Source: Okamejei kenojei (lineage: Eukaryota). Taken from it: DNA of 64,000 bases. Made by a program: the position numbers and the translations under genes. Below the pieces are notes generated by a model. That model was given only the letters and a program-made list of their open reading frames with translations. It searched no databases and had not been told where the DNA came from. The stretch covers positions 17,980,001 to 18,044,000 of the forward strand of contig CM069158.1 in NCBI GenBank assembly GCA_035221665.1, read 5' to 3'. Shown piece by piece: positions 1 through 64,000 of this stretch. Position 1 is the stretch's first letter; each line of letters starts with the position of its first letter.

Positions 1-412
1 AATTAAAGCGTCAAGCAAAGAGGAAGTCAATTTAGAGTTTAGGTAATGTTACTTATGTCATAGGTTTATCAATTACTTTTTCCTGTGCTGTTTGCACACA
101 GTGCTAGGCAAAGAGGCATTTCAGGTAATATTTTCTGTAAAGATTATTTTTAGTTGTATGAAGTTTATTTCATGAAATATTTATCTTCTGGTGGTTATTT
201 TACTGGTTATGTGTTGGAAACATTCTAAGCTTCTGTTATGTAAACTACCAGTAGAAAGCTTGGGAATCACTTTCAATTTATTGAAAATGTCCCCTTAACC
301 ACCACCGACCCCGCCTGGGGCCTAACCGGCCTCCTGGACCCTCGGCCAATACTTCCTACTTTTTTTCTGGTGGTGAATATCATGCCTGGTGTATGGGTGT
401 TCATGGGTCTGG

Positions 413-505
413 TAGACACAAAAAGCTGGAGAAGCTCAGCGGGACAGGCAGCATCTCTGGAGAGAAGGAATGGGTGACGTTTTGGGTCGAGACACTTCTT
501 CAGAC
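413..505 (-). mobile_element. Short ~90-bp interspersed repeat (Penelope-associated type) with a hammerhead-like CTGAAGA...GAAA core
   Basis: AGACACAAAAAGCTGGAGAAGCTCAGCGGGACAGGCAGCATCTCTGGAGAGAAGGAATGGGTGACGTTTTGGGTCGAGACACTTCTTCAGACT; this family recurs about 20 times in the window. Confidence 0.7.
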
Positions 506-889
506 TCGTAGGTCTGGTGGCCCTGTAGTCACTGCTTGCAAACTTTCATGTTTTAGGCAAGAGGGACAGATTTAGCGCCTGACATGTATTCAGGTGGGTT
601 CCCAATTGATGTATAAGCAATAAACAGTAATACATGAAATAATTTACAACAATTTATTGGAAGACATAATTTTTTGTACCGTTAATCTTAGAGTGGGTAA
701 AACTCCTTGTTGCCAGAATGGATTGCACTTGTACTTAGGAAATAGAACTGGCATTTGATAGATTATTACTGTGTTCAGCATAGGCTTGAGATTTGTCAGA
801 TTGTGAATTTGGAACAAATTGCAAAGAATAGGAAGTTAGTTATAAACAGAAAACTGATCCTAAACTTAAGCAATTGCAAAGTGATGTGA

Positions 890-1067
890 TATTGCTATAT
901 TTAAGAGGGAGTTAGATGTGGCCCTTGTGGCTGAAGGAATCAGGGGTTATGGAGAGAAGGCAGGTACAGGATACTGAGTTGAATGATCAGCCATGATCAT
1001 ATTGTATGGCGGTGCAGGCTCGAAGGGCCGAATGGCCTACTCCTGCACCTATTTTCTATGTTTCTAT
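890..1067 (+). mobile_element. CR1 (HER1-like) LINE 3' end
   Basis: Encodes ...IFKRELDVALVAEGIRGYGEKAGTGY*, then 3'UTR GGGCCGAATGGCCTACTCCTGCACC and TTTCTATG tail; near-identical to reverse copies at 59960 and 62390. Confidence 0.85.
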
Positions 1068-1522
1068 ATTCCACAGAGATTAATGGTGGGGCCAATGTAT
1101 ATTTATCTACACTATTTGTGTTCCCTCTGGCTGTCATGTAGATGACTGGCTTTCAGAATATATGTTCAGCCATGTGACCGAATACAGGCAAGCCCTGTGT
1201 TATGGGAGTGTGTGTACTTCGGAAAGCTCCGTATTGTGAGTTTCCATACTACAAAGCCATGTAATTACATCGAGAAATACAATTAAAAAAGTTATGCTTC
1301 TTTTTCCACAAATTCCGTGAGTGCAAATTTTATTCCGCATCATACTTTTGAGTGATTTGTGAATACTGTAAGGGGAAATTTCCATTAACCGAATTGCTGT
1401 GACCAAGTAAGTTCTTGGTCTACAGCTTATTTAAACGAACAGAGATGGCAGCCAATTCCAGAACATCCTGTGACCCACCCAAGTATTCTGCTGTCCACAT
1501 AGAACATCACCAACTGAATCTC

Positions 1523-1612
1523 AGTCTGAAGAAGGGTCTCGACCCGAAACATCACCATTCCTGCTGCAGAGATGCTGCCTGTCCTGCTGAGTTAGTCCAG
1601 CATATTGTCTAT
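1523..1612 (+). mobile_element. Short Penelope-associated-type repeat
   Basis: AGTCTGAAGAAGGGTCTCGACCCGAAACATCACC...AGATGCTGCCTGTCCTGCTGAGTTAGTCCAGCA. Confidence 0.7.
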
Positions 1613-2410
1613 TTTTGGTGAACCACGATCTACAGTTCCTACATAGAACATCACTGATGTAGACGATGATATTATTGATATTTAAATAGCTAAAATTATA
1701 TTGGGGGAAATTAATAGCAAACTGCGGCAATCAGAATTATTCTCCTACAGTGCAAAATTGGGGTAGAGGAACCAAATAACAGTACGGTGTAACTAGTGAT
1801 ACATTTTTAAATGGCCTTGTGTTACATTTTTGTAATATGTATTAATTTGCCTCTGTCAACTTACCTTGCATGATCTAAGCTTTAGCAATGGCATGGGAAA
1901 TTGTCCAATATGAATAAAAAAAATCAACATCTGGTCAAGACACGAATTGTGCGTAATATGTAGCAAAGGCATATTTCATATTTGCCATTCTCAGGCAGCA
2001 TTTGAAATCAGTAGCTTAGCAGATGCCAATGTTACGGATTCCCCTTGCAGCCCTCAATGTTGCATCGTAAGTTGCATGGTCAGTTGGCCTGCATTTAAGG
2101 GGCCACTTGGAAAGGGGAATAACAGGGCTGGTGCATCAATGAAATGGGAAATCATAGGAATTTTAGTGAGATGGATTGAGAGTTTAGAAATTGGCAATCT
2201 GATCTTAGTGAACACAGTGGACAAGTATAAGTTGTGTTGTAGTTTGGCGAGGAGCAGGGCATCGGGTAGTTATCTCTGTGGTGGAACTTTTAGAATACTA
2301 AGGTTTTTAGAACACTTGCATGAGAAGCTGAGGTCTCCTCTGGCATTCAAGTTAAGTCCTGGCCACCAACTGTTGCACTGTCCTAACCACTTTCTTCCTC
2401 TTGCTTGCAG

Positions 2411-2480
2411 AAATGGATTCCGTGAAGGCACCACCCCAAAGCCCAGACGTGCTGCAATGGCTTCTTCCAGCACTGCATAA
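2411..2480 (+). CDS. rpl37: 60S ribosomal protein L37, last coding exon
   Basis: Polypyrimidine acceptor TTTCTTCCTCTTGCTTGCAG, then phase-2 exon (R)[22 protein letters not shown], matching the vertebrate RPL37 C-terminus ([23 protein letters not shown]); AATAAA 24 nt after the stop; earlier exons not found in the window. Confidence 0.93.
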
Positions 2481-2503
2481 ACTGTTGGTGTACCAATGTA
2501 ACA

Positions 2504-2509
2504 AATAAA
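2504..2509 (+). terminator. rpl37 polyadenylation signal
   Basis: AATAAA just downstream of the rpl37 stop codon. Confidence 0.75.
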
Positions 2510-2624
2510 GCTGTCATTTGGAAAGTTACCTTGCCTTCCCCATTATTATTTTTTGATTAATAGTATCTAACCTCAATCTGAAAATAAGGAAACTTATCTA
2601 CAAACGTTTAATGCATGGGCACAA

Positions 2625-2862
2625 CACATTGGTGTAGCTGATAGGCAGTTCAATCTGTGTTGTGTTGCATATTCCCCCTGTGACCGCATGGGTTTCTTCC
2701 CACATCACAAAAACGTGCGGGTTTCTCAGTGGAGAAAAAAAAAGCTCTTGGGTGTGTCTGGTGTGAATGTGGACAACATAGAACTATTGTGAACAGGTGA
2801 TCGATGGTTGACGTGGAGTTGGTGGGCTGAAGAGACTGTTTCCATGCTGTACCTAAACTAAA
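2625..2862 (+). mobile_element. Degenerate HE1/V-SINE-like tRNA-derived SINE
   Basis: V-domain-like CCCCTGTGACCGCATGGGTTTC and CR1-derived tail GGGCTGAAGAGACTGTTTCCATGCTGTACCTAAACTAAA. Confidence 0.6.
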
Positions 2863-4075
2863 TATCGACAGTGGCTGTGGTCCAGATCTGCCTGGTACCT
2901 CTTGTTAGACATTTATGTCTGGCTATGCCTTGTAGTTATACCGTTCTGTGATAGTGGGTGAGTATGGCAGAATTGGCTGGCTCATCTTACACACAGATTG
3001 GATGGGGTGCTCCAGATTATGTATTTATGGGGTAGTTTCCTTGGGAGAATCTAAAACTGTTTCACTGTTTAAAAATAAGTGATTTTTTTCCCCTGAGGGT
3101 TGTGAGTGACTACCTCAAGGGCCAGTGGAAACAATGGATATTCTGTGTGACTTAATAAGTGAGGCTAAATAAGTCCTCATACAGAATACAAAGCAGGAGG
3201 GAGAACACTAAGGTACGAGAGCCAGAGCGTGATGTCACACGAGCTAGTGGTTGCCATGATCATGTTCTTCCTATTATCCACATGAGTCACAATTGCATTG
3301 TCCTTGCTCATAGTTTCTCTGAGCTCGATATGCATCAGATTCTTCAATAAGGACTGTATTGAGGAGACGCAAGAGACTGGATACTGAAACCATGAGGGGA
3401 AAAAACTTGGGATCTCGGCGGGTTAGGCAACATCTATGGAGGGAAATGGGCAGACAACGTTTTGGTTCAGGACCTTTCAAGACTCACTGGAAGACTGCTG
3501 AATTAATTTTGCAGAGGGTAGGGTGAGTTATGTCTTGGACCACACCGGATGTTTTGGATACACTGAGATACTTGTAGATGTTCGCACACCTGAGAGCAAA
3601 TGTTTTACTTGCCAATCCTCGGCATGTTAACATAATCACTGTCCCAGATTTCATATCCATTAGTCAGCCTATTGCCCATAGAAAATTGAAGTTTCCATTC
3701 ATAATAATGTTGAATCTGACAACAGATTGTGAATTTTGTTTTCCAAGTTTTTAATTGCTCAATATTAGCTTCCAAAATTTCCCTGAGTATTAATGTCCGG
3801 CTAAATGCCTAACTATTAATAATTCCACCCTCTTTTACTATGGGGTACATTTAGTACTTTTCAATTCACTAGGATTTCTAGAACTGAGCTCAGTGCTGCC
3901 CTCTCACACCCAACAATCAGGGATGTTGATGGCAAGCTGGAGTGGTGAAATCTGGATGAGTTTTAACCTGTAATGCCAGGGCAAGGAAGCTGATTATTTT
4001 TGTTACTGCATTCTCCAGGAAGATCAATTGATCCATTCTGAAAAAAGAACCAAAGCTTGGTCCTTGGTCTTTAGA

Positions 4076-4992
4076 TTGGGTCCCAGCTTCACACGGGAGG
4101 GCTAGTCCCCCAATGCAATATTCCACTCTCCACCAATTCCAATATATATACACACGCACACTCACACACTCACACACCCAATACTAAAATGCCAAGTAAC
4201 TTCAGAACGTGTTGAATATACAGTGTGTAAAACAAATCTTTAAAGCCTTCTGTACAGGCTGCTGCTGAAGCAAAATCATGCTTTAAATAACATCCAACAA
4301 ACACACTCACCATAGAGCAGTAAACATATGAATTATTTAGCAGCGCCTGCACTCGCTGCCATCTTGACTCCCGCTGCTTGCTACGAACCGGAAATGGCGC
4401 ACTCAGTGCCAGCATGCTGCTAACCGGAAATGACGTAATCGGCGCCATCTTGCAACCAAGCGAAAATCACAGAATGAGTGCCAATTTTAAAATTAAACAC
4501 AGTTCTGATCTAATAAAATGTTTATTCATGCTTTATCCATCCGAAAACTGTCGGACCCATTTTAAAACCCAAGAGAAACAAATTTGCAAACTCATTACAA
4601 CCAATACATTTTCTTACAACATTTTTTAACAGCTAAGAGAAACAAATTTGCAAACTCTTTACAACCAATACGGTCAGTGTTATTTGCAGCTCTGAGAGCC
4701 GTGACCCTCTGGCTTCCTGGATCTGGCAGAGACTGAGTGAGGCACGACACTTCCGGGTTTTATAGTCCCAACCCCTGCCGCCTGCGGGGGCAGCAGAGAG
4801 AATGGGGAATTTGTTAAAAACATTAATATCTCTCTAATTTTTAATCGATGGGAAAAATCCTCTAGTCCAGGAAGACGGAGGGTTCTCTGAGTGAGGTGGC
4901 CAAAAATAACGGCCGTAGGTGGCGGCGTTCTCTCGGAAATCGCACCACAGTGGGCCAAAAGTGGTCAAGATCAGCCTTTTAGTAATATAGAT
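4076..4992 (+). mobile_element. Non-autonomous Helentron/HINE-like element
   Basis: Head TTGGGTCCCA..CACACGGGAGGGCTAGTCCCCCAA shared with 21151; tail GTGGTCAAGATCAGCCTTTTAGTAATATAGAT shared (inverted) with 63105; family assignment inferred from the termini only. Confidence 0.55.
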
Positions 4993-5309
4993 ACATGGAT
5001 AGGAAAGGTTTGGATGGATATGGGCCAAATGCAGGCAAATAGAACTATCACATTAAAAAAAAACTGAATTGAGTTATCTACATCTTCAATGTATGTTCAA
5101 GTAGATTAAATGTATTCACGTATTTGACATGTGATCAATGAAACTCATCTTAATTGTGACATTTTTGATGCTATCATCACAGAATATTCCATTGCTCAAA
5201 TGTCTCCGTTTCTGTTCTCTCCAAGATCTTAACAATTCACAGATTTATTCCACGATTTCAATTATCCATTAACGATGCAGTGTGCATTAGTTTCAATTAG
5301 TAGTGCTAT

Positions 5310-6400
5310 ATAGAACATAGGACAAACAGCATAGAAACCGGACCTTGGGCACACAATGTCTGTACCAAACATGATGCAAAATTAATCTGCCAGCACCTGA
5401 TCCATATCCCTCCATTCCGTGCATATCTATGTGTTCACTTGAAAGCTTAACAAGCGCTACAATTGTATTTGCTTCCTCCACTACCCCAGGCACGCATTCC
5501 TGGCACCCACCACACACTATTTGCACTATCGATGCCCCTCATAATTTTATCTACTGTCAGGTCTACGCTCAATCTCTGATGTTGCAGACATTACATTCCA
5601 GGTTTGTCTAACCTCTTATACCTAAAACCCTGTAAACACAGCAGCATTCTGGCAAACATCAACTGCATTCTCAAGTCTCCACATCCTGTAATATGGCAAA
5701 CAGAACTGCACATGATATTCCAAATGCAGTCTAACCAGTATCATACAATGCTGCATCATGATTTCCCGACTCTTATACTCAATGCCTTAACTAATGAAGG
5801 CAAGCACACCATATACCTTTACTGCTCTATTCACTTGTGTTGCCATTTTCAGAGAACTGTGGACTCTTAAGATCGCACTGCACATGAATGCTGCGAAGGA
5901 TATTGCCATTAACTGGGAACTGCAGATGCGGGTTTACAATATAGGCACAAATTGCTGGAATGCCACTTCTGCTGAGTTACTGAGAAATTTGTGTATTTTT
6001 ATTAAGTCCATGTCAATATTGAGGAAGTTAAAGTCGCCAACCACGACAAACCTGTTGCTTTTGCATATTTCCGTAATCTATCTACGTTTCCATTCCTCTA
6101 ACTGCTGCCTATTGAGAGGGTAATAATATAATAACATTAGAGTGATTGCACCTACGTATTTTTGAGCTCTATCCATGTTGCCTCAATGGACAAACCATAT
6201 GTCCTCTCTTGAGTGCCACCATGACGTTCTTCATTCTCATTGATTAGTAAAGCAATACCTCCCCCTCCTTTTCCTCCCTCTCTATCACATTTTTAACATT
6301 GAAATCCTGGATTGTTGACCTGCTAATCCTGTCCTCACAACCAAGTCTCTATAAAGGCCACAACATCATAGTTCCACTCTTTGCTCCAGCCTTTACCCAT
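5310..6400 (-). mobile_element. Old, degraded CR1 LINE fragments
   Basis: CATAGAACATAG tail and degenerate RT/endonuclease-like sequence similar to other CR1 copies in the window. Confidence 0.5.
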
Positions 6401-6884
6401 GATAAAACTGTCCCATTGGAATTGATTATTCTGCTTTCCCCAAGCAATTGACATTATGTCCGCACCCCCCCCCCCCCACCTTCCCCCCCCCCCCCCAAAG
6501 ATGTCTTTGCAACCAAAGATCTGCCTCTAAAATAATTTCCTCCAGAAGAAGAAAATCAGGAGCCTGAAACCAGACTGTTACCCAATAAAACCAGATGCAA
6601 GACTTACCTCGTGGAGTACATCAGTTGGAGACGTAATCAGTCTAAGTGGACACCAAGGCACCCAAAGAGATTTTGGAGGATCAAAGAAAAGGATTCTCAA
6701 AAGATACAGATGGAGATGGAGGTTGAGGGGAGGGAGATTTTGGGGAGAAATTTCAAAGAATCCCAGGATTTGGATGGCTGAAGGCATGGCAGTTAGTGGT
6801 GGGGGAAAGGTCAGTTAGAATGCCAGTGAGTTGAAACACAGGACGCCAAAGGAGATATTGGGGTAATAAAGAAGTGGCACACAA

Positions 6885-7372
6885 GGGAAGTGGTGAGTGG
6901 TGTGAGCCGAATCACCTGCAGCTCAACATTGACAAGACTAAGGAGTTAGTGGTGGACTTTAGGAGGAGAGGAACACCCTTGTCCCCCGTCTCCATCAATA
7001 GTGTGGATGTGCAGTTCACCAAGGAGTACAAATATCTTGGAGTGTACCTGGACAATGAACTGGGCAGGTACAGGAATGCTGAGGCTCTGTACAGGAAGGG
7101 ACAGAGCCGGCTGTACTTTGTAGGGTGAAGGCCACAGGGCGAAGGCCACGGACGCTCATCAGGAAGGCTGGCACCATCCTGGGGGTGGAATTGGATTCAT
7201 GGGAGGTGGTCTTGGAGGGGAGGATGCTCCTCAAACTGTGCAGCATCTTGGATAATACAGCTCACCCCCCTCTCTGACACACTGGCCCACCTGAGGAGTA
7301 TCTTCAGCAACAAACTGATTCCACCAAGATGTAGCACAGAACGCCACAGGAGATCCTTCTTCCCTGTTGATC
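6885..7372 (+). mobile_element. Rex1/Babar-like LINE, 3' RT fragment
   Basis: WCEPNHLQLNIDKTKELVVDFRR...YKYLGVYLDNEL...LYRKGQSRLYF and C-terminal CSTERHRRSFFPV. Confidence 0.8.
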
Positions 7373-7442
7373 CTTCTTCCTTTTGAAATGTGAATTTATA
7401 ATTCTTGGTTTTGATTTAATAATATAAAAAATAAATAATATC

Positions 7443-7790
7443 ATCTCTATACTTATAAACTCTGATCTTGGATGTGTGTGTGTATAATCACATCTTCTCG
7501 AAAACACGATACGGTAATGGTAACATTTCTTACATATTTTGATAGAGATGTTTTCCGTGGAGTCCGAAATCACCCTATCTGAAAATTTCATGCTTTATTT
7601 CTCGAGTTATTAATGAAAATGTTCAAGATTCCAACAAAACTTTGAAATAAGCTTTGAAACGACTCTTTCGCTGATACGTCACGATGGGTCTGCGTCGTCT
7701 TGTTCGCACTGTGAGTGATGCCACTCCCCGCTGCTCACTCCACGTTGCTCCTCCCCCCCCCCCCCCCCCCGCTGCTCCCGGCTCCCCTCC
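7443..7790 (-). mobile_element. Second HINE-like subfamily fragment
   Basis: ATCTCTATACTTATAAACTCTGATCTTG, the reverse complement of a CAAGATCAG...TATAGAT-type terminus; internal segment repeated at 8735-8826. Confidence 0.4.
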
Positions 7791-8130
7791 CCTCCTCCTC
7801 TCCCCCCTCATCCTCTCCCCCTCCTCCTCCCCCTCCTCCTCCCCATCCTCTCCCCATCTGTTCTTTCCCCTCCTCTCTTCCCCTCCCCTCTCCCCTCTCT
7901 CCCCCTCCTCTCTCCCCCTCCTCTCTCCCCCCTCCTCTCTCCCCCTCCTCTCTCCCACCCTCCTCTCTCACCCCCTCCGCTCTCTACCCCCTCCTCTCGC
8001 ATCCACTCATCCCCCCCTCTCTCCCCCTCCTCTCTCTCCCCCCTCCTCTCTCATCCACTCCTCCCCCCCCTCTCACCCCCCCATCTCCCCTTCCCCCCCC
8101 CCCGCCTCTTTCCCCTCTCCCACCAGTTTC
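7750..8130. repeat. C/T-rich low-complexity polypyrimidine tract
   Basis: CCCCTCCTCTCT-type repeats; the overlapping Pro/Ser/Gly/Glu ORFs are artefacts of this tract. Confidence 0.9.
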
Positions 8131-8319
8131 CTCCCATACCCCAAAGACGTAGGTTAATTGGATTGGTATAATTGTAAATTGCCCCTAGTGTGTGCAGGGG
8201 TCGCTGGTCGGCGCGGACTCGGTGGGCTGAAGGGCCTGATTCCACGTTGTATCTCTAAACTAAACTAAATAAGCTCTGTAGGAAAGAACTGCAAATGCTG
8301 GGGTTTTTTTAACTCGAAG

Positions 8320-8412
8320 GTAGACATAAAATGCTGGAGTAACTCAGCGGGACAGGAGAGCACCTCTGGAGAGAAGGAATGGGTGACGTTTTGGGTCGAG
8401 ACCTTTCTTCAG
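8320..8412 (-). mobile_element. Short Penelope-associated-type repeat
   Basis: Same family as 413-505. Confidence 0.7.
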
Positions 8413-8504
8413 CTCCTACCCAACAGCCTTCGACCTTTTGAACACTACGAACACTAACTAAACTAAGAACTACGAACCGTCTTGATTACACAAAGGACTT
8501 TGGG

Positions 8505-8733
8505 GGTTTTAGACAGCGATCACCCCATGCACTGACACTATCCTACACACTATCCTACAACTTACCGAAGACAATTAACCTACAAGTCTTTGGAGTGTTA
8601 ACCGGAGCACCCGGAGAACATCCACACGGTCCCAGGGACAACGTACAAACTCCACCCAGACAGCACCCGTAATCAGGATCGAACCCGGGTCTTTGGCGCT
8701 GTGAGGTGGCAACTCTATCGCTGCGCCACTGCG
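8505..8733 (-). mobile_element. HE1/V-SINE-like tRNA-derived SINE
   Basis: Minus strand: GCAGTGGCGCAGCGATAGAGTTGCC (A box), ACCCGGGTTCGATCCTG (B box), V-domain GGAGTTTGTACGTTGTCCC. Confidence 0.8.
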
Positions 8734-8829
8734 CGTGTGATGCCGCTCCCCGCTGCTCACTCCACGTTGCCCCCCCCCCCCCCCCCCCCACCCCGCTGCT
8801 CCCGGCTCCCCTCCACTCCTCCTCTCTGG

Positions 8830-9002
8830 GACTATCCCATCGTTTAAGAAACAGTTAGACAGATACATGGTTAGGACAGGTTTGGAGGGATATGGACCAA
8901 GCGTGGGCAAGTGGGACTAGTGTGGCTGGGTCATTGTTGGTCAGTGTGGGCGAGTTGGGCCGAAGGGCCTGTTTCCACGCTGTATCACTATGACTCTATG
9001 AC
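8830..9002 (+). mobile_element. CR1 3' end
   Basis: TTTAAGAAACAGTTAGACAGATACATG...GGGCCGAAGGGCCTGTTTCCACGCTGTATCACTATGACTCTATGA. Confidence 0.75.
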
Positions 9003-9004
9003 AT

Positions 9005-10326
9005 TTTTTCTGGACAAAAGAGGCATTTTTCAGCTTTTGTGCACACGTATCTCGACGGAAACCTGTGTGAATTGGAATGTGGTCAGTATTAACGAAGTAA
9101 AGTGGGAGCGGTGAGTCTGGTGGAAGGATGATGATAGTGGAATGGTAGATTCCCCGCTGGAGTGGCCGGTATTTACATCACCTCTCGTGTTGCAAAATAA
9201 TAATGACGTTGGTTAGGTGGACCTGTTTGCTAGAGTTGTATCTCCTGAGAATTAGCATCGCCAGGTTGAAGATACGGGGATGGGTTCACATGAATATTTA
9301 TCTTTTCTACACCTATGGGAGGCTGCCCGCTGCTGAAGATATGGCTGCAGCCTTCGGTGTGTGCTGGCGACAGGGGTGAGTGGCACTTTGTTACTTATCA
9401 GTTAATCGTGGTCCTTCCCCTGCTCCCCACCACCTCTGCTGTCCGGCGCAGAGCCCACCACTGCACCTGGAAGAACATTTCTTCCCGGTACATCGATGAA
9501 CTGGGTGTTCGGTACATATCCAATGAAATCCCGCGTTTCAAATGAATTGCTATCTTTCATTTCGGAGTTGATGGGGAGAGGGGGGAAAGGAGAAGTTTTG
9601 GGGAGACAAGCTGAGGGGAGAGTCACAGCTCAACGGATAGAACGGTGGGCATGGTTGGAGTTGAACTGACGGTGGGATGGGCGCCAGAGGGTAGGGTAGC
9701 GTGAGAATCAACAACCAATGTATCATTCTATGACTCTATGACTCCAACCCTGGCATCGACACGTGGTTTGTCCGATCTTCTCTCCCCATTTCACACCGTC
9801 CTCTTTCTTCCGTGGGCAACCCTCGTGAGACCAAGCATTGTTTCCTGGATCAATGGGCTTTGGAACCACACTCCAGCCAAGTACAAAGTTGAAGTGCTGG
9901 ACCGAAACAAGATGCCCACGGGAAAGACCAGCACACTTCCTGTCCTCAATCTCAAGGATACATTTCCTCCATTGAGAGATTTTGGTCAAAGTTCAATCAA
10001 TACCCAGGAAGTAACTATTTAGAACAATTATTCTTCAGCTGTTTTGTGTGTGCGCTTGCTGCATGTTGCTTGGTGTTGGAAAGTGCATAACTGCATAAAT
10101 GATCCATAATGTTCAACGCACCCCATGGTTACACCCATGCCACATACTGTGCTCCATTTGTACGATCTTTATTGAATTGTACTAACATTTCCTTAAGGGC
10201 TACTTGAATGACTCGTAGCACTACACTAATCACAAAATGCTGATAGTGTGCGATGCAACCTCACATTGCCCTGGTTCGAGACGCGCACCGAGGGACCTGG
10301 CCTCAGAGGGAGCAGGGAGGGATAAG
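9005..10326 (+). pseudogene. Possible decayed IgSF gene (V-like exon, second exon, TM-like exon)
   Basis: Frame-broken motifs QLLCT...VKWER...DLFARVVS/LRIS/QVEDTG..FT, GTGAG donor near 9376, further exon-like blocks ~9815-10010 and 10198-10326; homologous to 44400-45850 and 51830-52415. Confidence 0.3.
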
Positions 10327-11911
10327 GTAAGTTTTACAGAACAACTGAACATGCAGCGAGACAATTCCCAAAGGTAGAATGGAGTTGCTATCCACCTCAG
10401 AATTAAATATATTAGTTGACTCCGCTAAACCGTTTTTTTCAGGAAGGGAATTTCAAAGGCGTGCGACCCTCCGAGAAAAAAAGCACATTTCTCTCACCTC
10501 TGTCTTAAATGGGTGGCGCCTGACTTAAAAACACTGAAAGAAAGGAGGAAAATTAAGAATGGGGGTGGTTGTGAGAAGGGGGAGGGGGAGGGGTATTAAA
10601 GTTGGAATAAAACTTTCTGACTGTACCAGGGGTGAATATTCTTCGATTCTCTCCCTCCGTCAGTAAACCTTCCTCATTACCATCCATTCCCTTCTTCATT
10701 CTATCCACCTGTGCCTTTACTCTACCGGCCTTTTGCTCTTACTCACCTCACTGTCTCCCTTTCTTCCCCCCCCCACCCACCACCTCCAACAACAGGCTGT
10801 GAGATTTCAGCCATTGTTTGAATTCCACTGGGTGGCGCCATCAATGGCTGCCTCGTCAATAGTCTGTCTGACCCATCCTTCCTTTTTCCTTGGGATGTGT
10901 AAAGTAGATGTTTTAACACATCCACGGAAGAATAATAAGGGAAGAAGATTAGACTTTATTGCCTTCCGTCACCGTGAGGCATGTGGGGAATCCGCTGTGG
11001 TAGATGTTATGTTAACTTTTATGTAGTTGTGTGTATTGTTGCTTCTTTTAGTAGGGCTGTATGGCGATACGACTATCACTGTACCTTAATTGGTACATGT
11101 GACAATAAAATACCTTTGAAACTTTCAATTCCTAGAGTTAACTCCGTCCACGGACGTGCAATGTGGTTGGGAAGGGGGGGGGGGGGGGGGGCAGAGGAGG
11201 CAGAGGTGCCGGAGGGATCTGGCGGGTGGGGAGAAGGAGAAGTTAGGGAGGGTGAGGATTCGGCACCTGAGAGGTGTTGATGGACTGATGAGAAACCAAT
11301 CCCCGCCCACACACCAGACGCTACAGCCTCGACAACTGGCAACCACCCACCAGCTCCGACCCTCCAGCGAGCGACTCACTAATTTCTCCTGCCCTCTCCG
11401 GCCACTCTGTCGCTAGACTTCTGTACCCGGTCATCAGCACAAAACACAAATTCGGGTTTCAACGCTTCGACCCAGTCTAGAACTCTCCCGTTTCAGATAA
11501 CCAGCCCTTCCAGTTTGTGTCAAAAGTAGTCTGTTCTGTTCAATAGCCCGCAATGTAACCTCTATTTAAACGCTCTCTGCCGATCCTGTTTGACCACCTG
11601 AATACTCCCAACCGTCGTTACATTTACCTCTTTTATTATCCTACCCAAATACCAAATGTTTTATTGTAATTTTATTATCACTATCAACCCTTCACTTGTC
11701 ATTCTTTAAAATATCCCAGCAATGGAACTTCTACCCGGTCTTCCCTGATATCCCATGTCCAAGGCTTTCCTCTCAGTTCACGGAACCAGGACACGAACCG
11801 GAGAGACGAGTCTCCTCCCTCCTCCCACCGGTGTCAGAATAGAAAGTGCTTCCAAGTTAACGACACACACACACACACACACACAGGGAAATAATTCCAA
11901 TACTGATCATC

Positions 11912-11917
11912 TTTATT
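11912..11917 (-). terminator. IgL copy 1 polyadenylation signal
   Basis: AATAAA on the minus strand at the position equivalent to 43771 in copy 2. Confidence 0.65.
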
Positions 11918-12268
11918 GGTAGTTTGTCGTCGTTGCAGACCATCGGTCTGATACTGATGAAAAATTACAAACACATTTATTATTTTGTATTAATCAGATC
12001 CATGCCTGTTGCCAGAGAAAACAATTCTTGTTGAAATTTCTGATGCAGCCAAGTTACTGACCACTTTAACCCGTGTCGCCTAGAGGTGGGAGAAACAGAA
12101 CAGCAATCGACTCGAGTACAAATGTTCCAATAACACAGTGGAAACCGAAGAAAGCGGATCGGAAGCAGGGGATACAGAGAACAGCGGGCGCACACACAGT
12201 GGGAGGAAGATGAGAGGCGGTGATCTCCCGGTAATCAAAGAGAAAACACGCCCGGAGCCGCGCTCACT

Positions 12269-12591
12269 TTAACAGCTGGATTGTGAGAGTGTGGCGGATA
12301 TTTTCGAGGCTGCTCCTTGTTGAACTGTGCAGGAGTACAACTTCCCACTGCTCCAGTCTGCGCCGGGCACCGTCAGGTAGCTGCTGAGACTGAAGGTGTT
12401 GTCCGTGTCCCGCCTCGCCGCGCTGGTTTGCACCTCACTGCCCGGCGGTCTCCCGTCCACTGTCCAGCTGACGGCGGGGAAGCCCACGGACAGTTTACTG
12501 ACCAGGCAAACTAAGGTGCCCGCTCCTTTAGCGGACATCTCCTCGTCTGACGGCCCCAGCAGTTTCACTGAAGGGTCTGGAAGATGCGAAG
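12269..12591 (-). CDS. Ig light chain (sigma-like) constant exon, copy 1
   Basis: Acceptor CCCATTGCAG; C1-set domain ASHLPDPSVKLLGPS...TLVCLVSKL...VSW...FSLSSYL...WSSGKLYSCTV...SQSSC* with terminal Cys; 323 nt. Confidence 0.93.
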
Positions 12592-13107
12592 CTGCAATGG
12601 GAACAAGGGAAGACATGTTTCAGGTGACGGAAGAGCTCGGTCATCTCCGCGTTTGACAGAAGCGCGAGTGAGAAGTTGCAGCTTCCTCTAGTGGGGCCGC
12701 GAGTCTCACTGAGGGACGGAGCGGTGCCCATGGAGGTCGCCACATGGATCAACACCGGGGAACTAGAGATGTGAGGCAACGTTCATGTTCTAGGAAAGAT
12801 GGACACAAAATGCTAGAACAGGAGACGTTTCAGGTAGGGGCCCTTCTTTACGCTGAATGTATGGGGGAAGGAACTGGAAGCAAGAAAAGACCAGCACATA
12901 GGCTAGTTCTGATTGTTGGCGAGGGACGGTGAGATCCCTGTAGCGAACTGTGGAGCTGATTATCCGACTTTTGATGGAGGAGATGCGGGGAGGTGGGGTG
13001 CGCGGTATTTTGTCCAAGTTCGCTGAGCAGCGGTTCCCGCAAAGGAGCGGCGGTCAAGGGGATAGATGGCAGGGGAGAAGAGGAAAGGCCTGGGGAACCT
13101 GGAGAGG

Positions 13108-13191
13108 GGCTTTTATTGGGCGGGTGGCTGCGGGAGAGTTCCGTCGTCACCGGGAGGATTGGAGGTTCCGTGAAATTCCGGGGGAGATTCC
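13108..13191 (-). promoter_or_regulatory. J-C intronic cluster of NF-kB-like sites plus GC/CCAAT box, copy 1
   Basis: Plus-strand GGGAGAGTTCC, GGAGGTTCC, GTGAAATTCC, GGGAGATTCC and TTTTATTGGGCGG; conserved with 42222-42303. Confidence 0.55.
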
Positions 13192-14091
13192 GCTGTGGGA
13201 TCCTCATACAATAACGTGAAACTTATAGTTCCACTGCCTCAACAACCCCGGGCTGTCTCTAGTCCTGTCCCCACTGTGAAACTGGACCCCACTTTAGGAA
13301 GCAGGGACCCCTCACGTTCACTTGGATCAAACCGGCATAAAAGCGGACGAACTAACGGGAGTAACACCGCGCAAACTCAGAGATTAAGTTAGTCTCAGAA
13401 ACACAATTTTCACAAGCACATGCAGAGACTGAGCAACTGTTCACAAAGGTAACTGATTAATTTCTGGCAATGTTGGGCTCTGCGTGGGGTGAAAGTCATC
13501 CTCAATAAGGATTGTAATATAGTTATATAGTAGTTTATTTAGTATATTTGTTTGTCTTGTATTATGGCGGTGGGTTTTGCTTTGATTTATTTCGTACTGT
13601 AAATGTTATTGTAAATAATTGATTAAGTATGTTTTGGTTCAAAAAAAGAGAACTGATTAACAGAGAGTGCACCTTTTTGAATCGAACAAGTTTCACGAAA
13701 AAGAGTAGTGTGGTTATTAAAAGACAGTGACAAAAATAGCTTAACACAACGACATTTAGCACAACTGGCGCTGGGCACAGAACTCGATTTAATTGAAAAA
13801 TCAACATCTTCTCTGTGAAATTAGCCAGGAAATAGTAAAGGTTAAAGTGTACCTATTTGAAATATCAAATAAGCTTCAAGAAATAGAGAATGTGGTCATT
13901 GAAATACAGTAGCAATTCACTGAACACAACTAGATTTATTTGAACTGGTGCTGGACACAGAACTCAAATGGATTGCAAAATAAAAATGTCTCGATAAAAT
14001 TAGCCAGATAATAATAAAGGTTAAAGTATTAGTTGCCAACTGACCGCATTCTCGCGGTTAGTAATTGCGGGATGATTTCCCAGACACTTAC

Positions 14092-14445
14092 CTGTAACAA
14101 CGAGCTTGGTCCCTGGGCCGAGCACCACAGCATTGCTCGCTGAAACCCATTTGCCGCAGTAATAGACGGCAGCGTCATTCACCTCCGCCTTGCTTATGAT
14201 CAACTGGTAAACGGTGCCGGCGCTCTTGCCTTTCGATGTGAAACGGTCGCTGCTAAACCCAGACCCGTAGGTCGGGCGGCTTGTGAGTGATAATGCCGGA
14301 GGATCCATTGAGTTGTTCCCCGGCGTCTGCTTGTACCAATTAACATATTGGCCATCATCTGTCCCGATGTTGCATTCCACCGTGGCCGTGTCCCCTGGAT
14401 TCACCGACAAGCTCGCAGGTTGAATCAGTGTCTGACACTCTCCAG
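14092..14445 (-). CDS. Ig light chain (sigma-like) germline-joined VJ exon, copy 1, with compensated frameshift in FR2/CDR2
   Basis: TTTACAG acceptor and G|GTAAGT donor; QTLIQPASLSVNPGDTATVEC...WYKQ...YGSGFSSDRFTS...DAAVYYCGKW...LGPGTKLVVT with no RSS between V and J. Confidence 0.88.
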
Positions 14446-14525
14446 CTGTAAAGTAGAAGGAATTCAATTTTAACTATTTACTATGACCCCCAAGAGCCCA
14501 CACCACACATGCCACCTGTACTTAC

Positions 14526-14571
14526 AGCCCAGCCACAGTACCAGAGACGAAATAAAGCACAGCGTTTGCAT
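14526..14571 (-). CDS. Ig light chain leader exon, copy 1
   Basis: ATG CAA ACG CTG TGC TTT ATT TCG TCT CTG GTA CTG TGG CTG GGC T|GTAAGT = MQTLCFISSLVLWLG; phase 1, in frame with the VJ exon. Confidence 0.9.
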
Positions 14572-14592
14572 CGTTGCTGCTCTCAGTTTCCT

Positions 14593-15237
14593 TTTTTTTT
14601 TCAAAGCAAATCTAAAATTTACAGGCTTTATTAAACAATGAGAAATCGAATCTCACCAACACTACATAATACGTGGCTAAACGTATGCTTTAAACTAAGG
14701 CTATGGAAAGAAAATTATCGGCACGTGGTAAAAACTTACTTTACACAATTTTAATTAATTACAGATGCACCCCCCTTCCCCCTTCTTCTCTCAACCTCTA
14801 TCCTATTTCAGGAACTTCACCAAGACATCTGGGAGTACTTACAGCTAGATTTTTTTTTAAAATTTCAAAATATACTTTATTCAAATGATAAATATATACA
14901 ATACGTTAACCTTGCGGAAAATCCATCCGACATTTTCGGGGGCTGTACAAATTGATGAATTCAGTTTAGACATTTCTTTTCCCCAAATTTCCACAAATCA
15001 GTCCCCCACTCTTGCCACTCATGTGGCACAATGGCGTGGGATACCTTCCCTTATTTTGAGGGGCGTCTCCACCATACGTGCCCCCCATGTCCAGCGGCGG
15101 AAGGGCCTTAGACAGTGGCCCTCCCCCACCGAGCCTTGGCGTTGGCTGCACCGAGCTTCAGTGCGTCCCTCAGCACGTACTCATGCAGTCTGCAGCGGGC
15201 CAGTCGGCAACATTCCCTGACGGACATCTGGCTCTGC
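14593..15237 (-). mobile_element. 5'-truncated Tx1/L1-clade LINE with apparent 3' transduction, inserted in the IgL copy 1 5'UTR
   Basis: ORF2 end QSQMSVRECCRLARCRLHEYVLRDALKLGAANAKARWGRATV* (stop 15108-15110); two AATAAA+polyA ends (14850 and 14593); TTCCT duplication at 14588-14592 and 15238-15242; absent from copy 2. Confidence 0.8.
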
Positions 15238-15301
15238 TTCCTGCCTCACTCCAGTCTCTGTATCTGTGACAGACTGTGGACGCCGCTGCGGATGGAACCC
15301 A

Positions 15302-15349
15302 CTTATAGAGCCATTGACACAGGAAGGAAATCCGTGCAAATCAGGGCGG
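15302..15349 (-). promoter_or_regulatory. IgL copy 1 promoter (GC box, decamer/octamer variant, TATA)
   Basis: Minus strand CCGCCC-TGATTTGCAC (15334-15343)...TATAAG (15302-15307); same layout in copies 2 and 3. Confidence 0.75.
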
Positions 15350-15764
15350 GTCATACTGAGCGATCGGAGCGCGGATCTGAATCCCTCCCATTCACCATCA
15401 GACACTTTCGGGTTGAGGCGGTGACACTGGCACTGGTCATCGGTCTGTTAAACACAATGCGAGAATGAGCAGGCCGTTTGTTGCTGATATTCCCCACCTT
15501 CTCCAACCATTCCCCGGAATCAGTGGTTGTAACACTCCATCCCTCAGCCTAGAGATGCTCCTCACACCTCAAGACACAACACGTTGGGACAGTGCAGACT
15601 TCAGGCACAAGAGATTGGAGATGTCCGGTCGGGACCTTACTTCAATCTTGGCCCAAAACGCGGTCTGTCCAATTTCCTCCACAGATGATTCTTTAAACTC
15701 GGAGTTCCTCAGTCAGTTTGTTTTCTCATACTAATTTAGACTTTAAGTTGAAACCCACCGCGAC

Positions 15765-16430
15765 AATTGAGGATCCAACATTGGCTTGGTGGTAAGACAG
15801 AGAGGGTGATAGTAGAGCATTGTTTCTCAAGTTCACCTGTGACCAGTGGTGTGCCACAGGGACTGGTGTTACGGCCAATGTTGCTTGTCACGTATATTCA
15901 TGATTTGGATGAGAATAAAGGTGGCATGATTACTAAATCTGTATATGACGCAAGAATTGGGGTATAGTGGACATGTGGAAAATACTGTCTACGTTTGCAA
16001 CCAAACTTTATCAACTGGGAAAGTAGGAAAATGAATGGGAAAAATAAAATTGACTCAGACAGTGTTGCATGACCGAGGGGCCCTTGTTTAGGCTGCACTT
16101 GGCATATTGTGCTCAGTTCCTGTTGCCATGCTCAAAGAATATATGTTGGATCTAGAAGCAGTTCAGATCAGATGCGCAAGCTTAGTTTGGAGGGTTTGAT
16201 TTATAAGGCGAGATTGGAAAGGCTGGAACTTTAGTCCCTTGAGTAAAGGAAGGCGAGAGGTGACCATTCTAGAAGCTTATAAAGTGTGCGGGGTATAGAT
16301 AAGGTAGATAGTCACACTCTAATGTAAGAGGGCATCGTTTGAAGGTGAGAGGAGAAAAGTGAAGATGTGCTATAGGGGTCGGATTTTTCACACAAAGGGG
16401 GTGGGTATATGGAATGAGCTGTCAGAGGAC
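15765..16430 (+). mobile_element. Old CR1 RT fragment
   Basis: RIQHWLGGKTERV...VTSGVPQGLVLRPMLLVTYIHDLDE. Confidence 0.7.
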
Positions 16431-17237
16431 CTGTTTCAGTTCTATATCATTTAAGGAATCCCTAAACCTACTAATGCAGTCTAAACGTGAGGATGGAAAT
16501 TGGTCTCTGTCACAATGAATTGTTGATGGCCTGAAACACCAGAAGACTCATTAACTCTTTGTGGAGGGAACCTCCCATGCTTCCCTGTGAATGTTTCCAG
16601 TCTCACAGCCTGCCTCAGAAGTTTCCCAGCAACCCAGTCAGAGGTCTACAGCCACCAATAGAAGGGCTTCAGCCATTAATGTCCAGGCACCACTGGAATG
16701 GCAACAACTGACTTTGCCAGTGGCATCCGTATTCCAAGAATGTGGAAAATTAAAGCTTGATCAGTCCCAGGGTCTAGTGAAATACTTTGTGTAAACATAG
16801 AGCAGGAGACAGGGTCCCAGTGAGTTACACAAGAATTGTCTTCAACAAAGACCCAGGGAATTAAATACGTTTGTTCGGTTGAAGTTGGGCAATGGTCTAT
16901 TGAATAGTCATAGTGTTTTGATTGAATTCTTTATTAATTGAGAGGGACTAATAAAAAGAGGCATGGGAGGGAATCTCAAAGCCATCGAAATGGGCGCACA
17001 GTGGGGTCTGGGAACTTACAATGCTTCCTGATTCCTGGACAAGCTTAGATACAGGAAGTGATGCCAGCTAGATCAGCTCAAGCTCTGTGTTTGGAGCTCG
17101 AACACCAACAGTCCGTGCTCAAATGGACCTTGATCCCAAGGCCGAATGTTTCATGTGCAGCAGGTTTCAGGAGGCGGTCATCCTCCACCTAAAGTGAGTG
17201 CTGGCAGTGGGGGAGCGGGAAACCACTAGAGAGACAA

Positions 17238-17457
17238 AGAAGTGGCAGATGGTAGAATCTGCAAACCGGTAAACAAAGTTAAAGCAGAATTTGGCCACAC
17301 AGTTGTGAGCATACTGGGAGTACAATAAGGGGCTGAGAACGATGCCTTGCAGGGTACCAGTGTTGAGAAATATCGTGGAGCAGGAGTTGGCACACATCCT
17401 TACTGAATGTGGTCTATGGGTCAGGAAGTGGAGGATCCAGTTGCAGAATAGGCACAT
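17238..17457 (-). mobile_element. Rex1/L2-like RT fragment
   Basis: CNWILHFLTHRPHSVR...LNTGTLQGIVLSPLLYSQYAHNC...FADSTI. Confidence 0.75.
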
Positions 17458-20400
17458 CCAAGGCTTGTAGGATGCTTCCTCAAAGAGCTAGAAGGAGCCA
17501 CATCATGGGAAGTTTAGCCGGAGAAAGAGGAGAGGTTTAAGATGGTTTGGCAGAGAATGAACACAGGAAAGTAGCATTGTAAAGAAGTTGAAAAAGAGCA
17601 TGTGATATTGTGGCAATGAGTTATAATCATGAAGGGCTATGAAGAACTAAATATTCCTCCATACATGGTAGGGTAGGGAAGGAATGAGAGGAGGGTGGAT
17701 GAGAGAAGAGTGAATGTGGTGTGAATCTTCTGAGACAATCTCTAGGGATGGAGGGTGACTTCCTTCCATTCCAGTTTTGATGGACATGAACTGGCCAATG
17801 AGGATAATGTGGAATCACAGACCCTTGAGTATGAGGGTGTGTAGTTTGTGAGCTGGTCCACTCCCTCCATCACAGATGGGCTTGTCTGTGTTGCTGACAC
17901 ATGACCTCAGCAAATACAATTTTCAAAACCAAATGCTCCATTTCGACCTGAATGCTCATGGGCCATAGAGTCCCTGGAGTTAGTGGTGATGTTGCTTTAC
18001 TTCAAACGGCTTTGAGCATACCGATAAATCGTGTCCGTTGCCCTGATCGGAAAGATCACAATGGGAAAAGGAAGGGGAGTTAAAATGACAGGAACGGGGA
18101 GATCCAGCGGACCTTGGTGGACAGAGTGCAAGTATTTGGCAAAATGGTTGTTTACTATATGCTTGGTCTCACTGATGTAAAGGAGGCCACATAAGGAGCT
18201 CCAAATGCAATAGAGGAGGTTTATATTTCACTCTTCCTTTGCTCTCTTTAACTGACACCCTTTTGTGCCCTTTTAGTCTCCAGCCTTTGTGGCAGAGGGG
18301 AGGGGAAAGAGGAACAGATAATAGGAAAATGGGGACATGGGGCCAGGAGATGAGTGAAGGAGTGGAGCAGGGTGACTGGGGCAGTGGGAGATGGTGGGAG
18401 AAATAGATGCGCACCCAGGTGATAGAGGAGGCATAGAAACGAGAGAAGGGTTAGATGGGGAAATTATTTGAATTGACTTGAAATGACTTCATACTACAAT
18501 ATGAGGGTCTGTTCCTCCAGTTTGCATGTGGCCTCACTCATGACAGAGCTTATAATAGTCTATGTGTTCCAAGAGTATGAACAAGGGTATGCGAACAAAC
18601 CAACCTGCGCAAACACAGGGAACTAAACATGACAATGGCAGTGTATCACTGGTGTTTGCAATGAATTTGATGGATTCCATGGAGATACTGTTGGCGGTTC
18701 TTCTGCACTGCCGTGTGATGCCTGCTGTAGCAAGTTCATTTGTCAGAAACAGAAAGGAAGCAGGAATTACAGTTCCCCAGTAGACCATGGCTTTGTGCCA
18801 GAGCTGCAGTCTCGGTCTTCAAATACTATTTTCCCCAAAATGTGTGCTGACACATTTAATGCAATGGTGAATGGCTCATCAATAGTAGCATGATCTCCAT
18901 GAGGAGTTTGACTACTAAAGTTTGGCTAGCTTTCAGTCTGGCATGCTGTTATCAGAGGTTTAACAATTCCCCATTAGTTTCCCATTCCCAGGTGATTCCC
19001 ATCATCTCCACTCCCAATTTGATGCAAGAACATACAGCAAGAAATGTTGCGAAACATGTTTGTGCAACTGGGAACCTTCATTCACCATTAGTTTTCAGAA
19101 CAAATGATTCTGTTGGAGAAAAGTTGCAGAATAAACATAAGCTGGAGATGTATTTCATTGGGAGCCAAACTTGAGGATATTCCACAATCGCTCACGATTG
19201 AGACTCAAAGGTTTGGTGAGAAAGACAACCTCCTCCTTGGCCTCCTCACTGCTTGCCTTCAGCAACTGGTACAACCACACCAGGTCTCCACTTTGCCAAC
19301 CTATCTCCACTCAGATAATAATCTCTTAGCCACTTATCTGGTTCAGCCACTGTTGAAAGTCCCTTCTATCAACTTATGTTGACTTTGTCCAATATATAAA
19401 TTAACAATGAAGAATGATGGGAGTTACTGTTTGGTAGAAGGAACCTGAAAGGGCAATACAAAGCAGAGTGTACAATTGTAAAAACAATGCAAGAACAGAA
19501 CTATCTAGAGGTGTATGTGCATGTTTTGTTGAAAAGCACAAGTCAAGGTGACACAGGTCCTCATCAGCAGAGACATAGAGAGCAACAGTATGTAAGTCAT
19601 GATAGGAACTTTGAGAAAACACTGGTCCGGCCACAACTGGTGTTTTCTGTTGAGCTCTGGGCACCATACATATTGAGTTCATAATTATTCAGCAATCCCA
19701 GGGTATCATCTTCTTCTATTTTACCAGATACATCCTCAGACATCCAATTGATCAGTAAAGTGTGAATTTCTCAAATCTGTGTTGATTCTGCTTAATCATG
19801 TAATTATTTCCTAGGAGGCCTGATCTCACACCCTTGATTGTAGGTTTCAGCAACTATTGATGTCAGTTTAACAGATTGGTAGTGAGCAGTTTTCTTCTAT
19901 CTTGTACAATGGGATTGGCTCAATGGAAGTCCCGCAGGCACATATCAATAAACCATGGGAGAGGAAATGAAAGTGGTGAGGTGGCAGGTGTACTCTCTTT
20001 GGGGACTTTAATGCCTTTCAGCATGCAGCATATCTAGACAATGTTGAAATGTGGGCAGATAAGTGGCAAGTAATGTCCACAATATAGAAATGCCAGACCA
20101 TGACCATGTCCAACAAGTGTAAGTCTAACTGCCTACCCTTGGCATTCAATGGCATCACTATCTCTGAGCCCCCTCCCCACCATGACCAATTTCCTGAGGA
20201 TCAGTATTGAACATAAATTCAGCTGGACCAGTTGTGAATTCTCCATGAACAGGAAGGCCAAATGCAGCATATGTTGAATTGATTGATCTAACTCCAGAAA
20301 ACTTTCGCCATTTACAAGGTCCAAGTCAAGTGCTCTTGATTGGAATACTCTTTATCCAGCGAGATGAACATAGTTCCAACAACATTCCTAAAGCTTAATA

Positions 20401-21462
20401 CTGTCTAAGACAAGGCGTAGACAAGACAAGCCATTTGATGGCTGCTTAACCACCACCCTGAAGATTCATTGCTTCTAACACTGGAGTACAATATCTACTG
20501 TGTCCATTCTACAAATGCTCTGGAGTTATTTCCCCAGGCTACAATGATAACACTTCCAAACTGTGAGTTTGTCTACCAAGAACACATGGCAGAAGATGCA
20601 TGGTTGTACCACCACGTATATGGTCACTTATAAGCCTCAATAGCATCCTGTATTGGAGATATATTGATGGAGCTTTATTATCAATGCGTATAAATCCTGG
20701 ATCTCCCTATCCTCCCACACTCTTGGAGCACCTTCACCAAAAGGAATGTAGACATTCCAGAAGACAGGTCACTACCACTTTCCCGTGGGCAGATAGTGTA
20801 ATGTCTGCTGTATGATCCTGTTGTGACTAGCACAATTAATACATGTCCAACATCTTGTAAGAAAAGTTTATTATCTCCAACAACCAACATAAACTACTAG
20901 AAGGTCACTTGCAATCAGTCACGAGGCACAGGCACACTCCCCAGCTTGTACTCCTGGCCTCAAGAGGGCACTGGCATTTACACATTGATGACGAGTACAA
21001 ATGTTTCAAGATGGCACTAGCATTTACATCACAGATAGGACAAATAAAGCTTGACAGAGAAATTAAAATGTAACTAAAATGTGATTGACTTTGGTTGTGT
21101 GGATTGTCTTGTTCAGATAATGGAGATCTCACTGTAGTATTTAAAAGCTTACTAGACTAAGTGGGACCCGTTGGGTCCCATGCTCACACGGGAGGGCTAG
21201 TCCCCCAACGCAATATTCCACCTCTCCACCAATTCCAATATTGGTGGCCAGTGGAGGGGGGGGGGGGGGAGGTGGGTGGGATTTCTGGAGCGCTGGTAAT
21301 GGTGTTGTTGGCCGCAGAGACTACTGGTCTCCAGAGGGCTAGTATGGACATTGTGGGCCAAATGGATTCTTGGGCTGGCAGCTCAGCCCCTCAAGCCTGA
21401 TGTGCTGGCAGCTCACTCATGGCTGGTGGGCTGGCAGTTGACTCACTGCTATTCCTTGAAAT

Positions 21463-21912
21463 TCCATTTCAAGCAGAGTGCAAGTCCACCAAATTCAAAT
21501 CCATTTTCCTACCATTTCAAGCAGGGTGCAAGGCCACCAAATTCAAGTGCAGTTTCTTACCTCTTCGAACAGGGTGCAAGGCCACAGAATTCAAGTGCAC
21601 TTTCTTACCTCTGCGGGCAGGGTGCAAGGCCACAGAATTCAAATGCAGTTTCATACCACTTCAAGCAGGGTGCAAGGCCACCAAATTCAGGTTCAGTTTC
21701 CTTCCACTTCAAGCAGGGTGCAAGGCCACTGAATTCAAGTGCAGTTTCCAACCACTTCAAGCAGGGTGCAAGGTCACCAAATTCAAGTGCAGTTTCATAC
21801 CACTTCAGGCAGGGAGCAAGGCCACCAAATTCAAGTGCAATTTCATACCATTTCAAGGAGGGTGCAAGGCCATCACATTCAAATGCAGTTTCATACCATT
21901 TCAAGCAGGGTG
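21463..21912. repeat. 48-bp minisatellite, ~9 copies
   Basis: Unit CCATTTCAAGCAGGGTGCAAGGCCACCAAATTCAAGTGCAGTTTCATA. Confidence 0.92.
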
Positions 21913-22310
21913 AAACCACCATAAAAACCACCACAAAACACCACACTCACAGTTCAGTAGACATTCAGTGTGTTCAGTTGATTCACAGCTCAGACAGAGT
22001 CGTGACCTTTCCCTCCCCCATCATGCAGAGACTGAGCATGATGGGTGAGGGAAAAACCCACACTTCCGGGTTTTATAATCCCTCCCCCTCCCACTGGAAA
22101 AGGTGCGACCTTATTGGCATGATTGACAGGAGAGAGATTCTCAACATTATTTAAACACTAATAACACTTTTGTTTTTCATCTATGGGAAGAATCCTCTGC
22201 ACCTGATAAGTGGAGGGGGACTGAGTAAGATGGCCAAAAATCACAGCCGTAAGTGGTAGCGTTTTATCTAAAATCAATATAGTGCAAACAGAAAGTTGTC
22301 AAGTTTAGCC

Positions 22311-23357
22311 AAACAACCATTTGCAGGCAGTGCCTTTTCACATCAACCCAAACCCCCCAAACAACCATTTGCAGGCAATGCCTTTTCATTTCAACCCAAA
22401 CCCCCCAAACAACCATTTGCAGGCAGTGCCTTTTCATTTCAACCCAAACCCCCCAAATAACCATTTGCAGGCAGTGCCTTTTCACTTCAACCCAAACCCC
22501 CAAAACAACCATTTGCAGGCAGTGCCTTTTCACTTCAACCCAAACCACTGAAGAAGGGTCTCGACCCGAAACGTCGCCTATCTCCTTCGCTCCTTAGATG
22601 CTGCTGCACCCGCTGAGTTTCTCCAGCTTTTTGTGTACCCACCCAAGCAACCATTTGCAGGCAGTGCCTTTTCACTTCATCCCAAACCCCCCAAACAACC
22701 ATTTGCAGGCAGTGCCTTTTCACTTCAACCCAAACCCCCCAAACAACCATTTGCAGGCAGTGCCTTTTTACTTCAACCCAAACAACCATTTGCAGGCAGT
22801 GCCTTTTTACTTCAACCCAAACAACCACTTGCAGGCAGTGCCTTTTCACTTCAACCCAAACAACCATTTGCAAGCAGTGCCTTTTCACTTCAACCCAAAC
22901 CCCCCAAACAACCATTTGCAGGCAGTGCCTTTTCACTTCAACCCAAACAACCATTTGCAGGCAGTGCCTTTTCATCTTCAACCCAAACAACCATTTGCAG
23001 GCAGTGCCTTTTCACTTCAACCCAAACAACCATTTGCAGGCAGTGCCTTTTCACTTCAACCCAAACAACCATTTGCAGGCAGTGCCTTTTCACTTCAACC
23101 CAAACCCTCCAAACAACCATTTGCAGGCAGTGCCTTTTCACTTCAACCCAAGCAACCGTTTGCAGGCAGTGCCTTTTCACTTCAACCCAAAAAACCATTT
23201 GCAAGCAGTGCCTTTTCACTTCAACCCGAACAACCATTTGCAGGCAGTGCCTTTTCACTTCAACCCAAACAAGCATTTGCAGGCAGTGCCTTTTTACTTC
23301 AACCCAAACCCCCCAAACAACCATTTGCAGGCAGTGCCTTTTTACTTCAAACCAACC
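22311..23357. repeat. 39/48-bp minisatellite, ~22 units, interrupted at 22548-22638
   Basis: Unit AAACAACCATTTGCAGGCAGTGCCTTTTCACTTCAACCC with optional AAACCCCCC. Confidence 0.92.
22548..22638 (+). mobile_element. Short Penelope-associated-type repeat with intact hammerhead-like core, inserted in the satellite
   Basis: CTGAAGA-AGGGTCTCGACCC-GAAACGTC at 22548-22575. Confidence 0.7.
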
Positions 23358-24429
23358 ATATTTTAATTTTCAAACCACATTACGGACACATTAATATCTC
23401 TCTGATTTTTCATCGATGGGAAAAATCCTCCGGTCCAGGAAGGCGGAGGTGATGCATGCTAAGTCACATTGTTGTTAGCTGTTAACCACACAAAGTTTCT
23501 GAAATATTCTCCTTACAACAGAATCCTCAGAGCAAAATATTTAAAATGGAGACGATGGAAAATGGAACTGAACCGCTCAGTTCTTGTTCAGACAACATTA
23601 CTGTGTACACAAGGAACTGCAGATAGACACAAAATGCTGGAGTAACCCAGCGAGACAGGCAGCATCTGTGGAGAGAAGGAATGGGTGATGATTTGGGTCG
23701 AGACCCTTCTTCAGACTGCAGGAACTGCAGAGGCTGGTTTACAAAAAAACCCACAGTGCTGGAGTAACTCAATAGTTCAAGCAGGATCTCTGGAGAACAT
23801 GGATAGGTGACATTTTGTGTCGGGACCTTTGTGTGTTTATTTCCATTTTTCACCTGTGAATCATTCTTTTTCACTCCATAGAACTGATATTATAAATAGA
23901 GCTATCTGAAGAAGGATCTCAACCCAAAACTTCTTTCCAGCTGCTTCACCCGTTAAATTACTCTAGCATTTTGTGTCTACCTTATAAATAGAGCTGATGT
24001 ACTCATGCCATTGTCAGTTGAATTTTAATATGCTATCAATGGACAGTAGTGCCTTGTTGGTCAAATATTCTACTCATGCATAAAATTGAACAGCGTGATG
24101 AATCTAATCCAAATAAAATCTGGATATTGAAGTCAAATGTGTTCATTTTAATAGAGAAAGGGTATTCATTAAGCCAAGGGTGCAGAGAGTTAGCACTACA
24201 CCAATCAGTTTACAGTATTTCAGATCAGCTTCAGCAAAGTGGTTTATATTGTGATGAAGGAGGTCTGTGACTTAACCTAGTGGGAGAGAACTCCATGGGA
24301 TATTCCGGCATTACTGAGCAGTGTAAATGTGGAAGAAGCATTCCTTTCAATGCTCCAACTTTTTAAATAAAAATGTCCATGTCGTTTAAAGAAAGAGGTC
24401 TGGTACAGTTGAAATCAGCTGCACCCTGG

Positions 24430-24487
24430 GTGTGAAAATAACAAACATCTGCGGCCCAAGCAGGAAACGAGCTGTTATTTTAAGGAG
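24430..24487. promoter_or_regulatory. Conserved non-coding module (candidate enhancer), left palindrome arm
   Basis: 56/58 identical to the reverse complement of 33457-33514 amid much more diverged flanks; forkhead-like, E-box, ETS and MEF2-like motifs. Confidence 0.4.
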
Positions 24488-25038
24488 CGGGGCTGCCCGG
24501 AACTGAGGCAAGATGTTTAGATTGTGCCTTTTATACCATATTATCCAAATATCATAGTTTCTCTTCTATCATAAATGTTACTATGAGTATTAATCAGGCA
24601 CTTGACTGTTTAAAGGGACATATTCTCAGGTGTTCTCGAGTTGTGGCAGTCAGAACAAGAATTGCTTCAGAAATTCTGGCATGTTGTTTTCCTGATTAAC
24701 TTCACTCCATAGATTTTTCTCTGAATTCTCTGGGAGGAAATGTTAATTCACGTTGATGGTTTAAATTATGACAGCGAGTTCACCTCCATTACATTGAAAA
24801 AGCTTGGTTTCCTTTCTACTGAAATCAGAGAAATTGGTGTAGTTCGATGCAGAATGCAGCTTCAATCCAATATCCACTTTACATCCATCCAACCGATCCT
24901 CTGTATATTTGTGTCCACATCATGTTATTTTATTATTTTCCTTTGATGAATTGATCTCTTCGTTTTTGAAATCTGTGAATCAGCCTGATCTGTGCATCAG
25001 CAGCGTCAGTCCCACTGACCCATTGGTCTCTCTTCCAT

Positions 25039-28000
25039 TGAGAAGCTGGACATTGAGTGTGGAGAGACAAGTTCAAGTGAAACCAATGGCATTGTGCTGC
25101 CATCCTCTCACACCCAGCAATCGGGGGCAGTGAGGGTGAGCAGGAGTTAGGAGATACTTTCTGAGTTCTGCTGTGTGTTGCAGGACATCTAGAGAAAGAT
25201 GACCTTGCATTGCCAAGACCATTGCCAATAAGCCGGTGCACCTTCCCAGATGGTACACCCTCACACTGCTGTCAAAGATTTATTCAATTTCCACATCCCA
25301 AGGGGTTGTCCTCTACCAGTGCACCGAGGACCTAATTGAGCCTTCAATCCAGGAAACAGGTTGGAAGATGCTTCTGGGGCTTTGAAGTTCGGAATTAGAA
25401 AGTGAGGATGCTTGGAGGCTACTGGAGTTCTGGCTGATGTGGGGTGTTTGAATGTGAGAATTTGCAGGATCAGTATCTTCTATCATTCTCTTCTTTTTAA
25501 AGCCTGCCCATTCAAAATTCTCTTTTGAAATGTGAATTATTGTGTGTTAGGTATCCTTGCACATTTCACCCTTGAGAGTGATGTGTGTGACTGATCTGTG
25601 AGATTGGAGCATTGCAGAGTTATGGGATTTTTTAAAATCAGTTTGCTTTGCACAAAGAGAGGAAGAACAAGGGATTGAGAGACATAGCAAGTGAGATACA
25701 TAGAAAGAAAGGGGGGGGGGAGAGCGAGTGAGAGAGAGAGAGAGGAACTTAAAATGCAGTTGACTGCTGTTCTGTACAAGGAGGAAGTTGAATGTATTGT
25801 TATTATGGCTCAAAGAATTGGATGAGACTGAGGGAAAGATTCTGTGTAATTTAATGGGAAAGTAAATTGCAGGATGTCTTACATTTTAGGAGGCAATGCC
25901 ACAATGTAACTGAACTGCATTAAGGAGAGAACTCTTTCACCTTCTTCCCACATATTCTCTCTTCCTCCATTTTGGCGTGAGTGATAAAGATTTAATTGAT
26001 AATAGATTTTAAAAGTTTTTTATGTTTTACAGTTATTCACAATGGTCCCAAATGAAGGAAAACTCAGGCATGGATTTGATATCCTGACTATAGTTTTGCA
26101 AGAAATAATAACCTGAATTGTACAATCCATTTTGCTTTTCAGGTTAACTTGGTAATCTACGTGTGTTTCTTGAATTCAAAGAATGAAAATCCTGATCAAA
26201 TACAATTGATTCTTAATTATTAATTTAGTTAATGGTTTGGGGCAGTTTGGAGGAATCTCAAACAGAATTTAGAAAGTGAAGCTGGAGGATGTAGATGGTA
26301 AAATATAATTTGACCTCATGTAATTTGTTGCACTTATATTAAGGCAGATATAAAACTGATACATAATATCAGACAGAGGTGAAAGGATTTGTGCTGAATT
26401 CCTGCATACTTTAAATAATCCATATTTTCACATATCACAGGAAAGAGGGAGGCCAATTGGCCTCAGACTGAAGAAGGGTCCCAACCTGAAACGTCACCCA
26501 TCTTTTTTCTCCAGCGATGTTGCCTGACCCGCTGAGTTACTCCAGCACATTGTGCCTATCTTCATTTGTTACCTGCATTGGCATTCTCAGTGTGAGTTGG
26601 TGACATGATTTTTCTTTCCCTTCCATAGATTGATTACTCGGGGAAGAGCTGACTTGTAGTTATTGGCATTGAGGCATTCCAAGAATCCTTGTGAAAATAA
26701 AACACATGCTAGGGTAGCAAGTTTTATTTTGTTACACAGACAGAATAACCGGCATTGAGTTTTAGTCCATCCTGGCAGAACCAGTCCACCCACTCTATTC
26801 CTTCCACTCTTGCTACATAAATCAATGATGCATCATGATGCACCAATTCTTTCATCTTCAGAACCCCAAGATAATCAAATGGTATGGTTGGACACCATCC
26901 TTTCTTCAATCCCCTTAAATAATATGAAGATCCTTTCAAAGCACATTGTATGAGGTAAATTCTTTAACCTTGGCTGCTCAGATGAAGCAGCATGAGCTTT
27001 CGCCCTAGAAAAATGCAAAGTTGTGACAAATCCACAAAAACAAGGACAAATTTAATGTGGCTAAATACCAATCAATCATCCGTAAAGTGATGCAAGCTGT
27101 TGTCAACAGTGGCACTCATTCTAAAGTGACCAACTCACTGATGCCCAGTATGGATTTCCCCCAGGAACTTGTTATCTTCATAAACTCGGGATTAAAAACA
27201 CAGACCAAATAATTGAATTCCAGAGTCTAAAGCTGTTTTAACCTGTAACCAAATCAAAACTAATGTTTTATTTTCAGAACTCTATTCAGTGATGAGTCAT
27301 TTGTTGGTAACTGCAGTTTTTAAGTGTTTGTAGCTTAAACTGACTTGTGGAATACAAATTCTGAATACCTTACATGGGCATTGAAGAAAATCACTTTTTC
27401 GTAGTTGAACAATGAATATGGACACAAAATGCTGGAGTAACTCAACGTGGCAGGCAGCATCTCTGGGGAGAAGGAATGGGTGTCATTTCAGGTTGAGACC
27501 ATTCTTCAGTCTATGTTGAATGTTGTGTTTGTTCCAGACATTTATGCTTTTAGTTGAACACACACACATTTGAAAAACTGAAATATGGTTAGAAATGCAA
27601 AAAGCATAACAAATATCAAAACTAACCTTTCGAAGATAAAGTATTTGCAATTGGAAGTCAATATTTGAGATTTCACCCAACTGTCCCAAGTTATTTCCCC
27701 AAGGAATAATACAGATTCAAGGGCATTTAGTAAAATATACTTTAGATGTTCAGATAATAAATAAGAAAAAGAAAAGAGAGGGAAGGAAATAACAACCTTT
27801 AAAAATGGAAAATAAAAAAACAAATCCCTCCTTTAGTTTTCCTTTATTGGGATTCTTAAGGAATAAATAAAGGGTAAAATATTTTAAAGGTCTCCAGTAA
27901 AAGACATCTTTAACAGTTATTCCAAAGACTAGAGGAAGAGGGTATCGGTGGGTGGAAGCTGAGAGAGCCATCTTCCTCACACAATGCATTTTCACAGTGA

Positions 28001-28242
28001 CAGTGCCTCCTAAAATGTAAGAGGTTCTACAACTTACATTTATGAATAAATTACACAATATCTTTCTCTTAGTCACATCTAACTCTTTGGGACATAACAA
28101 ATACCTCAACTTCCTCTCAGTGCAGAACAGTTAAAATCAACAACCCTTTACCTCTCCCTCTCTATCTCTTTCTCTCTCCTACATTTTCTTATATTTGTGT
28201 AAATTAAATTGACTTCAAATATTCTCAAATCTCTGCAATACT
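25039..28242. repeat. 3.2-kb tandem duplication, unit 1
   Basis: TGAGAAGC(T/C)GGACATTGAGTGTGGAGAGACAAGTTC starts at 25039 and 28243; the units are collinear throughout. Confidence 0.85.
26724..27700 (-). pseudogene. Unidentified three-exon gene remnant, duplicated at ~30004-30975
   Basis: Canonical GT-AG introns 27243-27373 and 27005-27138 join three exons in one reading frame with only 3 internal stops; short repeat inserted at 27421-27512. Confidence 0.4.
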
Positions 28243-31200
28243 GAGAAGCCGGACATTGAGTGTGGAGAGACAAGTTCAAGTGAAACTAATGGCATTGTGC
28301 TGCCCTCCTCTCACACCCAGCAATCTGGGACAATGAGGGTGAGCAGGAGTTAGGAAATAATGGCTGAGTTCTGCTGTGTGTTGCAGGACATCTAGAGAAG
28401 TATGACCTTGCATTGCCAAGAACATTGCCAATAAGCCGGTGCACCTTCCCAAATGGTACACCCTCCCACTACAGTCAAAGGTTTATTCAATTTCCACAAC
28501 CCAAGGGGTTGACCCTCTCCCAGTGCACTGAGGACCTAATTGAGTCTTCAATCAGTCAGATCCAGGAAACAGGTTGGAAGATTAGAAAGTGAGGATGCTT
28601 AGAGGCTACTGGAGTTCTGACTGATGTGGAGTTTTTAAATGTGAGAGTTTTCAGGATCAGTGTCTTCTATCATTCTTTTCTTTTTAAAGCTTGTCGATTC
28701 TAAATTCTCTTTTGAAATGTGAATTATGGTGTTTTAGGTTTCCCTGCACGTTTCACCCTTGAGAGTGATGTGTGTGACTGATCTGTGAGACTAAATCATT
28801 GCAGTTATGGGATTTTAAAAAATCAGTTTGCTTTGCACATAGAGTGGATGAACAGGGGATTGAGAGACATNNNNNNNNNNNNNNNNNNNNNNNNNNNNNN
28901 NNNNNNNNNNNNNNNNNNNNNNNNNNNNNNNNNNNNNNNNNNNNNNNNNNNNNNNNNNNNNNNNNNNNNNNNNNNNNNNNNNNNNNNNNNNNNNNNNNNN
29001 NNNNNNNNNNNNNNNNNNNNNNNNNNNNNNNNNNNNNNNNNNNNGATGTTCTGTGGAAGGTGGAAATTGAATGTATTGTTATTATGACTCAAAGAATTGG
29101 ATGAGACTGAGGGAAAGATTCTGTGTAATTTAGTGGGAAAGTAAATTGCAGGACCTCTTACATTTTAGGAGGCAATGCCACAATGTGACTGAGCTGCATT
29201 AAGGATAGAACTCTTTCAGCTTCTGCCCACATATTCTCTCTTCCTCCATTTTGGCGTGAGTGATAAAGATTTAATAGATTGTAGAATTTAAAAGTTTTTT
29301 ATGTTTTGCAGTTATTCACAATGGTCCCAAATGACGGAAAACTCAGGCATGGATTTGATATCCTGACTATAGTTTTGAAAGAAATAGTAACCCGAATTGT
29401 ACAATCCATTTTGCTTTTCAGGTTAACTTGGTAATCTATGTGTGTTTCTTGAATTCAAAGATTGAAAATCCTGATCAAATACAATTGATTCTTAATTATT
29501 AATTTAGTTAATGGTTTGGGGCAGTTTGGAGGAATCTCAAACAGAATTTAGAAAGTGAAGCTGGAGGATGTAGATGGTAAAATATAATTTGACTTTATGT
29601 AATTTGTTGCACTTATATCAAGGCAGATATAAAACTGATACATAATATCAGACAGAGGTGAATGGATTTGTGCTGAATTCCTGCATACTTTAAATATTCC
29701 ATATTTTCACATTTCACAAGAAAGAGGGAGGCCAATTGGCCTCAGACTGAAGAAGGGGCCTTAACCTGAAACGTCACCCATCTTTTTTCTCCAGAGATGT
29801 TGCCTGACCCGCTGAGTTACTCCAGCACATTGTGCCTATCTTCAATTGTTACCTGCATTGGCATTCTCAGTGTGAGTTGGTGACATGATTTTTCTTTCCC
29901 TTCCATAGATTGATTACTCGGGGAAGAGCTGACTTATAGTTATTGGCATTGAGTCATTCCAAGAATCCTTGTGAAAATAAAACACATGCGAAGGTAGCAA
30001 GTTTTATTCTGTTACACAGACAGAATAACCCGCATTGAGTTTTAGTCCATCCTGGCAGCACCAGTCCACCCACTTTATTCCTTCCACTCTTGATACATAA
30101 ATCAATGATGCATCATGATGCACCAATTGTTTAATCTTCAGAACCCCAAGATGATCAAATGGTATGGTTGGACACCATCCTTTCTTCAATCCCCTTAAAT
30201 AATATGAAGATCCTTTCAAAGCACATTGTATGAGGTAAATTCTTTAACCTTGGCTGATCAGATGAAGCAGCTTGAGCTTTTGCCCTAGAAAAAAATGCAA
30301 AGTTATGACCAATCCACAAACACAAGGATAAATTTAATATGGCTAAATACCAATCAATCATCCAAAAAGTGATGCAAGCTGTTGTCAACAGTGGCACTCA
30401 TTCTAAAGTGACCAACTCACTGATGCCCAGTTTGGATTTCCCCCAGGAACTTGCTATCTTCATAAACTCGGGATTAAAAACACAGACCAAATAATTGAAT
30501 TCCAGAGTCTAAAGCTGTTTTAACCTGTAACCAAATCAAAACCAACGTTTTATTTTCAGAACTCTATTCAGTGATGATGAGTCATTTGTTGACAACTGCA
30601 GTTTTTAAGTCTTTGTAGCTTAAACTGATCTGTGGAATACAAATTCTGAATGCCTTACATGGGCATTGAAGAAAATCACTTTTTCATAGTTGAATGCTGA
30701 ATATGGACACAAAATGCAACGGGACAGGCAGCATCTCTGGAGAGAAGGAATCAGTGACATTTCAGGTTGAGACATTCTTCAGTCTATGTTGAATGTTGTG
30801 TTTGTTCCAGATATTTATGCTTTTCGTTGAACACACACACATTTGAAAAACTGGAATATGGTTAGAAATGCAAAAATTATAATAAATATCAAGACTAGCC
30901 TTTCGAGAATAAAGTATTTGCAATTGGAAGTCAATATTTGAGATTTCACACAACTGTCTCAAGTTATTTCCCAAAGGAGTAATTCAGATTCAAGGACATT
31001 TAATTATAAATACTTTTAGATGTTCGGATAATAAATGAAGAAAAAGAAAAGAGAGTGATGGAAAAATCAACCTTTTAAAATGGGAAATAAAAAACAAATC
31101 CCTCCTTTAGTTTTCCTTTATTGGGATTCTTAAGGAATAAATAAAGGATAAAATATTTTAAATATCTCCGGTAAAATACATCTTTAACACTCGTTCCAAA

Positions 31201-31510
31201 GACTAGAGGGGGAGGGTAACAGTGTGTGGAAGCTGAGAGAGCTCTCTTCCTCACACAATGCATTTTCACAATGACAGTGCCTCCTAAAATGTTAGGGGTT
31301 CTACAACTTCACTTTATGATTAAATTGCACAAGATCTTTCTCTCAGTCACATCCAACTCTTTGGGACATAACAAATACCTCATCTTCCTCTCAGTGCAGA
31401 ACAGTTAAAGTCAACAACCCTTTAGCTCTCTCTCTTACTCTCTCACACATTTTCCTCTCTTTGTGTAAATTAAATTGACTTCAAATATTCCCAAATTTCT
31501 GCAATACACA
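28243..31510. repeat. 3.2-kb tandem duplication, unit 2 (contains the assembly gap)
   Basis: Collinear with 25039-28242, with scattered substitutions and indels. Confidence 0.85.
28871..29044. other. Assembly gap (N run)
   Basis: 174 Ns at the position of the GA/G-rich tract seen at ~25690-25770 in unit 1. Confidence 0.99.
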
Positions 31511-33456
31511 GATTCACAATTCACAGATCATTTATTCACATCATTCTCAAGTGTAAGGAGTTTTGTAATTCAGTTTCTGATTAAATTGCACAAAATCTCT
31601 CCCTCAGTCACATCCAATTCCGTGGACCAAAATAACATTTACCTCATCTGTCCCTGAGCAGAGAACAGCAAGATTAAACATTGTTATATCTGGTAAGGTC
31701 TCAGTCCTTTGTGCATTTGGATAGTATCATTTTGCCTGTGACCCCTTTCTCTTTGAGAGTTTGTTTGCCTCTTGCTTCATGTAACTATCTTACCCCAAGT
31801 ATAACGTTACCCCAGGTTTGTGCTTTGACTCCAACATGACTTTTCCTTTATTGCCAGCAGTTCTTCACTTTTACCCTCTCCAGCTCACGCACTCACCCCT
31901 TGGGATACCACAAAGCCAGGCCATGGCTTTATGAACCTGTCCCACATTGAACATAAAGTGATTTACTTTGATTTCAAACAAGTGGTGTGATTGTTAATCT
32001 CTGGGTCAAAATCCGGAAAATGGTCTTGCAGTTTTTCCAATTTTGTAATGGTATTTCTTAAAGCAGGTTGCTGTTGTTGAGCTTGAAGAACCATGAAAAG
32101 TGAAGCAATTGCTGAATATGTCATGGATGTCAAATCTGTAGACCTGTGCTTGAGCCATTTCACTCTCCAGCAGATAACAAGGGTGAGTGCTCCAATTTTG
32201 AGTGCATCAATGAATTGAGTTTCCTTTTAATTTGGGTTATATGTTAGATAACATTAACCTGAGGTTTAGACTTGACTATTTTTGTGGTGTCATGGGCACC
32301 CTCCTATCCTTCAGCTCCACAGCTCTCAAGTGCCCATTATGCTGCTTATCCTGGGACAGATTATACACTGTTCCAATGCTATAATTTGAGGTACGGGATG
32401 TGCTCTTTTGTCTTTATTTTAGCTTTTGTCTTTATTCCAAGGGAGACAATTTCCTTGTGTGTCTTTATAACAATTATATGTAGATGCAGACATGGGCAAT
32501 TGACTATCTCTGCGTGAAGTAGCTTTGACTGTGGTGGGAGAGTGTGCTGAATAGGAAGGTGCACAGTCTTATGCCATGAGATCTTCCTTGAGATGACCAG
32601 GATTACAGATCAGACACCCTTAGGATTTGTCCACCTGCTCACCATCAGTGTTCCTGACAGGTGGATGTGAGAGGAGGGCAGCACTGGGCCAATTGGTTTC
32701 ACTTGAACTTGCATGTCCACACTCACTGTACGGTGACCCAAGCGAGGAGTGGTCACGAGATCAGTGAGACTGATGTTACTGAAGCACAGACCAGACTGAT
32801 TCACAGATTTTAGACTTGGAGGGTAAATTTGACCAAAAAATAATAATAAAAGATATGTCATGAGAATGGAAGGACACACAAGGGCAGTTTAACTATGTGT
32901 GGATTGAAGATGTGGATTGAATTCAAGCCCCGTTGTACAACTCACTTAATTTCTCAATTTGAAGGTAGACACAAAATGCTGGAGTAACTCAGTGGGCCAG
33001 GCAGCATCTTTGGAGAGAAAGAATGGGTGACGTTTTGGGTCAAGACCCTTCACCCATTCCTTCTCTCCAGATTGAAACCAGCATCTGCAGTTCTTTCCTA
33101 TCACTTCTCAATTCCTTTGAATACAGTGGGAAGTAAACCAGGCGTTGACTGCATAATGGGAATGAATTAACTTCCAGCCGTCTATACCATCAGACCTAAT
33201 TATATTTTCCTCCCCCCAGAATTCACTGAAGGTCAGTGGGTTGAAGTTAATCAGGCAACCAATATGGCGAAATATCTAAAGCAATTCTTGTGCTGACTGT
33301 TATAGCTCAAAGAGAGCACCAGATGTAACTTTAAATAGTCAAGTGCCTGATAGCTACTCAAAGCAACGTCCGGGGTGGAACAGAGACTGTGATATTTGGA
33401 TAAAGTAGTATAAAAGGCTGATCTAAATGTCTTGTTTCAGTTCTGGACAGCCCCTC

Positions 33457-33514
33457 TCCTTAAAATAACAGCTCGTTTCCTGCTTGGCCCACAGATGTTT
33501 GTTATTTTCACACT
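33457..33514. promoter_or_regulatory. Conserved non-coding module (candidate enhancer), right palindrome arm
   Basis: Inverted copy of 24430-24487. Confidence 0.4.
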
Positions 33515-36239
33515 CAGGTGGCAGCTGATTTAAACAGTTCCAACCTCTTTCTTTGAATGAAGTAGCAATTATTATTTACAATGTTGGAGCATGAGAACTA
33601 TTAGCTTCCTTCGTATTAACACAAGTGAATATTGTCCAATATCCCAAGGAGTTATTTCCCACTGGATTAGATGACAATCGTCCTCCATTCATAACGTACT
33701 CAAGCTTGATGAAGCCAATTTGAAATTCTGGAAACTGATTGGTACAGTACCAACTCTCTGCAACCTTGCCTCCACCAATCCAATTTCTGCATTAAAATTA
33801 GTTCAATTTATTATTAATATCCTGATTTTACATAGTCTAGCAGACCCACTTTAACTTTGAGTAGTATATATGGTCTTAATATTCTGCTTTTTATTAATAG
33901 CAAATTGGAATACAATAAACAGATAGCATTAGTCTATCAGCACTGTAGAACATAGCACACAGATCATAGAACATTGAACCACACAGCACAAGAAGAGACC
34001 CTTTGGCCAATAATGTCTGTAGCCAACATATTGCAAAGACCAACTGTCATCTGCCTGCACATGATCCATATCTCTCCACTTCCAGAATGTGCCTATCTAA
34101 AATTCTCTTAAATGCCATTATCATATTTGCCTCCACCACCATTCCAGGCAGCATGTTCCACGCACTCACCACCAAGTGTGTAAAATACATCTCATGCATA
34201 TTGCTGTAAACATTGCCCCACTCTCCTTAAAGTTATGGCCCCTAGTGTTTGATATTTCCATCCTGGGAAAAAAGTTCTGACTGTCTACACCAATGTTGGC
34301 AGGAATTAATATTCCAGATGGTGGATGAGGTACAAATCATTTGAGTGGCCTTGTCCTGGTGAGCTTCAGGAATGTTACCGGAGCTGTGCTCATCTCAACA
34401 AGTGGAGAGTATTCTGTCCTCTCTTGACTTGGACCTTGCAAATGGTGAAAGGCTCTGTGCGGTCAGAGGGTGAGTCATTCACCTAGGGCTGATCCAAGCT
34501 TTGGTTTGCTCATTACTGTACAATTCATATGTCTGGTCCATATTAAATGATGGTAAATGGTGGCCTCCTTGCCACATATCAGCCAATGTCTGGATGTTGT
34601 CTTGGTCATGCTGCATGTAGTTATGGACTTGTTCATTTGCTGAGGAGCTGCAATCACAAGTGAACAACACCACTTCTGATTTTGTGATAGAAGGAAGGTC
34701 ATTAATTCCAACCTTTTGTGTATTTCCATCTTAATGCACATTGACTTCAGTGTTACCAGGAGAGCTTGATATCGCACTTGGTCAAATGTTGCCTTGGTGT
34801 CATGGCCGCTCACTCTCTCCTCACCATTGGAATTCAGCTCTCTGGTCTAGTTATAGAATTGTAGAATTGTCCATCATAGAAACAGGCCCTCTTGCGCCTA
34901 AAATCCTCATAAAATCCTTTCAGTTTCTCCATAATCTTTAAAAAAAGATACAGCATGGATACAGGCACTTCAGCCCACCATATCCACGCTGACTATTGGT
35001 CACCCATTCACACTAGTTCTATGCTGTCGTATCCCAGTGATGTTTCAAGGCCCTTCAATGCCCTACAAATATATTTTTTAACTTCTCTCCTCCAATATAT
35101 ATACTCTTCAAGGGACTCTCCCATTTTCAGTCACTTGTACCAGCCATATACTGCTTTCCTTGCTTCAAACTCTCAATATCATTTGATATCCAGGATTCCT
35201 TTAACCTTGCCATCCTAATGAGAACATGTTTTCCCTGAACACTCACCCTCTCCCTTTTGAAACAATTTCCCACTGGTTGGATTGTTGTTGTACCCACAAG
35301 CAGCTGCTCCCTGCCAACAGACAGGCCCATCTGCACAATCCCATGTACCCAAGCTAGGTCCGTATTTTATGCATTGCCCATTTAAGTGCCTGCTTCATTC
35401 AACCTTATCTTTTGCACTCACATAGTAGGTTGCATAATGGTTGAGGATAGGGATGTGTTTGGAGCGTCTTTCCCCGGTTACCTGTTTAAATTGTCTTCCA
35501 GCATTTCTGACCCAGTATGGCTGACTTCCGGGCTTTGATCTGGTCCATTAGTTGTTAGGTTATGTCATTCCACACTGAGTTTACTGCTAAACGTGCCAGC
35601 AATCCTTTGCTGCAGCTTCACTAAGCTGACACCACTTGTTCAAGTATGTGTGGTACTTGTCCCAACATGAGCATATACGTTCCTCACTGAACCAGTGTTA
35701 TTCCTCTGGCTTTATAGTAATGGTGAGGTGAGGGATATGCTGGGCAATGAGGTTATTTTTTTGGTGGACATTTCTGCTGCCGATGGTCCAGGACATCTCA
35801 AGTACACCCAGTTTCAAGCTGTCTAGTTTGTTCTGAATCTATCCAAGTTAGCATGTTTGCTAGAGACACAGATCGTGATGGAAGGTGTTCTTAGTGTGAA
35901 GATAACACATTGCCTTCACAAGGACTGTGCACATGTTCAACCAATGTTGTCATGGATGGGTGCATCTACCACAGGTAGAGTGGTGCAGATGTGGTCAAGT
36001 AGGTTCATCACTCCCTGCTGATAGTTTTGTCGGTTATCTTCTTCAGTACATGGTCACCTTATATTGATTGGGCAGCCAAGCTACTTTCAGTGTTTGAGAG
36101 AAAGCCTTTGTAACAAGTCATCCTCACTGTTTATGAAGCAAGTGAACTAGGAACTGCCAAGCAGTTAGCCTAACATAAGCAGTTAATGGAATGTATAATC
36201 AAGCACATGTGATTTCTGTAGGTTACCAAGAAAATAATT

Positions 36240-37130
36240 ACATTATTGAGCAGGGTCAGCATGGATTTGTGGAAAAAGTCATATTTGACTGCTCAATTGG
36301 AGGTGGTGAGGGTGTATCCAGTGGAGTGGATGAGGATGATCCCATGGGAATGCTGAATCAGTAAACCAGCTGAGTTTTTACCACATTCCATTAGAATCCT
36401 GAGTCAGCCAGATTTGGTTTCTTATTTCGAATTGCAACTTATTAACTGAATTTAGATTCCACAGCTGCTGTGTTTCAGGGGTTATGGTTGTGGGTGGGGT
36501 GTGCGAATATGTGGGGGTGGATGCTAACAAACTCCAATGTGATTTGGGCAAGTGGGATAAGTGGGCTAATGTGTGGGAGATATAGTTCATTGTAGATAAA
36601 TGTGAGATTATTCACTTTGGTTTCACAAATAGAAAAAGGAATTATTATCTGAATATAGATAAGTTGGGAAAAGGGATGATGCAGCAAGACCTGGATAGTA
36701 TTGTACATCAGTAACGGATAACCTGCTGCAACTAGACAAGGCTTTGATAAATTTTGTGCACAGTTTTGGTCTCCTTATCTGAGGATGTTGGTGCCGTTAA
36801 GGGAGTGTTTATTGAACTGATTTGTGTGTGGGCAGAACTGATGTATGAGTCGATTAGGCCTATATTCACCAGAGTAGAAGATAGTAAGAGTGGGTCTCAT
36901 AGATAACAATAATGTTCGGAAGGATTGAACAGACCTGTTCCCAGGAAGATATTACAAATCACTGAAGAGCCGAAAACCAGGGCTCATGCCCTCAGGATTC
37001 AGAAGATGCCTTTTAGTACAAGACCAGGAGGAATTTTTCCACTCTGAGTGTGATGAATCCTTGGGGATTTTCTACACAGAAGGCAATGGAGGCCAATATA
37101 TATTAAATACATTCAAGAACAAGGTGGATA
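36240..37130 (+). mobile_element. Old degraded CR1 RT/3' region
   Basis: QHGF-like and KWANVWEI*FIVDKCEIIHFG-like motifs; 3' end similar to younger CR1 copies. Confidence 0.6.
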
Positions 37131-37132
37131 TC

Positions 37133-37575
37133 TGTAAAGCAACAGACACATACTCAAAGTAAAGTTCCAACAAGTTTATTGGCATATAATGAAGTTATAC
37201 AGCAAGTTGGCATCACTGTGTCTGCATCACGACTGGCAGCGTATGTCAGGAGTCGTTAGTATGAATGGTGCCAGTATAATAAAAACGTGGACTGGATTAT
37301 AGATTATAGTGGTGTGTAACAATTGTGTGTTAGTATTGGTTAACATTTAAGTAAAGCAGATCTACATCTTTCCTCTTAAGAAAATAACATAACTATAAAT
37401 ATATATGTAAGTACAAATAATCATGTTTCACTGGCGTGTGTAAAATAAAATAGACAGTTACTTCAGTGCTGGAGCAGGTTAAACATAGTCTCCGTATCTA
37501 AGGGTAGGTTTACAAATACGACCCGAACGCATGCGGTATAAACTCGCATCTCCATCCTTCACCGGCGAAAACTGA
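37133..37575 (-). mobile_element. Gypsy-type LTR retrotransposon 3' remnant (integrase tail, PPT, LTR)
   Basis: Minus strand RMRSGRICKPTLRYGD tail, PPT AAGAGGAAAGA, then a TGT...ACA-bounded 234-bp LTR (37133-37366) containing AATAAA. Confidence 0.65.
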
Positions 37576-37589
37576 GAGACTAAGGGCTG

Positions 37590-38105
37590 TTGAGTGCGTT
37601 GTCAGGATGGTGTGGGTCCTTGATGATGTTGGCTGCCTTTTTGAGGCAGCGACTGCGATAGATCCCTTCGATGGTGGGGAGGTCAGAGCCGATGATGGAC
37701 TGGGCAGTGGTCACAACTTTCTGCAGTCTTTTCCACTCCTGACGCTCAAGTTACCGAACCAAGCCACGATGCAACCAGTCAGCATGCTCTCTACTGTGCA
37801 CCTGTAGAACTTCAAGAGTGTCCTCTTTGACATACCGACTCTCCGTAATCTTCTCAGGAAGTAGAGGCGCTGATGTGCTTTCTTTATAATTGCATCAGTG
37901 TGCTGGAACCAGGAGAGATCTTCGGAAATGTGCACGCCCAGGAATTTGAAGTTCTTGATCCTTTCCACCATCGTCCCGTTTATAATAACGGGATTGTGGG
38001 TCCCTATCCTACCCCTTCCAAAGTCCACAATCAGTTCCTTGGCTTTGCTGGTGTTGAGAGCCAGGTCATTGTGCTGGCACCATTTGGTCAATTGGTCGAT
38101 CTCAC
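37590..38105 (-). mobile_element. Rex1/Babar-like LINE RT 3' fragment
   Basis: WCQHNDLALNTSKAKELIVDF...FKFLGVHISEDLSW...KKAHQRLYFLRRL...FYRCTVESMLTGCIVAWFGN. Confidence 0.85.
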
Positions 38106-39387
38106 TGGTAGAAGGTGCTGATGGTTTCACCAGTAGATCCCTCCATTCGAATCGGCCATGCACAAATGTGGTTCTGGTGCAGGGCTGCGGATTAAACCGA
38201 GGCCACCATGACCCTTGTCAGTCTGAAGTCATACAAATCGACCACTTGCCAGAGGCTTGAGTGGCCTGCTTGTTTTGTCATAAGATTGTTTCTGGATCTC
38301 GCACCTGTGCTGAAGCTGTGCTTGAATTACCGATGGCTTGCGAACTTGTGGCTGCAGTAGTTACTTGGGTGTGGGCTGCGCGGTATGGGTTGGCCTTGAC
38401 ATGAGACGTTGGGCAGGAGACCCTAGCACTGGGTCTCGGCTCCATCCTCAAGGGCAGCATTCTCCATTCAGTGTCCCGAATATCATTCAGTTACAGAGCA
38501 GGATGCCATCAGGGCTGTCCTGACCAATCTGCTGCTGCTTTGTCTCTCTGATGGTTCCCCCCTCCCCGCTGCATGCACTCACTTTACCTACAGGATGACC
38601 AGTCCCTGAAACCTGCTGCACATGAAACATTTGGCCTTGGGGATGGACTGTTGTTGCTCGAGCTTGAGACCCAGTGCTCAAACTGCTTCAGATGGCAACA
38701 GATTCTCTACCTGAGATTTCCCAGTAATTGAGAAGCATCCCAATTCCCTTTTTTCACTGGGTGTCCATTCGCATGGTTCAGAGATTCCCTGCAATGCTTT
38801 TTTTAATTAGTCACTCTCAATTACCAAGTCAGGAATACAAACAAAATACCATCACTATTCAATTACCAATTGACTTACCCACAAATACTAGTGTAAACTC
38901 AGTGAGACTCTGATTCCAGTACTACATTTACTCAACGCTTTGCCTCAGACACAGAAACTCTTGTCAACTTCTGATTTCCACACTTTTGAATGTGGCTGTC
39001 ACTGGCAGAGCTGACAATTGCTGTCCATCCAGAGATGCCTGGAGAATGTGATGGGCAAGGGCCTTCCATTGTTGGTCACAGGCAACTGGTGAGTTGCTGG
39101 GTCACTGCAGATGGGATTGGAGATAGTGAAAGTCCAGGTACATTTGGTAGATTTTCTCCCAGAAAGGGAGGAAATGGTGTCACTGTGACTACTATCTATC
39201 TTAATTAATGCTATAAACCTCTATCAGGTCACCCCTGAGTTTCTTTCATTTAAGGGAAAAAGTCCCTTATCCACATCTACCTCTTAACACAAGCCCTCCA
39301 ATCCAAGTTACATAATTGTAGATCTTATTTGGTTCCTCTCTGGTTTAATCACATCCTTCCCACAGCACAGCGATGGGAACTGCATAC

Positions 39388-39960
39388 AAGTTCACAAGTT
39401 ATATTAGAATTAGGCCATTTGGCCCATCGTCTACTCCGCCATTCAATCATGGCTGATCTCTTTCACCTAATCCCATTTTCCTGCCTTCTCCCCATAACCC
39501 TTGATACCTGTTCTAATCAAGAACTTGTCTATCTCTGCCTTAACAATATCCTCTAACTTGGCTTCCACAGCCCTCTATGGCAGTGAGTTCCACAGATTAA
39601 CTACCCTCTGAATAAAGAAGTTCCTCCTCAACTTTTTAAAAGGGCGTTTTTAATTCTGAGGCTACGACCTCTGGTCCTAGACTCTCCCACCAGTGGAAAC
39701 ATCCTTTCCACAGCCACTCTATCTATGCCTTTCATTATTATGTAAGTTTCAATGAGGTCCCCCCTCAAACTTCTAAACTCCGGCGAGTAGAGGCCCAGTG
39801 CCATCAAACGCTCATCATATCTTAACCCACTCATTCCTGGAATCATTCTTGTAAACCTCCTCTGGACTCTCTCCAATGCCAGCACATCCTTGCTCAGATA
39901 TGGGGTCCAAATCTGCTCACAGCACTCCGACCAGCGCCTTATAGAGCCTCAGCAATACTC
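39388..39960 (-). mobile_element. Young CR1 3' fragment
   Basis: [26 protein letters not shown]...LRGDLIETY...ESRTRG; CAAGTTCACAAGTT tail. Confidence 0.88.
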
Positions 39961-41119
39961 CATGTGCAGTCTAACTAACATTTTCTACAGCCATGACATG
40001 ACCTTCCAAATCTTTTTAGCAACAGCAAGCCACATGCCTTCATCACCATCTTGTAAACCTGTGTGGGGAACTATATACATCTATCCCTATGTTTCCTTTT
40101 CAGCAATACTACCCAGGGTCGTGCCATTCATTATTATATCCTTGTCTGGTTGATGCTTCAAACTACATCACTTTGCACTTGTATGAGTAAATTCCATTTA
40201 CCATTGCCACTTTCCTAGTTGATCAATATCCTGTTGTAAGGTTAGACAGCATTCCTCACTGCCCACTTTTCCACCAATTTTGATGCCTTCCAGAAACTTA
40301 GTCGTAATGACATCTATTTTCCTCCCCATCATGATTTAATGTGACAGCATCTTCAAGCTCTTGTGTCTGAAGCCTGCTCTGTCGCACACTGTTGTGACTG
40401 GAGGTGTAAGGGGCATCTCTGGACTGAGAGATGAGGTGCAGCAACAACTGAATCAGGGAAATGGTGGGAGAATCCCCATCATCATGAATTAATGTGACAA
40501 ACTACAGTGGAGCAGTCCCAGCTCTGCGCCACACCACTAGTCACAAACCTCCCATTTGGGAAACAAACCTTCAAAACCATCCTCTGCCTCCTACCACCAA
40601 CCCAATGTTGTGTCCTCAAATTGAATTGAATACACTACATCATCAGTAAGGGTGAGTTTTAACTCAATGTCTAAATTATTGAGTAACAAAATAGACTCCT
40701 GAAGGAATTCAGCGACTGTGGAGCGAATAGACAGACAACGTTTCTGGTCAAGAGGGTTTTTCCTCTATAGACGCTGTCGGACCCACTGAGATCTAGCGGC
40801 AGTTTCATTTTTGCTCAAGAATCTGTAGTCTCTTGTGTCTGGATTATTGATGTGGGAACAGGAAGACTGCACTGTCCCACCCTGTTGTGACTAGAGGTGT
40901 GAGAAGCATATCTGTACTGAGGGATGGAGTGGTGCAACCACTGTCTCTGGGGGATGGAGGGAGAACTTGGGGAATATCAGACAACAAACGACCTGCTCAT
41001 TCACGGGTTGTGTTTAACAGGCCACCAGCCAGTGGCTGACAGTGTCACCGCCTCAAACCGACCGTGTCTGATGGCGAATGGGAGGGTTTCGGATCCGCGC
41101 TCCGGTCACCCAGTGTGAC

Positions 41120-41167
41120 CCGCCCTGATTTGCACGGATTTCCTTTCTGTGTCAATGGCTCTATAAG
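41120..41167 (+). promoter_or_regulatory. IgL copy 2 promoter (GC box, decamer/octamer variant, TATA)
   Basis: CCGCCC 41120, TGATTTGCAC 41126-41135, TATAAG 41162-41167, about 80 nt upstream of the ATG. Confidence 0.8.
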
Positions 41168-41242
41168 TGGGTTCCATCGGCAGCGGCGTCCACAGTCTGT
41201 CACAGGTACAGCGGCTGGAGTGAGGCAAGAAACCGAGTAACG

Positions 41243-41288
41243 ATGCAAACGCTGTACCTTTTCTGGTCTCTGGCACTGTGGCTGAGCT
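41243..41288 (+). CDS. Ig light chain leader exon, copy 2
   Basis: MQTLYLFWSLALWLS + T|GTAAGT; hydrophobic signal peptide, phase 1. Confidence 0.92.
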
Positions 41289-41392
41289 GTAAGTACAGGG
41301 CTGCAAGTCAGCCTTGCCAGCGGGTGTGATGTGGGATCTTGGGGTCACATTAAAGAGTCAATGGTTAAAATTTAATTATTTCTACTTTACAG

Positions 41393-41749
41393 CTGGAGAG
41401 TGTCAGACTGTAACCCAACCTGCGAGCTTGTCGGTGAATCCAGGGGACACGGCCACGCTGGAATGCAATGTCGGAATAAAGGATACCGGATATTCTTATT
41501 GGTACAAACAGATACCGGGAACCACTCCTCAATGGATCCTCCGGTATTATCACGGACACGACGCCCCGACCTATGGGTCTGGGTTTAGCAGCGACCGTTT
41601 CACATCGAAAGCCAACAGCGCCGCCACCGTTTACCAGTTGATCATAAGCAAGGCGGAGGTGAATGACGCTGCCGTCTATTACTGTATGAAATGGTTTCCA
41701 GCGAACAGTATTTTCATGTTCGGCCCAGGGACCAAGCTCTTTGTTACAG
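41393..41749 (+). CDS. Ig light chain (sigma-like) germline-joined VJ exon, copy 2, intact
   Basis: (S)GEC-QTVTQPASLSVNPGDTATLECNVGIKDTGYSYWYKQIPGTTPQWILRYYHGHDAPTYGSGFSSDRFTS...DAAVYYCMKWFPANSIFMFGPGTKLFVT; long CDR2 with YGSGFSS typical of sigma; canonical splice sites; no RSS. Confidence 0.95.
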
Positions 41750-42221
41750 GTAAGTATCTGGGAAATCATCCCGCAATTACTAACCGCGAGAATACGGTCA
41801 GTTGGCAAGTAATACTTTAACCTTTATTATTATCTGGCTAATTTTATCGATAAATTTTTATTTTGCAATCCATTTGAGTCCTGTGTCCAGCACCAGTTCA
41901 AATAAATATAGTTGTGTTCAGTGAATTGTTACTGTATTTTAATGACCACATTCTCTATTTCGTGAAGCTTATTTGATATTTCAAAAAGGTACACTCTCGG
42001 TTAATCAATTCGCTTTGTGGTGTTGTTGCTCTGTCTCTGCATGTGCTTGTGAATACTGTGTTTCTGATACTAGTTTGTCCGCGTTGTGCAAGTGAACGTG
42101 AGGGGTCCCAGCTTCCTAAAGTGGGGTCCGGTTTCACAGTGGGGACAGGACTAGAGACAGCCCGGGGTTGTTGAGGCAGTGGAACTATAAGCTTCACGTT
42201 ATTGTATGAGGATCCCACAGC

Positions 42222-42437
42222 GGAATCTCCCCCGGAATTTCACGGAAACTCCAATCCTCCCGGTGACGACGGAACTCTCCTGCAGCCACCCGCCCAATAA
42301 AAGCCCCTCTCCCGTTCCCCAGTCCTTGCCTCCTCTCCTGCCATCTCTCCCCTTGACCGCCGCTCCTTTGCGGGAACCATTGCCGTCGCTGCACCGACTG
42401 AGTCGGAGCTCCGGGTCTGGGGAGAATCGCACCTGCC
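42222..42437 (+). promoter_or_regulatory. J-C intronic NF-kB site cluster plus E2-box, copy 2
   Basis: GGAATCTCCC, GGAATTTCAC, GGAAACTCCA, GGAACTCTCC, CCGCCCAATAAAAG; CACCTGCC at 42430-42437. Confidence 0.55.
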
Positions 42438-43121
42438 CTCCCCCACAGTGAATGGGACCCGTCACAGGTCACAGAGCGACCCGCCCTGTCCAGCTCCGTG
42501 AAGCTCAGCACGGCGCAGCCGCTGTCCTCGCCCGCTTGGAGAATTTGAGATGTGTTTGTTCTCCCGGCAGCAGCGAGGGGCACATCACTCAGTGAGTGGG
42601 AACATTCAACTGACCCGGGGTCGCCTCTGGTCGCGGCGTGTGGCTCGGCTCCGTTCATGACTCGGTGCCGGAAAGCCTCACCAGTTGGAGTAGATTCCCC
42701 GCCGGCACTCGTTGGTCCCAGAGCGAGGGGTCACTGGTTGGCGGTCGGTAGTGGGATCACGGATCCCTCCCCTCACTAACCAGAGGCACTGAGGCCGTGA
42801 AGCCTCACTGTGGGACTCTCCCGCAATCAGCTCATGTGCACAGGCCGCGGTAAACCTGGGAGTGGAGGTGAGGTGACCGAGCGTCTGATGCTGTGAACCA
42901 GCGAGTTACCAGCAGGACCCTAAAACAGAAACGTTGCCTCACATCTCTAGTTCCCCGGCGTTGATCCATGCGGCGACCTCCATGGGCACCGCTCCGTCCC
43001 TCAGTGAGACTCGCGGCCCCACTAGAGGAAGCTGCAACTTCTCACTTGCGCTTCTGTCAAACGCGGAGATGACCGAGCTCTTCCGTCACCTGAAACATGT
43101 CTTCTCTTCTTCCCATTGCAG

Positions 43122-43444
43122 ACTCGCATCTTCCAGACCCTTCAGTGAAACTGCTGGGGCCGTCAGACGAGGAGATGTCCGCTGAAGGAGCGGGCACCTT
43201 AGTTTGCCTGGTCAGTAAACTGTCCATGGGCTTCCCCGCCGTCAGCTGGACAGTGGACGGGAGACCGCCGGGCAGTGAGGTGCAAACCAGCGCGGTGAGG
43301 CGGGACACGGACAACACCTTCAGTCTCAGCAGCTACCTGAAGGTGCCCGGCGCAGACTGGAGCAGTGGGAAGTTGTACTCCTGCACAGTTCAACAAGGAG
43401 CAGCCTCGAAAATATCCGCCACAGTCTCACAATCCAGCTGTTAA
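43122..43444 (+). CDS. Ig light chain (sigma-like) constant exon, copy 2
   Basis: CCCATTGCAG acceptor; DSHLPDPSVKLLGPS...LVCLV...W...YSCTV...SQSSC*; spliced leader+VJ+C = 726 nt, 241 aa, fully open. Confidence 0.95.
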
Positions 43445-43770
43445 AGTCAGCGGGGCTCCGGGCGTGTTTTCTATTTGATTACCGGGAGATCACTGCCTCT
43501 CATCTTCCTCCCACTGTGTGTGCGCCCGCTGTTCTCTGTATCCCCTGCTTCCGATCCGCGTTCTCCGGTTTCCACTGTGTTATTGGAACATTTGTGCTCG
43601 AATTGATTGTTCTGTTTCTTTCACCGTTAGGCGACACGGGTTAAAGTGGTCAGTAACTTGGCTTCATCAGAAATTGTTTTCTCAGGCAACAGACATGGAT
43701 GTTATTAAGAAAAGCGTTTGTAATTCTTCATCTGTATCAGACTGACTATCTGCAACTACGTCAAACTACC

Positions 43771-43776
43771 AATAAA
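43771..43776 (+). terminator. IgL copy 2 polyadenylation signal
   Basis: AATAAA ~330 nt after the stop, conserved in copy 1, followed by a GT-rich tract. Confidence 0.7.
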
Positions 43777-45439
43777 AATGATCAATGCAGGAATTATTTA
43801 CGTGTGTGTCTCGTTATCTTGGGATCTCTTCCCATTCTGGCGCCAGATGGGAGGAGGGTGGTCTCGTCTGTCTGCGCTCCTTTGCAGCATCTTTAGACAT
43901 GGGATATCAGGGAAGAACGGCGGGAAGATCCGTTGCTGGGGTACTGAAAAGAATAGGGACAGGGTAATTGGAAGGCAGTGATGATAAGATTATAACAAGA
44001 CATTTAATGTTTGGGAACGATAATAAAGAAAGTAAATTTGCTGGAAATATTCAAGTGGTCAGGCCGCACCTGTGAAGAACTTTAAAACCTAAGTTACATT
44101 GCGGGCAACGACCTTTCACCAGAATTGACCAATTCAGACACAAACTGCAATGGCTGGTTATTTGAAGTGGTTACAATATAGGCTAGGTGCCGAGTTTAGT
44201 TCACGTTACACATTCCCCTTTCTCTCTCTGTCATGACCAGGAGAACTATTTGTGCAGTTCAGAGGCTGCAATGTAAAGTGGAGGGGGACTGTATAATTAA
44301 AAACATGGAAAGAATTTACGTAGCATGCAAAACACAGACGGTGCAGCACAGAAGTTAAATTGAATCGTTGTCGGGGGATCGCAGCTGGCGGGTGTTTGCC
44401 TGTTGCCGAGGCTGCAGCCTCTGGTATGTGAGAGGGTGAGCGGGGCTGGGATTCTTAGCAGTTCATCATCGTCCCTCCGCTGCTCACTGAGCGCGCCTCC
44501 ATCATTTTCTTTGCAGTGCACCCGCCCCCAAATGCACTGCTTCTCGGTTTCAGTTCCAGTTTCAACTTTCTTGGGCCGAAGACTTGTTCTCGTTTAGATT
44601 TTCTCTACTCCCACGAAGCAGACAGAGCACCACCACCGCAGCTGGGAGAGTATTTCTTCCTTGGGGCGGTCGGCATATATCAATCCCGTTCTGCATTTTA
44701 AATAATGGGTGAATCCCTGCTGCCTTCTGCCTTATTGAAAGCGACAGCGGAATTGACGGGAGAAGGATGGAGGAATTGAGAGGGGAAGGGAGGATGGGAA
44801 GGAGGAAGAGCGGGGAGACAAACTGAGGAGTGAGTCACAGCCCAGCGGATGGAAAGGTGGGCAAGGAAGGAGTTGGAAGGCCATAGGGATGGGGGGCCGA
44901 GGGAGGAGGGGTAGAGTGAGATTCAGACGGACGATCTTCTCCTTCCCTATTTCTCACAACCCTCCTTCCTCAATTGTCAACACTCGCGAGGCCGAATATT
45001 GGTTCCTGGGTCAATGGGTCTTGAAACCACATTGTAGCCAGGTCCATAGTTGAAAGTTTGGACCGAAGCAAGACGCCCCATGGGAAGGGCAGCCACACTT
45101 CCTGTCCTCGGGTTCAGATTTATTCCATTGTGAAATTTTGGCCAATGCTTTATCAACACACTGGAGGTAAAATAGAGCTGGTGTACGATTTGATAATTTT
45201 TATTGCTCTGAACATTGGGCTTACTGAACTGTGCTTGGAGATTTACCGAGTCAGTTGGGAAGGAAATATTTGCATAAATTATCCACCATATATCATGGTT
45301 GCACACATGACAATACCCTCCTTGTATATATGTTTTTACACGTGCTTGCATTTCGCGAGCACATGTACCTTCAGGTGTACCCTCAGGTCAAGCACGTTAT
45401 TTGCCAGTATAATGTGGCCTTTGGTATTCCACGCTCCAG

Positions 45440-45845
45440 GTATCTTGAATCTGTAGCAAGAATGAATATCGGTTTTTCTGTGCAAAATAAGCATTTATTC
45501 AGCTTTTACACGCACATATTTCCACGTAGGCCCTGTGAATTAGAATGTAGTCAGTATAAAGGAAGTAAAATGGGAGCGGCGAGTCTGGTGGAAGGATCAT
45601 GATACTCGAATAATAGATTCCCCGCAAGAGTGGCCGGTGCATACATCACCTCCATTGTTGCGAAAAATAAAGAAGTTGGCCAGGCAGACTTGTTTGCTGG
45701 AGTTCTGTCTCCTGAGAATTAGCATCGCTACGTTGAAGATGAGGAGGCCGGTTCACAAGATTCTTCCGCTTTTCTTCACGGCTGGGAGCTGTCCGGTGCT
45801 GAAGATGTGGCTGCACCCTCGGGACAGGAGTGTGCTGGTGACAGG
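45440..45845 (+). pseudogene. Decayed IgV-like exon (paralog of 9005-9375)
   Basis: CTCCAG acceptor; GILNL*QE*ISV...FT(R)TY...VKWERR...ADLFAGVLS/LRIS/YVEDE-GRFT...VLVT; GTGAG donor. Confidence 0.35.
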
Positions 45846-46164
45846 GTGAGCGGGCTTGGTTTCTCATCAGTGGAGCCAGGATTTTGCCATAAATGCCATG
45901 TGCCTTTTCATGCCTTTTTTTGATAAATCAGCCTTTTTTGCCGTTTTGCTAAAAGGCCGTGCTATTTTCTCTAGTTGTACTGTGATTACAATGATGGTTT
46001 CAATGTGAACACGTTAATATGAAAGTTATTATTAACGTGTATTATTATAATATAACTTACAAGAAAATTTCCACCACCCAGGCGAAACCGGGTGCACCAC
46101 CGTCGGTTGTTCATTCGTTCCAGCCGCTGCCTGCTGGCTCAGTCTTCTCCAAGATCTATTTGAG

Positions 46165-46450
46165 AAACAAGTGTAGATGCTGGAAAAATCGAAGGTAGAC
46201 AAAAAATGCTGGAGAATGCGGGTGAGGCAGCGTCAATGGAGAGAAGGAATAGCGACGCTTGGGGTCGAGACCCTTCTTCAGACTGATGTGGGGGGGGGGG
46301 GGGGAGAAAGGAAGAGGCAGAAACAGTAGGACTAGAAGGAGAGCTGGGAAGGGGGAGGGGGAGGAGGGAGAAGACAAGGGTTATCTAAAATTAGAGAAGT
46401 AAATGCTGATACCGCTGGGGTGTAGACTGCCCAAGTGAAATACCCAAGCT
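46165..46450 (-). mobile_element. Penelope-like 3' fragment with hammerhead-like core, inside the hAT element
   Basis: GCGACGCTTGGGGTCGAGACCCTTCTTCAGACT followed by purine-rich Penelope-like 3' sequence. Confidence 0.5.
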
Positions 46451-47025
46451 TGTCTCTTCACTACATTTACTGCTGGCTCCAGTTGCAAATCTGAGTTTTT
46501 GAGTGATCTGTGTAAGGCATTCATTGATGCTAGAATTCCACAGTGGAAATTGGAAAACAAATCTCTCAGAGGTGTTTTTAGAGAAATACACAGATGAACA
46601 TATACCAAGCAAGTCATCATTATGGAAAAATTATGTTGACAGCAACATTAACATTGTTGTGCAGAAAATTAGAGATGAAGTTGCACGCAACAAAATATAG
46701 ATCTCAATAGACGAGACAATCGATGCTGTGGGGAGATATGTTGCCAATGTGGTCATCGGTACACTGGAGGCAGGTCAACCATCAAAGGAGTATTCGTTGA
46801 TATCGGAAGTATTGGAGAATTCAAATAGCTCACCAATTGTTCAGTTGTTTACATTTTCACTTGCTATACTTTGGCCAGAAGGGATAAAACATGAGAATGT
46901 TCTTCTGTTTGTGACTGATGCAGCTTTGTACATGAAAAAAGCTGCTCGTGCTCTTAAAAGTTTTATTCCCCAAAATGTTGCATTTGACATGCTTAGCTCA
47001 AGGACTTCATAGAATTGCCAAGCAC

Positions 47026-50000
47026 TTCCGGTGGCGCTATGGAGTGAGTGGAACTCGCGCCATTCAGCTCCGCTAAAAATTGTATTTAAAACATGGGTAA
47101 AGGGGGTTAAGTGAAGCTACTCACCAGAGGAGAACGGGTGTGAACATCTCTGGTAGCGTTAAAAAGGTGCGTGACGTCATCAGGTGCACGACTTTAACAA
47201 GACAATGTCGATGCATCGCCCCCTCCCCCACCAAGTGAAAAAGCCTGTGAAAAAGGAAGTAGGCCTCACTGGAGCCTCAGGCTCGAGTTTGAGTGCCTCC
47301 CAGGAAGATATTTTAAAGATGGATGACCTCAAAAAAATTATTATGGATGAGCTAAAAAAAATGCTTAAGGATATGAAAAAAGAATATAAAGAAGAAATAA
47401 AGACTTTAAGAAATCATATTTTGGTGTATCATGAAAATTTGAAAGAAGAGTTCAAAAAAGAAGTTATAACTACTGTAAAGACTATGATGGACGAATGGAA
47501 AGATAAAGCGGGTACACTTTGAATTTTGGGATAAACCACAAAAGTTACCGCACGCCAGCTTAGAAAATTAGATGAGGAGAAAATGATACATAAAATTAGA
47601 TCTGAACAAGGAGAAATATTGACTTTACCAAAAGATATCAATGATACATTTTCACAATATTATCAAAATCTTTACTCATCTAAACTAGCAGGACAACCAG
47701 ATGGAATGGAAACATTCCTACAAGAATGTCATATTAATAGTTGGAATCAGGAAGGTAGAGACTTGTTAAATTCTGATATATCAGTAAAAGATATTGAAGA
47801 ATCAATTGGATCATTAAATAACGGAAAAGCCGCAGGCCCTGATGGCTTAAGTGTTGAATTTTATAAGTTTTATGATCTGATCTCTCCACGTTTACATATA
47901 ATATATAAATATGCTTATGAGCAAGGAAAGTTACCAGAATCATTAAATGAATCTACAATTGCACTTATCCCTAAAGCTGATAAAGATTTGGAAGACCCTG
48001 GGTCATACAGGGCAATAGCTCTTTTAAACACTGATCAAAAAATACTAACTAAAATTTTATCTCGGAGGCTAAGTTTAGTGATTAATAACTTAATACATCA
48101 TGACCAAACAGGTTTCATCCCAAAACGCTACTCATCTTATAATCTGAGACGTCTATTCAATATCATATACTCAAAAAGAGTGAATGATATTGAACTAGCT
48201 GTCATATCCTTAGATGCTGAAAAAGCATTTGACCATGTTGAATGGCCATTTTTATTTAAAATAGTGCAGAAATTTCAACTGGGGGATAGATTTTCCAAAT
48301 GGGTAAAAATCATATACTCGAATCCAACTGCAAGAATATTAACAAATCAAATGTTATCAGCAATAATCTTTATTTCTTTAGGGGTTGTAGACAAGGATGC
48401 CCATTATCACCATTCCTATTTGCTCTGGTAATAGAACCATTAGCCGAAATGATTAGATCAGAACCAGAAATATATGGATATAATACCAAAACTACAACGA
48501 ATAAAATATCTCTATACGCAGATGACATCTTAATTTATATCACAAAACCGGAGATTAGTATTCCTAATCTATTTAATGTTATAACTAAGTTTGGCACATT
48601 TTCTGGGTATAGAATTAACTGGAATAAAAGTGAAATTATGCCTATAACTGGAATAAAATCAAATATACTAGAACAATCCCCACTTAAAATAGTCACGGAC
48701 AAATTTAAATATCATTTTTAATTACAAATTTATACATATACAAATTTAAGTTATATAGGAATTAATGTATCTAAATCCTATAACTGTCTATTTAAATATA
48801 ATTACCCTCAATTGTTAAATAAACTAAAAAAAAAAAAAATTATATTGGAAAACACTACCTATTTCAATGATCGGTAGAATAAATGCTATAAAAATGATTC
48901 TTTTGCCACAATTGTTATATTTATTTCAAGCCATCCCTTTATATCTCCCTAAAATGTTTTTTTTTTAAAAAGATACTTTGGGGTTAATAGTTTTATTTGG
49001 GACTATAAATATCATCGAATAAGTAAAAAACATCTATGTAAATCTAAAATAAATGGTGGACTAGCACTACCAAATTTCTTATATTATTTCTGGGCAGTTC
49101 AGATTAAAAATATGAATTTTTGGTTGGTAAACTTAGATTATGAGCCAAACTGGCTAAAGATGGAAAAGGAAGACTGTTTGCCTTTTGAAGTAGGTTCGAT
49201 TCTTTTTGCACCAAGGGAAGTACAAAAAAAAACGTATGGTGATAACCCTATAATTCATAGCAATAGACATATTTGGAAACACTTAGTTAAGACCCTACAT
49301 ATGGATAATCTGTCACTTTGTTTGCCAATTATGAATAATCCTTTGTTTAAGCCCTCTGTATTGGACAAGGGGTTTAGACACTGGAATGCTTTAGGAATTA
49401 TAAGGATAGAACATCTTTACAAGAAAGGAACATTTCTTTCATTTCAAGAGTTGCAGGATATCTATGGATTGCAGTCAAATAACATATTTAGGTATTTACA
49501 AATTAGAAACTATTTTAAGTCAAATACACAAGACTATAAAAATAGAAAACCAGGATTATTAGATGAATTGTTTAATAAACACCCAAATACAGAAAAATTA
49601 ATAGCGTATATATACAATACTATCTTGGATAGGGAAATCCCAACTTCGGAAATATATCGACAAACATGGGAAAATGAAATAGGTTTATCTATAACGAAGG
49701 AAACTTGGGAAGAAAGCCTACAATGTATACATCGTCGTTCATTAAATGCTAGACATATATTGATGCAATTTAAGGTATTACACAGATTACATTATTCAAA
49801 AACGAAATTAAATAGAATTTATTCTACCATTTCTTCTATTTGTGATAAATGTCAGAACTTGGAAGCTAACTTAATGCATAGTTTTGTAACATGTATAAAA
49901 CTCAACTATTATTGGGCAGAAATCTTTAGAGTTATCTCTGAAGTTCTTAAAATTAAACTGGACCCAGATCCAAAATTAATAATATTAGGAGTTCCGGATT

Positions 50001-50647
50001 CAAATCTAATATTAACAGTAAACCAAAGAAATTTCTTGGATTACTGTTTGATAATAGGGAAAAAATTAATATTGAAATTTTGGAAGGGAACATTATCCCC
50101 CACAATTAAAATGTGGACAGTGGAAATGTTGGAGACATTGCATTTGGAAAGAATCAGATTTGTCCTAATGGACAAATACGAACTCTTTGAACAGATATGG
50201 TCTCCATATACAGAATATTTGAAGGGATAGCTGTTCTTGGCATCACAACTCAATGGGTACCTGGCAGGATTAGATGAAAATAATAATTATATATTTTTTT
50301 GGATTTGTATGCATGTATCTATTGATATCGTTATTTGAAATGGTGTTATTCACTATTAAGATGAATAATATATACTATAATCTTTTTTTTTTCTTTTTTT
50401 CTTTTTTTCTCTTCTCTTTCTCTCTCTATATAATCAAAATTATTATTTAATCACCATTCTTATTGATTAAAATCTATTCTTTTCTTTCTAAAAAATACTT
50501 TCTACTTTCTACTTTCTAAAAAATAGAAGTTTATAAGAATTATTTGTAACATCCGTATACTTATTGAAATAAGTTGGTTGTGTATTTGAAAAGTTGTTAT
50601 ACCGTTGTTATGATGGATTACTTCTAATAAAAATATTATTAAAAAAA
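47026..50647 (+). mobile_element. L1-clade LINE, internally deleted (5'UTR and start of ORF1 fused to post-endonuclease ORF2)
   Basis: 15-bp TSD AGAATTGCCAAGCAC (47011-47025, 50648-50662); RT motifs KAAGPDG, YRAIALLNTD, SLDAEKAFD, RGCRQGCPLSP, YADD; C-terminal CDKC...H...C; AATAAA and A-tail; several frameshifts. Confidence 0.93.
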
Positions 50648-51549
50648 AGAATTGCCAAGCACATACGTAGCTTGTTACCAAATGTTGATTGCCTAGTTTC
50701 CAATGTCAAGAAAATCTTCCTCAAAGCACCGTCATGTGTGCAGTTGTTCAAGGGAATGGCACCCGAGATTCTGCTACCTCCTCTGCCTGTTTTGCCTAGG
50801 TGCGTACATGGCTCTCTGCTGTACTCTACTATGCTGCAAATTTTGAAAAAATAAAATATATCTGTTTGAAGAAGAAGAATCTGCTGTAGTCAGGATCGTC
50901 AGTGAAATCATGCAGTAAACGTCCCTCCACTGCAATCTTGTGTTTATTGCTTCCAATTTTGCAAACTTCCCACAAGCTATCACTTCCCTTGAGAAATGTG
51001 ACAAAACAATGTGAATAACTTGCAAGTTTTGCCAAGTGAATAACATAGCAACTGACGATATTCGTAAAGTTCCTGGCGATACAGGTAAAGACATGCAAGG
51101 AAAATGTGAGAGAGTGATTTTAGCTAACAAAGATCTTGAAGAAATACAAAACATAGCTAAAGTTCTCAAAGGTAGTTGCAATGCACAAGATATTGACATG
51201 AATGTAGTCTGTAGCTTGTTTTTGGGTATGCACCAGTGACCTCTGCTGAGGTACATAGACGTAGTTCACAACTGAAGCATATTCTGTCTGACAGACGGCA
51301 TAATTTAATACCAGATAATTTGGAAACAAAAATGCAAAAAAATGAAAAAAAATTATGTGTAACCACTTTGGTCGTTTAATGTAGTATAACTATATTATCA
51401 TTTTAAAACATATTTTGGTGGTGGAAATACATGCCTTTTTATTGTCAATAAATGCCTTTTTCGTGCCTTTTTTGTAATTTTATTATGCCTTTTTGCCTGC
51501 TTATTTCAGTGTTTTTAGTGCCTAAACATCCTGGCTCTACTCATCATTT

Positions 51550-51815
51550 TAGTTTCGTTTAGAGACGCAGCGCGGAAACAGGCACTTCCGACCACCGAGT
51601 CCGCGCCGGCCAGCGATCCCCGCACATTAACACTCTCCTACACCAATTAACCTACAACCCTGTGAGGAAAACGAAGATCTCGGAGAAAGCCCACACAGGT
51701 CGCGTGGAGAACGTACAAACTCCGTGCAAACAGCACCCATAGTCGGGATAGAACCCGGGTCCCCGGAGCTGCATTCGCTGGAAGGCAGCAACTCTACCGC
51801 TGCGCCACCGTGACC
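51550..51815 (-). mobile_element. HE1/V-SINE-like SINE
   Basis: Minus strand CACGGTGGCGCAGCGGTAGAG...ACCCGGGTTCTATCCCG...GGAGTTTGTACGTTCTCC; CR1-like tail. Confidence 0.8.
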
Positions 51816-52521
51816 GTTCGTCATCCTCTGCTCACTGGTCGGAGCCTCGTCATTTTGTTTGTCGAATGACCGCCCCCAAATGCACTGCTTCTGTGTTTCA
51901 GTTTCAGCTTTCTTGGGCCGAAGCCATGTTCTCATTTACATTTTCTCTACTTCTATCAACTAGACACCTTTACTGCTTTGCTCGATCATTATGTTCCCTG
52001 TCCATCAGCTCTGCAGTCTGGCTCAGAACCCGCCACCGCAGCTGCAAGAGCACTTATTCCCGGGGTTAGCTCAACAAATTAATTAATTAAGTTCCGAATT
52101 TTAAATAATGGGTGAATTCCTGACGCCTTTAATTGAAAGGGACACCGGAATTGGCAGGAGCAGGGTGGAGGAAGTGGGTGGAAAAGAAAGGATTGGAATG
52201 AGGAGTGTGGAGACATCCTGAGGAGTAAGTCACAACCGAGCGGATAGAAAAGTGGGCAAGGAAGGAGTTTGAAATCCGTTGGGATGAGGGACAGAGGGAG
52301 GGGTAGAGTGAGAATCAAGCATCCCTATCACAGACGAGTGCTTTTGTCACAAGCATCCCTGGCACAGACGGATGCCCAAATATTTGTTCGTGGGTCAGTG
52401 GGTCTTGAAACCACTTCCGCATAATTTATAAACTATAATTAAAGTGACTTTGTGAAAAGTGAAAGATTGCAAAGTTTTTATCCGATACAAAGATGCGAAT
52501 TGCATCATGTTTCCTACTCCC

Positions 52522-52549
52522 AGTTTTTGTTTTACCTTCTCTCACTCCG
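52522..52549 (-). other. Degenerate recombination signal sequence (12-bp spacer)
   Basis: Minus strand CGGAGTG (5/7 heptamer) + AGAGAAGGTAAA (12 nt) + ACAAAAACT (8/9 nonamer), immediately after YYCTKWFS. Confidence 0.7.
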
Positions 52550-52790
52550 ATGAAAACCACTTCGTACAGTAATAGACGGCAACGTAATTCACCTTCGCCT
52601 TGTTTATGATCAACTCGTAAACGGCGGGGGAGCTGTTGAACCGCAAGGAAAAACGGCCGCTGTTCAACTCAGACCCGTAGCTTGGGCCAGTCCAGGTATG
52701 ATGGTTAGAGACAATGCATTACGCATTCGTCCGTGTCTCCTGGATTCACCGACACGGCCACAGGTTGAGTTCGTGTCTGAAACTCCCCAG
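52550..52790 (-). pseudogene. Unjoined Ig sigma-like V pseudogene segment
   Basis: TTTTACAG acceptor; QTRTQPVAVSVNPGDT..(CDR1-FR2 deleted)..PSYGSELNSGRFS...VYELIINKAKVNYVAVYYCTKWFS; no leader, J or C attached. Confidence 0.85.
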
Positions 52791-53672
52791 CTGTAAAAGA
52801 GCAGGAATTCAACTTTAACCATTGATTGACTCTTTAATGCGAACTCAACAGCCCACATCACATGAAAGTTTATACAAGTTGCGGGAAATCGATGTCACAG
52901 TCTCTCCCCCCCCCCCCCCCCCACCCCGGAATAGTAGGGTCTGATACAAGAGGTCATAGATTTAAGGTGAGAGGTGAAAAATGTAAAGGAGACATGAGGG
53001 GTAGTCACGTATTCCCAGACACAGTGGTGAGTATATGGATCGAGCTGCAAGAGGAGATCGTATCGGTGATAGAATTACAACCGTTGAAAAAGCATTTGGA
53101 TAAGTACATGGGTGGGAAATATGTAAAGGGATATAGATCAAATGCAGGAAAATGGGAAATCAGGAATCTTGGTTGACATGGAAAATTCAGGTTAAATTGT
53201 CAGTTTGGTGCTGTTTAATTAACTAAATCTATGATCTCAGTCCAAATGTGAGGACGAACTTTGGTCTTAGTTAAGATATTCTGTCGGACAGACCAAAACA
53301 CTCGATGGGAGCTCATTAATCTTTGAGGGGAGGACACATTCCATCTTCCGGACTGCGTCCAATTTTCAGGCCCACACGAAGGCCATCGGAAATGGTCCAG
53401 CAATCTAGAAAGTATCTGCAACCATCGATAAGACGAGCTGTTGGAGGTGTGAGGAGCATCTCCGGACTGAGGGATGGAGTGTGGCAACAACTGAATCAGG
53501 AAAATGGAGGGAGAAGGTGGGGAATATCAGAAAACAAACGACCATTGTGTCAACGGGTTGTGTTTACCAGGTCTGTCAGTGGCTGACATTGTCACCGCCT
53601 CAACCCGACTGTGTCTGATGGCGAATGGGACGGTTTCAGAACTGCGCTCTGGTCGCTCGGTGTGACCCACCC

Positions 53673-53714
53673 TGATTTGCACGGATTTCCTCCCTGTGTG
53701 AATGGCTCTATAAG
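53673..53714 (+). promoter_or_regulatory. IgL copy 3 promoter remnant
   Basis: TGATTTGCAC 53673-53682 and TATAAG 53709-53714. Confidence 0.7.
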
Positions 53715-53781
53715 TGGGACCCATCGGCAGCGGCGTCTGTTACAGCGGCTGGAGTGAGGCGGGGAGCTGGAGGTAGCAACC

Positions 53782-54940
53782 AGGCGAACGCTGCGCTTTT
53801 TCTGATCTCTGGCAGTGGCTGGGCTGTACATACAGTCGGCAAGTCTACCCCGCCAGCGGTTGTGATGTGGGCTCTTGGGGTCACATTAAAGAGTCATTGG
53901 TTAAAGTTCAATTCCTGCTCTTTTACAGCTGGGGAGTGTCAGACTCTGACTCAACCTGCGACCGTGTCGGTGAATCCAGGAGACACGGCCACATTGATAT
54001 GTTGCATCGATATAAAGCATGGCAATTATGTTCATTAGTTTAAGCATTCACCGGGAACAAATCCTCAGCGGGTCCTCCATTACTCAAGTTCACAAGTTCA
54101 TAGAAAAATAGGTGCAGGAGGAGGCCATTAGGCCCTTTGAGCCAGCACATCCTTTCATCTAAAATCAGTGCACGTTATATGAGTAGAATTAGGCCATTCG
54201 GTCCATCGAGTCCACTACGCCATTCAATTATGGCTGACCTCTGCCTCCTAATCGCATTTTCCTGCCTTCTCCTCATAACCCTTCACTCCCGTTCTAATCA
54301 AGAATTTGTCTATCTTCACCTTAAAAATATCAATTGAATTGGCCTCTGTAGCCTTCTGTGACAAAGAATCCCACAGATTCACCAACCTCTTATTTTTCAC
54401 CCTCAGAAATTTCTCCTCATCTCCTTCCTAAAATAACTTCCTTTAATTCTGAGCCTATGACCTCTAGTTCTAGACTCTCCCACTAGTGGAAACACCCTCT
54501 CCACATCCACTCTATCCAAGCCTTTCACTATTCTACGTTTCAATGAGGTCCCCCCTCAAACTTCAAAACTCCAGCGAGCAGAGGCCCAGTGCTGTCAAAC
54601 GCTCAACATATGCTAACCCACTCATTCATGGAATCATTTTTGTAAACCTCCTCTGGACCCTCTCCAGAGCCAGCACGTCCTTCCTCAGATATGGGGTCCA
54701 GATTTGCTCACAGTACTCCAAATGCGGCCTGACCAGCGCCTTATAGAGCCTCAGCATTACATCTCTGTTTTTTTTTGTATTCCTGTCCTCTTGATATAAA
54801 TGCTAGCATTGAATTTGCCTTCCTTACTACCGATTCGACTTCCAAATTAACTTTTTGGGAGTCCTGAACCAAGTACCTTTGCACCTCCGATTACTGGATT
54901 CTCTGGATCGAGTTGATGGATGTTCGGACCAGGGACCAAG
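53782..54940 (+). pseudogene. Ig sigma-like copy 3: dead leader and VJ-joined exon disrupted by CR1
   Basis: Leader lacks the ATG and has a TGA; V 53929-54085 (QTLTQPATVSVNPGDTATLIC, conserved Trp changed to TAG); after the CR1, TAC TGG ATT CTC TGG...TTC GGA CCA GGG ACC AAG (FGPGTK) with the donor deleted. Confidence 0.85.
54086..54890 (-). mobile_element. CR1 3' fragment(s) inside IgL copy 3 V
   Basis: Same subfamily as 39388-39960 ([33 protein letters not shown]). Confidence 0.88.
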
Positions 54941-56211
54941 TGTATGGGAAATCCTTTCGACTCGGTCCTGATGCAGTATCCGGATCGGAAGAATTGTTTC
55001 CTCAATTCTCTCCGCAGATGCTGCTTGCCTCGCCCATTTGAACCAGCAGTTTTATTTTGCTGCTGATTAGATTTTTTAAAATATCTATCTACACACACAC
55101 TCACCCACACACTCCCACTCACCCCTCCCCCTATCCTCTCAGTTTTCGCTGTTAATGAGGACATGGATTAAATGTTAACACAGATACGCTGATTATTGTC
55201 TATCCGCTGATATCAATTATGTGTAAATCATGTGTAAATCATCTAATAATTTGCTCTTTATTAGTGGTGTGTTTTCTCATCCATTAGTGTTGACCCTTCT
55301 TTCCGCTACTAAATGTAGTTATTGCAAGATTCTAAAACCTCTGTCAATTTAAGGCTACGTGTTCGCCGGAGGCCAAACAGTAATAAGTTTCAGCCCAGTG
55401 GCCGGAAGATTCTTTCTGCCATTTCTAAGCGTTAATATGGTTAGCGCTTGTTAACAATTGTTCACTCAGTTTGGGTTCTTTCATTGCGTCCGACTAATGG
55501 TATTTTTGTATTGAAATGCTGATTACACTTGGCAGTGTTTTCCGTCCCGCTCTTGTTCACTCGGTGCGGCCGTGTTACTTGCTATCGAATGTTATTACCA
55601 CAGTTAATGAGAATAAAACCCCCCACAAATGCTAGAAATATCAAATCAATGCTGCAAATACTGCAAGCATGTGGAAAGAGAAACGATTGTCGTGTCAGTT
55701 TCTAGACTCTACGACTCCGACCTGAAACGTTAATTCTGTAGCATTTTTAGCTGAGAAAGAACAATGTTCCTGCTTCTCCTGCTTTATCACTAAATATCTG
55801 GGAATTTTGCTTCGGTTTTTTAACATGCAATAAATGTTCTGTGTTGCTAATTTTGCACTGGCTGTTAATTAGTTTCTACTATTATGGTGATAAGTGCTGG
55901 ATTATTCTTTGCTCCAGTTGAAGTAACTAATTCTGTCGTTTTATGTTCACATGCGCAGTGACGTTGCAATGCGATTATCACCTTCCTTAAAATACTTTTG
56001 CTGGTGTTTTGAACAGTTGATGTAGACCATCTGGAATTATTTTCCAAGGCTGAATGGAGAGCGTGCTGAATTAATTTATGTGGTTAATTTGCAGTTTATG
56101 CCCTCAACGCTACTACTTCTCGAGCCGTCCTGTTGGTTTCATTGTTGTATCTATTCGTTGTCACCCTTTTCCAACGGTCACAAAACATGGTCTCCAACTT
56201 TCCTCGATCAT

Positions 56212-56470
56212 GGTTTAGTTTAGAGATATCACGCGGAAATTAGGTCCTTCGGGCCATCGACCAGCGATCCCCGCACAGTAACACTATCTTACACACACTA
56301 GGAACCAACAAACCTGTACGTCTTTGGAGTGTGGAAGGAAACTGAAGATCTCCGAGAAAACCCACGGGGAGTACATAGGAGCACATACAAAACTCTGTAC
56401 AGATAACACCGCAGTCAGAATGGAACCCGGGTCTCTGGCGCTGTAAGCGCTGAAAGATAACAACTTTAGC
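56212..56470 (-). mobile_element. HE1/V-SINE-like SINE
   Basis: AGCGCCAGAGACCCGGGTTCCATTCTGAC B-box region, V domain and TCTCTAAACTAAAC tail. Confidence 0.75.
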
Positions 56471-56875
56471 ACTATGCCAGTTTGATTTGTGCTTCTCATG
56501 CCTTCCATTCATTTGTTGTGTGTGCCCTTTTATACCTCTAATTCCCCTCTTGCATGACTCTCGGTCTGAACAAGGGTCTCCACCCGAAATGTCACATATC
56601 CCTTTTCTCGAGAGATGCTGCCTGACCCCTGAGTTACTCCAGCATGTTGTATCTATTCCCAACACTATTAAACTGTTTGGTTAACAATGGCGGGAATGTA
56701 TTTATATTACATTTTATAATGTGAGTTTTTAAAGAGGTCTTGTATCAATTGCTCATGGGTTAGAGCGACGTGAAGCCTTTCTTGGTGCGCTCCCTTATTT
56801 TAGCAGACGCGGCAAAGGGCTGGGAATGCATCCCAGACGCAAGAATTACGTTAAGGAGCGGGCAATAACTCTTAT

Positions 56876-57232
56876 AGAAACATATCAATTTATTAAGGGA
56901 TTGGACACGCTAGATGCAGGAAATATGTTCCGGATGTTGGGGGAATCCAGATCCAGGGGCCACACATTACGAATTAGGGATAGGCCATTTGGAACGAGAT
57001 GAGGAAAAACTTTTTCACCCAGAGTGTTGTGAATGTGGAATTCTCTGCCCCAGAAGGCAGTGGAGGGCAATTCTCTGGATGCTTTCAAGAGAGAGTTAGA
57101 TGGAGCTCTTAAAGATAGCGGAGTCACGAGATATGGCGAGAAGGCAGGATTGTGATGATCAGCCATGATCATATTGAATGGCGGTGCTGGCTCAAAGGAC
57201 ATAATGGCCTGCTCTTGCACCCATTGTCTATT
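56876..57232 (+). mobile_element. CR1 3' fragment
   Basis: LIETY...KGLDTLDAGNMFRMLGESRSRGH...FKRELDGAL...GYGEKAG-like end and 3'UTR. Confidence 0.85.
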
Positions 57233-57352
57233 GTCTAATATCTTGATTTTCACATTTTTGATATTTTGTTTAGTGAGTCTGTGCCTGCGATGCTGCTGCA
57301 AGGAAGATTTTCGTTGTACCTTTACCCATTTTGTAACATACCTAATTACCCC

Positions 57353-58387
57353 GTAGTTACAAAACTTACCTTGAGCCGCGCTGCAGTTCTGTCACTGGCC
57401 GTGTGCGTGACTGGTGCCTTTGACGAGGGGGTGGGGGGGTTGAAATGCGGTTTTTCCCTACCTTCCGGAATTATATTTTCTCGGAGTGCGAGCTTTTGCT
57501 GGAGATTTGTTTCAAGTATGTGAAATATTTTTTTTTTAAATCGCCCGACTATTTCAGCGCTGGAGTAAAATAAAAATTAGTTTCTATGCTGTGAACGCCG
57601 ACAACGGTGACGGATTTTATGTAGGGGACAGGTAAAGGAAATCCGTTTATTTTTCATATAAACGTGCTTGTTAAGATGGCCTTAATCAACATTTCATGTT
57701 GCAAAACGGTGATTTATTCCCCATGCCAACCAGCAGTATTTTTCCTGCCGATATGGAGATTAAATTCACCGTAACCTCGACGTTCCAATCTATCGCGTTC
57801 CATAAAAACCCACTGGCAAGCTGATTTAAATGCCCATTAATTTACGGGCATTAAACACTAAATTCCTTCAATTTGGCCTATAAATTAATGACAATGAGAT
57901 TTAAAAATCGTGTTATATTGTGAATTCTTGTGTGAATGTTATTTGGACACTTAGGCTTTTAAAAAAATATTAATATTTTCTTAAGAAATGGATAGATGTT
58001 TAGATCTAGTAATTGAATTTCATAATCAGCTACAATTGGGTAACTAACTAATTATATGCTTTAATTTCAGGTCATCCAAATAAGATTGTTTCATATTTGT
58101 TTCAGAATGCTTCAATCTATAATAACTGAAAATTTCTTTCAGTTCTCTTAATTTTTAAGAAGGTTATGGGCTTTTGACTGTCTTCATCACAGCTTTTGTG
58201 TTAAGTCAATGGAAAAGCAATAGGGATCAAGATGCTAATTACCAAGTATGAAAATGGCCATAACTTTTTTAATACTGAAGATATGAAAGAGAATTAGGTG
58301 TCAAATTAAACTTCTTTTTATGCTTTATCTGATGGGATAAATTGCAGACTTTATTTTTTTCATTTCAAAATTTTGTAACATTGCTAC
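57353..58387 (+). mobile_element. Non-autonomous TIR DNA element, copy A (family unassigned)
   Basis: Ends (GTAG)TTACAAAA...TTTTGTAACATTGCTAC; about 1 kb and closely similar to 59629-61672. Confidence 0.7.
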
Positions 58388-58539
58388 GTACTTGTGCACA
58401 TAGCAATAAACGCGACTTAAAATAGCTCCACTGGGTAAAATAAAATATTTGTATATATGCCCAATGATTTCTTGGGCTGCCTCGTTTAAGAAGTTTCCGG
58501 TTGTTCCAGGGGAGTTTATAACCGAGCACTTCGAGTTTT

Positions 58540-58855
58540 AGAATTTTCAAGATACTGCGCGGAAACAGGCTCTTCAACCACCTAGTCCATGTCAACCAGT
58601 CACCCCCGCACAGTAATACTACCCGACACACACACTAGGGGCAATTTACAATTTTTACCGAAACCAATTGACCCTCAATCCTCAAACCAGGTGTGAGGGA
58701 AAACCAGAGCAACCGGAGAAAACCCACGCGGTCAACAGGGGGGGGGGGGGGGGGGGGGGGGGGAGGGAGTACAAACTTTGTACAGACAGACAGGGTCAAA
58801 CCTAGGTCTCTTGCGCGGAAGGCAGCAACTCGACCGCAGCGCCACCGTGCCGCCA
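58540..58855 (-). mobile_element. HE1/V-SINE-like SINE
   Basis: Minus strand GGCGGCACGGTGGCGCTGCGGTCGAGTTGCTGCC head. Confidence 0.75.
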
Positions 58856-59196
58856 AGTGTGTTATTCATTTCCTTAACTTTCGTGTCAGCTTTCTACCAA
58901 AAATCTTTTCTTGGCACACGGCCCGTCTTCAGTTTTTACCTCTCTCCCACCCTCGGTTGGGGTGAGGTGGGGCGAGGAAACAAGCCCTCGGGTTGATGAG
59001 AACCACGCTTGTAAAGAATAAAATTAAAAAACGGATCCCCAAAGAATAAGTGCAAGTCAAATTTGTAATGCTTCTGTCTTGACAAGGTCTCCGTCAGCTG
59101 AAAGGAACGAGGCCCTGTCACTCATTTTTTAGGAGGCAGCCCCACCCCCCCCCCCCCCCCCACACACTTAAACATGTCATCTCTTGTCCCTTGCAG

Positions 59197-59515
59197 CTCC
59201 GCAGCTCCCCGGCCCTTCAGTGAAACTGCTGTGCCCATCAGACTAGGAGATGTTCGCTAAAGGAGCGGGCACCTTTGCTTGGTCAGTAAACTGTCCGTGG
59301 GCTTCCCCACCATCAGCTGGGCAGTGGCCGGGAGTCCGCTGAGCAGTGAGGTGCAAACCAGCGCAGTGAGGCACGACACGGACAACACCTTCAGTCTCAG
59401 CATCTACCTGACGGTGCGCGGCACAGACAAGAGTAGTGAGAAGTTGTACTCCTGCACAGTTCAACAAGGAGCAGCCTCGAAAATATCCACCACAATCTCA
59501 CAATCCAGCTGTTAA
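59197..59515 (+). pseudogene. Ig sigma-like constant exon, copy 3 (pseudogene)
   Basis: TTGCAG acceptor; homologous to 43122-43444 but with a TAG after PSD and a 4-nt deletion near TLVCL; ends SKISTTISQSSC*. Confidence 0.9.
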
Positions 59516-59628
59516 AGTGAGCGTGGCTCCAGGCGTGTTTGCACCCTGATTAACGGGAAGTCACTGCTTCTCATCTTTCACTGCGTTGCATCTTTTTGCC
59601 ACCCACCCCTCTCAGTTCATTGAACCAT

Positions 59629-61672
59629 GTAGCTATGTTACAAAACTTATCTTGAGCTGCGCTGCAGTTCTGTCACTCCCTGTGTGCGCGACTTTGGCGC
59701 CTTTCAGCGGGGGGCGGGTTTAAAATGCCATTTTTCTCCAGACAGGGCAAATAGATCCGTCTCAGGGGATTTCGTTGATAAAGAGAAATCGCTCCGACAT
59801 TTGTTTTATGAAGGTATTTTCAAACTACGCTAGATCATTTATTAGCTAGAGTCATTTAAAAATCATCTTCTAAAGCTATGAGCGCCGACAATGGAAAGGA
59901 TTTTACGTAGGGGATAAAATAAGGTACACAGTTTATTTTTACATAAAAACGTGCATCTAAACATAGAAACATAGAAATTAGGTTCAGGAGCAGGCCATTC
60001 GGCCCTTCGAGCCTGCACCACCATTCAATATGATCATGGCTGATCATCCAACTCAGTATCCTGTACCTGCCTTCTCTCCATACCCCCTGATCCCTTCAGC
60101 CACAAGGGCCACATCCAACTCCCTCTTAAATATGGCCAACGAACTGGCCTCAACTACCTTCTGTGGCAGAGAATTCCACAGATTCACCACTCTCTGTGTG
60201 AAAAACGATTTACTCATCTCGGTCCTAAAAGACTTCCCCGTTATCCTTAAACTGTGACCCCTTGTCCTGGACTTCCCCAACATCGGGAACAACCTTCCTG
60301 CATCTAGCCTGTCAATATAACCATATAACATATAACAATTACAGCACGGAAACAGGCCCTCTCGGCCCTTCCAGTCCGTGCCGACCATTTGTTTTCCCCT
60401 AGTCCCATCTACCTGCACTCAGACCATACCCCTCCATTCCCTTCACGTCCATATACCTATCCACTTTACTTTTAAATGTTAAAATCGATCCTGCCTACAC
60501 CACTTCTGCTGGTAGCTCATTCCACACAGCCACCACCCTCTGAGTAAAGAAGTTCCCCCTCACGTTACCCCTAAACTTCTGTCCCTTAATTCTCATGTCA
60601 TGCCCGCTTGTTTGAATCTTCCCTACCCTCAATGGGAAAAGCTTATCCGCCCCCTTAAGCTGTCCAACCCCTTAAGAATTTTGTAAGTCTCTATGAGATC
60701 ACCCCTCAATCTTCTAAATTCTAGCGAGTACAAGCCAAGTCTATCCAGGCTTTCTTCATATGGAAGTCGTGCCATCCCAGGGATCAGTCTGGTGAACCTT
60801 CTCTGTACTCCCTCTATGGCAAGAATGTCTTTCCTCAGATTAGGAGACCTAAACTGTACGCAATACTCCAGGTGTGGCCTCACCAAGACCCTGTACAACT
60901 GCAGTAGAACCTCCCTGCTCTTGTACTCAAATCCTTTTGCTATGAATGCCAACATACCATTTGCCTAAGGAATACTAAGGAAGCCTTTAATCAAATTTTC
61001 ATGTTGCGAAAAGGGGACAAAAAAAAAAACGAACTGGCAGTGTTTTTCCTGCCGACTGTGGGTTAAATTCACCGCAAACTGCAACATTCCAATCCACTGC
61101 GTTCCACTAAAACCCACTCGCGTTGATTTAAATGGCCATTAATTTACGGGAATTAAACACTAAATTCCTTCCATTTGGCCTATAAATTCATGAAAATTAG
61201 ATTTAAAAATCATGTTATATTGTGAATTATTGTGTGAATGTTATTTGGACACTTAGGCAATTAAATTTTTTTTATCTTTTCTTAAGAAATGGATAGCTGT
61301 TTAGATCTAGTAATTGAATTTTGTAATTAGCTACAATTAGGTAACTGACTAATTATATGCTTTAATTTCAGGTCAACCAAGTAAGATTGTTTCATATTTG
61401 TTTCAGAATGCTTCAATCTATAATAACTGAAAATTTTATTGAGTTCTCGTAATTTTTAAGAAAGGTATGGGCTTTTGACTGTCCTAGATCACAGCTTATG
61501 AGTTAAGTCAATGGAAAGGCAATGGGGAACAAGATGCTAATTTCCGAGTATGAAAATGGCCATAACTTTTTAATACTGAAGATATGAAAGTGAAACTTCT
61601 TTTTATGCTTTATCTGATGGGATAAATTGCAGACTTGATTTTTTAAATCTCAAAATTTTGTAACATTGCTAT
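59629..61672 (+). mobile_element. Non-autonomous TIR DNA element, copy B, inserted in the copy 3 3'UTR and interrupted by nested CR1s
   Basis: GTAGCTATGTTACAAAA...TTTTGTAACATTGCTAT with ACCAT on both sides. Confidence 0.7.
59960..60966 (-). mobile_element. CR1 3' fragment with a second CR1 nested at ~60316-60655
   Basis: [34 protein letters not shown]...LRGDLIETYKILKGLD | RLDAGRLFPMLGKSRTRGHSL...GTGY*. Confidence 0.88.
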
Positions 61673-62387
61673 ACCATGTGCTTCTGTTTTACCTTCCACA
61701 GCTCCACTGTTATTTTGTACACAAGGTTTTAGTTTACTCCGTTTCTGCTAATTGCTACACAGCTTCAAAGAGATCAGTTACTTGGCTTAATTAAGATCTG
61801 CAGTTGAAACAAGTTTTCTCAGTACCTGCCGTGGAAAGAGGAACCACTATGATCATTCACTTGTGTCAGATTGTAACAGCAATTAACTACCACTAAAGAT
61901 CATTCATGCAGTTCGTATTTCCATGTTGGACATGTTACTTTGTGTTAGGGTAATTATTAGAGAGGATTCTTCGGTATAGGATTGACTTGCATTTGGTAGA
62001 GAATGGGATAATTAGGGACAATCGTCATGGCTTTACCCTGGGTATGTCAGGCTAATCTGACAGTATTTTGATGAGCCCTTGCTTCTATTCCTTTTGTTCT
62101 TATTCGCCATTTGACCCATTGCCAGGATGGAAATTTCAAATACTAGAGGGCATAGATTTAAGGTGCCAGGGGCAAAGTTTAAGGAGATGTGCAGGGAGAC
62201 TGTTTAGAGGGCGACCAGTGCCTGGAGTACGTTGCCAGGGTTGGTGGTTAATGCAGATACAAAAGTTGCATTTAAGAGGCTTTTGGGTAGGCAGATAATT
62301 ATGCATGGAATAAAGGGATATGGATTATGCATAGGCAGATAATAGATGGTCATGGCATCATGTTCAGCGTAGACATTGTAGGGCAAA

Positions 62388-62920
62388 CATAGAACATAGG
62401 TGCAGGAGTAGGCCATTCGGCCCTTCGAGCCTGCACCGCCATTCAATATGATCATGGCTGATCATCCAACTCAGTATCCTGTACCTGCCTTCTCTCCATA
62501 CCCCCTGATCCCTCTAGCCACAAGGGCCACATCTAACTCCCTCTTAAATATAGCCAATGAACTGGCCTCAACTACCTTCTGTGGAAGAGAATTCCAGAGA
62601 CTCATCACTCACTGTGTGAAAATTTTTTTTCTCATCTCGGTCCGAAAAGATTTCCCCCTTATCCTTAAACTGTGACCTCTTGTTCTGGACTTCCCCAACA
62701 TTGGGAACAATCTTCCTGCATCTAGCCTGTCCAACCCCTTAAGAATTTTTTAAGTTTCTATAAGATCCCCCCTCAATCTTCTAAATTCTAGCACGTACAA
62801 GCCAAGTCCATCTTCATATGAAAGTCCTGACATCCCGGGAATCAGTCTGGTGAACCTTCTCTGTACACCCTCTATGGCAAGAATGTCTTTCCTCAGATTT
62901 GGAGACCAAAACTATATGCA
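62388..62920 (-). mobile_element. CR1 3' fragment
   Basis: Near-identical to 59960-60315 and 60660-60860. Confidence 0.88.
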
Positions 62921-62944
62921 ATCAAAGAGCCTGTTCTAGTGCAA

Positions 62945-63006
<62 letters not shown>

Positions 63007-63089
63007 TTGCACTAGAACAGGCTCTTTGATTGCATATAGTTTTGGTCTCCAAATCTGAGGAAAGACATTCTTGCCATAGAGGGTGTACA
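62862..63089. repeat. Perfect 228-bp palindrome centred on (TA)n
   Basis: TGTACACCCTCTATGGC...TGTGCA(TA)nTGCACA...GCCATAGAGGGTGTACA. Confidence 0.92.
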
Positions 63090-63104
63090 TATGGCAAGAT
63101 GTAG

Positions 63105-64000
63105 TATATATATTACTAAAAGTCTGATCTTGACCACTTCCTGTTGTTCTGTATATTGATTTTAGAAAAAGCGCTGCCACTTACGGCTGTGATTTTTGGC
63201 CATCTTACTTAGAGTCCCCCACTGCTGCACAGGACAAGATTCTTCCCATCGATGAAAAATAAGAGAGTTATTAGTGTTTAAAACATGCTGAGATTCTATC
63301 TCCTGAAGGCCAAGCCCCTTCCGGAGGGATTATAAAACCCATAAGTGTTCAGTGCCTCAGTCAGTCGCTGCAAGATGGGGGGGCGAGAGGGTCACATCTC
63401 TCAGTGTGAGCTGTGAATAATACTGCACACATGTCTACTAAACTGAGTGGTTTTACTGACCTGTCAGTGCCCTTAATGTGGTTTGAAAATATAGTTTGGA
63501 AATTCTAAAGCTGTGTTGCCTTTGGTTTGGAAATGCTGAAGCTGTGTTGCCTTTGGTTTGGAAATGCTAAAGCTGTGTTGCCTTTGGTTTGAAAATGCTA
63601 AAGCTGTGTTGCCTTTGGTTTGGAAATGCTAAGGCTGTGTTGCCTTTGGTTTGGAAATGCTAAAGCTGCGTTGACTAATTAAAGTTGCCTTGCCTTCTAT
63701 ATAATTAAAAGTCTAATCTTGAACACTTCCTGTTTGCACTTTATTTTGATTTTAGAAAAAAATGCTATCACATACTGCTGTGACTTTTGGCCATCTTACT
63801 CAGAGTCCCACTCCGCTCATGAGGATTTTTCCCATTGATGAAAAATAAAAGAGTTATTAGTGTTTAACAAATGTTGAGATTCTCTCTCCTGTCAATCACG
63901 CCGTGAAGGCCACGCCCCGGTGGGAGGGACTATACAACCCAGAAGTGTGGGCATGGCTCAGTCTCTGCAAAATGGAGGAGGGAAAGGTTAAGACTCGCTG
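63105..64000 (-). mobile_element. Helentron/HINE-like element with internal duplication, running off the window
   Basis: TATATTACTAAAAGTCTGATCTTGACCAC is the reverse complement of the 4960-4992 tail; core repeated at 63130-63400 and 63710-64000. Confidence 0.55.
63510..63670. repeat. 31-bp minisatellite, ~5 copies
   Basis: Unit GCTGTGTTGCCTTTGGTTTGGAAATGCTAAA. Confidence 0.9.

Follow-up and report, generated by a model that had tools for sequence, protein, structure and literature searches.

Four clustered kB-type sites as a candidate Rel-responsive enhancer in the J-C intron of a skate IgL sigma gene with germline-joined V and J

Four kB-type sites lie within 60 bp in the J-C intron of an intact immunoglobulin light-chain (IgL) sigma gene of Okamejei kenojei, in which V and J are already joined in the germline. 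The cluster is real, statistically unusual and non-random, and it could make the sigma gene signal-inducible. We give an even chance to the hypothesis that the block is a homotypic Rel/NF-kB-responsive intronic enhancer, which would be analogous to the mammalian iE-kappa by position only. The analysis covers a 64-kb stretch of genomic DNA (the window), which contains four related Ig light-chain copies; the cluster belongs to copy 2, and copy 1 carries a paralogous block (Table 1).

Table 1. Features of IgL copies 1 and 2, with positions counted from the first nucleotide of the window
Feature	Position	Strand	Remarks
IgL copy 1	12269-14578	-	paralogous gene
Paralogous block, copy 1	13032-13324	-	kB sites at 13182, 13170, 13160, 13133
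LINE 3' end insert, copy 1 5' UTR	14578-15232	sense	655 bp, between promoter and leader
V promoter, copy 2	41120-41167	+	GC box 41120, octamer variant ATTTGCAC 41128, TATAAG 41162
IgL sigma gene copy 2, intact	41243-43444	+	leader, V-J exon, intron, C
Leader exon, copy 2	41243-41288	+	intact IgL sigma gene
Germline-joined VJ exon, copy 2	41393-41749	+	V and J already joined in genomic sequence
J-C intron, copy 2	41750-43121	+	1372 nt; AT-rich 5' part, GC-rich from about 42080
Left arm, imperfect inverted repeat	42076-42215	+	ends 6 bp before site 1
Shared segment, copy 2	42089-42378	+	equals 13324-13032 in copy 1, 95.6%; contains left inverted-repeat arm, kB cluster, pyrimidine tract
kB site 1	42222-42231	-	GGAATCTCCC, reads GGGAGATTCC on -; 0 mismatches; MATCH 0.816
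kB-like site 2	42234-42243	-	GGAATTTCAC, reads GTGAAATTCC on -; 1 mismatch; MATCH 0.795
kB-like site 3	42244-42253	-	GGAAACTCCA, reads TGGAGTTTCC on -; 1 mismatch; MATCH 0.851
kB-like site 4	42271-42280	-	GGAACTCTCC, reads GGAGAGTTCC on -; 1 mismatch; MATCH 0.753
GC box, TATA-like/poly(A)-like and initiator-like motifs	42290-42325	+	GC box 42290, AATAAAAG 42296, CCAGTCC 42319; consensus matches only
E-box CAGGTG, copy 2 only	42430-42435	-	outside shared segment, 150 bp from cluster
Fifth kB match, copy 2 only	42812-42821	+	GGGACTCTCC; perfect consensus; MATCH 0.904
Right arm, inverted repeat	42915-43069	-	ends about 50 bp before splice acceptor
C sigma exon to stop codon, copy 2	43122-43444	+	alignment to P0029 in text

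The host gene

The V region of copy 2 aligns without gaps to that of the nurse shark IgL sigma chain P0029 (72/116 identical, with equal CDR1 and CDR2 lengths), and the C region is identical at 83/104 positions. These pairwise alignments to a named sigma chain, rather than an isotype tree, support the sigma label that an earlier note on this DNA had proposed. A protein search limited to similar lengths with a cut-off of 1e-25 returned nothing, and a search admitting longer lengths gave skate matches, P0003 and P0004 (Rhinoraja, Amblyraja), with 86-87% identity to the V region of copy 2. A PDB search confirmed an Ig V domain and nothing further. The V-promoter elements in Table 1 are named after motifs that we take to be a GC box, an octamer variant and a TATA box.

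V and J are contiguous in the genomic sequence and the cluster lies inside the J-C intron, both as described earlier. The joined state applies to the V-J exons of both copy 2 and copy 1 (14091-14443). In the sections available, reviews give germline joining in skates for sigma-2 and lambda only, and are silent on skate sigma. The polypyrimidine tract (43097-43121) contains, in both copy 1 and copy 2, an ATG (MSSLLPIADSHL...) in frame with C, from which a leaderless C domain could be translated if the RNA stays unspliced. Two further sigma genes, copies 3 and 4, are broken (52548-52862, 53444-54078, 54918-55604 and 59167-59577); in copy 4, J-like relics remain at about 54920 and about 55356, and the intron is heavily invaded by repeats.

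The four sites form a non-random cluster

All four sites were found where the earlier note had placed them. Mismatches were counted against GGGRNWYYCC, which we take to be the kB consensus, and a looser variant (GGGRNNYYCC) and the broadest published pattern (RGGRNNHHYYB) were used as well. The earlier note had missed a second perfect match, located further downstream in the intron (42812). The four clustered sites are on the same strand, with spacings of 12, 10 and 27 bp between successive sites; all start with CGGAA, and any two units have 6-9 of 11 bases in common. The cluster likely grew by local micro-duplication of an 11-bp CGGAA unit.

With GGGRNWYYCC and up to one mismatch, the block is the only 60-bp cluster of four sites in the whole window. 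A scan against shuffled intron background had been suggested before; in dinucleotide shuffles, four non-overlapping sites within 60 bp were reached in 0/4000 cases for the intron, 0/4000 for its GC-rich part and 1/4000 for the shared segment, and in 1/150 locally shuffled whole windows, p-values that overstate the case because duplication makes the four sites non-independent. The looser consensus gave 6/4000, 12/4000 and 8/4000 for the same three sequences and 3/150 for whole windows, and with RGGRNNHHYYB at one mismatch the block merely ties with many other places. When the columns of the motif were permuted and the real sequence was kept, 1/1500 permuted motifs gave such a cluster in the intron (a shifted form, over the same block) and 3/1500 anywhere in the masked window; for the permuted looser consensus the counts were 8/1500 and 25/1500.

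The shared strand, the invariant CGGAA start and the similarity of the units are also what would be expected if the block were a functionless by-product, either a degenerate micro-tandem repeat or a promoter remnant of an old transposon or LTR, that has been kept alike in the two genes by gene conversion. We regard this explanation as somewhat unlikely. A motif-free search for repeated 11-mers, in which tandem arrays, copy 1 and the N gap were masked, yielded 40 loci with at least three similar units within 60 bp, among which the kB block alone has four units and alone is kB-like (0-1 mismatches per unit, versus 3-8 at the other loci). Neutral duplication thus does not predict a kB-like unit, and the single locus that has one is situated in an Ig intron.

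Predicted Rel binding

All four native 11-mers are within the computed list of 4,399 canonical NF-kB binders in the available part of PMC3218832, where membership reflects a register-dependent model score and not a measurement. The MATCH scores are mid-range (0.753-0.851). Among the probes of the binding array in the accessible data of the same source, there were no matches to the exact site sequences, and the nearest measured probes bind the RelA homodimer (CGGAATTTCCT, z 3.70; AGGAAACTCCT, z 2.04; GGAAACTCCCC, z 3.23). For near neighbours of sites 2 and 3, the z-scores are 3.70 and 2.04 with the RelA homodimer and 1.20 and -0.10 with RelA-p50, and binding is modest for the probes closest to site 1 (z 0.5-1.1; PMC3218832, same part). 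In these comparisons the four sites resemble RelA-homodimer sites. The accessible text of PMC3630861 describes the DNA preference of NF-kB as conserved from sea anemone to human, and the binding preference should therefore carry over to skate.

Because CGGAA is invariant in 4/4 units, ETS-family factors might instead read the four CGGAA cores, in which case the kB resemblance would be incidental. The block is the top CGGAA cluster of the window, and the kB consensus does not require the fifth base: 9 of 130 one-mismatch kB matches end in TTCCG. However, none of the four units fits MGGAWG, presumably the ETS core, and the bases that follow GGAA retain the second kB half-site in all four, which makes reading by ETS factors very unlikely in our view.

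Comparison of copies 1 and 2

The core of the block has a near-identical counterpart in copy 1 (84/86), as reported earlier, but it is not special in this respect: comparable identities are seen directly upstream (126/129), in the C exon (316/321) and in the 5' and 3' intron (223/233 and 195/203, respectively), and the core is not better conserved than the motif-free shared patches (Fisher p=0.76). The accompanying statement that neighbouring intron sequence was replaced holds for the 3' neighbour; upstream, 130 bp are as well conserved as the core. In favour of an enhancer, the shared segment has persisted as an island between DNA that is non-homologous in the two copies. The promoter, V and 3' UTR are about 85% identical (promoters 86%), and the core differs less than the promoter (2/86 versus 41/316 differences, p=0.003), a comparison that is confounded by homogenisation.

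The C exons have 0 differences at about 78 (77.8) synonymous sites, with five amino-acid-changing and no silent differences, and 3' flank identity falls from 96% to about 70% over a distance of 600 bp (comparison of 43122-44166 with 11492-12591). The similarity of the two copies points to recent homogenisation, by patchy gene conversion or concerted evolution. Since homogenisation explains the similarity, conservation between the paralogs, which had been put forward as a sign of function, is no evidence of it, and the homogenisation itself fits the by-product explanation. Each of the two differences in the core touches a kB site, either inside it or at its border. One change weakens site 3 in copy 1, where the 11-mer drops off the binder list; the MATCH score of site 4 rises from 0.753 in copy 2 to 0.798 in copy 1.

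Copy 1, the only other carrier of the block, is probably impaired, judging from a LINE insertion and a compensated frameshift, which counts against the enhancer hypothesis. The insert ends in AATAAA and an A run and encodes the C-terminus of a LINE ORF2 (best match P0058, RVT_1 + zf-RVT, 90%); it provides copy 1 with upstream ATGs and a poly(A) signal. In the V region (about 14290-14315) a compensated 2-nt plus 1-nt deletion scrambles FR2/CDR2, such that the PQWILRYY stretch is replaced by an out-of-frame peptide, as a real lesion or an assembly error. The AT-rich 5' intron of copy 1 contains an old tandem duplication (13645-14027) of an about 180-bp unit, with 75% identity, of which copy 2 has a single hybrid unit.

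An inverted repeat brackets the block

The arms of the imperfect inverted repeat are identical at 91/140 positions, a score that 0/1000 shuffles reach (nhmmer E=0.0015), and their ends are undefined. A scan of 308 pairs of windows with similar spacing gave a higher score at one other place. The repeat is present in both copies (copy 1 arms at about 13200-13335 and 12647-12795), where it spans most of the GC-rich intron and encloses different interiors, as non-autonomous DNA elements do. It may represent old transposon ends, an inverted duplication or a stem that aids splicing, and the 140-nt repeat around the block is the main support for the putative transposon origin within the by-product explanation. 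The order of kB sites, GC box and TATA-like run resembles that of LTR U3 regions, in which kB sites are followed by a GC box and then by TATA, and would suit an LTR relic.

Absence of the block from the older, broken copy 4 also agrees with a by-product: the intron of copy 4 has no relic of the kB block or of the arms (core, 45/100 and 41/100 shuffles). Against it, searches for a target-site duplication beside the arms gave only scattered 5-6-mers, although a duplication could have decayed, and nhmmer detected no third copy of the block beyond the two genes in 64 kb, which is a weak argument, given how little of the genome the window represents.

Several other origins of these sequences were tried and rejected. 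The arms are not decayed copies of the C exon, as 92/500, 232/500 and 87/500 shuffles reach the scores and the HMM E-value is at least 0.47. The arms pair in folding (z -8.5 sense, -7.3 antisense), but a selected RNA stem is unsupported, with no consistent G.U bias between the copies: G.U-type to A.C-type mismatches are 13:11 in copy 2 (p 0.42) and 19:9 in copy 1 (p 0.04), ratios that depend on the alignment settings. The block as a homologue of the V promoter, V exon, C exon or copy-specific segments scored at best 14/500, which is not significant.

Other motifs in the intron

CCAAT (42251 and 42294), TGACG (42264), CCGCCCAATAAAAG (42290) and CACCTGCC (42430) all occur where they had been listed. 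CCAAT and TGACG, described earlier as interleaved with the kB sites, have background frequency (160 and 50 occurrences in the window); the CCAATs of the block fit no NF-Y consensus and TGACG fits no full CRE consensus. The CpG-rich stretch towards the C exon is not a local feature either, because the richness spans the whole gene (CpG observed/expected 0.79 in both copies and 0.97 in the V exon, versus 0.46 in the window). As for the kE2 sequence assigned to copy 2, the window has CAGGTGCG and not the 8-mer CAGGTGGC that the available part of Inlay 2004 gives for kE2 (PMC2211861), and copy 1 is without that segment. The E-box is missing from the shared block and from copy 1, and the link to iE-kappa that had been based on it falls away.

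Neither CAGGTGGC nor CATCTGGC (kE1/kE2 E-boxes) is present in the intron of copy 1 or copy 2, and the shared block is devoid of octamer, MEF2, ETS-IRF and E2A-type E-box motifs, which sets it apart from the Ig light-chain enhancers known so far. The intron holds three CACAGTG/CACTGTG heptamers and no nonamer recognisable by eye. An Rfam search gave one chance match (E 0.98), and a bacterial promoter scan, irrelevant to skate DNA, gave none.

The motifs that follow the cluster might also be read as an inducible internal promoter, in which the four kB sites, the GC box, AATAAAAG and an initiator near 42321 would drive a sterile or C-only transcript. The run AATAAAAG agrees at 7 of 8 positions with what we assume to be the TATA consensus and lies about 25 bp before CCAGTCC; the surroundings are CpG-rich, and splice-donor-like sites are found at 42592 and 43004. 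However, AATAAA occurs 130 times in the window, a background frequency, and doubles as a poly(A) signal; the initiator-like CCAGTCC is altered in copy 1, where the match is lost, and neither CCAAT fits NF-Y. A pre-joined gene would, moreover, need no germline transcript for rearrangement, and the review PMC5192425 (section 5.1, of the part available) places promoters of cartilaginous fish IgL genes only at V segments. We consider an internal promoter improbable.

A model for a Rel-responsive intronic enhancer

We hypothesize that the block would act as an enhancer in activated B cells, raising the output of the V promoter about 1060 bp upstream. Once the antigen receptor or innate pathways signal, dimers of the RelA or c-Rel type would occupy the four sites cooperatively and, together with a GC-box factor, would act on the V promoter with its octamer and TATA elements. 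Because V and J are already joined, the output would be activation-linked transcription, and possibly the targeting of hypermutation, not the opening of the locus for rearrangement. We infer all steps of this model that go beyond the sequence pattern. In a more far-reaching version, the block would be part of an elasmobranch-wide sigma Rel module, an ancient relative of iE-kappa that makes the pre-joined chain signal-inducible and so substitutes for rearrangement as the on-switch; we rate this version as quite improbable.

Like iE-kappa, the skate block lies in the intron between J and C of a light-chain gene, adjoins an AT-rich stretch, precedes C by 600-900 bp and has the kB consensus (site 1 perfect, three near). 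In the parts of PMC2211861 and PMC3972084 available, iE-kappa combines a single kB site with three to five E-boxes, whereas the skate block has four kB-like sites and no E2A-type box in its shared part, and its host gene is V-J joined, with nothing to rearrange. For rearrangement in mice, the kE1/kE2 E-boxes of iE-kappa are needed and kB is dispensable, according to the same part of PMC2211861. The kB motif is not diagnostic of iE-kappa, since kB sites also occur in the lambda and 3' kappa enhancers (PMC3972084, part available). We infer analogy to iE-kappa rather than demonstrated homology.

Homotypic modules of kB, Sp1 and TATA elements are known from inducible promoters and from the U3 region of retroviral LTRs. 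The skate block likewise has several kB sites, then a GC box and a TATA-like AT run, but it is intronic, and the window contains no LTR termini, target-site duplication or dispersed copies. With the chicken and mammalian Ig lambda enhancers and other DIVAC elements, which target hypermutation, it has in common a kB motif in an element of a light-chain gene. Those elements sit 3' of C and are heterotypic (E-box, kB, MEF2, PU.1-IRF4), in contrast to the skate block, which is without MEF2 and ETS-IRF motifs. In the chicken lambda enhancer the kB motif is required for the targeting of hypermutation, according to the available part of PMC3972084.

A 60-bp element with four mutable sites offers a small, directly testable enhancer candidate for studying how cartilaginous fish activate, exclude and mutate pre-joined Ig genes in which no rearrangement takes place. 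Conservation in sharks as well as in kappa introns would date the control of antibody genes by NF-kB to early jawed vertebrates; a skate-specific block would mean that the same logic was assembled independently. The literature searched contained no light-chain enhancer of a cartilaginous fish, in the J-C intron or elsewhere, with older papers thinly covered and novelty accordingly unproven, and a search for cod light-chain enhancers gave no result.

Outside the intron, long reverse-transcriptase-like ORFs (47535-50230, plus strand) appear LINE-like from translation alone, and minisatellite arrays with 39-48-bp units occupy 21464-21912 and 22309-23357. The sole perfect octamer of the 64 kb, ATTTGCAT, lies at 45268-45275, 1.8 kb 3' of the C exon of copy 2, and is a candidate 3' enhancer.
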